In this document: piece after piece, positions 1-64,000 of the stretch
Position numbering within the stretch: the stretch's first letter is position 1
Layout: each line of letters starts with the position of its first letter
Assembly (NCBI GenBank): GCA_000493945.1
Contig: AWNW01000005.1
Location: 7,668 to 71,667, forward strand
DNA length: 64,000 bases
Reading direction: 5' to 3'
Source: Candidatus Hydrogenedens terephthalaticus JGI OTU-1
Lineage (GTDB): Bacteria; Hydrogenedentota; Hydrogenedentia; Hydrogenedentales; Hydrogenedentaceae
The notes under the pieces: model-generated
What the model was told of the DNA's origin: nothing
Database searches by the model: none
Seen by the model: only the letters and a program-made list of their open reading frames with translations
Program-made: the position numbers and the translations under genes

Positions 1-551
1 ACCGTTCCTATGCTTATAAATAACATAATAAGTCCCGCAAGAAGGCAAAGCCCTCCCCCACCTGTAACAAGCAATGCCTCCCAGGCACTTTTTCTTGCTT
101 CTTCCTGTTCATGATAATGTCCTATGAGGAAAAAGGAAGCCAAACTGGTCAACTCCCAGAAAAGGAAAAGGAGAAATAAATTTGCGGAAAAAACAATACC
201 TAACATAGAACCCATAAAGACGAAGAACCAGAAAAACCAACTGTTCAGGGATGTGTCTTTATGCAAATAGATTACTGCGAAGAAATGAATTAATATACCT
301 ACGGTTAAAATAAAAATTCCGAAAAGGAGTTGGAAATAAGAACTTTCAAAAGATAATTGCACCCCCAAGGATGGTATCCAATCCAATTGAAAAGATAAGT
401 CTTTTTTCTGGTGGAAGTATAAAATTGCAAGACATAGTGCTAAAAAAGGTGGAATGCTAATAATTATGCTTTGTAAAGGTTTTTTAATTGGAAAAAGTAA
501 AAAAAGTAACAAAGCAGGACTGAAGGCTAAAAAAATAATGGTAAGTATCAT
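1..551 (-). CDS. Na+/H+ antiporter subunit A (MrpA/MnhA) or NuoL-family proton-translocating subunit. N-terminal part only, since the gene runs off the left edge.
   Basis: Own minus-strand translation from the ATG at 551-549 gives MILTIIFLAFSPALLLF...FLFWELTSLASFFLIGHYHEQEEARKSAWEALLVTGGGGLCLLAG. The WELTS..FLLIG and LVTGxGGLxLLAG blocks are typical of MrpA/NuoL N-termini. It is absent from the ORF track because it has no stop inside the window. Confidence 0.7.
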   Translation of the reverse strand, partial: MILTIIFLAFSPALLLFLLFPIKKPLQSIIISIPPFLALCLAILYFHQKKDLSFQLDWIPSLGVQLSFESSYFQLLFGIFILTVGILIHFFAVIYLHKDTSLNSWFFWFFVFMGSMLGIVFSANLFLLFLFWELTSLASFFLIGHYHEQEEARKSAWEALLVTGGGGLCLLAGLIMLFISIGT

Positions 552-696
552 TTTCTATTGTATTTTCAATCGCAAATTGTATTATGCTCTTGTTATACTG
601 ATGTAGTTTGTAATATTATTTTATAAAGTTTGTATAATAAATGATAATATAAGATGTATTCAATTATTTTTAATACACATTATAAGGAGGTTTTAA

Positions 697-840
697 ATGA
701 AACACACGAAATCAATGACACACAAAGTTTCTAATCTTGAAACAGCGTCTGCCTCTACAATTATTTCCATTGTTGCAACTGTTCTCACCGCTATTGCGGG
801 TTTGTTGTCTGCACTTGCCCCAATTATTGCAAAGAGTTAG
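697..840 (+). CDS. Small hydrophobic membrane peptide (47 aa), hypothetical
   Basis: Own translation gives MKHTKSMTHKVSNLETASASTIISIVATVLTAIAGLLSALAPIIAKS. A strong SD (AAGGAGG, 684-690) lies 6 nt before the ATG. The peptide has one predicted TM helix rich in small residues. It is below the ORF-track size cutoff. Confidence 0.45.
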   Translation: MKHTKSMTHKVSNLETASASTIISIVATVLTAIAGLLSALAPIIAKS

Positions 841-850
841 TTTTAATAGT

Positions 851-907
851 CGGACTTATCCGACAAATTTAACGCATAAAATAAATCGGATAGTTCGGAT
901 AAGTCCG
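851..907. repeat. 13-bp perfect inverted repeat between convergent genes. Possible RNA hairpin or bidirectional terminator, but it has no U-tract.
   Basis: CGGACTTATCCGA (851-863) pairs with TCGGATAAGTCCG (895-907), separated by a 31-nt spacer. It lies between the small ORF stop (840) and the thiolase stop (916). Confidence 0.3.
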
Positions 908-915
908 TAAAAATA

Positions 916-2100
916 TTACGCTAATTCAAATAAACCACTAATTCCCATTCCACCGCCAATACACATAGTAGCGATGCCTTTTTTTGATTTTCTCCGTTGC
1001 ATCTCATAGATTAGGGTTGTTGTAATTCGTGCACCGGAGCAACCAATGGGATGTCCTAATGCGATTGCACCTCCATTAACATTTACAATATCCGTCCGCA
1101 TCCCTAACTGTTGTATGCAAGGTATAGATTGAGCAGAAAAGGCTTCGTTGATTTCCCATAGGTCAATATCATTTATTGTCAATTTATTTTTATCTAATAA
1201 TTTTCGTGTGGCGAATACAGGTCCTAAGCCCATATAAGCAGGGTCGCAGCCCATTGATTGAATATCTATAATGCGAACAGGATTGAAAGCGGGTTTAATT
1301 TTAGGTAGAACTTCTTCGGAAACAAGAATAAGAGCGGATGCTCCATCATTAATACCCGAAGCGTTTCCTGCAGTAACAGTTCCATTGGGTTTAAAAGCAG
1401 GTTTAAGTTTACTTAACTTTTCTAATGTTGTATCAGGACGAGGATGTTCATCTTTATCTAAAATAACCGTCCCTTTTTTTGTTTCTAAATTAATGGGTAT
1501 AATTTCCTCTTGGAATAATCCTTTTTCAAATGCACGCGCACATTTCATTTGACTTTCGTACGCAAATTGGTCCTGTGCTTCTCTGGATACACCAAATTTT
1601 TCGGCAACATTTTCAGCGGTTATTCCCATGTGGTATTGATTGAAGATATCCCATAGTCCATCATAAATCATGCTATCAATTGCTGTGGTATCGCCCATTC
1701 GTGAACCGCGTCGTAAAGTTTTTAACAGGTATGGAGCCTGAGACATATTTTCCATACCACCTGCGATAACAACACTTGCACGCTCTGTGCGAATACTTTG
1801 CCAAGCCAGTTCAATGGCTTTCATACCGGAGCCACAGACCATATTCACAGTATATGCCGGTGTAGACTGAGGTATCCCACTGTGAATGGAAACTTGACGG
1901 GACGGGTTCTGCCCTAACCCTGCGGTCAATACTTCACCAAAAACGACTTCATCAATTTGTTCAGTTGTAATTTCTGGATGTCGGCAAAGCAATTCTTTTA
2001 CGACATGGGTTCCTAATTGGACTGCAGATACTTCTGCAAAGATACCGTTAAAACTTCCCACAGGTGTTCTCAATGCGTCAATGATAAAAACATTCTTCAT
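916..2100 (-). CDS. Acetyl-CoA C-acetyltransferase (thiolase II)
   Basis: 394 aa. Thiolase motifs are present: [12 protein letters not shown] (active-site Cys), [18 protein letters not shown] and CIGGGMG at the C-terminus. Confidence 0.92.
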
Positions 2101-2171
2101 TTGCTGTTCCTTTCTTTTATTTTTTTTATAATTATATTATGAAAATAATGTTAAATTATATCTGTTTTGAG

Positions 2172-2201
2172 TTGACAAAGGGTATATTTATTTTTTAATA
2201 T
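2172..2201 (+). promoter_or_regulatory. Candidate sigma70-type promoter for the ACBP gene
   Basis: TTGACA (2172-2177), an 18-nt spacer, then TAATAT (2196-2201), about 65 nt upstream of the ATG at 2266. Confidence 0.3.
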
Positions 2202-2265
2202 AAAAGTATACTTAATGGTAAGTATAAATTAAAATTTAACTTTATAAAAAATGAAAGGGTTTAAC

Positions 2266-2538
2266 ATGTCAGAAGAATTAAAAGCAAAATTTGAACAGGC
2301 TTCTAAAGATGTAACTCAATTGTCAGAAGCACCTGATGCTCAAACCAAACTAAGATTGTATGCTTTATATAAGCAGGCTTCCGAAGGGGACTGCAAAGGT
2401 TCCCGTCCCGGCATGATGGATTTTATAGTCAGGGCGAAATATGACGCATGGAAAGCATTGGAAGGGACATCGCAGGAACAAGCCATGCAGATGTATATTG
2501 ACCTTGTAGAAGAATTAAAAGCAAAAGACAAGAAATAG
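2266..2538 (+). CDS. Acyl-CoA-binding protein (ACBP/DBI family)
   Basis: The translation MSEELKAKFEQASKDVTQL...KLRLYALYKQASEGDC...PGMMDFIVRAKYDAWKAL matches the ACBP four-helix signature (LxLYxxYKQAxxGD ... KxxAW). The start was moved to the second ATG of ORF 2251-2538. Confidence 0.85.
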   Translation: MSEELKAKFEQASKDVTQLSEAPDAQTKLRLYALYKQASEGDCKGSRPGMMDFIVRAKYDAWKALEGTSQEQAMQMYIDLVEELKAKDKK

Positions 2539-2556
2539 TATAGATTATTTCTAAAA

Positions 2557-2597
2557 GGAAAACCGCTTCTGATAGTTCAGAAGCGGTTTCCTTTTTA
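2557..2597. terminator. Bidirectional rho-independent terminator between the ACBP gene and ppdK
   Basis: Stem AAACCGCTTCTGA (2560-2572) pairs with TCAGAAGCGGTTT (2577-2589) around a 4-nt loop. TTTTT follows on the plus strand and a TTTT run follows on the minus strand. Confidence 0.75.
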
Positions 2598-2616
2598 TAG
2601 TACTAAATGGATAACC

Positions 2617-5406
2617 TTACTTTTTGCGGGAGGTTTTCTTTTCTTTGCCTTTTTTAGTGGGCTTGGCTGATTTTGCAGACTTATTTCGGGGGGTTTCGAT
2701 TTCAGCCTGTGCCGCAGCAAACCGTGCGATAGGGACGCGGTAAGGACTGCAACTTACATAATTTAAGCCAACACGATGACAGAATTTCACGGATGAAGGT
2801 TCGCCACCATGTTCACCACATATACCACATTTCAGGTCGGGACGAGTGGCTCTTCCTTTTTCTACAGCCATTTGAATAAGTTGTCCAATACCTTCCTGGT
2901 CTAAAACTTCAAATGGGTCGGCAGGAAGGATTTTGTTTTCTAAGTAAACAGGTAAGAAACTACCGATATCATCACGAGAGAAGCCAAAGCCCATCTGGGT
3001 AAGGTCGTTTGTTCCAAAACTAAAGAATTCCGCAGTTTCTGCAATCTTATCCGCAGTTAAAGCGGCTCGTGGCACTTCAATCATGGTGCCGACCATATAG
3101 TTAATTTTTACACCCATTTCTTTCATGACATCTTTGGCTACTTTATGAATGATTTCGACTTGATTATCTAATTCTCGTTTTGAGCCCACAAGGGGAACCA
3201 TAATTTCGGGAAGTACCTTCATTTTTTGTTTAATCAAGGTTCCTGCGGCTTCAAGGATAGCACGGGCTTGCATTTCGGTAATTTCGGGATAGGTAATACC
3301 TAAACGGCAACCACGATGTCCTAACATGGGGTTCAATTCGTGTAGTTTTTCAACGCGTGCTTTAATTTCTTCAACAGTTACATTGCAAACCTTTGCCAAG
3401 TTTTGAAGTTCTTCGGGGTCTTCTAAAAGGCTACCTACAAACTCATGTAATGGTGGGTCAAGCAAACGAACGGTCACCGGTCTGCCATTCATGGCTTTGA
3501 AAATACCGATGAAATCTTCTTTCTGGAAAGGTAAAAGTTTCATAACAGCGGAACGGCGATCTTCTTGATTCTTAGCTAGAATCATTTCACGCATGTGTAT
3601 AATTCGTTCCGGCTGGAAGAACATGTGTTCTGTGCGTGCCAGACCGATACCTTCTGCACCAAATTCTACGGCTTTGGCGGCATCATCCGGGCGTTCTGCA
3701 TTGGTGCGAACTTTCAATACACGAATTTCATCAGCCCATTTCATAATAGAAGCAAACCATTTATTCTTTTCGGGTTGAGCCGGGATAACCTTGAGTGCGC
3801 CCATGTAAACTTTACCGAGGCTACCGTTCATAGAAATCCAGTCTCCTTCTTTTAAGACTTCTCCAGAAACATGGATTTCTTTTTTATCAAGGTCAATATG
3901 CAAACTACCACAACCTACGATACAGCATTTACCCCAACCACGAGCAACCAATGCAGCGTGAGAGGTCATGCCGCCTCTTGCGGTAAGGATGGCTTCGGCG
4001 GCGTGCATGCCATGAACATCTTCGGGAGAGGTTTCTTCACGAACAAGGATAACCTTTTCACCTTTCTTTGCCCATGCTTCAGCGTCATCTGCAGTTAATA
4101 CGATTTTTCCTACGGCACCACCGGGTCCTGCGGGTAATCCTTTTGCAATGACTTTTGCTTTTTGTTCTTCTGCCGGGTCGAGCATGGGATGCAAGAATTC
4201 GTCGAGTTGTGTGGGTTTTACACGCATAATGGCTGTTTTCTTATCAATCAATTTTTCATTTGCCATATCTACAGCAATTCGAACTGCTGCCATACCGGTG
4301 CGTTTGCCGGTACGTGTTTGCAACATAAAGAGCTTACCTTCTTCAATAGTAAACTCAATATCTTGCATATCTGTGAAATGCTTTTCTAATTTATTACGAA
4401 TACCTACTAACTCTTTATATGTTTTGGGCATTAATTTTTCTAATGAAGGAAGATGTTGATTTTCCTGACTTTTTGTGGCTTCGTTTAATGGGTAAGGTGT
4501 GCGAATACCAGCAACGACATCTTCGCCCTGTGCATTGATAAGCCATTCGCCATAGAATTTGTTTTCGCCTGTTGCAGGATTTCGGGTGAAAGCAACGCCT
4601 GTCGCAGAGGTCTCACCCAAATTACCGAAGACCATAGATTGGACATTTACGGCTGTTCCCCACTCATCGGGAATTTTCTCGATACGACGATAAGCAATAG
4701 CCCGTTTACCGTTCCATGATTGGAATACTGCTTTAATAGCACCCCATAATTGCTCATTGGGGTCATCCGGGAATTCCTTCTTTAATGTATCCTTAACGAT
4801 TTGTTTGAATTTTTCGCACAATTCTTTCAGGTCATCTGCGGTAAGTTCGGTATCCAGTTTTACTCCTCTTTGCTTTTTCAATTCATCCATTGCCGCTTCC
4901 ATTTGTTTGCGGACTGCCATCTCTTCTTTTTCAGGTTCAATACCGGCTGCTTTTTCCATGACGACATCGGCGTACATCATAATAAGACGGCGATACGAGT
5001 CATATACGAAGCGTTCGTTTTTAGTTTTTTCAATCAGTCCAGGAATTGTTTTAGAACAAAGACCGACATTCAGAACGGTCTCCATCATTCCGGGCATGGA
5101 GGTACGGGCTCCGGAGCGAACCGATACTAACAGAGGATTTTTAGGGTCGCCAAATTTCTTGCCCATTGTCTTTTCAACTTTTTGTAATGCTTTTTTAACT
5201 TCATCAACGAGAGAAGAGGGGAGTTTCCCTTTATTGGCGTAATATTCAGTACACATTTCTGTTGAAATTGTAAATCCTGCGGGGACAGGAATACCTAAAT
5301 TAGCCATTTCAGCAAGGTTGGCTCCTTTGCCTCCGAGAATTTCTTTCATATCGGCACGGCCTTCTGCCTTGCCTCCACCAAAGAAATAAACAAACTTTTT
5401 ACTCAT
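2617..5406 (-). CDS. ppdK: Pyruvate, phosphate dikinase with a Lys-rich C-terminal extension
   Basis: 929 aa. The N-terminus is FGGGKAEG..MKEILGGKGANLAEM, the phospho-His loop is GGMTSHAALVARGWGKCCIVGC, and the PEP-utilising TIM barrel contains GLNYVSCSPYRVP. Confidence 0.95.
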   Translation of the reverse strand: MSKKFVYFFGGGKAEGRADMKEILGGKGANLAEMANLGIPVPAGFTISTEMCTEYYANKGKLPSSLVDEVKKALQKVEKTMGKKFGDPKNPLLVSVRSGARTSMPGMMETVLNVGLCSKTIPGLIEKTKNERFVYDSYRRLIMMYADVVMEKAAGIEPEKEEMAVRKQMEAAMDELKKQRGVKLDTELTADDLKELCEKFKQIVKDTLKKEFPDDPNEQLWGAIKAVFQSWNGKRAIAYRRIEKIPDEWGTAVNVQSMVFGNLGETSATGVAFTRNPATGENKFYGEWLINAQGEDVVAGIRTPYPLNEATKSQENQHLPSLEKLMPKTYKELVGIRNKLEKHFTDMQDIEFTIEEGKLFMLQTRTGKRTGMAAVRIAVDMANEKLIDKKTAIMRVKPTQLDEFLHPMLDPAEEQKAKVIAKGLPAGPGGAVGKIVLTADDAEAWAKKGEKVILVREETSPEDVHGMHAAEAILTARGGMTSHAALVARGWGKCCIVGCGSLHIDLDKKEIHVSGEVLKEGDWISMNGSLGKVYMGALKVIPAQPEKNKWFASIMKWADEIRVLKVRTNAERPDDAAKAVEFGAEGIGLARTEHMFFQPERIIHMREMILAKNQEDRRSAVMKLLPFQKEDFIGIFKAMNGRPVTVRLLDPPLHEFVGSLLEDPEELQNLAKVCNVTVEEIKARVEKLHELNPMLGHRGCRLGITYPEITEMQARAILEAAGTLIKQKMKVLPEIMVPLVGSKRELDNQVEIIHKVAKDVMKEMGVKINYMVGTMIEVPRAALTADKIAETAEFFSFGTNDLTQMGFGFSRDDIGSFLPVYLENKILPADPFEVLDQEGIGQLIQMAVEKGRATRPDLKCGICGEHGGEPSSVKFCHRVGLNYVSCSPYRVPIARFAAAQAEIETPRNKSAKSAKPTKKGKEKKTSRKK

Positions 5407-5651
5407 AAAATTTTTTCTCCTGTATTATAGGTTTAATTGTTTATATATTTTTTGACTGTAAATTTGTATCTAAAAACTAAAAGCCCCTTTTTTATAAGGA
5501 AGTGTTGAGAAATGCTATTGGCTTTATTTATGCAATCAAAATAAGGATATGGTATTATAATACTTTCAAAGTAATATTATCAAAAATAATTTGATTGCAT
5601 GATTTTTAAAATCGTTATATTTTTATAGAAGTACAAAGGTAATAGGAAAGA

Positions 5652-7187
5652 ATGTCGGTAGATAATCACAAAGATAAGAATGCGGGGCGTGTATCTTCTG
5701 AAGATAAGGAAGTATGGTATAAAAGTCCCGCATTACGGTTCGTTGTATTTTTTATAATTGTAGTTGTTAGTTTCTTAACAGCATATCGTTATTTAATTCA
5801 TACAACATGGAACGACCGCTATCTTTTTACATTAGCCAAAAATACATGTTGGGTATTGAATAAAGTAGGCGATAATGCAACATTAGAAGGTCTTCCACAG
5901 AGTATATCCCCTGAGGAATGCAGAGCGTGGTTATCAGCCTGGGCGAGGGGTGCAAACCAGCCTGCTCCGGAAGATTATATTAATGCCAGTAAGGAGCCTT
6001 TAACGCCATGGGAACAGTGGTCGTATCGTGCTCAGAAGGCGAGGAAACAAGGGGTTCAAATTAAGTTAGGTCCACGCGTTGTATTTGTTTTAAAGGAAGG
6101 TTTACTATCCAAAATAACCGTACTGGAAGATAAAATAAAGGAATTAAATCGCAATCTGACTTTGTCGGAGCCCGAAAAAGCGAGCCTGTTGGCAATGTAT
6201 AATACAGAGTTACAAGCATTAAGACTACAGTATGCAGAAGCCCAAAAAAATCCCAAAGACAATCGGCGGGTCAGTGGATATATATTTCCGTTTATTATTA
6301 TTTCGGAATGTGGTGCGATAGAGATTATGGCGATATTTTTCGCTGCGGTAATTGCATATCCGACACTTTTTCGAAAAAAGTTATTGGGGATAGCTGTTGG
6401 GATACCTTTAATGTATTTTGTTAATATTTTTCGTTTATCTTTTTTGGCGATTGTAGGGGCATTAAACGCAGGGGGGAAATGGTTTGAATTTTTACATTAT
6501 TATGTTTGGCAGGCTGTATATATTGTTTTTGTGGTAGCGGTATGGCTTGCATGGATAGAGTTTGTCGTTTATGCGGAAGCAAAGGAAGGAATGTCTTTCC
6601 GAGACCGTATAATGCAGATTTTCCAGAAAAAAACTTTGGTTCCTCTATTTCAGACTTTGCTATTCTGTATAAAATTTATTCTTGTGGTTGTTCCGCTGGT
6701 ATGTATCTGGTGGGCATTGATTCCTGTGTATGGGTGGATACTTGTTCAGATATCCGGTTCTATCCTGAGATTTATAATGGGTGTGCCAATCATGGCGGGA
6801 GGAATACGGCCTTCCGGTTTCCTGAATACGGCTTCTGTAATTTATTTTGTAATACAGGGGTATGAATTTGAGAAAACATCGCCTATTGCATTGTTAATAA
6901 CCAATCTACCTCCTTTTATTTCGCTGATGTTGATTACGCGTATATCATGGATAAGTCGTTTGAAAAAGATATTATGGGGTGTAGGTATAATTATGTTGGG
7001 TCATATTCTTTTTATCGTTATAGTGCTTCGTTATCAGGAAGTATTAAAGGCATATAGTGAATTACCTATGGCGGTAATTCAGTTCTATCTTACGATGCCA
7101 TTTATGTTATGGATAGCCATGGTATTTCGTGAGCGATTTTTAAATCGTTCTGCTAACAATCTCTCTCCCAATAAGAAACAGGCATAA
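5652..7187 (+). CDS. Exosortase/archaeosortase-family polytopic membrane protein with an atypical architecture
   Basis: 511 aa. The segment GYIFPFIIISEC(220)GAIEIM...YFVN(258)IFR(261)LSFLAIVG...FEFLH(282)YY reproduces the family pattern of a hydrophobic run, Cys, about 40 aa, NxxR, then His. A single N-terminal TM helix is followed by a roughly 160-aa soluble or coiled-coil insert before the Cys helix. About 200 aa of multi-TM C-terminal region is additional. Confidence 0.55.
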   Translation: MSVDNHKDKNAGRVSSEDKEVWYKSPALRFVVFFIIVVVSFLTAYRYLIHTTWNDRYLFTLAKNTCWVLNKVGDNATLEGLPQSISPEECRAWLSAWARGANQPAPEDYINASKEPLTPWEQWSYRAQKARKQGVQIKLGPRVVFVLKEGLLSKITVLEDKIKELNRNLTLSEPEKASLLAMYNTELQALRLQYAEAQKNPKDNRRVSGYIFPFIIISECGAIEIMAIFFAAVIAYPTLFRKKLLGIAVGIPLMYFVNIFRLSFLAIVGALNAGGKWFEFLHYYVWQAVYIVFVVAVWLAWIEFVVYAEAKEGMSFRDRIMQIFQKKTLVPLFQTLLFCIKFILVVVPLVCIWWALIPVYGWILVQISGSILRFIMGVPIMAGGIRPSGFLNTASVIYFVIQGYEFEKTSPIALLITNLPPFISLMLITRISWISRLKKILWGVGIIMLGHILFIVIVLRYQEVLKAYSELPMAVIQFYLTMPFMLWIAMVFRERFLNRSANNLSPNKKQA

Positions 7188-7297
7188 AATTCCTTTGTAT
7201 TCGTCCTACTCTAATTAAAGAAAATTACCTTTTTTGCCGACAATATTATTGTAACTTTATGTTGGAAAAGGAACCCGACGAAATAAGGAGACTGACA

Positions 7298-7501
7298 ATG
7301 GATACAAATTCAATCGCATCGGTCAGCATCGTCGGGGCCGGACTAAGCCAGTTTCGACTGCAGTCCCAACCTGCAGAGGGAGTAGGATTGAAGGAGCAAC
7401 CTTTGCCTTCTACAGACTTGGGGACAGCGACACTGGAACTTATACTTCGGACTCTGTCGCGTAATGAGTCGGAGGGGCACGACCTCGATGTGCTGGCTTA
7501 G
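7298..7501 (+). CDS. Small protein (67 aa), possibly a YjfB-like putative motility protein
   Basis: An AAGGAG SD lies 7 nt before the ATG at 7298. The start MDTNSIASVS and the end ..EGHDLDVLA resemble my recollection of YjfB-family proteins (MD.sSIs... / ..G.nLDv.a). The locus is GC-rich compared with its flanks, and a structured RNA remains an alternative (see findings). Confidence 0.4.
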   Translation: MDTNSIASVSIVGAGLSQFRLQSQPAEGVGLKEQPLPSTDLGTATLELILRTLSRNESEGHDLDVLA

Positions 7502-7523
7502 CACTCAATCTGTCCTTTTCCGA

Positions 7524-7560
7524 GGGAGGCAGAACAAGGATGTGTATGCCTCCCTTTTTT
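7524..7560 (+). terminator. Rho-independent terminator
   Basis: GGGAGGCA (7524-7531) pairs with TGCCTCCC (7547-7554), followed by TTTTTT (7555-7560). Confidence 0.8.
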
Positions 7561-7628
7561 ATTTAATAAAACAGTTTTTCCTTGTTGATATTTATCTAAA
7601 TATTTTCTTCGATAGAAGGGGGATTTTT

Positions 7629-7652
7629 AGGGATAATTCATGAATTATCCCT
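7629..7652. repeat. 24-bp perfect palindrome in an intergenic region
   Basis: AGGGATAATTCA|TGAATTATCCCT. It is followed by ACATTATTTTTT on the plus strand and lies between the 7524 terminator and the lpxH stop. Confidence 0.6.
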
Positions 7653-7729
7653 ACATTATTTTTTAAAAACAATTTACAAATTTAATCCCGTTTGAAATTG
7701 GAGTGATAGATAACCCCTATTGTCAGAAT

Positions 7730-8488
7730 TTATTCTCCATTCTGTATATAATGACACAGATGAAACTTTTCCCCATCCCATTTTATATAAGTTTTATTTT
7801 CTATCCAATCGCCAGAATTGATATACCAACACTGACGATCATTAATTTGTAAAACAGAACATTCCGGTTTATGGCAATGACCCGATATAACTGCATCACA
7901 TACAGAATCTTTCAATTTTTCTATTGCATAAGATTTTATGGATTCCGCTTCACGATAATGTCCCGATACATTGTTTTTTTGTAATTTTCGACTACCTTTA
8001 CTAAGAAATTGTGCCAGTCCCATTGCCCAATCTGGATGAATTAAACGAAAAACAAAAATTAGAAAAGGATTTCTTGCTAAAGTCTTAAATAAACGATAAC
8101 CCCAATCCCTTTTATTAAGTCCATCTCCATGAATCAGCAGAGTATTACATCCGTCAAAATCTAATATTACCCCGGATTGAAAAATCTGGAAACCAATTTT
8201 TTCTAAGTTTTTTCCTGCCCAAAAATCATGGTTTCCTCCAATAAAGACCAGTTTCACACCCTTACGATGAAGTTCGTAAAAAGCGTTCAATATTTCAAGG
8301 TATCCTGAAAAGACCACATGTTTATATTCAAACCAGAAATCAAAAATATCTCCCAAACAAATAATTCGTCGGGGAGGATTTTCCGCTAAACTACGCAAAA
8401 AAGTTTCAAATTCCTTACGATGAGATAAATACCTTTCCCCTACTTTTAAGTGGACATCCGATAATATAATATCAAAATTCACAGCCAA
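7730..8488 (-). CDS. lpxH: UDP-2,3-diacylglucosamine diphosphatase (LpxH-type calcineurin-like phosphoesterase)
   Basis: Metallophosphoesterase motifs are present: SDVHL, GDIFDFW, GGNHDFW, IHGD and GHCH. Size (252 aa) and the N-terminal layout match LpxH. Confidence 0.7.
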   Translation of the reverse strand: MAVNFDIILSDVHLKVGERYLSHRKEFETFLRSLAENPPRRIICLGDIFDFWFEYKHVVFSGYLEILNAFYELHRKGVKLVFIGGNHDFWAGKNLEKIGFQIFQSGVILDFDGCNTLLIHGDGLNKRDWGYRLFKTLARNPFLIFVFRLIHPDWAMGLAQFLSKGSRKLQKNNVSGHYREAESIKSYAIEKLKDSVCDAVISGHCHKPECSVLQINDRQCWYINSGDWIENKTYIKWDGEKFHLCHYIQNGE

Positions 8489-9147
8489 CCTATCTTATTT
8501 AAGGGCCAAAAACGAAAAACTGCTTTACCTATAATCTGGTCCTCGGTAATAGGACCAAAATAACGACTATCTTTACTAATTCTTCGGTTATCACCTAACA
8601 CATAATATTCGCCGGGATGTAAATACACCATATCCTCTTCATCTGAATTTTTATTTTCGCTATTTAGATATGGTTCCTCTACAAGGTTATTATTTACATA
8701 TACCCTATTCTTTGAGTATTCTATTTTTTTCTGAAAGATTTCCTGCGAATTATTTTCAGAGGCACTCACAATTTTACTTGATGAGTCGGATGGAACCATT
8801 GCTATAACTCTTTTCACATACCTACGGTCATCTTCCCCTTTTCCTTCAAAAACGATAATATCTCCTTCGTGTACTTTCCACCGTTCGGGCAATAAAGGAA
8901 ACCGTCTCAAAACACAGGGTAGTTTAAACACTAAAATACGGTCGCCCTCATTTAAAGTTCCTCTCATTGACGGTCCCCAAACTTCATAACCCTCGACAAT
9001 GAATGAATGTATAAACCAAACACAAAAAACAAATAGCAGGAGTAATTTAATAAAAGCAACTATTTCACTTAAAACAGAATCTCCATTCTTTTCCGGTGTT
9101 TCTATTTGATTTGTTTCGTTTGTTATTTTTTCAGTTTCGCTATTCAT
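8479..9147 (-). CDS. lepB: Signal peptidase I
   Basis: N-terminal TM helix. Motifs are GPSMRGTL (Ser box), KRVIA (Lys box) and VLGDNRRISKDSRYFGPI. Confidence 0.9.
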   Translation of the reverse strand: MNSETEKITNETNQIETPEKNGDSVLSEIVAFIKLLLLFVFCVWFIHSFIVEGYEVWGPSMRGTLNEGDRILVFKLPCVLRRFPLLPERWKVHEGDIIVFEGKGEDDRRYVKRVIAMVPSDSSSKIVSASENNSQEIFQKKIEYSKNRVYVNNNLVEEPYLNSENKNSDEEDMVYLHPGEYYVLGDNRRISKDSRYFGPITEDQIIGKAVFRFWPLNKIGWL

Positions 9148-9787
9148 AGGATTGACATTTTTTAATACTTGCGTATGGCGACCCCATACGAAATCGTCTA
9201 TTTTTTAATGCTGATATAAAATCTATCTTATCGGGCTTTTCCATTTCAACCTCAATCCAGTACTTGCCTACATGAAAGGCACTATGGGCATCGCTTGCAC
9301 AAATTTGCATCCGATTTAGTTTGTTTGCCCATAAACTTGCTTTTTCTTGCTCTGCAACATTCATATTCACACTCATTACCTCCATAGCAGGAATAGGTAA
9401 TGCTTCTAAACGCTGGTCAAAATGGTGATAACTTCGTGTTGGATGTGCGGCGACACAAAATCCATTATGTTTATTTACCTCTGCAATTACTTCCTCCACA
9501 GAAACAAAATTTTTCCATTTTGAAATGTTTTTTTCAGGTAATCCAAAAACAAGTAGGTCACCTGCATCCGTAGTAATCTCTGCCCCCGAGAAAATAGTTA
9601 ATCCATTTACAAATACTTTCTTTCTCAATCCTTCAATTTCTTTTTCCGTCCATTGATAATGATGTTCTGTAATAACAATTCCATCCAAACCTATGGATAT
9701 AGCGCTCTCTATCATTTCCTCTGGTTCCATCAAACTACATGGGGAGTAAATATTGGTATGCAAATGTATATCAAATTTTAAACGCAT
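9140..9787 (-). CDS. PHP-domain metal-dependent phosphoesterase
   Basis: DIHLHTNIYSPCS, ITEHH, AAHPTR and SDAHS are the PHP His/Asp metal ligands. Confidence 0.75.
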   Translation of the reverse strand: MRLKFDIHLHTNIYSPCSLMEPEEMIESAISIGLDGIVITEHHYQWTEKEIEGLRKKVFVNGLTIFSGAEITTDAGDLLVFGLPEKNISKWKNFVSVEEVIAEVNKHNGFCVAAHPTRSYHHFDQRLEALPIPAMEVMSVNMNVAEQEKASLWANKLNRMQICASDAHSAFHVGKYWIEVEMEKPDKIDFISALKNRRFRMGSPYASIKKCQSYE

Positions 9788-9829
9788 AAAAATCCCTTTT
9801 GTATATTTAAAAAATAACTTTTTCTAATC

Positions 9830-10987
9830 TCAGGATATAAGACTGCTAATCCCGTCCAAAAGAACTTGTTCTTCTCTTTGCCAATTATACCTTATTTCTA
9901 CTGCTTTTCGCCCATTTTTTCCTAAACGAGTTGCTTCTTCGGGATTACGAAGGAGAAAAATAATGGCATCGGCAATGGCTTCTGGTTTTGTAACATCCAC
10001 ACACAAACCGCAATCACTTTCCCGAACAATTTTTGATACTTCCACTGAAAAATCTGGAACAATTACAGGTATTTCCTCTCGCATATAATCAAAAAGTTTA
10101 TGAGGCATTGCTAAAGTATGATTTAAGAAGCCCGGTTGGAATAGGATTAAACCTATTTTGGATACACGGATGTATTTGGGTACCTCTTCAAAAGGGACTA
10201 CACCTAATAGGTGTATATTCTCTTCCAGTTTTTTATCTCGTATTGCCTGCCGATACTCTTCTTCACTTCCATAGACATATTCTCCGAGAACGATACAACG
10301 AAAATCAGGAATTTCTTTAACAACCTTTTCTACAGCATCCAGTAATTGATAAGAACCCCGTATTGTCCCAAATACGCCTTGATGAATAACTGTAGGAGCA
10401 TTCGCATATTTTTCTGCTAATGATAGTGGAATATCGGAACAAATAGGTTGCAAATGGTTGGTATTAAGGATAGTAATTCGGGGAGTTTTTATTCCTTTCC
10501 ATAAAGGTTCGAAACTTTCGCGTGTTAGAATAATCATATCTGTATAACGGGCAAATAGTCTCATTACTTTAAGTGTGAGATATTCCACCGATTTATGCAA
10601 AAACTTTGGGAAAAACTGAGCCATTTTATTCGGGTTATGTTCATGCATATCAAATACTACTTTACCGCCCTTAAATAACTTAATCATAATAGCAGATACC
10701 CACGATTCGGGTTCAGGTGCAATATAAATGTCTGTAGGAATTTTTTTACCTAATTTGAAGAGGGTATAAACTGATTTTATTCTATTCCACCATCCTTTTT
10801 TGTATGGAAATACAATAAACTGAACTCCTATATCGCTCTCGGGAAGTTCTGTGCCTGAATAGGGACAGATAGAGCTGACTTCATATCCATTAGTTACAAA
10901 ACTGCGTGCTAATTTATGATACATTCTCTTATCATAAGGCTCATGTAAAACATTTAAAAGTGTTATTCTTGCTTTTGGCTTTGACAT
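9830..10987 (-). CDS. Glycosyltransferase, GT4 family (GT-B fold)
   Basis: 385 aa. The C-terminal half carries the GT1/GT4 pattern ...FDYMREEIPVIVPD...ESDCGLCVD (EX7E-like). Confidence 0.7.
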   Translation of the reverse strand: MSKPKARITLLNVLHEPYDKRMYHKLARSFVTNGYEVSSICPYSGTELPESDIGVQFIVFPYKKGWWNRIKSVYTLFKLGKKIPTDIYIAPEPESWVSAIMIKLFKGGKVVFDMHEHNPNKMAQFFPKFLHKSVEYLTLKVMRLFARYTDMIILTRESFEPLWKGIKTPRITILNTNHLQPICSDIPLSLAEKYANAPTVIHQGVFGTIRGSYQLLDAVEKVVKEIPDFRCIVLGEYVYGSEEEYRQAIRDKKLEENIHLLGVVPFEEVPKYIRVSKIGLILFQPGFLNHTLAMPHKLFDYMREEIPVIVPDFSVEVSKIVRESDCGLCVDVTKPEAIADAIIFLLRNPEEATRLGKNGRKAVEIRYNWQREEQVLLDGISSLIS

Positions 10988-11017
10988 TCTTGCAATGGTT
11001 CCTCAAAAAGATAATTT

Positions 11018-11743
11018 CTATTTGTTACTTGCTTTTTCCAATATAGCGAGAATTTCTTTTACAGCGGCATCTAAACCAATAAAGATGGCACGGGCTATGA
11101 TGTCATGTCCTATATTTACTTCTTTAAGTCCTGGAATTTTTGCCACAGGTTCTAAATTTCGCACAGTTAAACCATGCCCGGCATGGAGCGATAATCCTAA
11201 TTGAATTGCTACTTTACTGGCTTCATAAAGCCGATTTAATTCTTTATTAATTTGTTCTCCTTCTGCATTTGCGTATGCTCCTGTGTGTAATTCAACACTA
11301 TCAGCACCTATCTCCGCACTGGCATGAACCTGTTCTATATCCGGGTCAACAAACATACTTACTTTTATGCCTTTTTCATGCATTCCCTCTACGACTTTCT
11401 TTAAACTATCCTTTTGTCCTGCCACATCCAAACCGCCTTCTGTGGTAATTTCCTGACGATTTTCCGGGACAAGACACACAGTATAAGGGATAATTCGATG
11501 TGCAATTTTTATAATCTCTGGCACTCCCGCCATTTCTAAATTCATACGCACTAACAGCACTTCTTTTAATTTTTCAACATCTTTATCCTGAATATGTCGC
11601 CTATCCTGACGCAAGTGGACTGTAATTTGATGAGCACCTGCAATTTCACATATCTTGGCTGCGGTTATAACATCCGGGGCTTTACCTTTTCTCGCTTCCC
11701 TCAATGTGGCTACATGGTCTATATTTACGCCCAACTCAATCAT
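11018..11743 (-). CDS. pdxJ: Pyridoxine 5'-phosphate synthase
   Basis: MIELGVNIDHVATLREAR..., VHLRQDRRHI, NLEMA and HAGHGL are present. The start is set at the ATG at 11743, preceded by GGAGG. The track ORF start at 11758 is a TTG that overlaps the SD. Confidence 0.92.
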   Translation of the reverse strand: MIELGVNIDHVATLREARKGKAPDVITAAKICEIAGAHQITVHLRQDRRHIQDKDVEKLKEVLLVRMNLEMAGVPEIIKIAHRIIPYTVCLVPENRQEITTEGGLDVAGQKDSLKKVVEGMHEKGIKVSMFVDPDIEQVHASAEIGADSVELHTGAYANAEGEQINKELNRLYEASKVAIQLGLSLHAGHGLTVRNLEPVAKIPGLKEVNIGHDIIARAIFIGLDAAVKEILAILEKASNK

Positions 11744-11764
11744 ATTAAATACCTCCAAATTTAT

Positions 11765-13117
11765 TTAGGATTTTAGCAAAACAGTGATTTTTTCGATTAA
11801 TTTTTTACAATAAATTTCGGCTTTCCTCAATTCTTCATGTTGCACCATAACTCGAATAATCGGCTCTGTGCCTGAATAACGGACGACTACCTTTCCCTCG
11901 CCATTTAACTCTTTTTCTATTTCTTCTGAAACTTTATCCAATTGCTCTTTTGTTAACTTTTCCTTACCTTCACAGGGAACTTTGCCATGTTGCTCGGGTA
12001 AGGGCTGGTAAATTTTTCCTAATTCCGAAAGAGGCTGGTCTTTTCGTATCATTATTGCCAACACCTGTAAAGCAGAAATCATCGCATCACCTGTTACATT
12101 ATAATCTAACAGAACAATATGCCCGGAAGGTTCACCGCCCAAATTAGAGTTTTCTTTTTTTAATGTTTCAGAAACGGCTCTATCCCCTACCCCGGTTCGC
12201 ACAACATGCCCACCATAAGGTTTTACGGCTCGTTCTAATCCTGCGTTCGCCATAACTGTAGTTACGAGGGTTTTATTTCCCAACACTTCTCTTTGTAAAT
12301 AATCCACTCCTAAAATAGCAAGGATAGCGTTTCCATCCAACAATCTTCCATGAGCATCAGCCATCACTAACCTGTCTCCATCACCATCAAAGGCAATACC
12401 CACATCTGCCTTTTCACGAATAACCTGTGCTCGCATCTCTTCGGGGTATACCGAACCACAATTATCGTTAATATTTATTCCATTAGGCTTATCCCCAATA
12501 GGAATTACTTCTGCACCTAATTCGGATAAAGTGTCAGGTCCGACACGATACATCGCCCCATTGGCACAGTCAACAACTATCCGCAAGCCGTCCAATCGCA
12601 TACCTTTAGGGAAAGTTGCTTTTACAAATTCAATGTATCTACCTACCGCATCGTCAATCCGTTTTGCGGTTCCGATTTTTTCGCCTGTAGGTCGGAGTTG
12701 GTCTACTTCACCTGTTTGAATTAATCGTTCAATCTCATCTTCAATTTCATCGGGGATTTTGTAACCATCTGGACCGAATATTTTTATGCCATTGTCGTGA
12801 TACGGGTTATGAGAGGCACTTATCATAATCGCTCCATCACAACGCAAACTCCGCATGATATAGGAAACTCCCGGTGTTGGAAGAGGTCCTGTAAGTAAAA
12901 CCCGCACTCCTACCGAACACAACCCCGCCGTTAATGCATTTTCAAGCATATAACATGAACGGCGAGTATCTTTCCCAATAAGTATTGTATGCTGTCGGTT
13001 TTCTCGTTGAAAAATAGTACCTGCAGCCCGCCCGATTTTTAAAGCCATTTCGGTAGTCATCGGGTAGACATTGGCTATTCCACGAACACCATCGGTTCCG
13101 AATAATCGTTTTTTCAT
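11765..13117 (-). CDS. glmM: Phosphoglucosamine mutase
   Basis: LFGTDGVRG, the active-site loop SASHNPYHDNGIKIF, FDGDGDR and GGEPSGH are present. Confidence 0.95.
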   Translation of the reverse strand: MKKRLFGTDGVRGIANVYPMTTEMALKIGRAAGTIFQRENRQHTILIGKDTRRSCYMLENALTAGLCSVGVRVLLTGPLPTPGVSYIMRSLRCDGAIMISASHNPYHDNGIKIFGPDGYKIPDEIEDEIERLIQTGEVDQLRPTGEKIGTAKRIDDAVGRYIEFVKATFPKGMRLDGLRIVVDCANGAMYRVGPDTLSELGAEVIPIGDKPNGININDNCGSVYPEEMRAQVIREKADVGIAFDGDGDRLVMADAHGRLLDGNAILAILGVDYLQREVLGNKTLVTTVMANAGLERAVKPYGGHVVRTGVGDRAVSETLKKENSNLGGEPSGHIVLLDYNVTGDAMISALQVLAIMIRKDQPLSELGKIYQPLPEQHGKVPCEGKEKLTKEQLDKVSEEIEKELNGEGKVVVRYSGTEPIIRVMVQHEELRKAEIYCKKLIEKITVLLKS

Positions 13118-13123
13118 ATTCCT

Positions 13124-13954
13124 TCATCCTTTATCCATTCCATAAATTATAGCCTCACTCATACGCACAACTCGAACCATTTCTTTTACCTGATGAACTC
13201 TTACTGCATGAACACCCTGAAATACAGCCCATGCAACTGTAGCCGATGTCCCTTCGACTCGTTGGTCAACAGGCAAATCTAAAACTGCTCCTATTGTTGA
13301 TTTGTTAGAAGTCCCTATTAACACGGGCAATCCAAATTGGAAAAATTCTTTAATTCGGCGGAGTAAAGTTAAATTTTGCTCTACAGTTTTTCCGAACCCA
13401 AAACCGGGGTCAAGCCATATTTTACTTCTGTTTATTCCATGTTTTTCTGCAAAATTTAATCGTTCTTCAAAGAAAGCACATATATCTGATACAACATCGT
13501 TATAATGGGGTTGCAATTGCATTGTTTTCGGTGTTCCTTGCATGTGCATTAAAACATATTCACAACCTGCTTCTGCAACAACTTCTGCTAATTCGGGGTC
13601 AAATCGGAAAGCAGATATATCATTAATCATTGAGACGCCATATTTCAAGGCTTTACGAGCGGTATCTGAGCGATAAGTATCCACAGAACATGGAACAGTA
13701 ATATCTTGTAGTTTTTCTAATACAGGTAAAATTCTTCGTTGTTCTTCTTGCGCTTCCACAGGCTCGGAACCGGGACGAGAGGATTCTCCACCTATGTCTA
13801 TATAATCACATCCTTCTTTAATCATTTGAATAGCATGGTTATATGCATTTTCTAAGGAAAAATAATGTCCCCCATCGTAAAAGGAGTCTAAGGTAACATT
13901 TAAGATACCAATAACCTTTGTTCGTTTTGACATTTTAGTATTTTCCCATCCCAC
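13124..13954 (-). CDS. folP: Dihydropteroate synthase
   Basis: GILNVTLDSFYDGG, DIGGESSRPG, INDISA and DPGFGFGK are present. The start may instead be the ATG at 13933. Confidence 0.92.
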   Translation of the reverse strand: MGWENTKMSKRTKVIGILNVTLDSFYDGGHYFSLENAYNHAIQMIKEGCDYIDIGGESSRPGSEPVEAQEEQRRILPVLEKLQDITVPCSVDTYRSDTARKALKYGVSMINDISAFRFDPELAEVVAEAGCEYVLMHMQGTPKTMQLQPHYNDVVSDICAFFEERLNFAEKHGINRSKIWLDPGFGFGKTVEQNLTLLRRIKEFFQFGLPVLIGTSNKSTIGAVLDLPVDQRVEGTSATVAWAVFQGVHAVRVHQVKEMVRVVRMSEAIIYGMDKG

Positions 13955-13966
13955 TATTAATAAGAA

Positions 13967-15922
13967 CTAAGCAAGGTCAGGTAACGGGGGTTGAGAAGGT
14001 GTAGGTAATTCTGGCAATCCTTCGGTTTTGGGTTCCTGAGGCTTTGCCTCTTCCGTTATTTTTTTCTGTTTTTCCTTCTTCCATCGTTCCGGGAGAACAT
14101 GTTCACCCCCAACGGAGCAAATTATATCATCAATTTCATGGGATTCTAATGTTTCTTTTTCGTTCAATGCTTTTGCTAACGCATCTAATATATCTTTATG
14201 CTTTTCTAAAAGTTCACGGGTATCTTTATAAGCATCTTCAATAATTTTATGAACTTCTCGGTCAACAGATGCAGCCGTTTCTTCACTAAATTCTCGCATT
14301 CGGACAAAATCACGGCCTAAAAATACTTCGTCATTTTTACCAAAGGCAATCGGTCCTAATGAACTCATTCCCCATTCACAAACCATTGAATGGGCTAAAC
14401 GGGTTGCTTGTTGTAGGTCATTGGCACAACCACTTGTAAACTCATTAAAGACAATTTCTTCTGCGGCGCGTCCTCCCATAGTAACCCGTATCGTTGCTAA
14501 ACACCACCTTAGCGTAAGATTGTGTCTATCTTCCTCGGGTAAGAAACTGGTAACACCTAAGGAGGGACCCCGTGGAATAATAGTTGCTTTGTGTATAGGG
14601 TCGGCATCGGGCAACAAACGACCGATTAAGACATGCCCTGCTTCGTGATATGCCGTTTGTAATTTTTCTTTTGCACTTAACACCAAACTCCTTCGAGCAG
14701 GGCCCATTAAAACACGGTCTTTGGCATCTTCAAAATCAATCATACTCACTTTTTCTTTATTCCGTCTTGCTGCGAGTAATGCTGCTTCGTTTACCATATT
14801 TGCAAGGTCGGCTCCTGAAAAACCAGGGGTGCTTCTTGCTAATACTTCAAGGTCAACATCATCATCCATAGGTACTTTCTGATTTCGTATATGTACTTCT
14901 AATATTTGTTTTCTACCACGGACATCGGGATTTGCTACCACAATCTGACGGTCAAATCGTCCTGGACGAAGTAAAGCCCTATCCAGTACATCCGGGCGAT
15001 TTGTTGCAGCCATTAAAATAACACCCTCATTACTATTAAAGCCATCCATCTCTACCAACAATTGATTCAATGTCTGCTCTCTTTCATCATGTCCGCCACC
15101 TAATCCAGCACCTCTTTGTCTTCCTACTGCATCAATTTCATCAATAAAAATGATACAGGGTGCATTTTTATATCCCTGCTGGAACAAATCCCGCACACGA
15201 CTTGCCCCTACACCCACAAACATTTCTACGAAATCGGAGCCACTGATACTAAAAAATGGAACATTCGCTTCACCTGCCACAGCACGGGCTAATAAGGTTT
15301 TCCCGGAACCCGGAGGACCTACTAATAAAACGCCCCTTGGGATTCTGCCACCCAGTCGGGAAAACTTTTTGGGGTCTTTTAAGTATTCTACAATTTCTTT
15401 TAATTCCTCTTTTGCTTCATCTACACCGGCTACATCATTAAAAGTGACTACTTTATCGCTCTGATTAACCAAACGCGCACGACTTTTTCCGAATGATAGT
15501 GCTTTGTTACTGCCGCCCTGGACCTGTCTGAACATTAGAAACCAGAACAACCCCATAATAATGAGCAAGGGTAGAACATTAATTAAAATCCCTTGCCACA
15601 ACGGATTATCTGTTTCATATTTATATATAACCCCTTGTTGTTCTAACTGTTCTTTCCATTCTTCCTTAAAATTATCTGTATTAAACTGAATTTTTTTCTG
15701 CCCTTCTACCTCATTTTTCAATTCTGCATATACTTGTTTAAGGTTATTCCCCGACTCACGAATAGTTACCGTTTTAATATTCCCCTGTTGTAGTTGTTGC
15801 ACAAAATCGGGTTCAAGAAGTTCTTTGCGAGGTCCTCTCACTTTTGAGAAATTGGACAGCACAAGAACCATTATAATCAAAAAGACTACCCATAATGATA
15901 TTTGCTTTAAAAAACTATTCAT
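13967..15922 (-). CDS. ftsH: ATP-dependent zinc metalloprotease FtsH
   Basis: Two N-terminal TM helices. AAA+ Walker A is GPPGSGKT, Walker B is IIFIDEIDA, the SRH is present, and the zinc site is HEAGH. Confidence 0.97.
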
Positions 15923-16258
15923 TCAAACACAAAACCTTTGTAAATCTTTAATTATTCTAATATTAAACGAAAAATTTCAATAAATTAATGACGAAATATT
16001 GGACTTTATATCACAAAATAGCCATTATATATCTTACATATATGATAACAAATATATCCTGATAAAACAATTCTTTAAAATTTGTTATTTCCTGATATAA
16101 GTTGTTTTAACAATATAATCAATACCAAAATTAATTTTCTGTGCAAATTAAATTATAAATACAATTACAAAAAACTTTACAATTTTGTTATAATAAAACC
16201 TTAAATTTCATAGTCTCTATTCTCTTATATCGTAATTCTCAACAAAACAAAAAATTAG

Positions 16259-17299
<1,041 letters not shown>

Positions 17300-17386
17300 T
17301 TTTGTTCGACTTATTTTTATAATATATTTCATTAGAAGTGAGAAGAGGGTAAAAAGTTTTAATATATATTAAAATCTAATTAAAAG

Positions 17387-18316
17387 ATGAATACATTGGA
17401 TACATCAAAAGCATATCGGTCAACCATTATTTTTGTGGTAATATGCTTATTATGTATTATTTCTCTCCTGAGAGAAACACCTTCAACGCCTATCCGTAAT
17501 TTCCTTAAACAAGGAATTTATTTAACAACCCATCCTCTCATAAGCATAAAAGCACAAACAGGAAAATTTTTGGACTATGTTGTTGCTGTGTTCTTTGAAA
17601 CGGATTATTTGAAAAATGAAAATCAAACATTAAAAGAGGACATCCTTCGATTACGGTTAGCCCTTATTGAAAAAGGGGAAAGAAATTATCAATTGGAGAA
17701 AAAACTGAAAATGGCAACTCTTCCGGAGGAATGGAAGTCCTTAAAATTATTGCAAGCAAATGTTTTAGAGACTTATCAGGGAGCCTTGCGGATAGATCGC
17801 GGTTCACGAGATGGTGTTTCTGTATCCCAACCTGTAGTGGTCCCTGAAGGTGTTGTTGGTATTATAATAGAAACTTCTTTGTTCTCCTCTGTCGTTGCGA
17901 CATTACATCATCGTGAATGCCGAATTGGAGCCATGATACAACGCGAAAGATTACGCCCCTATGATGGTGTCATTTATCCCTCCGGGGATTTACGCAAAAT
18001 CTGCACCATGAATTATATTGATATATATGATAAAGTTCGTGTTGGAGATTATGTAGTAACCAGTTCTGAAAGCACCTTTCCACCGGGACTGCCTATTGGG
18101 ATTATTCAGGCAATTCATGAGTCGGGAACACTGTGGAAAAGTGCCGATATAACACCCATAGTAGACCCGTATAAATTGGATTGCGTTTTTATTATACTCG
18201 ACAAAATAGACCCATTGAATATTGCAGATTTTGATAATGCCCATATTAGTGAAGGGAAAATATATAATGAGAAAACAGAATCACAAACTCCAATACAGGA
18301 ATTATTAGCACCCTAA
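17387..18316 (+). CDS. mreC: Rod-shape-determining protein MreC
   Basis: N-terminal TM helix, a coiled coil (LKNENQTLKEDILRLR), and a beta-barrel domain with GLPIGIIQ. It sits between mreB and mreD. Confidence 0.85.
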   Translation: MNTLDTSKAYRSTIIFVVICLLCIISLLRETPSTPIRNFLKQGIYLTTHPLISIKAQTGKFLDYVVAVFFETDYLKNENQTLKEDILRLRLALIEKGERNYQLEKKLKMATLPEEWKSLKLLQANVLETYQGALRIDRGSRDGVSVSQPVVVPEGVVGIIIETSLFSSVVATLHHRECRIGAMIQRERLRPYDGVIYPSGDLRKICTMNYIDIYDKVRVGDYVVTSSESTFPPGLPIGIIQAIHESGTLWKSADITPIVDPYKLDCVFIILDKIDPLNIADFDNAHISEGKIYNEKTESQTPIQELLAP

Positions 18317-18331
18317 TAAGAGTCTTAATCC

Positions 18332-18847
18332 ATGAACATTAATCATATTATCTGGATAATAATTGTTCTAATCCTCTCTGTATTGCAAACCGGCTGGCCG
18401 GACATATTGAGGATTCAGGGGGTAACTCCTGACCTTGGATTGATTATGGTAATTTATTTTGCTTTATTCTATGGTGAAGAGCGGGCTATGTTTACAGGTT
18501 TATTTGCCGGGATATATCAGGATATTGCAAGTAATACGGCACTGGGACATCATATCCTCTGTCTTGTGATTACAGGTTTTATTTTTGGTAAATTATCCGG
18601 GCGGTTAATCAGTGAGCATCCTGCTATTAAATCGGCATTAGTCTTTGGTGGGGCTGTTTTACACGGCATTTTGTTTAATATTATTGTTTACCTTCAGGAC
18701 CCTTATACGAATCTTATTTATGTGATTTTTATAAACACAGTGCCATCTGCTTTTTATAGTGCATTAATGACTCCTTTTGTTTTTTGGTTATTACAACAAA
18801 TTTTCCGATTCACAGATTTTTTCTCTGCATATTCTCCGGGCAAATGA
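18332..18847 (+). CDS. mreD: Rod-shape-determining protein MreD
   Basis: 171-aa polytopic membrane protein in the mreBCD position. Confidence 0.75.
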   Translation: MNINHIIWIIIVLILSVLQTGWPDILRIQGVTPDLGLIMVIYFALFYGEERAMFTGLFAGIYQDIASNTALGHHILCLVITGFIFGKLSGRLISEHPAIKSALVFGGAVLHGILFNIIVYLQDPYTNLIYVIFINTVPSAFYSALMTPFVFWLLQQIFRFTDFFSAYSPGK

Positions 18848-18848
18848 T

Positions 18849-20795
18849 ATGAGTATGAACCATGTGACACAAAAGAATTTTTTTTATCGCTTCTCATTGG
18901 TTATATTCCTTGTAATTTTTAGTATGGCAATTCTCATATTCCGTTTGTGGACAATACAGGTGCGAGATGCGGAACTTTATCGAGAAAAGGCAGAAAATAA
19001 TCGTATCTGGCCCCAACGGATGAAAGCCGACCGTGGAAAAATACTTACAAAAGATGGAACTATTTTGGCAGATAATCGCCCTTCAGCAGATGTTATATTT
19101 GTTCCCGGAGATTGTCCGTCAAACCGATATAAAAATGTTGCGGAGACTTTAGAAAAACTTATTAATGTTCCTTCTTTCTGGATTTTAGAACAAGTTGAAA
19201 ATTTCAAAGCAGAACCTTTTACGCAAATAACACTCAAAAGAGATATATCTCGTTCTGATTGGATACGGATTGAGGAAAATAATTTTCAACTTCCTGGGGT
19301 ATATGTTACTGTTCAACCCCAAAGAAGATACCCATTAGGAAATACGGCGGGTCAGATTATCGGATATATTAATGAGACGAACCGTGATGAACTGGTTTTA
19401 TATGAAGGGAGGTATTTTCCTGGCGATTTCATTGGAAGGAGTGGAATTGAACGGTATTATGAAAATATTCTCAAAGGAACTGATGGATATATGACTGTTA
19501 CAAAATATGCATCGGGAAGACCTCAATTACGCACAGACCGCTATGGAAATCTGCTACTTGTCCGAAAAGATACACGAGGGCACTTACTAACTGAAGAGGC
19601 AGGGCTTCGTCAATTGCCAACGCCAGGGAAAAACCTTGTATTAACTCTGGATATTGAACTTCAAAAACTCTGCGAGAATTTGCTTGCAAGCCAACCGGGT
19701 TCTATAGTTGTTTTAGACGCAGACACAGGAGCCGTTTTGGCAATGGCAAGCAGTCCCAATTATGACCCGAATATATTTGTTACTAAAGGGAAAGATGCCG
19801 AAAGACTTGAACTTCTACTGAATAAACAACCCAATCGAATGACAAATCGTGCTATAAGCGAACAATATCCGCCCGGCTCGGTATTTAAGGTATTTCTTGC
19901 TGCAACCGCTCTTGAAAAAGGGGTTATTACTCCCAAAACAACCTTTTTCTGTCCGGGGGCTTTTAAAATTGGTGGAACGGGTAGAGAATGGAAATGCTGG
20001 AAGAAGTATGGACATGGATCGGTTACTGTTCGTGAAGCCCTTGCTTATTCCTGTGATGTATTTTTTTATAATGTGGGGCTTAAATTGGGAGTTGATGCTA
20101 TATCGGAGTATTGTCATAAAATAGGTCTGGGTGAAAAAACAGGTATTGATTTGCCGGGAGAGGTTCCGGGGCTCATTCCAGATCGTGTATGGAAAGCAAA
20201 AATAAATGCTCATAAACCTGTATGGGAACAAAAATGGTACCCGGGGGATACCGTAAATTTGAGTATCGGACAGGGAAGTTGTGCCACAACACCATTACAA
20301 AACGCTGTATTGATGGCAACTATTATTAATGGGGGACATCGAATTTATCCTCATCTAAATGCTGATTTTGTCCCACCTCAACCTGAAGAACAGATATTTT
20401 CAAAGAAGACATTAGAAACAGTTATAGATGGAATGAGACTTTGTGTTGAATCCATAGGGGAAGCAAGAGCAGGAACAGGCAAACTTGCCAAAGTTGATGG
20501 AATTACTGTTATCGGGAAAACGGGTTCTGCTCAAATTATGTCATTAGAACATCATAAGAAATACAAAAGTGAAGAAGAAATCCCATGGGAAATGAGAGAC
20601 CATGCATGGTTTGTAGCAGGGGTCACAGATAAAAAACCTAAAATAGCCCTTTGCATACTTGTAGAACACGGACATCACGGTTCTTCTGCGGCGGCGCCCT
20701 TAGCACAAAAAGTCATTCATTTTTTCTATAACCGTGAACCTAAACAAGATATTCAATTGATAGCCCAAGAATCAATAGGAAGGATTCAACATTGA
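18849..20795 (+). CDS. mrdA: Penicillin-binding protein 2 (elongasome transpeptidase)
   Basis: The SxxK (GSVFK), SxN (SIGQG) and KTG (GKTGSAQ) motifs are present. The start is set at ATG 18849, 1 nt after the mreD stop. The track ORF start at 18777 overlaps mreD. Confidence 0.92.
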   Translation: MSMNHVTQKNFFYRFSLVIFLVIFSMAILIFRLWTIQVRDAELYREKAENNRIWPQRMKADRGKILTKDGTILADNRPSADVIFVPGDCPSNRYKNVAETLEKLINVPSFWILEQVENFKAEPFTQITLKRDISRSDWIRIEENNFQLPGVYVTVQPQRRYPLGNTAGQIIGYINETNRDELVLYEGRYFPGDFIGRSGIERYYENILKGTDGYMTVTKYASGRPQLRTDRYGNLLLVRKDTRGHLLTEEAGLRQLPTPGKNLVLTLDIELQKLCENLLASQPGSIVVLDADTGAVLAMASSPNYDPNIFVTKGKDAERLELLLNKQPNRMTNRAISEQYPPGSVFKVFLAATALEKGVITPKTTFFCPGAFKIGGTGREWKCWKKYGHGSVTVREALAYSCDVFFYNVGLKLGVDAISEYCHKIGLGEKTGIDLPGEVPGLIPDRVWKAKINAHKPVWEQKWYPGDTVNLSIGQGSCATTPLQNAVLMATIINGGHRIYPHLNADFVPPQPEEQIFSKKTLETVIDGMRLCVESIGEARAGTGKLAKVDGITVIGKTGSAQIMSLEHHKKYKSEEEIPWEMRDHAWFVAGVTDKKPKIALCILVEHGHHGSSAAAPLAQKVIHFFYNREPKQDIQLIAQESIGRIQH

Positions 20796-22012
20796 GTTCT
20801 ATAGAAAATATAACTCATCCACCTAAAATACAGTTCGAAATTGAGGACAGTGGTATACATATTATAAACTGGCGGAGATTAAATCGTATTGACCCTATTC
20901 TTTTTTTATTGATGTTGATTCTGGTTGTAATAGGTTGGGTTAATATGTATAGTGCCAGTCAAAATGAAGATTATTCCTATTTTGTAAAGCATGTTTCGAT
21001 TTTTTTTATAAGCCTTCCTATTTTGTTCTTTATCACAATGATTGATTACCGAATTATAATTGCTTTTGCACCGCTTTTTTATTCTTTTTCCATTTTACTT
21101 CTTGTCGTCGTACTATTTTTTGGTGTTCAGGCAAAAGGAAGTGAGCGATGGATACCCGTGGGACCTATACGATTTCAACCTTCAGAGATAAATAAAATTA
21201 TAATTGTACTTACACTCACATGGTATTTTGGGAAAATTGGCGATAATATAAAAAAACTCCATTGGTATATATTAACTTTTATAATCTCTGGAGTTCCTAT
21301 TATTCTAATTTTTTTGCAACCGAACCTTGGGACTGCGATGTGTATTATTCCTATTACGATGATAATGCTATGGATTGCAGGTTGTAAAGTGTGGCATTGG
21401 TTAGCAACTATTCTTGCGGGCGTTATCTTAATGGGCTTTGTTTTCTTTGAAGTGAATAGTCTTACACCCGAACAAATACAAGCGGGAGAACATCCTGACT
21501 TTTTACCCCTTAAACCGCATCAACTGATGCGGATTTATACATTTTTTAATCCCGAGGCAGATATACAAGGTGGAGGATGGCAAACCTATCAAAGCAGAAT
21601 TACCATCGGAAGTGGTGGGATTAACGGAAAAGGATTTCGTCAGGGAACTCAAACTCGATTAAAATACCTGCCTGAACATCATACAGATTTTATTTTTTCA
21701 CTATTTGCCGAAGAACATGGTTTTTATAAATCTGCACTACTTATTGTTTTATACGGATTATTTCTTCTTCGATGTTTACATCTTGCCATAAATGCAACGG
21801 AATTGAAAGGAAAGTTGTTAATTACAGGGATTACTATTATATTCTTGTTTCATATTTTTATAAACATTGCTATTACTATGGGAATACTTCCTGTAACTGG
21901 GTTGCCCTTGCCTTTTCTAAGTTGGGGTCGTTCTTTTTACCTCACTTGTATAACAGGTATAGGTTTAATATATAGTGTTCCACGGGAAAAATCATATTTA
22001 TTTTCAGGATAA
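20792..22012 (+). CDS. rodA: SEDS-family peptidoglycan glycosyltransferase RodA
   Basis: FtsW/RodA/SpoVE family features are present (QPSEINK-like FQPSEINKIII, LQPNLGTA, PEHHTDFIFS). It follows mrdA with a 4-nt overlap and a TTG start. Confidence 0.9.
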   Translation: MSSIENITHPPKIQFEIEDSGIHIINWRRLNRIDPILFLLMLILVVIGWVNMYSASQNEDYSYFVKHVSIFFISLPILFFITMIDYRIIIAFAPLFYSFSILLLVVVLFFGVQAKGSERWIPVGPIRFQPSEINKIIIVLTLTWYFGKIGDNIKKLHWYILTFIISGVPIILIFLQPNLGTAMCIIPITMIMLWIAGCKVWHWLATILAGVILMGFVFFEVNSLTPEQIQAGEHPDFLPLKPHQLMRIYTFFNPEADIQGGGWQTYQSRITIGSGGINGKGFRQGTQTRLKYLPEHHTDFIFSLFAEEHGFYKSALLIVLYGLFLLRCLHLAINATELKGKLLITGITIIFLFHIFINIAITMGILPVTGLPLPFLSWGRSFYLTCITGIGLIYSVPREKSYLFSG

Positions 22013-22018
22013 GATACT

Positions 22019-23551
22019 ATGAAAGAATTAGTAATTAATGTAGAACCATTAGAAACTCGCATTGCCTTATTAGAAAACCAAAAGTTAACAGAACTGATGA
22101 TAGAACGGGCAGAAACTCCTTCTATTGTTGGAAATATTTACAAAGGGAGAGTGGACTCTATTATCCCCGGTATTCAGGCGGCATTTATAGATATAGGAAT
22201 AAAGAAAAACGGTTTTTTATATGTTTCGGATATATCTACAGATTTTGAAGATATTATTCTTGATGAAGGAATGGTGCCTCGCCCACTCCACCGAAAAACT
22301 GTAACAGGTCCACCTCGAATTCAAAATATACTCCATACAAATCAATATCTTATGGTTCAGGTAGTTAAGGACCAAATAGGAAATAAAGGGGCAAGACTTA
22401 CTACATTTATAACGATACCTGGAAGGTATGTAGTCCTCTTCCCTACTATAAATGCTACGGGTATTTCGAGGAAAATCGAATCTGAAAAGGAACGAGAGCG
22501 ATTACGGAAAATTATGAATCAAATTAAACCCAAGGGAATGGGTATTGTTTTTAGAACAGCTGCAGAAAACAAACCTCGCGAAGATTTAGAAAACGATATT
22601 ATGTATTTGCTTCGCGTGTGGGAAGGAGTTAACGAAAAATATCGCACTTTGAAAGGAACTGGGCTTGTACGGGAAGATTTAAATCCTATATTACGCATTA
22701 TTCGAGACCGATTTACTAAAGAGATTCAACGATTGACCATAGATAATCCTTTCCAGTATGAAAAAATTATTAACTTTCTCGACATACTTGAACCTGCACT
22801 TAAAAAAAGAGTGCGTCTTTATAAATTAAAAACACCTATATTTGAAAAAATGAATATTGAACGGGAAATTGATAAAATTCTCCAACGAAATGTGCAACTT
22901 AAATCGGGCGGGTATATTACTATTGATTTAACAGAGGCATTAGTCGCGATTGATGTAAATACGGGTAGTTTTACAGGAAAAAAGGAATTAGAAGAAACAA
23001 TCCTTCAAACAAATCTTGAAGCAGCGGAAGAAATCGCCAGGCAGGTACGTCTTCGTGATTTGAATGGGATCATTGTAATTGACTTTATTGATATGGCATT
23101 AGAACAGAACCGAAAAAAACTTTTAAATCACTTTATTAATTTATTAAAAAATGACCGCGCAAGAATTACAGTATCTGAAATTAGTGAACTCGGTATGATA
23201 GAAATGACCCGACAGCGGTTGAAGCAAAATGTAATTAAGACATTATCTCAACCCTGTCCTTATTGCTATGGACGCGGACATGTAAAATCTATCACAACAG
23301 TTTTATTAGACATACTTCGCAAATTAAAAAGTATGTTTGTGGTTAATAAAGAAAAAAAATTTATACTTCAAACCCATCCCGATATTGCTAAGAGATTACG
23401 CGAAGAAAATGAACCTATTCTTGAAAGTTTGCAGAAGGAATTCCAGAAAGAGATTCTTATCGAATCAGTTTCTGATTTTCATATAGAAGATTACCGAATT
23501 CTGAGTGCTCGTAATCGTTTGATATTAGAAAGCCATATACACCGTGAATAA
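22019..23551 (+). CDS. rng: Ribonuclease G (RNase E/G family)
   Basis: N-terminal S1 domain GNIYKGRVDSIIPGIQAAFIDIG..NGFLYVSD. The DNase-I-like catalytic region contains IDVNTG. The size of 510 aa is typical of RNase G. Confidence 0.9.
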   Translation: MKELVINVEPLETRIALLENQKLTELMIERAETPSIVGNIYKGRVDSIIPGIQAAFIDIGIKKNGFLYVSDISTDFEDIILDEGMVPRPLHRKTVTGPPRIQNILHTNQYLMVQVVKDQIGNKGARLTTFITIPGRYVVLFPTINATGISRKIESEKERERLRKIMNQIKPKGMGIVFRTAAENKPREDLENDIMYLLRVWEGVNEKYRTLKGTGLVREDLNPILRIIRDRFTKEIQRLTIDNPFQYEKIINFLDILEPALKKRVRLYKLKTPIFEKMNIEREIDKILQRNVQLKSGGYITIDLTEALVAIDVNTGSFTGKKELEETILQTNLEAAEEIARQVRLRDLNGIIVIDFIDMALEQNRKKLLNHFINLLKNDRARITVSEISELGMIEMTRQRLKQNVIKTLSQPCPYCYGRGHVKSITTVLLDILRKLKSMFVVNKEKKFILQTHPDIAKRLREENEPILESLQKEFQKEILIESVSDFHIEDYRILSARNRLILESHIHRE

Positions 23552-23581
23552 AAAATCATTTCGAAGATAAATTGTTTTTTA

Positions 23582-24547
23582 TTACGAAGCATAATATTTT
23601 TGTATCATAGCAATAATCTGGTTTCGTGGGGCTATTATAATATCCAGAGTACAATTCGAAGCCAATTTTAAATCTTCAAATGCTAATAAATTATAGGGAT
23701 TGGCTATTGCTACCCGAAGTGTATTTCCTCGTATTTGTAAAGGCATACATTCATGTTGTCTTGCCATTCTCTCCGGGATAACCTTTAAGGCTATAGAGTG
23801 CACAATTTCTTTTCTTAAATCTTCTATAAAGGGATAGCCACTCTGTTTTGCGAGAACCTTTGCAATCGTTATATCATCTACAAACCCTAACTTTACTAAA
23901 ACCGTTCCCAGATGCTCTTTATAACTGCTTTGTTTTTGATATACAAGAGCTTTATTTAATTGTTCTTCGGTAATTACCCCCTCTTTTAGTAAAATATCTC
24001 CAATTCGCAATTTTTCCGAATCTTCTTCTCCTTTCTTTATATCACCCGAATATTCAACACCTCGTTGGACTGCATCAATACCAGAAATCAAACCATGGAC
24101 CCTTTGCAGTTCTTGTAATAATTCCTCCTCAGAAACCATTTTCTTGTGTGATTGAGAAGAAACCGGTGACATTGAAATAGTATCCTCGGGAAGTCTTTCT
24201 ATCATCGTTACTGTTCGGTCAAAAGCGTCTTCAAAGGCAATTATCGCTGTATAACAATGGGCTAATGCTGAACGAATCTCACGAAGCTGGTTTAGAGTTC
24301 TTCTTTGTAGTAAAAATTGTTCCTCTCGAGTGGTTGTCTTTGAAAAAGATTCTTGAATCCTCTGAAGATATGTATTCAGGCTCTTGCGATTTCTTAGAAG
24401 CATTCGTAATCGGGGGAGTTTATCTTTTAAACGGTCTATTATATTAGAAAAACTAAGAGAAATATCTCCATAATATTTTTTCCACTCAATAATCTCTTTC
24501 TCAATGGCTTCCAACGGGTCATTATTTTCAGGTTCATTGTAAAGCAA
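23582..24547 (-). CDS. Coiled-coil protein with a C-terminal T2SS-E N-terminal (MshEN-type) domain and no ATPase domain
   Basis: Residues 181-204 (RIGDILLKEGVITEEQLNKALVYQ) and 212-235 (HLGTVLVKLGFVDDITIAKVLAKQ) both fit the MshEN c-di-GMP-binding motif RLGxxLLxxGLLxxxxLxxxLxxQ. The rest of the GspE_N fold follows (PFIEDL...IPERMARQHECMPL...LRVAIANP). Confidence 0.7.
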   Translation of the reverse strand: MLYNEPENNDPLEAIEKEIIEWKKYYGDISLSFSNIIDRLKDKLPRLRMLLRNRKSLNTYLQRIQESFSKTTTREEQFLLQRRTLNQLREIRSALAHCYTAIIAFEDAFDRTVTMIERLPEDTISMSPVSSQSHKKMVSEEELLQELQRVHGLISGIDAVQRGVEYSGDIKKGEEDSEKLRIGDILLKEGVITEEQLNKALVYQKQSSYKEHLGTVLVKLGFVDDITIAKVLAKQSGYPFIEDLRKEIVHSIALKVIPERMARQHECMPLQIRGNTLRVAIANPYNLLAFEDLKLASNCTLDIIIAPRNQIIAMIQKYYAS

Positions 24548-24929
24548 TTTTATATCCTAAGTTCTCTTTTTTCATCATGAAAAAATTATTATAATTATTT
24601 TAGTAAAAAATATATCTCACCAAATATCTTTTATATAAATTTATTCACACACCAACCTTTTATAAAATCTCCAATATCGTATGATATAAAAAAATGGTTG
24701 TGTATATCAATTTTTCTTTTTTTCTTTGTCTAACAAAATTATACCAACTTTTCTTTCAAAAAATAATTTTTTTAGGATTTAAGAGAGTATTGACAAAATA
24801 TACAAAAAACAAAATGTTCTAAATAAGAATAATGTTATTCTACAAGGCAAAGTGAATATAATAAATTTAAAACATTTCATTACCTTTGAGATAATACGTA
24901 TATGAAATTTAAATGATAAGGAGTATCAC

Positions 24930-25661
24930 ATGGCTGTATTAAGAATTAAAGGTGTTCAAATGAAAGTAGCAAATACAAAGAAAGAAAATTTTCCAAAAAT
25001 ACTTGAACATATACAGAAAGGAGATTGCGATATAATCGTATTCCCTGAAATGAGTTTGACAGGATATAACAACAATTTTAGTGATACCCGAACCACAGAA
25101 GCATGGAAACAAATCGCTTCAGCATGCAAAAAATCCTATGTTTCAAGCATTATAGGAACAGGCGTGCGAATGGATGGGAATACATACATTCAAGCGAGGG
25201 TTTATACGGATGAGGGGAAACTTTTAGGGACACAGGAAAAACTGGTTCCTACAGAAGAAGATCGCAAATGGTGTCGTCCCGGTGAAGAATTACGATTATT
25301 TAAATATAAGGGAATAAACTTCGGATGTTTGTTGGGGAATGATTTATGGGTGGCACCCGGTTTTGGTCCTTACCCTGACCCAAGATTATCATATCAGTTG
25401 GGTAAACGCGGGGCACAGATTATTTTTCATCTTATAAACACAGGTATAGACCAGACTTATCTTCCCTATTATGATATTAATTTACGGCTAAGGGCTCGAG
25501 AAAGTAAATGCTATATAGTAACTGTAAATTCCGCATCTGAACATGGTGTAATCAATTGTCCGTCTGGAATAATGTCCCCTGAAGGTAGATGGTTGGTGCA
25601 ATGTCCTTTACAGGGAGAACAAACATTTGTTTATGACCTTGAAATAGATACAGAAATTTAA
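24930..25661 (+). CDS. Carbon-nitrogen hydrolase (nitrilase superfamily)
   Basis: IVFPEMSLTGY supplies the catalytic Glu and INFGCLLGNDLW supplies the Cys. 243 aa. The SD AAGGAG lies upstream. Confidence 0.75.
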   Translation: MAVLRIKGVQMKVANTKKENFPKILEHIQKGDCDIIVFPEMSLTGYNNNFSDTRTTEAWKQIASACKKSYVSSIIGTGVRMDGNTYIQARVYTDEGKLLGTQEKLVPTEEDRKWCRPGEELRLFKYKGINFGCLLGNDLWVAPGFGPYPDPRLSYQLGKRGAQIIFHLINTGIDQTYLPYYDINLRLRARESKCYIVTVNSASEHGVINCPSGIMSPEGRWLVQCPLQGEQTFVYDLEIDTEI

Positions 25662-25672
25662 TCCGTTTTGCT

Positions 25673-27079
25673 ATGTCTTATAAACAGATTTTTTTAATAT
25701 TATTTATCGTTGCAATTGGGGGTATATTTATTTTTTTGGGGTATTACTTCCAAAAATATCATCATGCAAAGCCCAATATTGTATTCATTCTTATTGATAC
25801 GCTACGGGCAGATTGTATTAATCCTGATGAAGAACCTAACCCCATTACACCTTTTTTATCCAAACTTGCTAAACAATCTATTTATTTTCCTTGTGCGGTT
25901 ACACCTTGCAGTTGGACAAAGCCTACAATAGCAACTTTGCTAACAGGTTTGCCTCCGGAAAAACATGGCGTTCGATATAGTGTTCGAAATGAAGACCCAA
26001 ACGCACCTGTAAGTGATGTTTTGAATAATACCTTTACTACACTCCCAGAATATTTGTCCCAACAGGGATATGAAACTTACGCGGTTCAAAGCAACGCTAA
26101 TTTGGCTCCGTTACTGGGTTTTGCCCAGGGATTTCGTGAAGAACACTTTATTTTCCAAAATGATGCACCGGCTTCGTTTGTAACGGAGAAATCAATTCAA
26201 TTCATTAATAAAACAAAGCGTCCTTTCTTTCTTTATAGCCATTTCATGGACCCTCACCTACCTTATAATCCTCCGTCTGAATATTTAAACTTACTGAAAA
26301 ATTCGGATAATACAGATGTAGTTGACGAAACATATATAGCACCGAATGTAATTATTAACTATCTGATGGAACTTGTTTATTACAATATAGGAAAACGATC
26401 GGAACCTCCCTCCCATGATTTTACAGAACAAGAAAAAAAAGAACTCCGAAGAAGGTATCATGCAGAAATACGATTTACAGATACAGAAGTAGAAAAATTG
26501 GTAAATACCATAAAGAAAAAATATCCAAACACAATTTTTTTCATTCTTTCGGACCATGGTGAAGAGTTTTGGGAACATAAAGGGGTTGGACATGGGACAT
26601 CCCTATATGAGGAACAAATTCGTGTGCCTGTAATTATTCATGGAAGAGGAATAAAACCTAAAAAAATAGATACGTCCATTTCTACCGCTGGTTTTGCGAA
26701 AACAGTTGTTTCTTTGCTTAATTTACCTCCATATTCGCAGTTTGAAGGTTATAATCTTTTGAACGAAGTGGATGAAAACACAATAATTGAAATGGTTACA
26801 TGGGGGTCATGGAAGGATATGGGATTAGACCTAAAGGGAATTATGAAGTATCCATGGAAACTTATATTGGACAGAAATACAAATAAAATTGAATTATACA
26901 ATCTTACGGAAGACTCTAAGGAATTAACCAATGTATATGAAAAACATCCTGAAATTGTTTCTGAATTGATGAAACAGATTGAAAGTTTGCCGAACAAGAA
27001 GGAAATACCTGCTTCCGAAAATACAACGGTATTGCCTCCGGAATTAAAAGAACAATTGGAAAAACATGGATATCTGTGA
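25673..27079 (+). CDS. Sulfatase-like hydrolase/transferase (alkaline-phosphatase superfamily), membrane-anchored
   Basis: N-terminal TM helix. NIVFILIDTLRADC and TPCSWTKPTIATLLTG form the nucleophile region, and SDHGEEFWEHKGVGHG forms the metal site. Confidence 0.8.
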   Translation: MSYKQIFLILFIVAIGGIFIFLGYYFQKYHHAKPNIVFILIDTLRADCINPDEEPNPITPFLSKLAKQSIYFPCAVTPCSWTKPTIATLLTGLPPEKHGVRYSVRNEDPNAPVSDVLNNTFTTLPEYLSQQGYETYAVQSNANLAPLLGFAQGFREEHFIFQNDAPASFVTEKSIQFINKTKRPFFLYSHFMDPHLPYNPPSEYLNLLKNSDNTDVVDETYIAPNVIINYLMELVYYNIGKRSEPPSHDFTEQEKKELRRRYHAEIRFTDTEVEKLVNTIKKKYPNTIFFILSDHGEEFWEHKGVGHGTSLYEEQIRVPVIIHGRGIKPKKIDTSISTAGFAKTVVSLLNLPPYSQFEGYNLLNEVDENTIIEMVTWGSWKDMGLDLKGIMKYPWKLILDRNTNKIELYNLTEDSKELTNVYEKHPEIVSELMKQIESLPNKKEIPASENTTVLPPELKEQLEKHGYL

Positions 27080-27175
27080 ATATATCTTCCATTTTTATCG
27101 TATTACTCTTATAACTTTACTTTTGTTATAGTCAAGTTCTATAATTTCCTCCATTAACCTTAATTAAAATCTATT

Positions 27176-28699
27176 TTGAATATGTCTTCTGAAAATTTAT
27201 CTTCAAAAATACTTTCTAACAAAACATCTTCACTTCTTTTTTTTGCTTTAATTTTGTCGTTCTTATGCGTAACCTTATTTCAGGGAAGTCGTGGCTTATA
27301 TGAAACCACAGAAGGCAGGTATGCTTTGTGTGCTCGGGAAACCATGCAGTCTGGAAATCTATTAGAACCTGTATTACACGGAAAACATCATTGGACAAAA
27401 CCACCATTAACCTATATTGCTATTGCTTCTGGGCTTTTTATTTTCGGTGATAATAGTACATGGGGTGCTCGTTTTTATCTTATTCCTGCTTTTATTTTTA
27501 CTGTGGTTTTTGTGTATCTTTTTGCAAGATCACTCTGGGATTTGCCCACGGGAGTTATTTCCGCTCTTATATATTCGTGTTCTCCTTTTTTAGTCGGAGG
27601 GGCTAATTCTATATCTACAGACACACTCCTTGTTTTGTGGCATTCCCTAACTTTTTTTGCTTTTTGGAAAGCATATCAAACAAAAAACAGGTGGTTTATA
27701 TACCTGTTCTGGTTAGGAATAGGTTTGGGTTGTATAACGAAAGGTCCTATGGGCTTTATACCCCTGATGGGGATACTTCCTTTCTGTTTATGGCGATGGC
27801 TTGTTTATAAAGAAAAATTATGGTATTTCATCTCACCTATTGGCATATTGATTTTCTTTATGGTAGGTATTGCATGGTATTTCTGGGAAAACATGAAGCA
27901 TCCTGGATTATTACAGTATTGGTTATTTCATGAAACCGTGGGAAGGCTTGCTGAAGGTGAATTTGACAGAAATCCAGAATGGTATAAGGTATTCCCCATG
28001 TATTTTGTACCTGTTATTTTTGGGACAGGTTTTTGGCTGTTTCTATTACTTTATGCTTTATACAGAAACAAGAAAGATAATGGGAAATATTTCTCTTTTT
28101 CGTGTTCTGAACCTCAATGGTTTCTTTTAATTGTTAGTTTTGTATTTCCATTTATTTTTTTCTTAGTAAGTAAATCTCGGTTAACTTTGTATATACTTCC
28201 CGTTTTTATACCTTTAACTATAATGATGGGTAGAATATTGCAGAGTGCTATGGAATGCAATTTTATCTCTGTGAAGAAACTTGTAATTATAGCCTTAATC
28301 AACTCCGCACTGATTATATCCGCAAAAGGTTTTTCCGCCTATTATCCTAATGGGAAAGATATGAAACAATTAGCCAATGATATTCAGCCTTTACTAAGTC
28401 AATTTCATCAACCGGAATTTTATTGTATAAAATCAAATGATCTAAACGGTTTTGAGTTTTATACACACATACCTGTCCCTGAAAAAGAATTGCCCGAAGA
28501 ACAGGGTCTTGACCCGGAAACAGCCCTGAAAAATATTATGAAAACAATCACGGATTTCCTGACAGAGAAAAGCGGCACACAACGGATTATTTTGATTCCT
28601 CGCAAATATGAGAAAGTAATGACGACCATAAAGATACCTGATAAATTGAAAATCCATCCTGTAAATAAATTTTGGATTGCGATGTATTATAGTGAATAA
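27176..28699 (+). CDS. GT39/GT83-type (ArnT/PMT-like) lipid-linked-sugar glycosyltransferase
   Basis: Polytopic membrane protein. The first loop, ETTEGRYALCARETMQSGNLLEPVLHGKHHWTKPPLTY, is typical of ArnT-like enzymes. Confidence 0.75.
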   Translation: MNMSSENLSSKILSNKTSSLLFFALILSFLCVTLFQGSRGLYETTEGRYALCARETMQSGNLLEPVLHGKHHWTKPPLTYIAIASGLFIFGDNSTWGARFYLIPAFIFTVVFVYLFARSLWDLPTGVISALIYSCSPFLVGGANSISTDTLLVLWHSLTFFAFWKAYQTKNRWFIYLFWLGIGLGCITKGPMGFIPLMGILPFCLWRWLVYKEKLWYFISPIGILIFFMVGIAWYFWENMKHPGLLQYWLFHETVGRLAEGEFDRNPEWYKVFPMYFVPVIFGTGFWLFLLLYALYRNKKDNGKYFSFSCSEPQWFLLIVSFVFPFIFFLVSKSRLTLYILPVFIPLTIMMGRILQSAMECNFISVKKLVIIALINSALIISAKGFSAYYPNGKDMKQLANDIQPLLSQFHQPEFYCIKSNDLNGFEFYTHIPVPEKELPEEQGLDPETALKNIMKTITDFLTEKSGTQRIILIPRKYEKVMTTIKIPDKLKIHPVNKFWIAMYYSE

Positions 28700-28799
28700 A
28701 AAGGGAATTATTCTTCTGGGATAATATTCAAAAAATTTTCGTAAGTATATATTTCTTATTATGTTTTAATTCCATGCTAAAATTAGATATAAGAAATAT

Positions 28800-29999
28800 T
28801 TGGAATGGATCCAAATTAAGAGACAATTTTTTTGCATGTTCAGAATCATAACTAATCACATATTTTTTATCCTTTTATTTTTTTTATTCATCTCCGCGGT
28901 TCCTATTTTTTACACCTACGGTGAGGAATTAAAAGAAATAAAAAGTAATACAGCGTCAATAGAAACTGATTTGCATTCTACTCATATAGAACAGACTATC
29001 GAAAGATTAAAACAATTAAAGCAATCTGTCCTTTTTGAATTACATCCCTCTTTTACGGAGCCTCCTTCTTTTGATTTTGATAATTCGTTCTTGAGAAATA
29101 ATACCCCTACGCCTCCTGTTGTTTCCCAAACATCTGAACCCCTGTTAAAAGAACAATTGGTTGCGTCTAAGGGAATTAATATTACACCTAAGTTTGAGGA
29201 GATTTTTCTTCTGTTATCTGACGAAATGCGGTTAAAGGCATGTAAAAAACTTTACGCTAATGATTCACAGAGTTTTATTCAAAAAATGATACATTACCTT
29301 GGTAAAGGGACACCTGAACAGGCTCTGATAATAAACCAAATTTTGCCATATCTGAAAGAGGAACTGGAAGAAAATCTGATTGCATTACTACAAGAAAATC
29401 CTCAGGATATGGTGGAAAAGCGAACCATTATTTATGTATTGGGAAGAATAAAATCAGAGAAATCTGTTCCTTTATTGTGGAATGAAATACAAACGACACA
29501 GTCGGAAGAAATTTTATACACTTGTGTTCAATCACTCGCTAATATGCCGCATTGTTTATCCTTAGAACAGTGGGTTCAATTGTTACAATATAATTCTGTT
29601 TCTGTATCATTGACATCGGCTTATGCGATTTTAGAATATGGAGGTAGTCTGGCGGAAGAGTATATTCGTCGGATTCTGTTGGGGGAGTTTTCAGTGTCGC
29701 AACGGGTTCTTGAATATATCACTGAGCGAATAAGTAATTATCCTCTTGATATTCTTATCCCTTTTTCTATAGAAGTGATGGGCAGAAATCCAAGCCTGGC
29801 ACAAAAATTTTCTTCAATATTACACCATAGAACAGGTGTCAACTTGGGTCCGAACCCTCAGTTGTGGGCAGACTGGTGGAAGGAATACTTAAATAGAACA
29901 ACTACAACAGAAAACCTTGAGAATACACCGCCATCTCAAAATGATATTTCAAATCAACCGGATATAAAAGTTCATGCTCCCCGAATACGGAAGCGGTAA
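28800..29999 (+). CDS. Membrane-anchored HEAT-repeat protein, hypothetical
   Basis: N-terminal TM helix (the probable true start is ATG 28836, MFRIITNHIFFILLFF). HEAT-like repeats are present (YVLGRIKSEKSVPLLWNEI...VQSLANM), and the C-terminus has LWADWWKEY. Confidence 0.5.
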   Translation: MEWIQIKRQFFCMFRIITNHIFFILLFFLFISAVPIFYTYGEELKEIKSNTASIETDLHSTHIEQTIERLKQLKQSVLFELHPSFTEPPSFDFDNSFLRNNTPTPPVVSQTSEPLLKEQLVASKGINITPKFEEIFLLLSDEMRLKACKKLYANDSQSFIQKMIHYLGKGTPEQALIINQILPYLKEELEENLIALLQENPQDMVEKRTIIYVLGRIKSEKSVPLLWNEIQTTQSEEILYTCVQSLANMPHCLSLEQWVQLLQYNSVSVSLTSAYAILEYGGSLAEEYIRRILLGEFSVSQRVLEYITERISNYPLDILIPFSIEVMGRNPSLAQKFSSILHHRTGVNLGPNPQLWADWWKEYLNRTTTTENLENTPPSQNDISNQPDIKVHAPRIRKR

Positions 30000-30008
30000 T
30001 TTTATTTA

Positions 30009-31277
30009 TCATATAGTTTGGGCGCGGGATTGTTGTTTTTCAATTAAAGGAACAATTTGTAATGCACTTTCAAGAGAATCTTCAAGCGTCCCATCACCCC
30101 AATAATCTCCACAAAAATATGTTCTGCAAATTCCATTAATTTCTGTGAACCTTTTTTGAACACTTAGCATTTTCCATGTAGGTTTGGGGGCTTTCCTGCG
30201 TAAGACGGTCATTGTTTTTTCTTTTGGCACATTATTCCCCTGAGGGGCAAAGGTGAGAAACAAGTTTGTCTTTATTGCTAATTGTTGTAAATGATTTAAA
30301 TTCCAGGTTATCACAGGGGGAATTTTGTCTGGGGTATCGCTCACCTGAATATACCATGAAGACGGTTCTTTTAGTGGTGTCTGAATAAATCTTTCATCTG
30401 TATGAATCACAACATCAAATTCTTCATATCCAATAGATGAAAGAATTTGCTCTTCTGAGGGTGTAGGCTTTTCTAATAATTTCAGTGCATCTTCTGCATG
30501 TATAGCAATGATTACGGCATCAAAAGTCTCTTTTTCTCCTGTGTTGGTGGTTATTTCTACATATTCCGGGCGGCGAGATATCTTAACGACCTCTGTTTGA
30601 AATCGAACGGGGTTAATTAAAGAAGATACTAATTGACTGATAATTCGAAATCCACCACCACGAACAACTCGCCATTGGGCGTCTTCATCTCCTTCCAGTA
30701 ATCCTAATTTGCTTAAATATGAGAAAAGAAAATACGCTGGCATATCATTCAGATTGCTTTTTAACCCACACCAGAAAGACTGTATTAACGGTAAAACGAA
30801 TTTCGTTTGAATCTCCGGAGAAATACCTTCTTCTTTAAGATACTCTGCCAAAGATGTTTTCAAGTCTTTTTTTTCTAAAAAGGCTTTCCATTGTTTTTTC
30901 CAACTCCGCCATAAAGAATAAACTTTGTAATTTATTGGTTTTAGGTATGCCATTGCAGAGGAGAAACTCTGCTCATTATCACCCAAACACCAGTATAGTT
31001 TTTTACTTGGGTGATTAATAATAACACTCTTAGGGACTTCCTGAGAACGGAGTTTTAGTTGGTCTAATAAATTTACGAGATTAGGATAATGAGCACGATT
31101 GTAAACACAAAAACCTAAATCAACATAATTATCAATATTCCCTTCCTTGTATTTAATAGAAAGGATACCACCGCCGGGACGATTACTCTTTTCAAACACA
31201 TAGACTTTATGTTTAGAACAAAGTTGATAAGCACAGGTTAAACCTGCAATACCTGCTCCAACAACTGCAATTTTCAT
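30009..31277 (-). CDS. FAD/NAD(P)-binding oxidoreductase (COG2907/amine-oxidase-like)
   Basis: MKIAVVGAGIAGLTCAY is a GxGxxG Rossmann motif. EKSNRPGG and VDLGFCVYNRAHYPNLVNLL match the pattern of COG2907 proteins. Confidence 0.7.
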   Translation of the reverse strand: MKIAVVGAGIAGLTCAYQLCSKHKVYVFEKSNRPGGGILSIKYKEGNIDNYVDLGFCVYNRAHYPNLVNLLDQLKLRSQEVPKSVIINHPSKKLYWCLGDNEQSFSSAMAYLKPINYKVYSLWRSWKKQWKAFLEKKDLKTSLAEYLKEEGISPEIQTKFVLPLIQSFWCGLKSNLNDMPAYFLFSYLSKLGLLEGDEDAQWRVVRGGGFRIISQLVSSLINPVRFQTEVVKISRRPEYVEITTNTGEKETFDAVIIAIHAEDALKLLEKPTPSEEQILSSIGYEEFDVVIHTDERFIQTPLKEPSSWYIQVSDTPDKIPPVITWNLNHLQQLAIKTNLFLTFAPQGNNVPKEKTMTVLRRKAPKPTWKMLSVQKRFTEINGICRTYFCGDYWGDGTLEDSLESALQIVPLIEKQQSRAQTI

Positions 31278-31288
31278 TATTTCCTCTC

Positions 31289-32281
31289 CTATAATTCTCC
31301 CATAATCTCTTGCAATATATTTACTCCAATATCATGCAAATATCCATTGGAGGCAAAAACACCTATGGAATTACTTAGCAATGGCTCTCCGTTATATTGA
31401 AACGCTTTACCGAAAACATCTGTTACCTTTCCTCCTGCTTCATGAAGAATAATGGCACCTCCGACATGGTCCCATACTTTTTCACGATAGTTTGGATTGT
31501 CTGGTGGAGTAAATCGCAAAATAATTTCACCTTCTCCACATGCTAATAACCCATATTTCACCTGGCTATCCACAGGAATAGACAACTTCATTCCCATCTT
31601 CTCACAAAATCGGTTTGTTTTCTCAACATCTGTATGCTTTGATTCATAGGAACGAAACAATTTGGCTTGTGAAGGGTCTTTACATTGGGAAACATGTATA
31701 GGGATAGGGTCAGAAGAAAGATTACAAAGTTGCACCCATGCTCCCTTCCCTTTTTCTGCAAAGAATAGGCAACCTTGTTGGACATCTTTTCTATCTGATA
31801 AATGGGTCAAACGCAAACGGGGACATGCTAAAACCCCAACATCAATTGTTCCCTTGTTGATATGACCTAATGAAATAGCGTATTGATTTCCTCGAATAAA
31901 CCCTTTTGTCCCATCCAGAGGGTCTAACACCCAATATGATTCTTTTTTCGTTGAAAAGCAGTTTAATTCAAGGTAATCTAAAATTTCTTTTTGGCTCAAT
32001 TTTCCCAAAAAGGATTCTAATACCCCTTTTAATTTATCAATAAAGGCATCACGGTTGGTTTTTGGTAAAGATTTCAAGGACTCTTCCGCAATCAGAGGTT
32101 CTCCTTCAAAATGCATATTTAACCAATGACTAACCATAATTTGTGCCCCTAAATCTGCGAGAGTAACAGGCGAAAAGTCCTCTTTAGTCTGGATATTTTC
32201 CATCCCCAAAGAAGCAACCGTCTCCGTAAAAATACCAACATTCCACATTAATTTTGCTAATTCTTTACTGAGATTATCCAT
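31289..32281 (-). CDS. 3'(2'),5'-bisphosphate nucleotidase, HAL2/SAL1-type (inositol monophosphatase superfamily)
   Basis: WVLDPLDGTKGFIRGNQYAISLG...VGVLACPRL closely mirrors the yeast/plant HAL2 block WxLDPIDGTKGFLRGxQYAV. The C-terminal WDHVGG motif is also present. Confidence 0.8.
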   Translation of the reverse strand: MDNLSKELAKLMWNVGIFTETVASLGMENIQTKEDFSPVTLADLGAQIMVSHWLNMHFEGEPLIAEESLKSLPKTNRDAFIDKLKGVLESFLGKLSQKEILDYLELNCFSTKKESYWVLDPLDGTKGFIRGNQYAISLGHINKGTIDVGVLACPRLRLTHLSDRKDVQQGCLFFAEKGKGAWVQLCNLSSDPIPIHVSQCKDPSQAKLFRSYESKHTDVEKTNRFCEKMGMKLSIPVDSQVKYGLLACGEGEIILRFTPPDNPNYREKVWDHVGGAIILHEAGGKVTDVFGKAFQYNGEPLLSNSIGVFASNGYLHDIGVNILQEIMGEL

Positions 32282-32295
32282 TCATTAAATCCTTG

Positions 32296-33555
32296 TTATA
32301 TCCTTTTCCATGCGGAGACTAATAGTTGGTAGGCATGGTCCAATTCTTCTTCATTAATAATCAATGGAGGACTGACACGAATAACTTTTTTGGCTAAAGG
32401 TCCTAAAAAGTGTATACCTTCTTTTCCAGTTCCGTAATATGCTTCTAATACACACTTATTTGCAATTTCTGCTGTTATACAGTCAACGCCATACACAAAA
32501 CCTTCTCCCCTTACATCAATAATAAAAGGAAATTCTTGTTTTAATTTCATTAATATATCTTGCAATTTTCCCTGCGTTTTCTTTACATGCTCAACAATTT
32601 TATCTTCCTCGAATACATCCATAGTTGCACATACGGCACAACATGCAGAACTTCCTCCACTGAAAGTATCTGATGCTTCGCCGTAATCTAAAGATTCTAT
32701 TAAGTCTTCTCTACCCACAACAGCCGATGCGGGTTCACCACTTGCCATTCCTTTTCCTAATACTACCAGGTCCGGTTCGACACCATAGGTTTGAAATGCA
32801 TACATATTTCCTGTCCTGCCAAAACAAGACTGGACTTCATCGAAAATAAACGGTATATCATGTTCATTACACCAATGCTGTAATAGTTGATGATACCATT
32901 TCGGAGGATGATAAGAACCTTTCGCTCCTAAATAAGGTTCGGTAATTAATAAAGCAATCTTTTCCTTGTGAGTATCCCAAAGTTGATTTAATTCTTTTTC
33001 ATAAAAATCCTGTTCATAACCTTCTCCCATGGGAAACGAAATCCAGCGAACATTGGGGTTAGGACTGGTATCCCCGGTTACATCCGCCGCCAATCCTTTT
33101 TTACCATGAAATCCATGCCTTGTGGCAACGATAATATGTCGTTTCGGATAGCGATGTAAAGCAGACCACATTGCTTTTTGAATTCCTTCAGAACCACTTG
33201 CCGCCCACAATATTTTTTGTGCTTTGGAATAACCAAAACTTTCAATCAATCTCTTTGAAGCCTCCACCTGAACTGGTGTAATCATGTTATAGGTATTTCT
33301 TGGCAATTGTTTGTAATATTCCTTAAATTTCGTTTCAAATTTAGGATGTGCATAACCAAGATTACTAACTAACACACCGGAGGTAAAATCTGTTAATTTG
33401 CGTCCATCAATGGTCCATAGATATACCCCCTGTGCTTTATCAACCACAATTTGCGATGGAGTATATGTTTGTTGTCCGCGACCTACATACTTTGTCCACA
33501 GTTCCCTGTAATAATTCCCCTTATTTTCATCAGGATGTAAAATACTCATAAACAA
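32296..33555 (-). CDS. Class-III pyridoxal-phosphate-dependent aminotransferase
   Basis: ASGSEGIQKAM, FIFDEVQSCFGRTG and VLGKGMASG (PLP Lys) are present. 419 aa. Confidence 0.85.
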   Translation of the reverse strand: MFMSILHPDENKGNYYRELWTKYVGRGQQTYTPSQIVVDKAQGVYLWTIDGRKLTDFTSGVLVSNLGYAHPKFETKFKEYYKQLPRNTYNMITPVQVEASKRLIESFGYSKAQKILWAASGSEGIQKAMWSALHRYPKRHIIVATRHGFHGKKGLAADVTGDTSPNPNVRWISFPMGEGYEQDFYEKELNQLWDTHKEKIALLITEPYLGAKGSYHPPKWYHQLLQHWCNEHDIPFIFDEVQSCFGRTGNMYAFQTYGVEPDLVVLGKGMASGEPASAVVGREDLIESLDYGEASDTFSGGSSACCAVCATMDVFEEDKIVEHVKKTQGKLQDILMKLKQEFPFIIDVRGEGFVYGVDCITAEIANKCVLEAYYGTGKEGIHFLGPLAKKVIRVSPPLIINEEELDHAYQLLVSAWKRI

Positions 33556-33720
33556 AACACCTCTATTTGTAAAATAAAAATTTCATTGTATAAAAAAGAG
33601 AGGGAAAATATAAATGATATTATGTTTTATATTGTTCTTTATTTGCAAACCTGAAGCAATAAAATAATAGATATATCCATAAGAGGAACAAAAATCTTTG
33701 CTCTTTAATATAACGAGCAA

Positions 33721-33754
33721 ATAAAAAAGTAGGCACGCTTTTCAGCGTGCCTAC
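33721..33754 (-). terminator. Rho-independent terminator of the OmpA-family gene
   Basis: Stem GTAGGCACGC (33729-33738) pairs with GCGTGCCTAC (33745-33754). On the minus strand the hairpin is followed by TTTTTTAT (complement of 33721-33728). Confidence 0.8.
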
Positions 33755-33805
33755 CTATATTCAGGCACAACTTAGAAAGTTTCCGTTTTATACCATGTCC
33801 CGGTA

Positions 33806-34453
33806 TTAGTTTCCAATTGTAATTACGAATACAGCGCGACGATTCAATTTACGATTCGCCGGTGTATCATTGGGAACTGCAGGTCTGCTCTCACCATAAC
33901 TAATGGTTGTGACACGACCAGCATCAATACCATTTTCAACCATATACTTCTTCACCGCATCAGCACGGCGTTGACCTAAGCCCATATTGTATTCATCTGT
34001 TCCGATGTTGCAGCAATGACCTTCGATTGTAATTTTGTCCGTCGGATATTTTTTCATGTAGGCGATAACTTCGTCTACAACTGCTTTTCCTTCGGGTTTC
34101 AAAATGGCTTTATCGAAATCAAATAGCACATGGTTGAACACAGGGGCTGTTCTCTTTTGAACTGGAGGTGCTGGCGGCGGAGGTGTCGGAGCAGGAGGAG
34201 CTGGAGGAGCAGGCTTCTGCCACTGACTATAGACAATACCACGATTGCCCCATAATTCAGAATCATCATTATTTGAAGCCGCTTCTTTGGGCCACCACCA
34301 ATAACCTGAACGACCTTGTGAATCTGCTACAGGTTCCGGTGTTGCACCTGTATTTCCCCACCAGGACATGTCATCCCAAACTTTTGCAGCCTTTGCAGGA
34401 ACTGCTACTAAAACAAGTAAACCAATCATTGTGAGTGCAATAATCTTTTTCAT
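33806..34453 (-). CDS. OmpA-family peptidoglycan-associated protein with a Pro-rich linker
   Basis: Signal peptide MKKIIALTMIGLLVLVAVPAKA and linker PAPPAPPAPTPPPPAPP. The OmpA_C domain contains FDFDKA...GHCCNIGTDEYNMGLGQRRADAV...NRRAVFVI. Confidence 0.9.
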   Translation of the reverse strand: MKKIIALTMIGLLVLVAVPAKAAKVWDDMSWWGNTGATPEPVADSQGRSGYWWWPKEAASNNDDSELWGNRGIVYSQWQKPAPPAPPAPTPPPPAPPVQKRTAPVFNHVLFDFDKAILKPEGKAVVDEVIAYMKKYPTDKITIEGHCCNIGTDEYNMGLGQRRADAVKKYMVENGIDAGRVTTISYGESRPAVPNDTPANRKLNRRAVFVITIGN

Positions 34454-34653
34454 ACATTCCCTCCTTATGTTGGGTTCGTATTTTACGGTTAACTTTCTTT
34501 ATTGTGCCGTATCCTTCACGGCTACAATTTTTTTATTAAATCATATTTTATACTTACAAGTCAAGTATTTTTCTGAAATTATTTCTTGACTTGTTGTTGA
34601 GTTTAACACAATAAAACTCAAAAAATCAAATTGTTATTCCCAAATCTATTTTC

Positions 34654-35670
34654 TTATGTAACGACAAACAAAGACATTATGTTAGCAACAGCCTCATTAA
34701 CAGGGGCTTTGGTCGGATAGCGAATAAATTCGCAATGACCATCCAGATATAGCACATTGCAACCACCGGGAATATGATTGAAAAACACAGCAGTGCCTGA
34801 TGTGCCTAATTGGTCCAACATAATAAAAATTTCACTTTGTGCTTTGGATGAAGCCGCCGGATTATTAATATCTGTAATTAGAAATCTTTCAATACCTTCA
34901 CGCAAACGATACAATGTATTTCCACCTCCATTTCCTTCACCTATCATGTAAGTACCCGTTACATCGTTGTCTGCAGTACGAGCAACTATACTGGGATCAG
35001 GTCCTGGCGGACTTGTTAAGGAAGCAACCACACCCGGAGTAGAGATTAGTTGAAGAATGGCAAAAGGCAATTGTTTGGGAACAATTGTAGTATTATTTAA
35101 ATTCGGGGCATTTGCACCTAATGTCTGAACAATTAATTGGAGACTTGGTATTGAACCAACTGATGTTAACTGATCAGGATTATCTCCTAAACGGTCAAAT
35201 ACCCAACCGAAATATGCATAACTCGCATCAATAACAGACACACCTTCATCCCATCTCAAATAATGTCCAATATGATAGTCCTGCTCTGTTATTCCAAGAG
35301 AAGGATAACTCCTTCCTTTTAGTGAATTCACTGTATCCTGAGCATCTGAAGGACAAATAATAATTGCAGGATCTGTTAGATATTCTGGATATAATGATTT
35401 GACTCGAGGTCCTGCTGCAATGTAAGACTGCCACGATAGATCACTCTCTCGCTGTGCTACTTCTATTTGTATCGGTGGATATTTTCCCCCTGACGATTCA
35501 TTGGCATACATCTTGAAAACCAGTCCCCATTGTTTTAGATTGTTCTGACAACTGGAACGCCTTGCTGCCTCTCTCGCTCGGGCAAGGGCAGGCAACAGTA
35601 TTGCCGCTAAAATTCCAATAATGGCAATCACGACTAAAAGTTCGATGAGAGTAAAACCTTTTTTCTTCAT
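34654..35670 (-). CDS. DUF1559-type protein with a prepilin N-terminal cleavage/methylation domain (pseudopilin-like)
   Basis: [47 protein letters not shown] is the classic type IV pilin-like leader plus the DUF1559 N-terminus. The C-terminus has the H-X9-DG-like element [12 protein letters not shown]. Confidence 0.88.
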
Positions 35671-35865
35671 ATACTACTTCCTTTCGTTATAGTTTAATTA
35701 TATTACTGTATCCCCATCACAAAGGGAAACAATATCATGGATTTTATTATATTATTGTTATTTCCCAAAAATCAAGATTTTTTTGTTTCGGATGTTAGTG
35801 CTTTTTTTATGGGAGATTTTGTATAATCTATCTAATTATAAAACAAAAATTTAAGGAGACCTATA

Positions 35866-36570
35866 ATGTTTAAAATCTATTCTCACTATATTTTGTTAAC
35901 CGCTTTTCTAAATTTTTCTTTTATTTTATTTCTGAATTTCAACTCTTTTGCTGATGATAGGAACAAACCGATTTTTGAAGAAAATTTTGAGCAGGGTTCA
36001 CAGCATTGGGAAATGACGGATCCTAATGCATGGACTGTTTCAAAAGATGATAAGGGCAATCATCTATTATGCTTAACAGGGTCAAGTAAGTATGAACCTG
36101 CGGTTCGTTCACCTAAAAGTATTGCATTAATAAAGGATGTAGAGTTTGAAGATTTTACCCTTACAGTTCGAGCAAAACAAACAGGGAAAGAATATGGACA
36201 TCGCGACCTTTGCTTTTTCTTCGGTTATCAGGACCCAACTCATTTCTATTATGTACACATCGCAACAAAAGCCGATGACCATGCCCATTCTATTTTCCTT
36301 GTTAATAATGCACCCCGTGTCTCTATTGCAAAAGAACGCACAAAAGGAGTTGATTGGACACAGGATTTTCATCAGATAACGATTGTGCGAGATACCAAAT
36401 CTGGAAAGATTGAAGTCTATTATGATGATATGGAAAAACCCATTATGGTAACAGAAGATAAGACATTTGTAAAAGGGAGAATTGGATTGGGATCGTTTGA
36501 TGATACGGGTTGTTTTGATGATTTGAAAATCTGGAATACCGCAGATAAAAATCTTGCCATTCAAAAGTAA
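35866..36570 (+). CDS. Secreted concanavalin-A-like/LamG (DUF1080-like) domain protein
   Basis: Signal-like N-terminus. The pattern W..TDPNAW.V....L.L...(Y)...S.....EFEDFTL.V.AK...G..D....FGYQD and the C-terminal GRIGLGSFDD..FDDLKIW resemble DUF1080 jelly-roll proteins. The SD AAGGAG lies upstream. Confidence 0.5.
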   Translation: MFKIYSHYILLTAFLNFSFILFLNFNSFADDRNKPIFEENFEQGSQHWEMTDPNAWTVSKDDKGNHLLCLTGSSKYEPAVRSPKSIALIKDVEFEDFTLTVRAKQTGKEYGHRDLCFFFGYQDPTHFYYVHIATKADDHAHSIFLVNNAPRVSIAKERTKGVDWTQDFHQITIVRDTKSGKIEVYYDDMEKPIMVTEDKTFVKGRIGLGSFDDTGCFDDLKIWNTADKNLAIQK

Positions 36571-36578
36571 GTCTTTAT

Positions 36579-39500
36579 CTATTTGACTGATTCAAAAAGC
36601 CAATTGAAATCGTATTGTGTTTCAGAGGCAGACATTATTAATTCATGGATGTTTTCAAGGCATACGCATAATTCTTTTTTGGCTTTATCAGCCCACGGAT
36701 AACGAGATAACCATAACGCAACGAAAAGTATAAATAGCAAATCTTCAAAGTTTTCCTTTATCAGCCATGTTCTGCCACCATATTCATGAATTCCAAGGAC
36801 CTGCTGAACACCTTTATCAGAGAATAAAGGATATAAATAAGGAGCCCAGGGACCATACTGTAATCGGATTAATTGAGCCGAATGCTCAATACTAATACGA
36901 ACAAGTTCGGCATCTTTCCTTGCAGAATTCTCATCAAGCCCAAATTTGGCAAAACCTCTTGCTATAACCTCAGTCAAATGCCATTCCTTTAACCATTGGG
37001 CAGTGATTGAGGCAATTTCATTGGATTCATACGAAGGAGGACCTAACAACATAAGAGAAAGTCCACCTAAATTACGAAGCAGGCTCCATACTGTAAATAT
37101 ACGCGATAATCTTCTCTGTTCTGGACCATGAAAAGCAATCCGTGTGCCGAGATATGACTCTACCTCGGGCATATCTCCTAATTTGCAGAATTCCATATAT
37201 CTATGATGAATATCAACACATTCCTTTACCGAATGTTCAACCCATGGTCTTATAGGAAATGGATATTGAATTCTTCTTGCAGAGGCAGACCAGAAATGTT
37301 CTAAAACTGTATATAATTGTTCTTCATCTACCTCTTCTCCATCGATCAACGGACCTATAATTTCCGGTTTTATAATCTCTTCCAAAGGTCCTATCACATC
37401 TGAATATAGGAACTCATGATACAGACTTTCTATATTTCGAATTCCTTTACCTGATAGGACATCCGCAATTTTGTTCCAGATACCATCACGGTCATAAACT
37501 TCCCGCCAATTCATTAAAGCGACATATTCATAGCCTTGCAATTCCAAGTAAATTCCATGTTCACAGAGATGAGAACCTGAATAGATATAATCCAATCCTT
37601 TCCGCAAATCATGGAAAATATAAAAAATGCCCGGTGCAGATTTTAATCCTAATGCTTCGCCTAAAGTTCTCGTGATGAGATTGGGACTATCCGCGGGACC
37701 TACATTAATTGATGTTGAACGATAAATACGCCCCCGTGTTGTAGTATAGGCATTGTTGTAGAGAATCAGTGCCCGTTCTAAACCGCAACGGTTTGAATAA
37801 GCAAAGACATTCTCATCTACCCAACCCTGAGGGGTAATGAAATCATACATTGCAAAATGTTGAGCACCACTAAATATGTGTCTTTTTTTCATCAATGGGA
37901 ATATTTCTCTTTCATGCCGACGGATAAGATTTTCATCCGGAGTTTCGTCCCAATAGGCACGTGGATATTCCATTCCATATTTCTCTGCGAACCCTTCTAT
38001 CTGACCATGTCCAAACATAGGCAAACCGGGCAGGGTTACCATCATCATGGCAATTCCAAAGTATTTATCATCTTTGCCAAACTGCGCAACAGCTGTTTCT
38101 TCATCGGGATTGTTCATAAAATTAACAAACCGTTGTAATATTGCAGGACTGAATTCCAATACATTTTTAATAGTTTGCCGATATTTGGCGTTATCTTCCA
38201 TTTTAAGCATATTCATAAAGGCGCTGTTATAAACGCGGTGCATACCTAATGTTCGCACAAAATAACCTTCCAATAACCAGAAGGCTTCTGCCAATAACAA
38301 AGTATCCGGAGCCTCTTCAGCAATTGCGTCAACGACTTCTCTCCAGAATTCTTTCGGGAAATGTTTGTCAAATTCTTCGCGTGTCATACCGCATTCAGCA
38401 CGAGATGGTATTGCCCCACCTTCGCCGGGTGCTGGAAACCATAATCGTTGATAGTGCCGTTTTGTGAGGGTCATTGCTGCATCGAAACGGATGATAGGGA
38501 ACATCCTCGCCACATGAAGAATATTTCTTTTTACACTTTCTCGCACCTCGGGCATAAGGAAATTTAATTGTGCGGTATCATTCCAGGGCATGTGTGTCCC
38601 ATCATTACCATGATAAATATACCTTACTTCACCGGTCCGATAGTTTTGCCATTTAAATACGACTGCTGCATCGGAACGGTCCCAATATCCATCTTCTATT
38701 TGAATACAGATATCCGGATGCGAGGATAAATTGGGACCATTAAACCGATAGGAAGGAAATGGCGGATAAGACATCTGAATAAACCAATCTGGGTGTTCGA
38801 TAATCCAGCGGGAATAAATACCAAAATGATTGGGCACCATATCACTTGCCAGGCGTATTCCTTTTTGCATGGCTCGTTCTTGTAATCTTTTTAATGCGTC
38901 CTCACCACCCAAATCCCGAGCGATTTCATAATCAAACAGGGAATATGCAGAGGCTAAGGCTTCTGGATTTCCTGTTAATCGCTTAATCGTTTTAGACGCC
39001 TCTGAGCGTTCCCATACTCCAATAAGCCATAATCCAGAAAATCCCCATCGTGCTAATTGTTCTAATTCTTCATCAGGAATATCATCCAGATGTTTTATCT
39101 CGCGTTGATATTTTTTCGATAATTGGGATAACCAGACATATATTGATTTGGCTATTAAAACCAGATTGGGCATCCAATCACGGTCCGGTGAAAACGCCTC
39201 ATACTCTTCATAACCCATTCCTTTTAATACTCGCAGATCGAGGACATCAACAGGTCCTTTGCCAAATCCTCGCCATTGTCGTTCTTCCTGAATAATACCC
39301 CATACAAAGTTTAATTCTGTAAGTAAAGATGAGGGAAGGAAGAAACTCCAATTTTTACGAATATAATCTAATTGTTCTTCTAAGGAATTAGGACACGCTC
39401 TTATGGGTTCCCATAGGGTATCCCACAAAGAACGATTTGTCTCTTTCAAAGGTGGCCATTGCAAAATAATCGTCTCTGCCTTGTTAATAGAATCGGGATA

Positions 39501-40115
39501 CAACGGTTGTCTTTTTTTAAATGATTCATCGTCAAACAAAATTCTGTATTTTTTAACTGCAGGATTCTGATTTGTAATCCACCCCAAAAGATATTCCTGC
39601 CATAATATCTCGTATTGAGAATTTCCCCGTGGCTCTTTTGTAAAAAATGCTTTGGACTCTGTTCTCTGCCGATAAAAAGTTTCTGGTGGAAATTCTTCCA
39701 ACCATTCGGTCAATAATCGAATTATTTTGTCTCCCCATTCTTTTTCCAAACTTTCTCCCAAATCCAGCATGGGTAACGGTTTTACATTCTGGCTATAATA
39801 ATAAATAATGTAACGGAATACTTCCGTAATTATTTCCAGGGAACGCAATTCTCCCTGAGACCAATATGAAAACCCTGGACGGTGAGAATTAATCCGATTT
39901 ACTTCTTCTACAAAAGAACGGACCCATAAAATCTTTTTTTCCTTTTCTGAAATATCTTTATCTAATTTTTGAAAAGTTTTTTGAGGGTCCCAAGTATCCC
40001 ACGATTTTTTTCTCCATAGGAAACTCAGGGGATACCAATCATTTCTCTTTACAAATTCCATTGTCGTGCTATAATCCTTTCCAATATTGTCTCTAATAAA
40101 GCAATAACAAACCAA
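36579..40115 (-). CDS. Very large GH13-like (alpha-amylase superfamily) protein with long N- and C-terminal extensions
   Basis: GH13 regions are I DMVPNH, II IRFDAAMTL, III LLAEAFW and IV FMNNPDE. 1178 aa from the TTG at 40115. The ATG at 40061 (MEFVKRNDW) is the more likely start. Confidence 0.7.
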   Translation of the reverse strand: MVCYCFIRDNIGKDYSTTMEFVKRNDWYPLSFLWRKKSWDTWDPQKTFQKLDKDISEKEKKILWVRSFVEEVNRINSHRPGFSYWSQGELRSLEIITEVFRYIIYYYSQNVKPLPMLDLGESLEKEWGDKIIRLLTEWLEEFPPETFYRQRTESKAFFTKEPRGNSQYEILWQEYLLGWITNQNPAVKKYRILFDDESFKKRQPLYPDSINKAETIILQWPPLKETNRSLWDTLWEPIRACPNSLEEQLDYIRKNWSFFLPSSLLTELNFVWGIIQEERQWRGFGKGPVDVLDLRVLKGMGYEEYEAFSPDRDWMPNLVLIAKSIYVWLSQLSKKYQREIKHLDDIPDEELEQLARWGFSGLWLIGVWERSEASKTIKRLTGNPEALASAYSLFDYEIARDLGGEDALKRLQERAMQKGIRLASDMVPNHFGIYSRWIIEHPDWFIQMSYPPFPSYRFNGPNLSSHPDICIQIEDGYWDRSDAAVVFKWQNYRTGEVRYIYHGNDGTHMPWNDTAQLNFLMPEVRESVKRNILHVARMFPIIRFDAAMTLTKRHYQRLWFPAPGEGGAIPSRAECGMTREEFDKHFPKEFWREVVDAIAEEAPDTLLLAEAFWLLEGYFVRTLGMHRVYNSAFMNMLKMEDNAKYRQTIKNVLEFSPAILQRFVNFMNNPDEETAVAQFGKDDKYFGIAMMMVTLPGLPMFGHGQIEGFAEKYGMEYPRAYWDETPDENLIRRHEREIFPLMKKRHIFSGAQHFAMYDFITPQGWVDENVFAYSNRCGLERALILYNNAYTTTRGRIYRSTSINVGPADSPNLITRTLGEALGLKSAPGIFYIFHDLRKGLDYIYSGSHLCEHGIYLELQGYEYVALMNWREVYDRDGIWNKIADVLSGKGIRNIESLYHEFLYSDVIGPLEEIIKPEIIGPLIDGEEVDEEQLYTVLEHFWSASARRIQYPFPIRPWVEHSVKECVDIHHRYMEFCKLGDMPEVESYLGTRIAFHGPEQRRLSRIFTVWSLLRNLGGLSLMLLGPPSYESNEIASITAQWLKEWHLTEVIARGFAKFGLDENSARKDAELVRISIEHSAQLIRLQYGPWAPYLYPLFSDKGVQQVLGIHEYGGRTWLIKENFEDLLFILFVALWLSRYPWADKAKKELCVCLENIHELIMSASETQYDFNWLFESVK

Positions 40116-40237
40116 AAATGCTCTTTTTTTATTTTATATGTATTTTACAAAATCAATAGATTATAATATATACAGGCTATGGTATTTCATTGGCTGGTTT
40201 AGAATCGGTTTAATATTTTATGGTTAAGAGGTAGTAC

Positions 40238-41146
40238 ATGATGTTGTTTGTTTGTAAAGACCGTTTCGATACCGTATTAAAAGTTTTTTATTTTTTCACT
40301 GTCCTTTGCCCATTAATCTGTATAGGTATTGCTTGTTCTTCTCCTCCCGAGAAAAACGGTATTGTTTCGATTGGTCCTAATATTACAGAAATTGTTTTTG
40401 CTCTTGGGGCAAATCAGCAATTGAAAGGAATTGGTGATTTTGATGATTATCCGCCAGAGACACAAAATATTAATCGTATCGGGAGTTATTTATCCCCCAA
40501 TCTTGAGAAAATCACTTCGTTGAAACCTGCCACAATTATTGTTTCCGGCGAAATTCCACAACTTAAAGAATTATCTCAACAATTGGGCATTCAATATCAC
40601 TCTGTCCCTATGGATACTTTGCAACAAATCTATGATGGTATTAATCTCATAGGGGAAATTACTCATACTTCGAATAAGGCAAAATATCTCATAACAGAAA
40701 TGAAAAATGATTTTCAAAAGTTAGAGGAAATGACAAAAAATTTAGATCCTGTTTCTACATTGCTTGTCGTGGGCAGAGAACCCCGAGACTTATCATCAAT
40801 ACAAGTAGCAGGTGGTTCATCATTCCTTACAGAAATTTTAAGATTAGCAGGTGGTAAAAATGTATTTGAAGACTCGACACAAAATTACTTTGAAATTTCC
40901 GCAGAACAGGTGCTATCAAAAGCACCGGAGGTGATTATTGAATTTCGTTGTGGTGAGAATCTTACCCAAAAGCAATTAGATGCCTTATTTTTAGATTGGA
41001 AGGCATTGGATTCTGTTCCGGCAATTCAAAAAAGTCGTATTTACTTTATTCTTGAATCTTACGGTATGCGTCCCGGACCTCGTATTTGCAATATTGCACA
41101 AAAAATTGCGACTTTATTACATCCCGAAGTAGAATTAGGGTTATGA
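40238..41146 (+). CDS. ABC transporter periplasmic binding lipoprotein, class III (BtuF/FecB-like, iron-chelate or cobalamin)
   Basis: Lipobox LICIGIAC. IVSIGPNITEIVFALGANQQLKGIGDF is typical of the Peripla_BP_2 family. Confidence 0.8.
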   Translation: MMLFVCKDRFDTVLKVFYFFTVLCPLICIGIACSSPPEKNGIVSIGPNITEIVFALGANQQLKGIGDFDDYPPETQNINRIGSYLSPNLEKITSLKPATIIVSGEIPQLKELSQQLGIQYHSVPMDTLQQIYDGINLIGEITHTSNKAKYLITEMKNDFQKLEEMTKNLDPVSTLLVVGREPRDLSSIQVAGGSSFLTEILRLAGGKNVFEDSTQNYFEISAEQVLSKAPEVIIEFRCGENLTQKQLDALFLDWKALDSVPAIQKSRIYFILESYGMRPGPRICNIAQKIATLLHPEVELGL

Positions 41147-41937
41147 ACCCTATTCTTACAGCAGAAAATCTATCTTTTTGTTATCATACCGACGAGCGGT
41201 TATTTGAAAATATCCAACTTTCAATCGCTTCGGGTAAGTTAACTGCTCTTATAGGTCCCAATGGTTCTGGGAAAAGCACACTTTTACGGTTATTAGCAGG
41301 TATTATTCCGACAAAACAGGGGAAAATATTTTTAAATCAAGCACCTATTAGTTCTCTACATGCTCGGGAACGGGCAAAAAAGATTGCTTTTTTACCCCAG
41401 AATATTTTTCCGATTTTTCCCCTAACTGTTTTCGAAATTATTGCTATGGGACGATTTCCAAGAAAGCCTATCTTTTCAGGACTTACGCAAAAAGATTATG
41501 AAGTTATAGATCGATGCATGAATATTATGAATTTAAACAGATTGAAAAACCGCCTTTATTCAGAACTTTCCGGTGGAGAATGCAAAAGAACACTCATCGC
41601 AAGTATTCTGGCTCAAGAACCCGAAATACTTCTATTAGATGAACCCTTATCCGGGTTGGATTTGCCTCATCAGACAGAGACACTTAACCATCTTCAAAAA
41701 TTGAGCAAAGAAGGTTACACAGTTGTAATTGCAACCCATGAAATTAATATAGTTGCACGCTTTGCTCATGAATTCATCCTGTTATCATCAGATCACCAAA
41801 TCATTGCTCAAGGGGACGCAGAAAAAACCTTGACAATAGATAATTTAAATAATGCGTATAATACATCCTTCTGGGTGGGGGTACATCCATTTACCAAAGG
41901 ATTGCTTATTGAAGTAGAACAGAAAGAGAATCTATGA
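41143..41937 (+). CDS. ABC transporter ATP-binding protein (FecE/BtuD-like)
   Basis: Walker A GPNGSGKST, signature LSGGECKR, Walker B LLLDEP. The start is set at ATG 41143, which forms an ATGA overlap with the upstream stop. Confidence 0.9.
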   Translation: MNPILTAENLSFCYHTDERLFENIQLSIASGKLTALIGPNGSGKSTLLRLLAGIIPTKQGKIFLNQAPISSLHARERAKKIAFLPQNIFPIFPLTVFEIIAMGRFPRKPIFSGLTQKDYEVIDRCMNIMNLNRLKNRLYSELSGGECKRTLIASILAQEPEILLLDEPLSGLDLPHQTETLNHLQKLSKEGYTVVIATHEINIVARFAHEFILLSSDHQIIAQGDAEKTLTIDNLNNAYNTSFWVGVHPFTKGLLIEVEQKENL

Positions 41938-42959
41938 AACAGGGGCATAAAATTAAATTTTTCTTTTTCGTTTTGTTGTTTTTATTGCTCATCCCATTGA
42001 GTATTTTCACAGGGTATGAACCTATCTCTCCTTTAAGGTTATGGCAGGAAATAAGACAATATGAACCCACTAATAACAATCTGGCAATAGAAATTGTTCT
42101 TTTTCATCGTATCCCTCGAACTTTAATAAGTATTCTTGTTGGTGCAGGATTATCAATAGGGGGTGTTACTTTCCAGGCGTTGTTGCGAAATCCTCTTGCG
42201 ACACCCTATACATTAGGAACATCCAGTTTTGCTTCTCTGGGGGCTTATATATCTTTTCTGGGTATGAATTCATTTCTGTCGTCCATCTCTATTCCTATAC
42301 CTTTATCCCATTTGTTTGCATTTGTCTTTGCCATTGGAGAAGTTTTTTTCATTTTACTTTTAATAAAAACTAAGCAAAAAATATCGGCTACATTGCTTCT
42401 CCTATGTGGCATAACATTGGGAATGTTGGCAAATGCCTTTATTTCCATTTTGCGGTATTGGGCAACTCCTGACAAATTGGTATTCATGGAACGATGGTGG
42501 TTTGGCTCTACACAGGTTTTAGGGTATCGGTCTCTAATTGTAGTATCTATTATCTCTATACCCACTTTTTTCTTGTTATGGAGTTATAGTTCTGCATTAG
42601 ACCAATATACTTTTGACGCAGAAATTGCTCAATCGCGGGGAGTTAATATTACAAAATTGCAAATACATCTGTTTGTTATCGTTTCCATTTTGACCGCCGT
42701 CATTGTTGCAGAGACAGGACCTATCGGATTTGTTGGATTAATTGTTCCGCATATCACCCGTTATTTTGTAGGTTCATCACATAGACGGGTTTTTCCATAC
42801 AGCGCCTTAATCGGCTCTATTTTTCTGCTATTTTGCGATATTGTTTCCAGAAAGTTATTCCGCACTGAGATACCTGTGGGTATCATTACAACTTTGATTG
42901 GTGTTCCTGCTTTCCTTTATATATTATTTGGAAAGAATTTTAAAGAATGGATGATATAA
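41934..42959 (+). CDS. ABC transporter permease, FecCD/BtuC family
   Basis: 341-aa polytopic protein. Motifs include LLRNPLATPYTLGTSS and GPIGFVGLIVPHITR. Confidence 0.88.
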   Translation: MKQGHKIKFFFFVLLFLLLIPLSIFTGYEPISPLRLWQEIRQYEPTNNNLAIEIVLFHRIPRTLISILVGAGLSIGGVTFQALLRNPLATPYTLGTSSFASLGAYISFLGMNSFLSSISIPIPLSHLFAFVFAIGEVFFILLLIKTKQKISATLLLLCGITLGMLANAFISILRYWATPDKLVFMERWWFGSTQVLGYRSLIVVSIISIPTFFLLWSYSSALDQYTFDAEIAQSRGVNITKLQIHLFVIVSILTAVIVAETGPIGFVGLIVPHITRYFVGSSHRRVFPYSALIGSIFLLFCDIVSRKLFRTEIPVGIITTLIGVPAFLYILFGKNFKEWMI

Positions 42960-43591
42960 GAACATACATCATTTTAATTTCAGGCGGTTCTGCTTCTGGA
43001 AAAACTACTATTGCAAATCGTTTGAAGGAGGTATTACACCCTTTTACTGTTATTATTTCCTCCGATAATTATTATAAGGATCTTTCGCATATTCCTTTAG
43101 AGCAGCGTGAGCAATATAATTTCGACCACCCCCAGTCTATTGACTACAAATTGCTGGTTAGACACTTACTGCAACTAAAAAAGAATAAATGTGTTTATAT
43201 ACCTCAATACAATTTTGCCAATCATACACGAAGGAAAAAGACGCTTTTAATACAGCCCCACTCTATAATAATTATAGAAGGCTTACATACTTTACTTTAT
43301 CCTTCATTACGCAATATTGCAGACTTAAAGATATTTGTAGAGTTGGATGATGATTTGCGGTTTATCCGACGATTAAACAGAGACCTGACTGAAAGAAAAC
43401 GGACATTGGGACAAGTCATTTCTCAATATATCAATACAGTCCGCCCCATGCATATTAAATATATCCAGCCATCAAGTCGGTTTGCTGATTTAATTGTTCC
43501 TGGAAACCAATTAGACACATCCCTCAAAAAAATCTTGTGTTATCCTTTGATTAAGAAAGTAATTAAAGACCTACACATCAATATCTCCTAA
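42947..43591 (+). CDS. udk: Uridine kinase
   Basis: P-loop ISGGSASGKTT. DNYYKD, FDHPQSID and IIIEG are present. 214 aa. Confidence 0.88.
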   Translation: MDDIRTYIILISGGSASGKTTIANRLKEVLHPFTVIISSDNYYKDLSHIPLEQREQYNFDHPQSIDYKLLVRHLLQLKKNKCVYIPQYNFANHTRRKKTLLIQPHSIIIIEGLHTLLYPSLRNIADLKIFVELDDDLRFIRRLNRDLTERKRTLGQVISQYINTVRPMHIKYIQPSSRFADLIVPGNQLDTSLKKILCYPLIKKVIKDLHINIS

Positions 43592-44986
43592 AACTAAATC
43601 TACATGGGGTAGTTCTCGTTCTATTTCCTCAACACGCATACCAAAACCTGCACCTTGTAAAGTAGTTAGGTTCAGGCAACCATCCTGTCTTCGGTATAAT
43701 CCCGGATGAATTTTTGCTTCTGGCAAGCTGGCTTCTGGATAGAATTGCATACCATTGCTTTCCACACCCATAATTGTCCCTGCGTGGGCACCTAAAAGAA
43801 CATGGGGTATTTGAGCGAGCATTGGATTGGTTAAATCCTGAACCATAAGTAATAAACCGTGAGCCTTTGCCCAACATAGAGATAGCAATGCACCTGTTTG
43901 TGTTTTACAAGTTTTTAATGCAACACCCGACCAACCCAATTCTCTTCCACGAAGAACAACCCGCCAGTCATGGGCACTTTCATCCATAAACAATGGTTTC
44001 CTTACGGAAACAGGACGAACATCAAAAGGATATTCTTCTAATTCATAAGGGAAAGGTTGTTCAACATAAAGAATCATTCCATAAATACGCGGGTATTCTT
44101 TCATCAGACGGTCAAGAATATCCACGACATAGCCTACATCAAGCACAGTACAATTAAAATCAACACTCAACCACCATACGCCCTCTTCCAGTGCTATATT
44201 TCCAACGCGGACAATTCTTTCATAATCCCAGGCTGCATCATTACCACGAAGTTTTATCTTCAAACACTTCAACCCATCCTGTCGTATCCATCCTCTTAAT
44301 GAACATGGATAATTATCCGCTATCCGTTTTGTTACTTCTTCCTCCTCAAGCCAATCCAGCCCTCCTACTAAATGCCACGCTAATATTTTTTCCGGTAACG
44401 GGAATTTTAAGAATTGTTGCGGATATACATTATAAAAAGAAATATCTTTATCTATGGCTGGGGTTAGAAATTCAGCAAGGTCACAATTCATAAATTCATC
44501 ATTATAGGTGTTATATATCTGTATATTATGTAATTTCCCATAAGCATCGTGGAGGGCAAGGTCAAAAGGAGAACAGCAAACCAGACCTGCCAGACGGGGC
44601 ATAACTTCGGTCATACTTCCGGAATTGAACTGTTTTAACGCACGGGGTAATGCCTGTTCAATAAATGAATAACCTATTTCAATGGGGTGTCCGGTTACAT
44701 CGAAATTTTTATAGAAATGGGCTATTTTTCGTGTAAAAGAGACTATGTGCTGATATCGCTCTACATAAGGTCGTTCCGAGGGCCAAACCCACTGCACGCT
44801 TAACGGTGTTTCTCCCCAACCTATAGCAGAATTTCCTTCTCTATCTTCCACCCGCAATGCTACACGGGCACATGTAACTTCAGTCAAAGTTTCTTTTCCG
44901 AATTTCAATGGAACTCGTGTATGGACAGGAATAAAATATAAGGCAATGCCTTTGATTTTTATATCGGTGTTCTTCAACATATTCAT
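43571..44986 (-). CDS. Enolase-superfamily enzyme (mandelate racemase / muconate lactonizing enzyme-like), unusually long
   Basis: The TIM-barrel metal ligands follow the expected pattern: KIKLRG, VDFN, VEQPFP and FMDES. 471 aa. The 3' end overlaps the udk 3' end by 21 bp in a convergent arrangement. Confidence 0.7.
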   Translation of the reverse strand: MNMLKNTDIKIKGIALYFIPVHTRVPLKFGKETLTEVTCARVALRVEDREGNSAIGWGETPLSVQWVWPSERPYVERYQHIVSFTRKIAHFYKNFDVTGHPIEIGYSFIEQALPRALKQFNSGSMTEVMPRLAGLVCCSPFDLALHDAYGKLHNIQIYNTYNDEFMNCDLAEFLTPAIDKDISFYNVYPQQFLKFPLPEKILAWHLVGGLDWLEEEEVTKRIADNYPCSLRGWIRQDGLKCLKIKLRGNDAAWDYERIVRVGNIALEEGVWWLSVDFNCTVLDVGYVVDILDRLMKEYPRIYGMILYVEQPFPYELEEYPFDVRPVSVRKPLFMDESAHDWRVVLRGRELGWSGVALKTCKTQTGALLSLCWAKAHGLLLMVQDLTNPMLAQIPHVLLGAHAGTIMGVESNGMQFYPEASLPEAKIHPGLYRRQDGCLNLTTLQGAGFGMRVEEIERELPHVDLVLGDIDV

Positions 44987-45010
44987 CCCCTTAAAAATTG
45001 AATAAAGATA

Positions 45011-46477
45011 TTATTTAAGCAACATTACTTCAATATCACCTACAAATAAGCCATCAATCTGAACAGTTCCTCCTTGCTGGAGTTCGGAAGGCTCATCATC
45101 CCTGATATAAACGAACTGATAATTTCCGCGTGGAACTTTTACCGTTTTTTCGCCCCCCGCAGGAATAGAAATATTTTTCCCTCTTTTCCCGGAACGCAAT
45201 CCAACTTTTACGGATGTATCCAAAGGGTTATATATTCTAATTTCATACGAACCATCTCTTAATTGATATGTATAATCGGGTAATTTTGCTTTTCTTCTTA
45301 ATGAAGATGACTTTATAAAGTCATTTTTCTGATTTTCATCTGAAAACTTTTTTGGAGAACCTGCATAAATAATCCTTCGATTTTCAGGTCTTGTCTGCAT
45401 TTGTTGCCTGTTAACAGATGGTGGGGCAATACGATTTGATTGTTGATATACTGGTTCCTCTACAGTTTGTGGTTGTTCTTCTTTCTCTTCTTCAATAGAA
45501 TTTGCCTCTATTTCTTCTGTTGTATTCTCTTCACCAGATTCTTCCGTGCTTTCTTCCGTTTGCGTTTCTTCTGTCATTTGATTTTCGTTGATAGGGGCGG
45601 GTCGAACATAAAATCCACTTTTCCTCACCAATTTATTATTTTCAAATCGTGCCGAAAAACTTGACCCTCCTTTATCTGTCCACAAATAAAGCGTTCCTCC
45701 TTTATTATCTGAACTAACCTGAGTTCCTGCTCTTTGAAGTATTGCAACTACCTCATCCAGTTCCATCCCTTCTTTTAATTGGTCATACAATTCACGAGTC
45801 AACGGGTTGGGAACATTTTCACTTGTTTCTGTTCTGCCAGAATACCGCTTCAATATGCCATTTTCGAATCTACCATATAGAACTTTCTCTTCACGGTTCC
45901 AGCGATATAATTTCATCTGTTTATCGCTACTTTGCGTAATTAAATAATCCGGTTCACCTAATAAACTCACAACTTCTTCATAAGTCATCCCTAATTTAAC
46001 CTTGCTAAAAGGTTCTATAGCGGGAGATAAAGTCTTTTCTTCCTCGGCTTTTTCACTCGGTAATGTTTCCTGAGGTTGGTCTTCTCTGGATTGGGAAACA
46101 TCTGCTTCTTTTAGGGATGAGTTAATTTCAACGGTATTTTCAGAGACAAGATCCTGTTGATTTTGCATATCTATAGCAGGGGTCATTGTTGACTGAACTT
46201 TAATTGGTTCCCCTGCTTGTGTGTTTTCTTGCGTTTCTTTTTCTTGTTGAAATGTATTTATTAAAGCAGGTTTTGATTCCTCTGATATACCTTCTTCTGA
46301 TTTTGTTGGAGATGGTGCAACCTTTTGCTCCGAAGAAAAACAAGAAAAAAGAAGGGAAATCAGAATAAAACAAGTTATTCCCCGAACAACTTTTTTAAAA
46401 CAAGAAGTAAAAATAGATTTATCTATATTATCCATATTCCGTTCTAAAACTTTTATATTCATAAGTTCAGGTCTCAA
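45011..46477 (-). CDS. Lipoprotein with two BamE/SmpA-OmlA-like (DUF3862-like) domains, acidic low-complexity linkers and a C-terminal beta-rich domain
   Basis: Lipobox ISLLFSC. Repeated modules are VKLGMTYEEVVSLLGEPD...LYRWN...RFENGILKRYSG and LKEGMELDEVVAILQ...LYLWTD...RFENNKLVRKSG. The true start is probably ATG 46462 or 46435. Confidence 0.5.
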   Translation of the reverse strand: MRPELMNIKVLERNMDNIDKSIFTSCFKKVVRGITCFILISLLFSCFSSEQKVAPSPTKSEEGISEESKPALINTFQQEKETQENTQAGEPIKVQSTMTPAIDMQNQQDLVSENTVEINSSLKEADVSQSREDQPQETLPSEKAEEEKTLSPAIEPFSKVKLGMTYEEVVSLLGEPDYLITQSSDKQMKLYRWNREEKVLYGRFENGILKRYSGRTETSENVPNPLTRELYDQLKEGMELDEVVAILQRAGTQVSSDNKGGTLYLWTDKGGSSFSARFENNKLVRKSGFYVRPAPINENQMTEETQTEESTEESGEENTTEEIEANSIEEEKEEQPQTVEEPVYQQSNRIAPPSVNRQQMQTRPENRRIIYAGSPKKFSDENQKNDFIKSSSLRRKAKLPDYTYQLRDGSYEIRIYNPLDTSVKVGLRSGKRGKNISIPAGGEKTVKVPRGNYQFVYIRDDEPSELQQGGTVQIDGLFVGDIEVMLLK

Positions 46478-46592
46478 ATCAAATTGTTTAACATCTATTT
46501 TTTTTATTATAATAAATACAATCTAATAAAAAGAAAAATGAAAAATAGGAATGTTCTCTTGGTAAAAATGTTATTGTGGAAGGGGGTAATTT

Positions 46593-47465
46593 ATGCGTAG
46601 CATGACGGGGTTTGGAAATGCTTCTGGTATTGTTCGAAACGCTATTGTTTCGTTAGAAATAAATTCTGTAAATCATCGGTCTTTGGAAATATCTATTCGG
46701 GTTCCTTCCTTGTGGGGACCTATCGAAACTTTTATAAGGGATAAAATACGCCAGAATATAAATCGTGGTAAAATCCATTTCTGGATGCGGAGGCAATCCT
46801 CCGAAACAACAGGTCCATCTTTTACTTTCAATGAAAACGCCGTTAAAGAATATTTAGAACATATAAAAAAATTAAAACAAATATTAAATACAACTGAAGA
46901 AATTTCCCTAAACACACTCATTCAGTTGCCCGGTATATTTGAAACTACAATAACGGATGAGGAAATAGAATTGATTAAGTCAGAGACAGAACCTCTCATT
47001 GACCTTGTGATTGAAAATTTAAACAAATCAAGGGAAATAGAGGGGCAGGCTATAAAAAAACAAATTCATGACCATCTTAATGAACTTCGTTCAGGAATAC
47101 ATCTCCTTGAACAAAAGACACCAGAACTGTTAGAACAACAGAAGGAACGCATTCGCACAAAACTTGCAGAAATATCTGCAGACCCATCTATTAAAGAGGA
47201 ACGGTTGGCTATGGAGACCATCCTCTGGGCAGACAAACTTGATATTACCGAAGAAATAAATCGGGTAAATACTCATTTGTGTCGTGCGTATGAACTTTTA
47301 GAAATGGAACAAAATGGAAAACCGTTGAATTTTCTTATTCAGGAAATAGGTAGAGAACTGAATACAATAAGTGCTAAATTGCGAGATGCAGACCTCGCAT
47401 GGCAATTGGTTCAAATGAAAACAATCTTGGAAAAAATCCGTGAACAAATACAAAATGTGGAGTAA
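46593..47465 (+). CDS. yicC: YicC-family stress-induced protein (endoribonuclease YicC)
   Basis: MRSMTGFG N-terminus and a C-terminal DUF1732-like block EEINRVNTH...QEIGRELNTI..K. Confidence 0.88.
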   Translation: MRSMTGFGNASGIVRNAIVSLEINSVNHRSLEISIRVPSLWGPIETFIRDKIRQNINRGKIHFWMRRQSSETTGPSFTFNENAVKEYLEHIKKLKQILNTTEEISLNTLIQLPGIFETTITDEEIELIKSETEPLIDLVIENLNKSREIEGQAIKKQIHDHLNELRSGIHLLEQKTPELLEQQKERIRTKLAEISADPSIKEERLAMETILWADKLDITEEINRVNTHLCRAYELLEMEQNGKPLNFLIQEIGRELNTISAKLRDADLAWQLVQMKTILEKIREQIQNVE

Positions 47466-47468
47466 TCC

Positions 47469-48062
47469 GTGAAAAAGGAAAATTTGATAATTGTAGTTTC
47501 CGCCCCATCAGGAGTAGGAAAAACCACAGTTATTCAATACCTGATGAAACAGAGGGATAACCTGGCTTTGTCCGTTTCTGCTACAACAAGAGCACCTCGT
47601 TACGGTGAAAAGGATGGGGTAGATTATTATTTTCTTTCTAACGAAGAGTTTGAAGAAAAAATTAAAAATAATGAATTTGTAGAATATGCTCGTGTCCATG
47701 ATGATTTATATGGTACTTTATATTCAGAAATAAACCGTCATTTAAATTCCGAAAAGGATTTAATATTGGAATTAGACATTCAAGGAATGCGAAGCATAAA
47801 AAACAAATTTCCACAGGCGGTTACTATTTTTATGTTACCCCCTTCACTAAAAGAGATGGAGTTTCGTTTAAAGAATAGAGGCACAGAAAGTGAAGAAAAA
47901 ATACAAAAACGGTTAAAAAGAGCCTTTGAAGAAATGAAAGTTCGCTCTGAATTCGATTATACTATAGTAAATTATGAGGTGGAACAATCTGCAAAAGATC
48001 TAAATGCAATTATTCATGCAGAACATTTAAAGTCATCAAGAATTGAAATTAATTTAGAATAA
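47469..48062 (+). CDS. gmk: Guanylate kinase
   Basis: SAPSGVGKTT, TTRAPRYGEKDGVDYYF and EYARVHDDLYGT are present. GTG start. Confidence 0.93.
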   Translation: MKKENLIIVVSAPSGVGKTTVIQYLMKQRDNLALSVSATTRAPRYGEKDGVDYYFLSNEEFEEKIKNNEFVEYARVHDDLYGTLYSEINRHLNSEKDLILELDIQGMRSIKNKFPQAVTIFMLPPSLKEMEFRLKNRGTESEEKIQKRLKRAFEEMKVRSEFDYTIVNYEVEQSAKDLNAIIHAEHLKSSRIEINLE

Positions 48063-48092
48063 ATAAAAAAATAATCACAGGAGGATTGTCTT

Positions 48093-48308
48093 ATGCCTGC
48101 TCCTTTCTATGTAGATGAATTACGCACAAAGATTGACAGCCTTTATCGGCTGGTAAATGTTGCATCGAAAAGAGTAAATCAAATTATCAAAAGTGAAAAA
48201 CACGGCTTTGGCAAAAAGAAAAAGCCCACTATTGTCGCTATTGATGAGATCATGGAAGGTAAAATTACCTATCGTAAAAACGAAAAAGAAGACCTTACCG
48301 AGATTTAA
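48093..48308 (+). CDS. rpoZ: DNA-directed RNA polymerase subunit omega
   Basis: 71 aa. LYRLVNVASKRVNQI fits the omega core motif, and the gene is in the gmk-rpoZ context. The SD AGGAGG lies upstream. Confidence 0.85.
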   Translation: MPAPFYVDELRTKIDSLYRLVNVASKRVNQIIKSEKHGFGKKKKPTIVAIDEIMEGKITYRKNEKEDLTEI

Positions 48309-48325
48309 TCGGAATCAGTTAAAAT

Positions 48326-49537
48326 ATGTGCTTATCCTTCCAGAACAGGGTTGTTTTATTAGGGGTAAGTGGTTCTATTTCTGCATACAAAGCCTGTGAA
48401 CTTTGCAGTAGAATGGCTCAAAATGGGGCTAAAGTTTATGTTGCTATGACAGAAAGCGCCCAGAAATTGATATGCCCCGCTACTTTTGAAAGCCTTTCTG
48501 GAAATCCCGTTATTACAGGGATGTTTGAACCTTATACATTAGGACCTCTCTCCCATATATCCCTGAGCCATCAAACGAATCTATTTATTGTTGCCCCTGC
48601 AACAGCCAATATAATAGCAAAATCTGCTCATGGCATAGCGGACGATTGGATTAGCACCGCGTTATTATCCACAAATGCCCCTATTCTCTGGGCTCCAGCA
48701 ATGAATCCCCAAATGTATTTAAATCCAGCTACTCAGGCGAACATAGCGACTTTAAAAGAAAGGGGACACTTTTTTATCGGTCCGGAAACGGGGAAAACAG
48801 CCTGTGGAGAAATAGGTCCCGGACGAATGGCGGAACCTATGAATATTTTTGAATATGCAGATATATTAATCAATCCAACCAAAGATTTTCTTGATAAAAA
48901 AATTCTTATCACCAGTGGACCTACTCAGGAGCCTATTGACCCTGTAAGATATATCTCTAACCGTTCTTCCGGAAAAATGGGAAAAGCACTGGCTATAGAG
49001 GCACTCCGAAGAGGAGCAAAAGTTACGGTTATTTCTGGTCCTGCATCGGAACCTCTACCCTATCATGCGGAAAAAGTCTTTGTCCGAACTGCTCAAGAAA
49101 TGTATGAGGAAACCGTTAAAAGATTTCCTGAATATGACATTTTTATTGGGTCTGCGGCTGTAGCAGACTACGCTATCAAAGACCCCACGGACGAGAAACA
49201 TAAGCGAAATGGTTCTATGCATTATTTAGAACTAACTCCAAATCCGGATATAATCAAAAAGTTGGGAGAAATGAAAAAGCCTAAGCAGATTACTGTGGGA
49301 TTTGCGGCGGAAACACATCATCTCGTTGAATATGCTCAGGAAAAACTTAAACGAAAAAATTTGGATTTGATTGTTGCTAATCAAGTAGGTGGGGAGAATT
49401 GTGCTTTTGGTTCTGATTATGTATATGCACTCATGATAACGCCTCATTCACAAGATGACAAACCTGAATTTATTCCTAAAGAGGAATTAACTCATCGTAT
49501 TTTTAATCGGATTGGCGAGATTTTGAATAATCGTTGA
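48326..49537 (+). CDS. coaBC: Bifunctional phosphopantothenoylcysteine decarboxylase / phosphopantothenate-cysteine ligase
   Basis: The flavoprotein N-domain has VLLGVSGSISAYKA and APATANIIAK. The CoaB domain has ITSGPTQEPIDPVRYISNRSSGKMG and AAVADY. The gene ends in tandem stops TGA TGA. Confidence 0.95.
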   Translation: MCLSFQNRVVLLGVSGSISAYKACELCSRMAQNGAKVYVAMTESAQKLICPATFESLSGNPVITGMFEPYTLGPLSHISLSHQTNLFIVAPATANIIAKSAHGIADDWISTALLSTNAPILWAPAMNPQMYLNPATQANIATLKERGHFFIGPETGKTACGEIGPGRMAEPMNIFEYADILINPTKDFLDKKILITSGPTQEPIDPVRYISNRSSGKMGKALAIEALRRGAKVTVISGPASEPLPYHAEKVFVRTAQEMYEETVKRFPEYDIFIGSAAVADYAIKDPTDEKHKRNGSMHYLELTPNPDIIKKLGEMKKPKQITVGFAAETHHLVEYAQEKLKRKNLDLIVANQVGGENCAFGSDYVYALMITPHSQDDKPEFIPKEELTHRIFNRIGEILNNR

Positions 49538-49540
49538 TGA

Positions 49541-49801
49541 GATGGGACGGATGGAATAGATGGGACAGATGGAATAGATGGGACAGATGGGACAGATGGG
49601 ACGGATGGGACGGATGAGACGGATGAGACGGATGGGAAGGATGGGAAGGATGGGACGGATGGGAAGGATGGGACGGATGTGACAGAGGGGACGAATGGGA
49701 CGGATGGGACAGAGGGGACGAATGGGACGGATGAGACGGATGGGAAGGATGGGACAGATGGGACAGATGGGGCGAATGGGATGGATGAGGCTGAGGGGAC
49801 T
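49541..49801 (+). repeat. Tandem array of 29 copies of a 9-bp unit (consensus GATGGGACG)
   Basis: The whole array was parsed by hand into 9-mers. 22 of 29 units contain GGG, and variants include GATGGAATA, GATGAGACG, GATGGGAAG and GAGGGGACG. The array starts directly after the coaBC TGA TGA and ends 55 bp before a TGTATAAT promoter element. Confidence 0.97.
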
Positions 49802-49855
49802 AAAATAAAATAGGAATTATTTTTCAATTTTTACGAATAAAAATCCTAAAAAAAG

Positions 49856-49863
49856 TGTATAAT
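49856..49863 (+). promoter_or_regulatory. Candidate extended -10 promoter element for the 49896 gene pair
   Basis: TGTATAAT lies at 49856-49863, about 33 nt upstream of the TTG start. A weak AAAGGA SD is at 49881-49886. Confidence 0.3.
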
Positions 49864-49895
49864 CTTTATATTGAAATTAAAAAGGATTTCTGATT

Positions 49896-50606
49896 TTGGT
49901 ATTTCAACAAAAAATTCAAAAAGATGTAGCGTTTTTTTTATTTTGTATCTCATTTGCAATCTTTTTATCCTCTGCAAGTGGAGAAGTAACAATAACTCAA
50001 CAGGTTTCTGGAAATGCAGCGTTCATATCCGATACTCACACATACTATATTCCCGGTAAATCCATTAGTATAACCATCTCTTTTGTTAATAATTCATCTG
50101 AAAATGTTCTCGCATTGGGATTGCAATGTTTTGTTCCTCAAGGATGGCAATTTCAAGGAACTTCCACTGGCACCAATGCCCCTGCTGTATACCCGCAACC
50201 GGGAAAGGTATCCGATGGAACAACACCTTTTGAGTTTGCATGGATAAATATCCCACCATTCCCTTTTGATTTTACTTTTAGTGTAAACATTCCTTCTGAT
50301 TTTCAGGGATACACTCAAATTAATTCGCAAGCCTTATATAGATACACGGGAGGGCAATTAACTTCTAATATTGCACAGACTTCATTTGAAGGAGCAGGAA
50401 CACCCCAAGAAGGAGAAGGGCAAATGGAAGGGGAAGGAGAAGGGGGAAATGATAATACAAGTTGTGCTGGACAAATTTTTAAGGGATGTTGTTCTGATAA
50501 TAAAAAAGCAACGCAACAAATAAAAGATATTCTTATTGATTTATTATTCATGTTAATTGTAATAGGGACATTAGGTATTTCAATAAGAAACAACCAAAAG
50601 GATTAA
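49896..50606 (+). CDS. Secreted beta-sandwich (Ig-like) protein with an E/G-rich linker and a Cys-containing C-terminal TM/basic tail
   Basis: Signal peptide VAFFLFCISFAIFLSSASG. The body is beta-rich (ITISFVNNSSENVLALGLQCFVPQGWQF...). The tail is QEGEGQMEGEGEGGNDNTSCAGQIFKGCCSDNKKATQQIKDILIDLLFMLIVIGTLGISIRNNQKD. TTG start. Confidence 0.6.
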   Translation: MVFQQKIQKDVAFFLFCISFAIFLSSASGEVTITQQVSGNAAFISDTHTYYIPGKSISITISFVNNSSENVLALGLQCFVPQGWQFQGTSTGTNAPAVYPQPGKVSDGTTPFEFAWINIPPFPFDFTFSVNIPSDFQGYTQINSQALYRYTGGQLTSNIAQTSFEGAGTPQEGEGQMEGEGEGGNDNTSCAGQIFKGCCSDNKKATQQIKDILIDLLFMLIVIGTLGISIRNNQKD

Positions 50607-50613
50607 TGGAATT

Positions 50614-51858
50614 GTGAAAACTCTAATTATTCATCTAATTTTTTCACTTGTTTTTATTTTACTATTTGCCCCTGTTACCTTTTCCGAAAGAATATTTTTT
50701 ATTGCTCCGGATGCCGGTATTGTTCAAGAAGTATTACCTGAAAAACTACAAAAAGCATGGTATCCTGACGGAATAACCCCTGAGGTCTTTCATACAAGTT
50801 ATATTACTTATAACATTGCTTATTCTGACCCAGTTGGTTTAGGTTTTAATGACCCCAATCATCCTAATCGCAAAAGATGTTTAGAAGCGGCTTTGACCTA
50901 TATTTCAAATATTTTCAGAACTTTCGGGACTATTGACATTCTGGTTGAGACAAGTGAATATGATGGCACAGGTGCTATTGCCTTTGCGGGAAGTTATGTT
51001 TTTGAGAATCAGGAAACATTTAGTCGTTGTTTTTCTCAATTACGGCTGTTGAATGGGACAAAACCTGTCGCTAATGTATCAGAAATTCAGTTAACTGTTG
51101 ATTTCGGACGAAATTATTATGAAGACCCTGACCATACCACACCTGCTTCCAATCAATTTGATTTGTTATCTGTGCTTATTCATGAATTCACACATGGATT
51201 CGGGTTTTTATCCTTTGTAGAACAGGATGGGAGAACCAATGTAACACCTAATGGTAAATATTTATATACTGTTTTTGACCAATTTATTTATAAAGGGGAT
51301 TTAGCCCTTTTTTCGGGAAGCCCTCCTGCATTTCAGGGCGTACCTTCAGATACTACCAGCAATCAATTGGTCTTTAAATCCATCTTTATTCAAAATTTTT
51401 TTGGGAACAGTGGACTTGCGATATATTCAAAAGACCCTTTTCTTGATGGGACAAGTTTAAATCATTGGGACCCGTTTAGAACAGGAATAACAAATGCAGT
51501 CATGAATCCCACTTATACAGCAGGAAGCACCATTCGAGAGTATTCTTTAGCAGACCTATGCGCTTTGAAATCAATCGGATATTCTAATATTCTACTTGCT
51601 GATAATGAAGGAACACAAGAAGGGGCAAAAGAAGGTATAGTTGAAGGAACACAGGAGGGTACCGCAGAAGGGGCACGGGAAGGAACCCATCATGAAGGTT
51701 TCCAAGAAGGTAACATAGAAGGAATTGACGAACCAACGGATAGTATTTGTGGGTGTGCAAAAAGTCAAAGCATTAGAAAATTTATTTTTGACCTTATTTT
51801 ACTGGGAATGGTTTTACTTCTTATCTCGCAAAAGAAATATAAAGCAGAGAATAAATAG
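50614..51858 (+). CDS. Secreted zinc metalloprotease-like protein (HExxH) with an (EGxx)n linker and the same type of C-terminal tail
   Basis: Signal peptide MKTLIIHLIFSLVFILLFAPVTFS. The zincin motif is LLSVLIHEFTHGFGF. The linker is EGTQEGAKEGIVEGTQEGTAEGAREGTHHEGFQEGNIEG. The tail is DEPTDSICGCAKSQSIRKFIFDLILLGMVLLLISQKKYKAENK. GTG start. Confidence 0.65.
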   Translation: MKTLIIHLIFSLVFILLFAPVTFSERIFFIAPDAGIVQEVLPEKLQKAWYPDGITPEVFHTSYITYNIAYSDPVGLGFNDPNHPNRKRCLEAALTYISNIFRTFGTIDILVETSEYDGTGAIAFAGSYVFENQETFSRCFSQLRLLNGTKPVANVSEIQLTVDFGRNYYEDPDHTTPASNQFDLLSVLIHEFTHGFGFLSFVEQDGRTNVTPNGKYLYTVFDQFIYKGDLALFSGSPPAFQGVPSDTTSNQLVFKSIFIQNFFGNSGLAIYSKDPFLDGTSLNHWDPFRTGITNAVMNPTYTAGSTIREYSLADLCALKSIGYSNILLADNEGTQEGAKEGIVEGTQEGTAEGAREGTHHEGFQEGNIEGIDEPTDSICGCAKSQSIRKFIFDLILLGMVLLLISQKKYKAENK

Positions 51859-52011
51859 TTTTTGTTTTAATCTGTGTTCATTTATACAATTTTTTGCTGA
51901 AAAAGAAAATTTATAACTTGTGAAAATGGTATTATTTTTGATAAACTATAAATTCAATTAATAAATTTGGGCGAAGCAATCGGGTATTAAATTGAAGAAA
52001 GGAATAAAGAA

Positions 52012-53616
52012 ATGGCAAGAATCCTTGTTTTAGATAATTTAAGTGAAGAAGGAATTGAAATTTTTAAACAGGCTGGGTTTGAAGTTGATGTAAAACCTCC
52101 CCAAAAACCCGAGGAATTAGCACAAATTATTGGTAATTATAACGGTTTGGTAGTTCGTAGTGCTACAAAAGTAACAAAAGAGGCACTTATGAATGCAAAA
52201 AACCTAAAAGTAGTCGGTAGAGCGGGTGCGGGAACTGACAATATTGATAAAGACTTTGCCACACAAATGGGTATTGTAGTAATGAATACGCCGGGTGGAA
52301 ATACGATTTCTGCATGCGAACATACCTTTGCCTTGATATTGGCACTTTGTCGGAATATACCTTCGGCTCATGCTTCAATGATGGCGGGTAAATGGGACCG
52401 TAAAAAATATATGGGTGTGGAACTAATGGGAAAAACTTTGGGAATTATTGGTGTAGGGAGAATTGGAGGAGCCGTTGCAAAACGAGCATTGGCATTTGAA
52501 ATGAAAGTAATCGCTCATGATCCTATTTTAACACCTTTGAAAGCAGAAGCATTAGGCGTAAAATTAGTTAGTCTTGAGGAACTTATTCGGGAATCCGATT
52601 TTATCTCCATACATACGCCTAAAACAGAAAAAACGAATAATATGATTCGATTAGAACAGTTAAAGCAGATGAAGCCCAATTGTCGAATTGTAAATTGTGC
52701 CCGTGGAGGCATAGTTAATGAAGAAGATCTGGCAACCGCTCTTCGTGAGAAGATAATTGCGGGTGCGGCTCTTGATGTCTTCACTTCTGAACCTCCTGTA
52801 AATAATCCTTTCTTAGGTTTAGATAATGTAATACTGACACCTCATTTGGCTGCATCCACAGAAGAAGCGCAAGTTGTTGTGGCTGTTGATATTGCAAAAC
52901 AAATGGTTGATTTTCTTACCACAGGTGCTATAGTGAACGCCGTTAATGTGCCGAGTATAGACCCAGAAACAAAGAAATCTCTCCAGCCACTTATAGATTT
53001 AGGGGAACGATTGGGAATGTTCCAATCATTATATACAAGGGGACGACCTACATCATTGCAAATCGAATATGCAGGTGAAATTGGTGTTACAGATACCTAT
53101 CCTATAACATCTGCAATTCTGACCGGTTTTTTGAAGCCGTTAGTAGAAACAGTAAATATGATTAGTGCTCCAGTCCAGATTAAAGAACGGGGGATAGAAT
53201 GTAATGAACGGAAAACGGCTCGTCCCTCCAGTTACGCTTTTGAAATCTCCCTTCGTGTAGAAACAGACCAGGAGACTCATACAGTTACAGGGACATTATT
53301 CCACAAAACAGATGCGCGAATTTGTAGTATTGATGGTATGCGGGTAGATGCAAAACCGGAAGGATATATGCTTGTTTGTCGGAATGAAGACAAACCCCTC
53401 GTTATTGGACGGCTCTGCACGCGTATTGGTGAAGCAGGTGTTAATATAGCCAATCTCATGTTGGGACGCGATATTAAAGGTGGACTTGCTCTTACCGTTC
53501 TAAATCTTGACCAACCTTTAAGTGATGAAGTTATACAAGATTGTGCAAAACTCCCGCATATTTTAGAAGCCCGACTTTTATCTTTACCGGAAAATAATAC
53601 AAATAGCAACTCGTAA
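52012..53616 (+). CDS. serA: D-3-phosphoglycerate dehydrogenase (long form with ASB and ACT domains)
   Basis: MARILVLDNLSEEGIE, the NAD site GIIGVGRIGGAVA, the catalytic residues NCARGG...TPHLAAST, and 534 aa including a C-terminal ACT region. Confidence 0.93.
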   Translation: MARILVLDNLSEEGIEIFKQAGFEVDVKPPQKPEELAQIIGNYNGLVVRSATKVTKEALMNAKNLKVVGRAGAGTDNIDKDFATQMGIVVMNTPGGNTISACEHTFALILALCRNIPSAHASMMAGKWDRKKYMGVELMGKTLGIIGVGRIGGAVAKRALAFEMKVIAHDPILTPLKAEALGVKLVSLEELIRESDFISIHTPKTEKTNNMIRLEQLKQMKPNCRIVNCARGGIVNEEDLATALREKIIAGAALDVFTSEPPVNNPFLGLDNVILTPHLAASTEEAQVVVAVDIAKQMVDFLTTGAIVNAVNVPSIDPETKKSLQPLIDLGERLGMFQSLYTRGRPTSLQIEYAGEIGVTDTYPITSAILTGFLKPLVETVNMISAPVQIKERGIECNERKTARPSSYAFEISLRVETDQETHTVTGTLFHKTDARICSIDGMRVDAKPEGYMLVCRNEDKPLVIGRLCTRIGEAGVNIANLMLGRDIKGGLALTVLNLDQPLSDEVIQDCAKLPHILEARLLSLPENNTNSNS

Positions 53617-53713
53617 ATTTTATATCAAAAAAATTAATCCTTTATAGAAATAATCGAGTTGTTGTCTTATATAAAATAGAAGTTTTGGAAAAGTACACAG
53701 AGGAGAATAAATT

Positions 53714-54958
53714 ATGTCTAAAAATTTAATTCAAGTTCCTGAAGGGGATAAAATTATATTAAAAGATGGTGTCATTCAAACCCCTGACCAGCCTATTATT
53801 GGATTTATCGAAGGAGATGGGATAGGTCCCGATATATGGAAGGCATCGAAATATCTATTCGATTCTGCCGTTGAATTTTGTTATGGCAACAAGAGAAAAA
53901 TAGCATGGATGGAACTTTATGCAGGAGAGAAAGCAAATAAATTAGCAAATACCTATCTACCGGAGGAAACTTTAGAAAAAATTCGAGAGTATCAGATTAC
54001 TATTAAAGGTCCCTTAACAACCCCTGTAGGTGGTGGTTTCCGCAGTTTAAATGTAACATTACGACAAATGTTAGATTTGTTTGCCTGTGTTCGTCCTGTT
54101 CGCTATTTTCCGGGCGTTCCCAGTCCTGTAAAAAATCCTGCGGATGTTGATGTTGTAATTTTCCGTGAAAATACCGAGGATGTCTATGCTGGATTTGAAT
54201 TTCCCGCGAACTCCGAAGAGGCAAAAAAACTTATCAATTTTTGCAAGAAAGAATTTGGCTGGAATATAAAACCCGATTCAGGGATTGGAATAAAACCCAT
54301 TAGTGAAACAGGTTCTAAAAGACTTATTCGTTCCGCTATTAAATATGCGTTAGCCCATGGACGACGCTCTGTTACTCTCGTCCATAAAGGGAATATTATG
54401 AAATATACCGAAGGTGCCTTCATGAATTGGGGTTATGAATTAGTTCGTGAAGAATTTGCAGACTCTGCTGTTTGCTGGAGTGACTGCAACGGCAATCCGG
54501 GAGATAAATTACTTGTTAAAGATACGATTGCAGATATTTTCTTACAACAAATATTGACCCGTCCCAGAGAATTTGATGTTGTCGCCACTATGAACTTAAA
54601 TGGTGATTATATGAGTGATGCTATTGCGGCGCAGGTTGGCGGAATTGGTATTGCACCGGGTGCAAATATTAATTATGAAAATGGCTATGCTATATTCGAA
54701 GCCACGCATGGCACTGCTCCTAAATATGCAAATCTGGATAAAGTAAATCCAAGTAGTCTTATTCTCTCTGGTGTTATGATGTTTGAATATATCGGCTGGA
54801 ATGAAGTTGCAGATGTAATTATCCGTGCTTTGACAAAGACCTATCAGGACCGTATCGTAACTTATGATTTTGCAAGATTGACGACAGGCACACAGGAAGT
54901 AAAATGCAGTGAGTTTGCTGGTGCTGTCGTTGCTCGTTTCAGTAACAATACTGAATAA
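53714..54958 (+). CDS. icd: Isocitrate dehydrogenase (NADP-dependent, prokaryotic homodimeric type)
   Basis: [36 protein letters not shown] and the other IDH/IMDH signatures are present. 414 aa. Confidence 0.93.
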
Positions 54959-55061
54959 AATTCGTTGCACCTTATTTTTTTTGAAAACTCCCTTAATAAA
55001 ATATTAAACTTTTAATAATAAATATGTTAAGTAACTTTATATCAACTCAGGGAGTTTTAAA

Positions 55062-55826
55062 TTGGCGAACAATTTTTTTAATAAGAATACAATACCGAAC
55101 ATAGAAGAACGAATTGAAAAATTACACCGATTGGCTACGGCAGGGTTGTGTATTAACAGCGTTATCCATGATACCAATAATTACTTAGGGGCAATTATGG
55201 CTTATGCAGAACTACTCCAGATGGATACATCTCCCGGGGAAGAAAGTCATCGGATGTTGGGTAAAATCGTTGAATGTGTTCAGGATTGCTCGCTATTGAT
55301 GAATGGATTGAATACTATCTCGCGGAGTAAAGATAATCTGGTAACTCTTGTAGAAATACCGGAACTTATTAATACTGTACTTCAATTAAGAAAATACTAC
55401 CAGAAAATCTTAAAAATTTGGGTTGAAAAAGATATTGAATCTGATATGAGACCCATCGTGGTAGACCTTCCCCGCTTACAACTGGCTTTAATTCATATTG
55501 TAAAAAATGCGGAGGAAAACCTGGAATTGAAGGAGCCAGAAGAAGACAATCCTCGGACAATAAAAGTGGTAAGCAAAAACGATAATGATGGGATTATTAT
55601 ATCCATTAAGGATAATGGTCCTAATCCTCCTACCAATGTTTTTGAAAAGGTATTTGAACAATATACCACTACAAAGAACAACTATCATCTTGGTTTAGGA
55701 TTGTATATAGCGAATAAAATAATAGCAGAGCATAATGGTTCGTTAGAATATAGTCCTGAAAACGGTTTTTCGATATGGATACCTTTTGATAATCCGAAAG
55801 TTGCTCAATTACACGAGTCTGTATAA
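55062..55826 (+). CDS. Cytoplasmic histidine kinase core (DHp plus HATPase_c) without a sensor domain or TM segment
   Basis: H-box SVIHDTNNYLGAIMAYAELL, N-box HIVKNAEEN, and G-boxes IKDNGPN and GLGLYIANKIIAEHNGSL. TTG start. No response regulator lies adjacent. Confidence 0.75.
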   Translation: MANNFFNKNTIPNIEERIEKLHRLATAGLCINSVIHDTNNYLGAIMAYAELLQMDTSPGEESHRMLGKIVECVQDCSLLMNGLNTISRSKDNLVTLVEIPELINTVLQLRKYYQKILKIWVEKDIESDMRPIVVDLPRLQLALIHIVKNAEENLELKEPEEDNPRTIKVVSKNDNDGIIISIKDNGPNPPTNVFEKVFEQYTTTKNNYHLGLGLYIANKIIAEHNGSLEYSPENGFSIWIPFDNPKVAQLHESV

Positions 55827-55828
55827 AA

Positions 55829-56518
55829 TTACATCTGGCTCACTAAATAAGTAACTGTAACTGTAGTTTTGCAGTGAAGTTCTGTGATAGATATTGTATC
55901 TCCTTCTTTCCTGCCGTCATTCTCCCATTCAATTTTATTAATTTCAATTTTCTCAATGGCATAAATACCTCCTCGCAATGCTCCGGCGGCCGCATCTGCA
56001 GGGGAATACGCATTTTCAACAGCGGAGTTTATAGCAGAACGAATAGCTGCTTCTTCATTCTGTACTCGTAGATAAGGACCTTTTAAATCTGCGGATAATT
56101 CATTTGCTAAACTACGCATTTTATCCCACAGTTTAGCAAATAAAATCGCACCATTTTCAACAGAAACAATTCCTGCTAGAGAAAAGATAGCGGTAACATT
56201 CACTTCAATCTGGGGTTCATTTTTTAAACTATATAAAGGTCCGACACTTCGAATTTCAACAGGACGCGGACTCTCTTCGGTAAATTTTAGCCGTAATTTT
56301 GTTTCAAAATCCTGAATACACTTAAAAGCGAGGTCAAAATTATTATCTTGTGCTACACGAACAAATTGAAATTCTACATGAGTAGGAACAGCGGTCGCTT
56401 CCCCTTTCCCTTGGCACACAATCCTCGCATAAGAACCCGTATTGTCTTCACTCCATGCGAATAGGATTAATCCCTGTAATAAAACGATAAAAATAAATAT
56501 CCAATTTCTTTTACTCAT
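55829..56518 (-). CDS. Secreted SIMPL/DUF541-like protein
   Basis: Signal peptide. The size (229 aa) and the C-terminal half (AIRSAINSAVENAYSPADAAAGALRGGIYAIEKIEI) resemble the SIMPL-domain pattern. The assignment is tentative. Confidence 0.4.
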   Translation of the reverse strand: MSKRNWIFIFIVLLQGLILFAWSEDNTGSYARIVCQGKGEATAVPTHVEFQFVRVAQDNNFDLAFKCIQDFETKLRLKFTEESPRPVEIRSVGPLYSLKNEPQIEVNVTAIFSLAGIVSVENGAILFAKLWDKMRSLANELSADLKGPYLRVQNEEAAIRSAINSAVENAYSPADAAAGALRGGIYAIEKIEINKIEWENDGRKEGDTISITELHCKTTVTVTYLVSQM

Positions 56519-56536
56519 ATTCCACCTCTTAAAAAA

Positions 56537-57364
56537 TTAGATTATCCCTTGTGAAATTTTTCTTTCTAATGTAAATAGTTCGGCGATTTCAAAACGGGAA
56601 GGTGCCCTTCCATATTCGCACTGTTCAAAAAACTCAACATACTCGAATGTCTTATCATAAGACTGCAATTCATTCTCAAATAGGGGTCTGAAATAAAAGG
56701 AAGGCATTCTAAACAAAGAATCCCACCGTTCGCGTAGCCACTTTTTCCTATCCGTTATATCTTTTGGTACTTGTTCTAATTGGTGGTCTAACCACGGAAG
56801 CCACTCATACATTTGCGAACTCATCGCATCCAGCAATTCCCATTTTCTATCTATTACTTCGGAAATATCCACGGCAAAATTTGGGGTAAACGGTGTCGGT
56901 TTTTGGAACATATCCATCATATATAAGCAAAAAGGACTTTGATATAAAGCGGGGACTTCGGGACAAAAATGGGGAACAGTCACCAAAAATGCGGAATCTT
57001 GAACAAGCACACCACAAGCCCTATGGTCGGGATGATAATCACAGGGACGGTGAGTAAGAACAACATCCGCATTGAACCGACGCAGCAAGGCAACAATCTC
57101 ATGACGGACTTCGAGAGTAGGCATTAAAGAACCATCTGGATAATTTAAGACAATGGAAGTATATCCCCCTCTTCTAGCTGATTCGTCTGCCTCTGCACGC
57201 CGAATCTTTTCTAATTTCTGGGGTTCTATCTCGTGATGACCTATATTACCATTAGTCACAGATACGGCATATACATTGTGCCCTTTTTCCGCCCATAAAA
57301 CCATACTTCCGCCAGCATACCATTCTGCATCGTCAGGGTGGGCTCCGATACAGACTATATTCAT
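56537..57364 (-). CDS. PIG-L/LmbE-family N-acetylglucosaminyl deacetylase
   Basis: IVCIGAHPDDAEWYAGGSM and HRPCDYHPDHRA are the zinc-binding motifs of the LmbE family. Confidence 0.8.
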   Translation of the reverse strand: MNIVCIGAHPDDAEWYAGGSMVLWAEKGHNVYAVSVTNGNIGHHEIEPQKLEKIRRAEADESARRGGYTSIVLNYPDGSLMPTLEVRHEIVALLRRFNADVVLTHRPCDYHPDHRACGVLVQDSAFLVTVPHFCPEVPALYQSPFCLYMMDMFQKPTPFTPNFAVDISEVIDRKWELLDAMSSQMYEWLPWLDHQLEQVPKDITDRKKWLRERWDSLFRMPSFYFRPLFENELQSYDKTFEYVEFFEQCEYGRAPSRFEIAELFTLERKISQGII

Positions 57365-58083
57365 CTTCCATCTCCTTCTTTTTTTAGTGTTATTCTTAGT
57401 GGATTCCCTAAAACTTCTGTTTCCTCAATTATTTCCAGGCTTTTATCATTATCAAATATTTTTTTTGGCTCTGTAAATGGGGCATAGAGAAACAATTTTG
57501 CCTGTGTATATAATAAAGTAGAAAAACCTTCTGCAGGGGCATTATCCCATAGATTTACTTCAAATCTCATGGGAAACATTGTCTCCGTAGGGACAGGAAT
57601 AATATTTCCACCAACGGCACCTGTAAGTACTGTTTTGAATGTGCCAATTTCTTTTCCATCTTGAATGATTTTGCCTTCTACTTTCACAGGATATTCTGTA
57701 TAATTAACAGCACCCCTTGGAAGGAGATTTACCTCTACCTTCATTTTTTCAGGATAAGGAGGAGGAATTTCTATTTCTATACGGGATACCTTTCCATGGG
57801 CTCCTTCTTCTTTCTGAATTCGTGCATGTGTTGGAATCATCTTTTCTGGAACTTGTATCAATATCTGTAAATCGCTCTCTATATCACCCATATTTTTCTT
57901 TAAGTTTGTATGGCTCGGTACCGCTAACGGATTATATGCGCCCAATACTTCTTGTTCTGAACTGGATAGTCCCTGATTATCTGGTTTTTTCCTATTTTCA
58001 AAATAAGAATTGCATGAAGTAATACTCAACAATAAAACAATAAAGAACCCTAAAAAGTGTTTTTTATACATTGCCCTTTTCAT
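57361..58083 (-). CDS. Lipoprotein, hypothetical
   Basis: Lipobox LLLSITSC. No recognisable domain. A 4-nt overlap with the downstream LmbE-family gene suggests translational coupling. Confidence 0.5.
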   Translation of the reverse strand: MKRAMYKKHFLGFFIVLLLSITSCNSYFENRKKPDNQGLSSSEQEVLGAYNPLAVPSHTNLKKNMGDIESDLQILIQVPEKMIPTHARIQKEEGAHGKVSRIEIEIPPPYPEKMKVEVNLLPRGAVNYTEYPVKVEGKIIQDGKEIGTFKTVLTGAVGGNIIPVPTETMFPMRFEVNLWDNAPAEGFSTLLYTQAKLFLYAPFTEPKKIFDNDKSLEIIEETEVLGNPLRITLKKEGDGR

Positions 58084-58351
58084 AACAAACCTTACATTAG
58101 AAAAAATTATAAGCCATAGTTTTTAATTTTCTTTTACATGAAATAATATACAATCAAACGATGAAAAAACGAATAAAGAATACTATAAAAAATCAGTATT
58201 TTATAAATTTTTGAAACAAATAACAAATCATCATTTCACTAATAATTTTTTGTTTTATAAATATTCAAAAAAATTTCTTGCAAAAAAGTCTTTTTTTTGT
58301 AATAATGTATTTAACAATAGAAATTATACCCCGCAGTGGAGGGTAACCCCT

Positions 58352-59356
58352 ATGAATTTTATTGGTGATGGAACACAAAATACGGGGAAATTAATACTAT
58401 ATGGTTGGGATAATCTTTCTACAAATGATGGACCGGGTGTGCGACTTGCTCTTTATTTCAAAGGTTGTAGTTTATATTGTCCATGGTGCTTAAATCCTTT
58501 TCTCCAGAAGGTAATGCCTGAAATACGATGGAAAAGCACAAATTGTATTCATGATTTTGAATGCATAAAGGAATGCAAAGAAAAGGCTATTCGGAATATT
58601 AATAATACAATTGTTATTGATGAAGAAAAATGTAATTTTTGTGGTGCTTGTTGGGAAGTGTGTAAAAGGGAAGGGTTAAAACCCGCTGGCGATTATATTT
58701 CTCTGGAACAAATTGTTTCTTTAGTTGAGTATGAAATAAATCTTCAAATTCCCCCACGAAGTGTAACCTTAGGAGGAGGAGAACCTTTACTTCAGGGTTA
58801 CCCTATGCTTAATTTATTAGGAATGTTGAAAACACTTCCTATAAATCATATCCTCCTTGCCAGTTGTGCAGGTGTTGACAATCAGGAACTATGGCAACAG
58901 GCTCTTAAATCTACGGATGGAATACTACTTCATTTGTTCACAGTAGATAAAGATGTATGGCAAAGCGTTAGCAATGTTCCTTTTGAAGTTTACCTTCGCA
59001 ATTTGCATGACCTTGCTATATCAGAAAAACCTGTTTATATCCGTATTCCCATCGTCCCTAGTTTTACAAATGCTCCTGAGACGATATATAACCTTTGTAT
59101 GTTTATAAAAAAATCTCTCCCACACACCAAGCAGGTTGAATTTCGTGGATATGTCCCCAATTCTTCGTTCAAAAATCCCCTGTTTTCTTTAAAAGATACC
59201 AATATAAGTTCTGAAGAAATAATAAAACTTTGCTCATTAGCCCATGAGGTAGGTTTGAAAGAGACCCATTGGCGGGGTAATTTACGAACTCTTGATAATG
59301 CTCCCCTGAACTATTCGATTTCTGAAAATAAGATGGATTTTGAAACGGATGTTTGA
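58352..59356 (+). CDS. Glycyl-radical-enzyme activating protein family (radical SAM with a ferredoxin-like insert)
   Basis: The N-terminus is STNDGPGVRLALYFKGCSLYCPWCLNP (CX3CX2C cluster). CNFCGACWEVC is an auxiliary 4Fe-4S motif. The start is set at ATG 58352, preceded by GGAGGG. The track ORF start at 58211 is an AT-rich TTG extension. Confidence 0.75.
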   Translation: MNFIGDGTQNTGKLILYGWDNLSTNDGPGVRLALYFKGCSLYCPWCLNPFLQKVMPEIRWKSTNCIHDFECIKECKEKAIRNINNTIVIDEEKCNFCGACWEVCKREGLKPAGDYISLEQIVSLVEYEINLQIPPRSVTLGGGEPLLQGYPMLNLLGMLKTLPINHILLASCAGVDNQELWQQALKSTDGILLHLFTVDKDVWQSVSNVPFEVYLRNLHDLAISEKPVYIRIPIVPSFTNAPETIYNLCMFIKKSLPHTKQVEFRGYVPNSSFKNPLFSLKDTNISSEEIIKLCSLAHEVGLKETHWRGNLRTLDNAPLNYSISENKMDFETDV

Positions 59357-59391
59357 GAACCCTTCCCCGTTATATTAAAATTATAAAAAAG

Positions 59392-59465
59392 TGGGCCCTG
59401 CAGGACTCGAACCTGCGACCAAGTGATTATGAGTCACCTGCTCTGACCTACTGAGCTAAGGGCCC
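59392..59465 (-). tRNA. tRNA with a CAU anticodon, most likely tRNA-Ile2 (lysidine type) rather than elongator or initiator Met. CCA is not encoded.
   Basis: The reverse complement folds as a cloverleaf: GGGCCCT TA GCTC AGTAGGTCA GAGC A GGTGA CTCATAA TCACT TGGTC GCAGG TTCGAGT CCTGC AGGGCCC A. Base 1-72 is paired and there is no GGG/CCC anticodon stem, so it is not an initiator. The overall sequence closely resembles my recollection of E. coli ileX. Confidence 0.85.
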
Positions 59466-59506
59466 TGAAAATCGAACAATTGCGACAAATATTTTATCAA
59501 TTTTTG

Positions 59507-61201
59507 TTATTTTATGCAACTTTCAATGAAGGGGAGCAATTCGCGTGCACGCCATGTATGCCTTAATTTTCGTATAGCTTTTGCCTCAATCTGTCGGACA
59601 CGTTCACGGGTAACATTAAACACACTTCCCACTTCTTCTAATGTTCGTGCAAATCCATCACCCAACCCCCAACGCAAACGAATTACTTTTTCTTCTCGTT
59701 CCGTTAAGGTCTTCAAAACTTCATTTATCTTATCAATAAACAAACGATGTTGTGTCGTATCGGAAGGATTTTCTACATTTTCATCTTCAATAAAATCACC
59801 AAATGTAGTATCGCCATCATCACCGATGGGAGTTTCTAAACTCATGGGGTCCTGCGATATTTTTCGGATGGAATGAACGCGTTCAATAGGCAGTTCCATT
59901 TCATCCGCTATTTCTTCTACATTAGGTTCGCGTCCATATTTCTGGATTAGACTACGATTGGCTCTTGCTAATTTGTTAATGGATTCTATCATGTGAACAG
60001 GAATACGAATGGTTCGTGCCTGGTCTGCTATCGCACGGGTAATTGCCTGTCGTATCCACCATGTTGCATAGGTGCTGAATTTATATCCTCGCCAGTATTC
60101 AAACTTATCTACCGCTTTAATCAGTCCGATGTTTCCTTCCTGTATCAGGTCTTCAAAAGACATGCCTCGATTTGTGTACTTTTTAGCAATACTAACGACC
60201 AGACGGAGGTTTGCTTCGACCAACTTTTGTTTGGTTTCGTTTATTTTCTCTTCTTTTTCGCGAACTGTTTTAATAAGTTCTGTAATTTGTTCAAAATTCA
60301 TCTGTGCGTCGCGTTGAATCTGGTTAATTTTGGCTCTTGCCATCTCAAGTCGTTGTGCACATTCATAAAGATATAAAGCATCCTGGTCTTTTCTACTTTT
60401 TCTTCCACGACCGGAATGGGCTTTTTTAATAATCTCATCTGCGCTCAGACCAAATTCATGTTCCAGTTGCATAATTTCATCACGCGCACTTAGAATACGC
60501 CGTTCTAATGCTTTAATTTTCCTGCCAATTTTAACAATTTCTCTTGCACACAAAGGGAAATTGCTTAATATTTGATATTGTTTTTCTTTTAGTTCTTGAA
60601 TTTGTTTTTGTAATGTTTCGATATACTGAATTTTACCCTTTTGTTTTGCCTTTTTCCTCGTTAATTTTTCATGTTTCTTCTCTAATGCTTGTATTTGTTG
60701 ACGAATAACGGCTAATTGGTCAGCACTTTGTAATAATTGCTTCTTTAGTTTTTCCATTTTTGCGTTTTCACTGCATTCAATCACACGCGAGGGGTCCAAA
60801 CGCCCGGAACGGATACGTGTTGCAATAAGGAAGAACTCATGCACCGTATAAGGAGCACTCAACAAAACACGAACCAATTCTTTCTCCGCTTCTTCTATAT
60901 CCTTTGCGATGCCTACTTCTTTTTCTTTTGTTAATAGAGGCACTTTTCCCATCGCTCTTAAATAGACACGGATACCTTCATCGGGTCGGGAAGGTGTTTT
61001 TAATATTTCTGCTTTTTGTGCATCTGCGGGTGCTACGGCGCCTTTTAATAGCGGTGCTTTTTCGTAACCCAAGGCACGCAGAGTCTCGCTGGGGCTTTCG
61101 TGAGCATCGTAAAGAGACTCCAAAATAAGAGTCTCTTCCTCTTTCGGAATTGTGCTGTCCAGGTCCTTTTGTTTCTTCAAAACTTTTTGTTTTATTGCCA
61201 T
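59507..61201 (-). CDS. rpoD: RNA polymerase primary sigma factor (sigma-70)
   Basis: Region 2 is [41 protein letters not shown], and region 4 is [28 protein letters not shown]. Confidence 0.96.
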
Positions 61202-61206
61202 AGTCT

Positions 61207-62973
61207 TTACCTCTTGTTTTGTATTTGAACACCAGATAATTGGCTTCTCTTAGTGATTAATTCTTTCTGATTACTTAAAAGTTCCATCAATCTTTCTTTT
61301 TGCTGTCGTTTTTCGGCTTCTTGAATTTGTTGTTGAATGGAACCAATTTGCTGATTGATATACTCAATATGAAGTCGGTTCAATCGCTCTATAGCCAATG
61401 TTTTCAGGTCATTGTTGACAGGTTCAGACAACAATACCTTCTGAAGTAATTTTTTCCCTTCGCATTCTTCCATAAAACGAGGGTCAGGGTCTTCGTTTTC
61501 TAATATATATTTCACCGCCATGCCCAGAGGCGTTTCGGGCAAAGGGATTTCCTGAAAAAGTTTTTTTGTCCGCATTTTTATTTGTTCATCATTTATCAGT
61601 CCATGCAGGAAATCTATATCATCTACAGAAACACTTTCCAGATGAGAATTATTCGTTTGACTACGAACTGAATAATTATTTTTCAAATATTGTTCATAAT
61701 CACTCTTAACCGCCCAAAAACTTATTCGTAAAGCAGACGCAATTTCTTTTAAGAACTCTTCTTTTATTGAATTTTCTTCCATAATAGAAATAAGACGGAA
61801 CAACTCACTTAATACGGTTATCTTTCCTTGTGGAGTAGATAGAAGATTTTGTTTCTGTTGCAGGTAAAAGGTAAAAAAAGTAGACGCAGAAGAAATTCTT
61901 TGGTTCCATTCAGAAACTGTATTACTCTGTAAAAAATCATCCGGGTCTTTACCATCAGGAAGTGTTACAGCAGAAACTGTTAACCCAGCCTGAAGTAGGA
62001 CCGATGTCGCTCTGATGGAGGCTGAAAGTCCTGCTTCATCGCCATCATATACAATTATCACTTTGGGAGCAAATCTTTTCATCAGATTTGCCTGACCCGC
62101 AGTCAAAGCCGTCCCGCAGGTAGCTACAACATTCCGTATCCCGGATTGAAAACATCTTAATACATCTATATAACCTTCTACCAGAATTACATTCTCATAG
62201 GAACGAATCGTTTCTTTACCTTCCCACAATCCATATAGGACTTTGTTTTTTTGATATATTTCGGTTTCGGGCAAATTTATATATTTGGGACCTTCTCCCG
62301 TTATTTCTCTACCTCCGAATGATATTACCTTACCTTCAATATTGCGTATTGGGAAAAGAATTCGATTTCTGAAAAAATCGTAATATCTTCCCTCTTCTCC
62401 ACCAGAACGAATTAAACCACTTCTTAATAATAATCGTTCTGAGAAACCTTTTGATTTTAAGAAGCGGTATAGGGAATAACCATCGGCAGGAGCAAAACCA
62501 AGTCTGAATTCTTCCTGGATTTCAGGGGATATATTTCTTTTCCTTAAATATTCCTGGGCTATTTTCCCGTTCAAAGATTTTGTTAATTGATTACGATAAA
62601 ATTCAACAGATAATTCAACAATCTGGAATAGTGTTCTTCTATCGTTTTGTTCCGGAGAACGCTCTTTTGAGGAATAACTGGTTTTAGGCAAATGAATACC
62701 TGCCTCATCTGCAAGTATTTCTAATGCATCCATAAAAGATATATTTTGAATATCTTTCAGGAAAGATATAGCATCTCCTCCCTTCCCGCACCCAAAACAG
62801 TAATAAATCTGACGGGATTTAGAGACTGTAAAAGAAGGTGTCTTCTCTGTATGAAAAGGACAGAGAGATACATAACGGTCTGAACCTGTAGGTTTTAATT
62901 CACAGTAAGTGGACACGAGTTTTACTATATCTGTTGCGTTTAATACTTGTTCAATAATATGACGAGGATACAA
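61207..62973 (-). CDS. dnaG: DNA primase
   Basis: The zinc ribbon is [13 protein letters not shown]...[15 protein letters not shown]. The TOPRIM domain has ILVEGYIDV and [11 protein letters not shown] start. Confidence 0.94.
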
Positions 62974-63137
62974 GGGCAGAACTAACCTTTTATGTTGAGG
63001 GCTGTCATTTCTATTAGTAAAGACAGTATTACCCCAATTTTGTCAAGTAGTATTATTTTAACACAAATAAACTTAAAATGCAAATTTTGAGATAAAAAAA
63101 CATTTGTGTAAAAAACTACTGAGCTAAAGGAATAACT

Positions 63138-64000
63138 TTATTTTGAGGAAATAGGACAGGGGATTCGTTTGTATTTTTCCGGAAGTTTAACCCAATCTTC
63201 TTCTCCGTATAATCCTATCTTAGAAACATCAATAGGCTGAAATCCTAAATGAAAAGCAGGTGAACTTTCTTTCAAACGGAAATCACATTTATCAGGGTTT
63301 TCAAACATGGGGTCTGCAATGATGCTATTTACATCAAAGCCATCTTCCTGCCATTGTTTCAATGTCTTGTTCTTAAACATTACATCTTTCCCTGAGGCAT
63401 TCCAGTAACAGTTCTTATCCATCTGCCATTTTTTGTTTGTCCAGTTGCTACCTAATAATCGGTCATTATCGTAATAAACAATATTTCTCTCAAATATAAA
63501 TGAGATATGGTCTTCTTCTCGACTTCGGATAATTTGTTCTCTTGCAGATAGTGCAAAGATGTTATTTACAACACGATTTTCGCGGCCATAATGTTGATGG
63601 AAGTTGCCGGTTAATGTATGATGAACAATGTTATTTTCTAAAACAATATAAGAACTTCCTTCATCTGTGTATAATCCCCATCCTCCATATTGTTCTGGGT
63701 CACACATAATATCGTGAATGTGATTGTTTCTCAACACAGTTCCGGGTGAAATGCCTAATGTGTAAATGCCGCCCATATCTGCTAATTGAGCCTTTCCTAT
63801 ATTATGGATGTGATTGTATTCAACAATATTATGATGTGCAGAACTTGGGTCATACCCCCAACACCATCCGACGGACATACCGGAATAGCGAAAATCGCAA
63901 ATCTCATTATGAGCCACACGATTATATGAACTGCGACCTATCCAAACACCAATACCGGCACGCAAAAACCTTCCACCTTCATGTATAAAACAATTTTCTA
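63138..64000 (-). CDS. Right-handed parallel beta-helix repeat protein (pectate-lyase fold). C-terminal part only, since the gene continues past the right edge.
   Basis: Repeated NxIxxN/HxIH-type turns are present: AHNEICDF, VEYNHIHNIG, LRNNHIHDI, LENNIVHHT and VVNNIFA. The reading frame stays open upstream of the track start (..ENCFIHEGGRFLRAG) to position 64000. Confidence 0.7.
   Translation of the reverse strand, partial: ENCFIHEGGRFLRAGIGVWIGRSSYNRVAHNEICDFRYSGMSVGWCWGYDPSSAHHNIVEYNHIHNIGKAQLADMGGIYTLGISPGTVLRNNHIHDIMCDPEQYGGWGLYTDEGSSYIVLENNIVHHTLTGNFHQHYGRENRVVNNIFALSAREQIIRSREEDHISFIFERNIVYYDNDRLLGSNWTNKKWQMDKNCYWNASGKDVMFKNKTLKQWQEDGFDVNSIIADPMFENPDKCDFRLKESSPAFHLGFQPIDVSKIGLYGEEDWVKLPEKYKRIPCPISSK

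Follow-up and report, generated by a model that had tools for sequence, protein, structure and literature searches.

In many prokaryotes, C-terminal sorting tags decide which proteins are fixed to the cell surface, and the new tag–enzyme pairs found with sortase, archaeosortase, rhombosortase and myxosortase each opened a biochemical system. The surface biology of the Hydrogenedentota, an uncultured phylum of worldwide distribution, is essentially unexplored. The locus described here lies in a window of 64,000 nucleotides, the whole stretch of Candidatus Hydrogenedens terephthalaticus DNA that was analysed, and comprises two adjacent genes, ORF A and ORF B, whose secreted products differ in body and resemble each other in their C-terminal tails. 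It raises the question of whether these tails represent a sorting signal, as an earlier note on this DNA had proposed, and, if so, which enzyme would process it.

The adjacent genes and their products

ORF A and ORF B are co-directional, ORF B starting 7 nt past the ORF A stop codon, and no terminator-like site was found between or after them. The TTG start codon of ORF A is preceded by an extended -10 element, TGTATAAT, and an AAGGA ribosome binding site. The pair is syntenic, located between coaBC and serA in several Hydrogenedens genomes, and comparison of the orthologues revealed that an Ig module shuffles between the ORF A and ORF B genes. The A-type tail is kept at the relatives' loci L005, L007, L018 and L023. 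Feature coordinates are listed in Table 1.

The description of the pair as adjacent secreted proteins with differing bodies was confirmed, with an all-beta fold predicted at low confidence for ORF A and an HExxH zincin for ORF B. For ORF A, AF2 modelling from the single sequence gave an all-beta structure with a pLDDT of 51, too poor for a fold search, and the body yields a weak NEW3/NPCBM_assoc match (E = 1.4e-3) under the cutoff. An Ig-like beta-sandwich, as claimed in the earlier note, is therefore no more than plausible. ORF B, a HEFTH zinc protease in the earlier note, has the HEFTHGFGF motif, in which His190, Glu191 and His194 are unchanged across 17 homologues. Its body aligns with the NF038122 metalloprotease model at 55.1 bits, below the cutoff of 80. 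The AF2 model of ORF B has a pLDDT of 73; its Foldseek matches are weak and none is significant (best E = 9e-3), every one being a zinc peptidase, and a PDB sequence search gave no match.

Table 1 Features of the window: the ORF A–ORF B pair and the exosortase-family gene.
Feature	Nucleotides	Residues	Strand	Remarks
Long-form exosortase/archaeosortase-family protein, 511 aa	5652..7187		+	candidate sorting enzyme
Exosortase core	6285-6569	212-306	+	
Exosortase Cys220	6309-6311	220	+	invariant
Exosortase Arg261	6432-6434	261	+	invariant
Exosortase His282	6495-6497	282	+	invariant
9-bp tandem repeat GATGGGACG x27	49541..49787		.	fills intergenic region 5' of ORF A promoter
ORF A, 236 aa	49896..50606		+	start TTG; orthologues known in relatives
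ORF A signal peptide MVFQQKIQKDVAFFLFCISFAIFLSSASG	49896-49982	1-29	+	judged by inspection
ORF A body, predicted all-beta		30-165	+	low-confidence model
ORF A EG linker	50391-50456	166-187	+	acidic
ORF A tail	50460..50603	189-236	+	
ORF A tail Cys cluster SCAGQIFKGCC	50460-50492		+	polar spacer comes next
ORF A tail KDILID helix start	50523-50540		+	
ORF A tail helix ILIDLLFMLIVIGTLGISI	50529-50585		+	then basic end RNNQKD
ORF B, 414 aa	50614..51858		+	HExxH zincin body
ORF B signal peptide MKTLIIHLIFSLVFILLFAPVTFS		1-24	+	judged by inspection
ORF B motif HEFTHGFGF	51181-51207		+	zincin body
ORF B (EGxx)n linker	51604-51747	331-378	+	
ORF B tail	51748..51855	379-414	+	
ORF B tail CGC	51748-51756		+	then spacer AKSQSIR
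ORF B tail KFIFD helix start	51778-51792		+	
ORF B tail helix FIFDLILLGMVLLLIS	51781-51828		+	then basic end QKKYKAENK

Layout of the two tails

Both tails have a common layout: the acidic EG linker leads to a Cys cluster and a polar spacer, after which a K-x3/4-D element opens a short helix that is followed by a basic end. The four layout elements named in the earlier note are all present in ORF A and ORF B and are kept in their orthologues. At the level of sequence, the likeness of the A and B tails, one element of which the earlier note had aligned residue for residue, is not beyond chance: the A tails reach no more than 6.8 bits (E ~2) with a profile of non-A tails, and testing in the opposite direction gave the same outcome. 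The A-type and B-type tails share a layout only, and homology of the two window tails is not established. A regular expression for the layout, composed post hoc, matches 33 of 7,092 six-frame ORFs, and all 33 are ORFs with A- or B-type tails; when the Cys requirement was dropped, still no additional ORFs appeared among the 7,092. The likeness of the A and B tails at the layout level is accordingly taken to exceed chance.

Tail signature, passengers and distribution

The tail signature consists of a Cys pair (CGC or GCGC), a polar spacer of 8–14 residues and a Lys-x3(4)-Asp element at the opening of the helix. The helix comprises three apolar residues, the Asp and then 12–15 uncharged residues, and is followed by a Lys/Arg-rich end with 1–5 Lys/Arg. 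The Cys lies 12–18 residues ahead of the Asp, and the stretch that separates them contains charged residues. The second Cys of the signature is nearly invariant; CGC or GCGC is found in 18 of 19 B-type tails, in which the second Cys is always present. The Asp at the helix start is invariant and C-x-C is near-invariant, so conservation goes beyond hydrophobicity. Moreover, a paralogous protease of the same genus ends in a plain C-terminal helix with neither Cys nor Asp, which argues that the two are not generic to C-terminal helices in Hydrogenedens. In many clients, poly-Gly surrounds the CGC (GGGGGGCGCGGGK; KYLLD subtype), whereas the A subtype and the subtype of ORF B itself, B1, are without Gly runs. 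In P0012, the nearest outgroup protease, an Asp-Pro follows the Cys at a distance of exactly 9 residues.

When 1.84 billion representatives were searched exhaustively with the profile, the tail turned up on cohesin-like, EF-hand and GLUG proteins in addition to the protease. At least seven tail-bearing proteins are encoded in the Hydrogenedens MAG DAOOVZ01 / PLX23, including a 1,767-aa GLUG/Ig/PASTA/HYR/dockerin protein. The passengers of this MAG comprise GLUG, Ig-like, PASTA, cohesin-like, EF-hand and protease modules, and relatives have the tail on at least five unrelated surface proteins besides the window pair. Unrelated passengers at dispersed loci score 56–75 bits for the B-type tail family, and the tail profile scores 57–79 bits against its own source proteins in a local hmmsearch. 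Every HMM match finishes at the end of its ORF, that is, at the extreme C-terminus, after the EG linker. N-terminal signal peptides were recognized by inspection of the n, h and c regions on ORF A, ORF B and the proteins of L014, L016 and L019. Tail-bearing proteins carry the PGAP label 'hypothetical protein'. Several of the clients sit at contig ends.

The tail is therefore not confined to the two neighbouring ends of the window, since unrelated passengers occur in relatives. The predicted family of proteins sharing it materialized in MAG DAOOVZ01, always at the C-terminus, but not for the window's own subtype: a metagenome scan with B1 returned three loci, protease orthologues only, so that B1 is not promiscuous. 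B1 is confined to protease orthologues just as the A subtype is confined to A orthologues. In position, layout, the sharing of one tail among passengers and the accompanying signal peptides, the tail corresponds to the general class of tripartite C-terminal sorting domains. These sequence comparisons support a modular tail that behaves as such a domain.

Comparison with known sorting signals

None of the CTERM models of NCBIfam release 20 and Pfam matched the tail at E <= 10, whether whole proteins or isolated tails were used. This negative result is meaningful because positive control tails (PEP-, MYXO-, GlyGly-, PGF- and Synerg-CTERM) matched many models, the MYXO-CTERM control scoring 32.3 bits on TIGR03901 (cutoff 20) and the PEP-CTERM control 37.8 bits. 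It bears out the earlier note, which had placed the tail outside known CTERM signatures. The literature on Hydrogenedentes combined with exosortase, PEP-CTERM or sorting signals yielded no account of such a tail, and no PEP-CTERM-like tail was seen in ~443 kb of DNA, a sample biased towards tail loci. Because it occurs on unrelated surface proteins and matches no catalogued signal, the tail is probably a new surface-anchoring tag. Two other assignments were rejected: the T9SS C-terminal domain is a beta domain of ~80 aa whereas the tail is a helix, and for LPXTG the motif is absent and the host is diderm.

The MYXO-CTERM/MrtX system (TIGR03901; Haft 2023, bioRxiv 10.1101/2023.06.07.544157; Guo, Haft & Wall 2025, PMC11980579) shares with the tail a tripartite build, an invariant Cys that is often part of GCGC, many dispersed clients per genome, unrelated passengers and a diderm host with a T2SS; its enzyme, too, is not expected beside the clients. 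However, the MYXO-CTERM helix contains no charged or Pro residue (Haft 2023, Fig. 1 legend), whereas the Hydrogenedens helix has an invariant Asp inside. In addition, the tail Cys is 12–18 residues before the Asp rather than at the boundary of the helix, Lys rather than Arg predominates at the end, the phylum is Hydrogenedentota rather than Myxococcota, TIGR03901 gives no match, and no CPBP protein was seen in the window or the loci. JDVT-CTERM/MrtJ (NF033191, NF033192) likewise combines a Cys with a conserved Asp further on, within a Leu-rich helix, and in both cases conserved intramembrane residues would imply docking to an intramembrane protease. JDVT-CTERM differs in that its Cys is single and is followed at exactly 9 residues by Asp-Pro, and in that a genome usually has one client, with a CPBP gene next to it, whereas the tail usually has two Cys residues, no Pro, a spacing of 12–18, at least seven clients, no adjacent protease and no model match.

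PEP-CTERM and its variants with their exosortases (TIGR02595; XrtH with IPTLxxWG-CTERM, TIGR04177/TIGR04174) have in common with the Hydrogenedens case a Cys/Arg/His enzyme, for which XrtH is the best resemblance, an acidic residue where the helix starts on the extracytoplasmic side, and many clients per enzyme. The tail nonetheless lacks PEP, IPTL or any other Pro motif and matches no model, and ORF 5652-7187 deviates from known Xrts as a 511-aa fusion that falls under every subfamily cutoff. GlyGly-CTERM/rhombosortase (TIGR03501) offers the parallel of a tripartite tag on T2SS-dependent surface proteases of diderms, and some Hydrogenedens clients are Gly-rich before the motif; on the other hand, its model gives no match, no rhomboid was seen in the window or the loci, and the Cys and Asp are alien to GlyGly-CTERM.

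The exosortase-family protein and other membrane enzymes

ORF 5652-7187, which the earlier note had named as candidate cognate enzyme, scores 54.7 bits against TIGR04178 (cutoff 23) over residues 214–302 and has about 9 predicted TM segments. Cys220, Arg261 and His282 are unchanged in 22 homologues with identities down to 34%. The subfamily cutoffs are all missed: 64.8 vs 86 for XrtH (TIGR04177), 60.4 vs 150 for ArtB and 52.4 vs 170 for XrtX. In this protein the core is fused to an N-terminal extension and to a partner protein that elsewhere has a gene of its own. It is a genuine exosortase-family enzyme, outside any named subfamily, and looks catalytically competent.

The gene is in a housekeeping location. 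Its long form is present in every tail-bearing genome checked, namely the window genome, DAOOVZ01 (DAOOVZ010000097) and JGI sample 3300010348, all within one genus-level clade. Further Hydrogenedentes lineages, in which the tail was not detected, have full-length homologues with 42–49% identity. No exosortase–client adjacency was found in the contexts of homologues P0035, P0073 and P0031, outgroup proteases P0012 and P0014, and clients P0021, P0025 and P0023. The distance of 44 kb between the exosortase gene and the pair in the window was rejected as meaningful, since the proximity is not conserved in another assembly: in JGI sample 3300010348 the two are on separate contigs. The exosortase proposed in the earlier note is real and its triad intact, but a cognate role is not established by an occurrence limited to one clade, never adjacent to clients and in one assembly on another contig.

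Pfam scans of all multi-TM ORFs of the window and of ~443 kb of loci detected neither a CPBP protein nor a rhomboid; these ORFs scored as MreD, RodA, PMT, Na/H antiporter, T2SS-F, FecCD and similar. A match to the CPBP motif regular expression in L017 (9720-11033) was a false positive that reads as an M28-like aminopeptidase. The missing CPBP in 443 kb is only weak evidence because the expected count is well below 1. OmpA, BamA and T2SS genes indicate a diderm envelope.

Preferred and alternative explanations

The tail is likely a processed sorting signal, and its processing by the long-form exosortase 5652-7187, as a tripartite signal of Candidatus Hydrogenedens, is put forward tentatively. 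The exosortase is ranked the most likely enzyme because it is the only sorting-type enzyme seen, has an intact triad and is present in the tail-bearing genomes checked, and also because it has no subfamily, no recognized signal and a housekeeping location. A conserved Pro is common to the exosortase and archaeosortase signals known so far (PEP, PGF, VPXXXP, IPTL), and an invariant Cys is not known from any of them; against the exosortase, the tail lacks a conserved Pro while its Cys is invariant. All four known invariant-Cys signals (MYXO, JDVT, Synerg and CGP) use CPBP myxosortases (Haft 2023, bioRxiv 10.1101/2023.06.07.544157), of which MrtX is experimentally validated. This class, the closest known one, was overlooked in the earlier note.

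The tail may alternatively be a new signal of the invariant-Cys class, a reading held only slightly less likely than the exosortase one: the Cys would first be lipidated, a CPBP/Rce1-type glutamic intramembrane protease would cut distal to the last Cys, and the T2SS would export the product. A myxosortase encoded elsewhere would dock on the Asp-containing helix, and the window exosortase would, on this reading, serve another, unseen signal; the Cys-less second helix tail in Hydrogenedens could be its true substrate. CGC and GCGC resemble the frequent GCGC of MYXO-CTERM, the helix Asp recalls the DP of JDVT-CTERM, whose spacing is that of the outgroup protease P0012, and the linker plus tail give weak matches of 13–20 bits to family models of MYXO-CTERM-anchored or myxosortase-dependent proteins. 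The want of a CPBP gene in the window and 443 kb of loci weighs little, and housekeeping myxosortases are not expected beside their clients. Against this reading, the MYXO-, JDVT-, Synerg- and CGP-CTERM models are silent at E <= 10 although control tails cross-match them readily, and none of the four described signals has its Cys as far from the helix as this tail, where it stands 12–18 residues before the Asp.

It is unlikely that the tail is an ordinary type-I anchor retained in the inner membrane with no sorting enzyme, in which Lys, Asp and Gly would mediate helix–helix association or retention and, no less improbably, the Cys pair would form a disulfide or bind metal. Each passenger family keeps its own helix as one conserved unit (B1 on the protease, A on A orthologues), and an intrahelical salt bridge between Lys i and Asp i+4 would be compatible with stable membrane insertion. 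However, the KYLLD-type tail is also carried by giant adhesin-like proteins that are unrelated (GLUG, Ig, PASTA, dockerin) and have an architecture implying surface display across the outer membrane; the uncharged run past the Asp is just 12–15 residues; and all experimentally studied tripartite classes (LPXTG, PGF-, GlyGly- and MYXO-CTERM) are cleaved. Processing by an enzyme that is neither exosortase nor CPBP, either a rhombosortase-like rhomboid or a member of an undescribed family, is more improbable again. The poly-Gly flanks of many clients and the existence of orphan signals such as WGxxGxxG-CTERM, which has no known enzyme, agree with it, but the GlyGly-CTERM model is silent, the B1 and A subtypes lack Gly runs, and the multi-TM ORFs of window and loci include no rhomboid. 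That the window tails are alike by chance, composition or local paralogy, with no system behind them, is hardly credible and is already largely refuted: the cross-profile scores are insignificant, the genes are adjacent and the Ig module shuffles between them, yet B-type tails at dispersed loci reach 56–75 bits on passengers that are unrelated, and the layout expression captures both types with zero false positives in 7,092 ORFs.

Proposed mechanism and implications

For the exosortase-processed signal, the following pathway is proposed. The N-terminal signal peptide would drive Sec export, and the C-terminal helix would act as a stop-transfer segment, so that the passenger with its acidic (EGxx)n stalk would stay on the periplasmic side and the basic end on the cytoplasmic side. 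A polytopic membrane sorting enzyme would then dock on the conserved helix start and take off the helix. By analogy with MYXO-CTERM and PGF-CTERM, the Cys cluster might supply or carry the new anchor through lipidation or a thio-linkage, and the protein would be displayed on the diderm surface, possibly via the T2SS. In a more specific form, held more tentatively still, the tail could be the first invariant-Cys signal handled by an exosortase-family enzyme, one that is Hydrogenedentota-specific, fused, long-form and XrtH-like. The enzyme might in that case, to the same tentative degree, recognize the K-x3-D helix start, which contains no proline, and anchoring would take place through the Cys pair upstream of it. 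If true, the exosortase and myxosortase 'grammars', which hitherto seemed mutually exclusive, would here be combined in one hybrid.

The finding is so far limited to about one genus, and systems of this kind are well known. Within this narrow scope, the tag would reveal the surface proteome of Hydrogenedentota, including proteases and large GLUG/Ig adhesin-like proteins, straight from sequence, and would provide a curatable HMM by which 'hypothetical proteins' become annotated surface proteins. It also poses the question which enzyme, an orphan exosortase or a CPBP protease, would read a signal made of Cys plus an intramembrane Asp, and the answer bears on how strictly the grammar of a signal predicts the class of its enzyme.

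Genomic context of the ORF A–ORF B pair

ORF A and ORF B are co-directional neighbors, and the single-cell assemblies GCA_000380785.1 and GCA_000405125.1 carry genes identical to those of the window, itself a piece of Candidatus Hydrogenedens DNA. ORF A starts at TTG behind an extended -10 element (TGTATAAT) and an AAGGA ribosome-binding site; neither the stretch between the two genes nor that 3' of the pair holds a terminator-like site. The coaBC–ORF A/B–serA synteny is kept in every Hydrogenedens genome examined. The same pair in conserved synteny, together with a GLUG client (a tail-bearing protein), occurs in the CAZJTZ01 MAG (L017, L018), labelled 'uncultured Nitrospirales bacterium', a bin that is probably mislabelled or chimeric. 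The 358-bp coaBC–ORF A intergenic region of the window is filled, directly 5' of the ORF A promoter, by a 9-bp tandem repeat (GATGGGACG, 27.4 copies, 82% matches). The repeat is taken as a strain-specific expansion because the corresponding spacing in the orthologous loci L032 and L005 is only 49–72 bp; it could modulate ORF A expression.

Coordinates of features in the window and in related loci
Feature	Location	Length	Description
ORF A	window 49896-50606	236 aa	7 nt from ORF B
ORF B	window 50614-51858	414 aa	zincin
9-bp repeat	window 49541-49787		5' of ORF A
Exosortase fusion	window 5652-7187	511 aa	N-terminal extension, core, C-terminal multi-TM region
MshEN-domain protein; DUF1559/N-methyl pseudopilin	window 23582-24547, 34654-35670
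Split exosortase	L022 10001-11538	329 + 183 aa	two consecutive genes
P0012	L008 3768-5318		closest outgroup protease
P0006	L032 10001-11725		protease with A-like module
A orthologue	L007 8545-9972		two beta modules
Degenerate tail	L014 10107-10202	32 aa	3' of 896-aa client
T2SS-F and T2SS-E	L016 5152-8125		3-6 kb from GLUG client

Architecture of the tail

The earlier note described two adjacent secreted proteins that share a C-terminal layout, and this description holds: both genes are in place, both products begin with typical signal peptides as judged by inspection, their bodies differ, and every tail element is present. An acidic EG-rich linker leads into a Cys cluster (SCAGQIFKGCC in ORF A, CGC in ORF B), followed by a polar spacer, a Lys/Asp helix start and a Lys/Arg-rich end. 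The short hydrophobic helix opens with three apolar residues before the Asp, which follows the Lys by 4–5 residues and precedes 12–15 uncharged residues. Across an alignment of 18 tails the Asp is invariant and C-x-C is near-invariant. The last Cys and the Asp are 12 residues apart in the B1 subtype of ORF B, 16–18 in the KYLLD subtype and 13–16 in the A subtype. Within the genus, a paralogous protease has a plain C-terminal helix that lacks both Cys and Asp; thus these residues are not generic to the C-terminal helices of this organism. That paralogue (P0119/P0120, in the cluster of P0019, including PLA12_02725 of Ca. Hydrogenedens) is distant from ORF B, and its tail (…SVSQGIQIFLYFLSILILGFVLLFSPRLSLHRK) may represent a second anchor or sorting class, possibly an alternative exosortase substrate.

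A segment of the two tails had also been said to align residue for residue. A tails scored at most 6.8 bits against a profile built without them, and the reverse test gave the same result. An architecture regex, composed post hoc, matched 33 of 7,092 six-frame ORFs (443 kb), all encoding A- or B-type tails, and dropping its Cys requirement added no match among these ORFs. By these sequence comparisons, the likeness is specific at the level of layout but is not demonstrable at the level of sequence. A 32-aa ORF directly 3' of the stop codon of an 896-aa client encodes a second, degenerate tail (KYLLYVLFVGFLVSLMSGIKKHNSRD, 29–34 bits) with Tyr in place of Asp, and looks like a leftover of tail duplication or swapping.

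Passenger domains

ORF B is an HExxH zincin, as proposed earlier. H190, E191 and H194 of its HEFTHGFGF motif are invariant in 17 homologues, NF038122 scores 55 bits (under the cutoff of 80), and the Foldseek matches of the AF2 model (pLDDT 73), though weak, are all zinc peptidases. For ORF A, an Ig-like body is plausible, the prediction being all-beta at low confidence with a weak NEW3-domain match. ORF A-type beta modules shuffle between proteins: P0006 is the protease with an A-like one inserted ahead of the linker and tail, although its locus still has an independent A gene upstream, and an A orthologue in L007 has a long (EGxx)n repeat between its two modules. Two distant ORF B homologues (P0013, P0016) have no helix tail; they terminate in repeated 'LSELLRxIQFFNxGGYxC' modules, to which EG linkers and a segment resembling an EF-hand lead up.

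Modularity and novelty

When 1.84 billion cluster representatives were searched exhaustively with a profile, five more proteins came up with the same linker–GCGC–spacer–KYLLDFxFVG–basic tail on unrelated passengers (cohesin-like, EF-hand, GLUG). A genome-collection scan with one narrow peptide pattern located six tail loci in MAG AMR_MDS_2428 (Ca. Hydrogenedens, DAOOVZ01); another MAG gave two. Local HMM searches of the loci showed that the largest client (1,767 aa) combines GLUG, five Bact_surface_Ig-like domains, PASTA, HYR and dockerin; the other bearers are 896-aa and 350-aa GLUG proteins, a cohesin-like/EF-hand protein, and the A and B orthologues. The tail is always at the extreme C-terminus after an EG linker, and a signal peptide is present wherever the N-terminus is intact. 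The predicted multi-protein family is borne out in one MAG, with at least seven clients. The window's own B1 subtype was found only on protease orthologues, and A-subtype tails on no proteins other than orthologues of ORF A. Within the genus Hydrogenedens the tail is a modular signal.

Neither whole proteins nor isolated tails matched any CTERM model of Pfam or, at E<=10, of NCBIfam release 20, the scan that the earlier note had called for. Composed typical PEP-, MYXO-, GlyGly-, PGF- and Synerg-CTERM control tails each scored above cutoff with their own model and cross-matched 6–27 families in total, including the recent Heimdall-, PVV-, GPS-, GVDTG- and PFE-CTERM models, so that the total lack of CTERM matches for the Hydrogenedens tails is informative. 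PGAP labels the member proteins 'hypothetical protein', and literature searches returned no description of the tail. An undescribed sorting signal is well supported at genus level.

Candidate processing enzymes

The gene nominated as cognate enzyme encodes a genuine exosortase-family protein: TIGR04178 scores 54.7 bits (cutoff 23), and the residues Cys220, Arg261 and His282 do not vary among 22 homologues. It meets no subfamily cutoff, the best being XrtH (64.8 versus 86). In another Hydrogenedentes genome (L022), a 329-aa 'exosortase H' and the immediately following gene, the counterpart of the C-terminal multi-TM region, together match the window protein, which on this sequence correspondence is a gene fusion; the separate gene suggests a conserved exosortase partner protein.

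The tail is very probably a processed sorting signal, whichever enzyme acts on it; a retained, unprocessed anchor is unlikely, and chance or local paralogy would be a most improbable source of the likeness. Processing by the exosortase is the likeliest of the enzyme readings, if a tentative one. The enzyme is encoded (DAOOVZ010000097) in the same MAG as at least seven clients (PLX23_07970, PLX23_07315 and PLX23_11245 belong to one MAG) and in the same JGI sample as clients, and no PEP-CTERM-like tail was seen in the window and related loci; but its neighbors are always the housekeeping genes for PPDK and thiolase, never a client. The reading is further weakened on two counts. To our knowledge, all exosortase and archaeosortase signals have a conserved Pro and none an invariant Cys. 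Moreover, each of the four tripartite signals with an invariant Cys has a CPBP/Rce1-type myxosortase as its partner, GCGC being frequent in MYXO-CTERM and Asp-Pro occurring within the JDVT-CTERM helix (Haft, bioRxiv 10.1101/2023.06.07.544157); later experiments have validated the myxosortase MrtX (PMC11980579).

A CPBP-type myxosortase is accordingly a serious rival, if a somewhat doubtful one. No CPBP or rhomboid gene was found in the window or loci, a result of little weight, since far fewer than one such gene would be expected in that amount of DNA. P0012, 43% identical and containing a choice-of-anchor D domain, ends in CNCGKTAPGLPDPGQVFLG…HRYHFRV, with Asp-Pro exactly nine residues past the second Cys; the spacing is that of JDVT-CTERM, yet P0012 has no NF033191 match, and no CPBP gene adjoins it. 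Another enzyme altogether is quite improbable. The exosortase–tail link remains plausible.

Proposed route to the surface

Clients would be exported by Sec, the C-terminal helix acting as stop-transfer. A polytopic sorting endopeptidase would then read the K-x3-D helix start and cut the helix off. A diderm envelope and T2SS genes are present. The T2SS-E and T2SS-F genes near a GLUG client and the window's MshEN and pseudopilin genes are consistent with a T2SS-type export route. By analogy, the Cys cluster would serve as anchor and the long acidic stalk would display the protein at the surface. The tail is a new family or variant inside a well-known kind of system.
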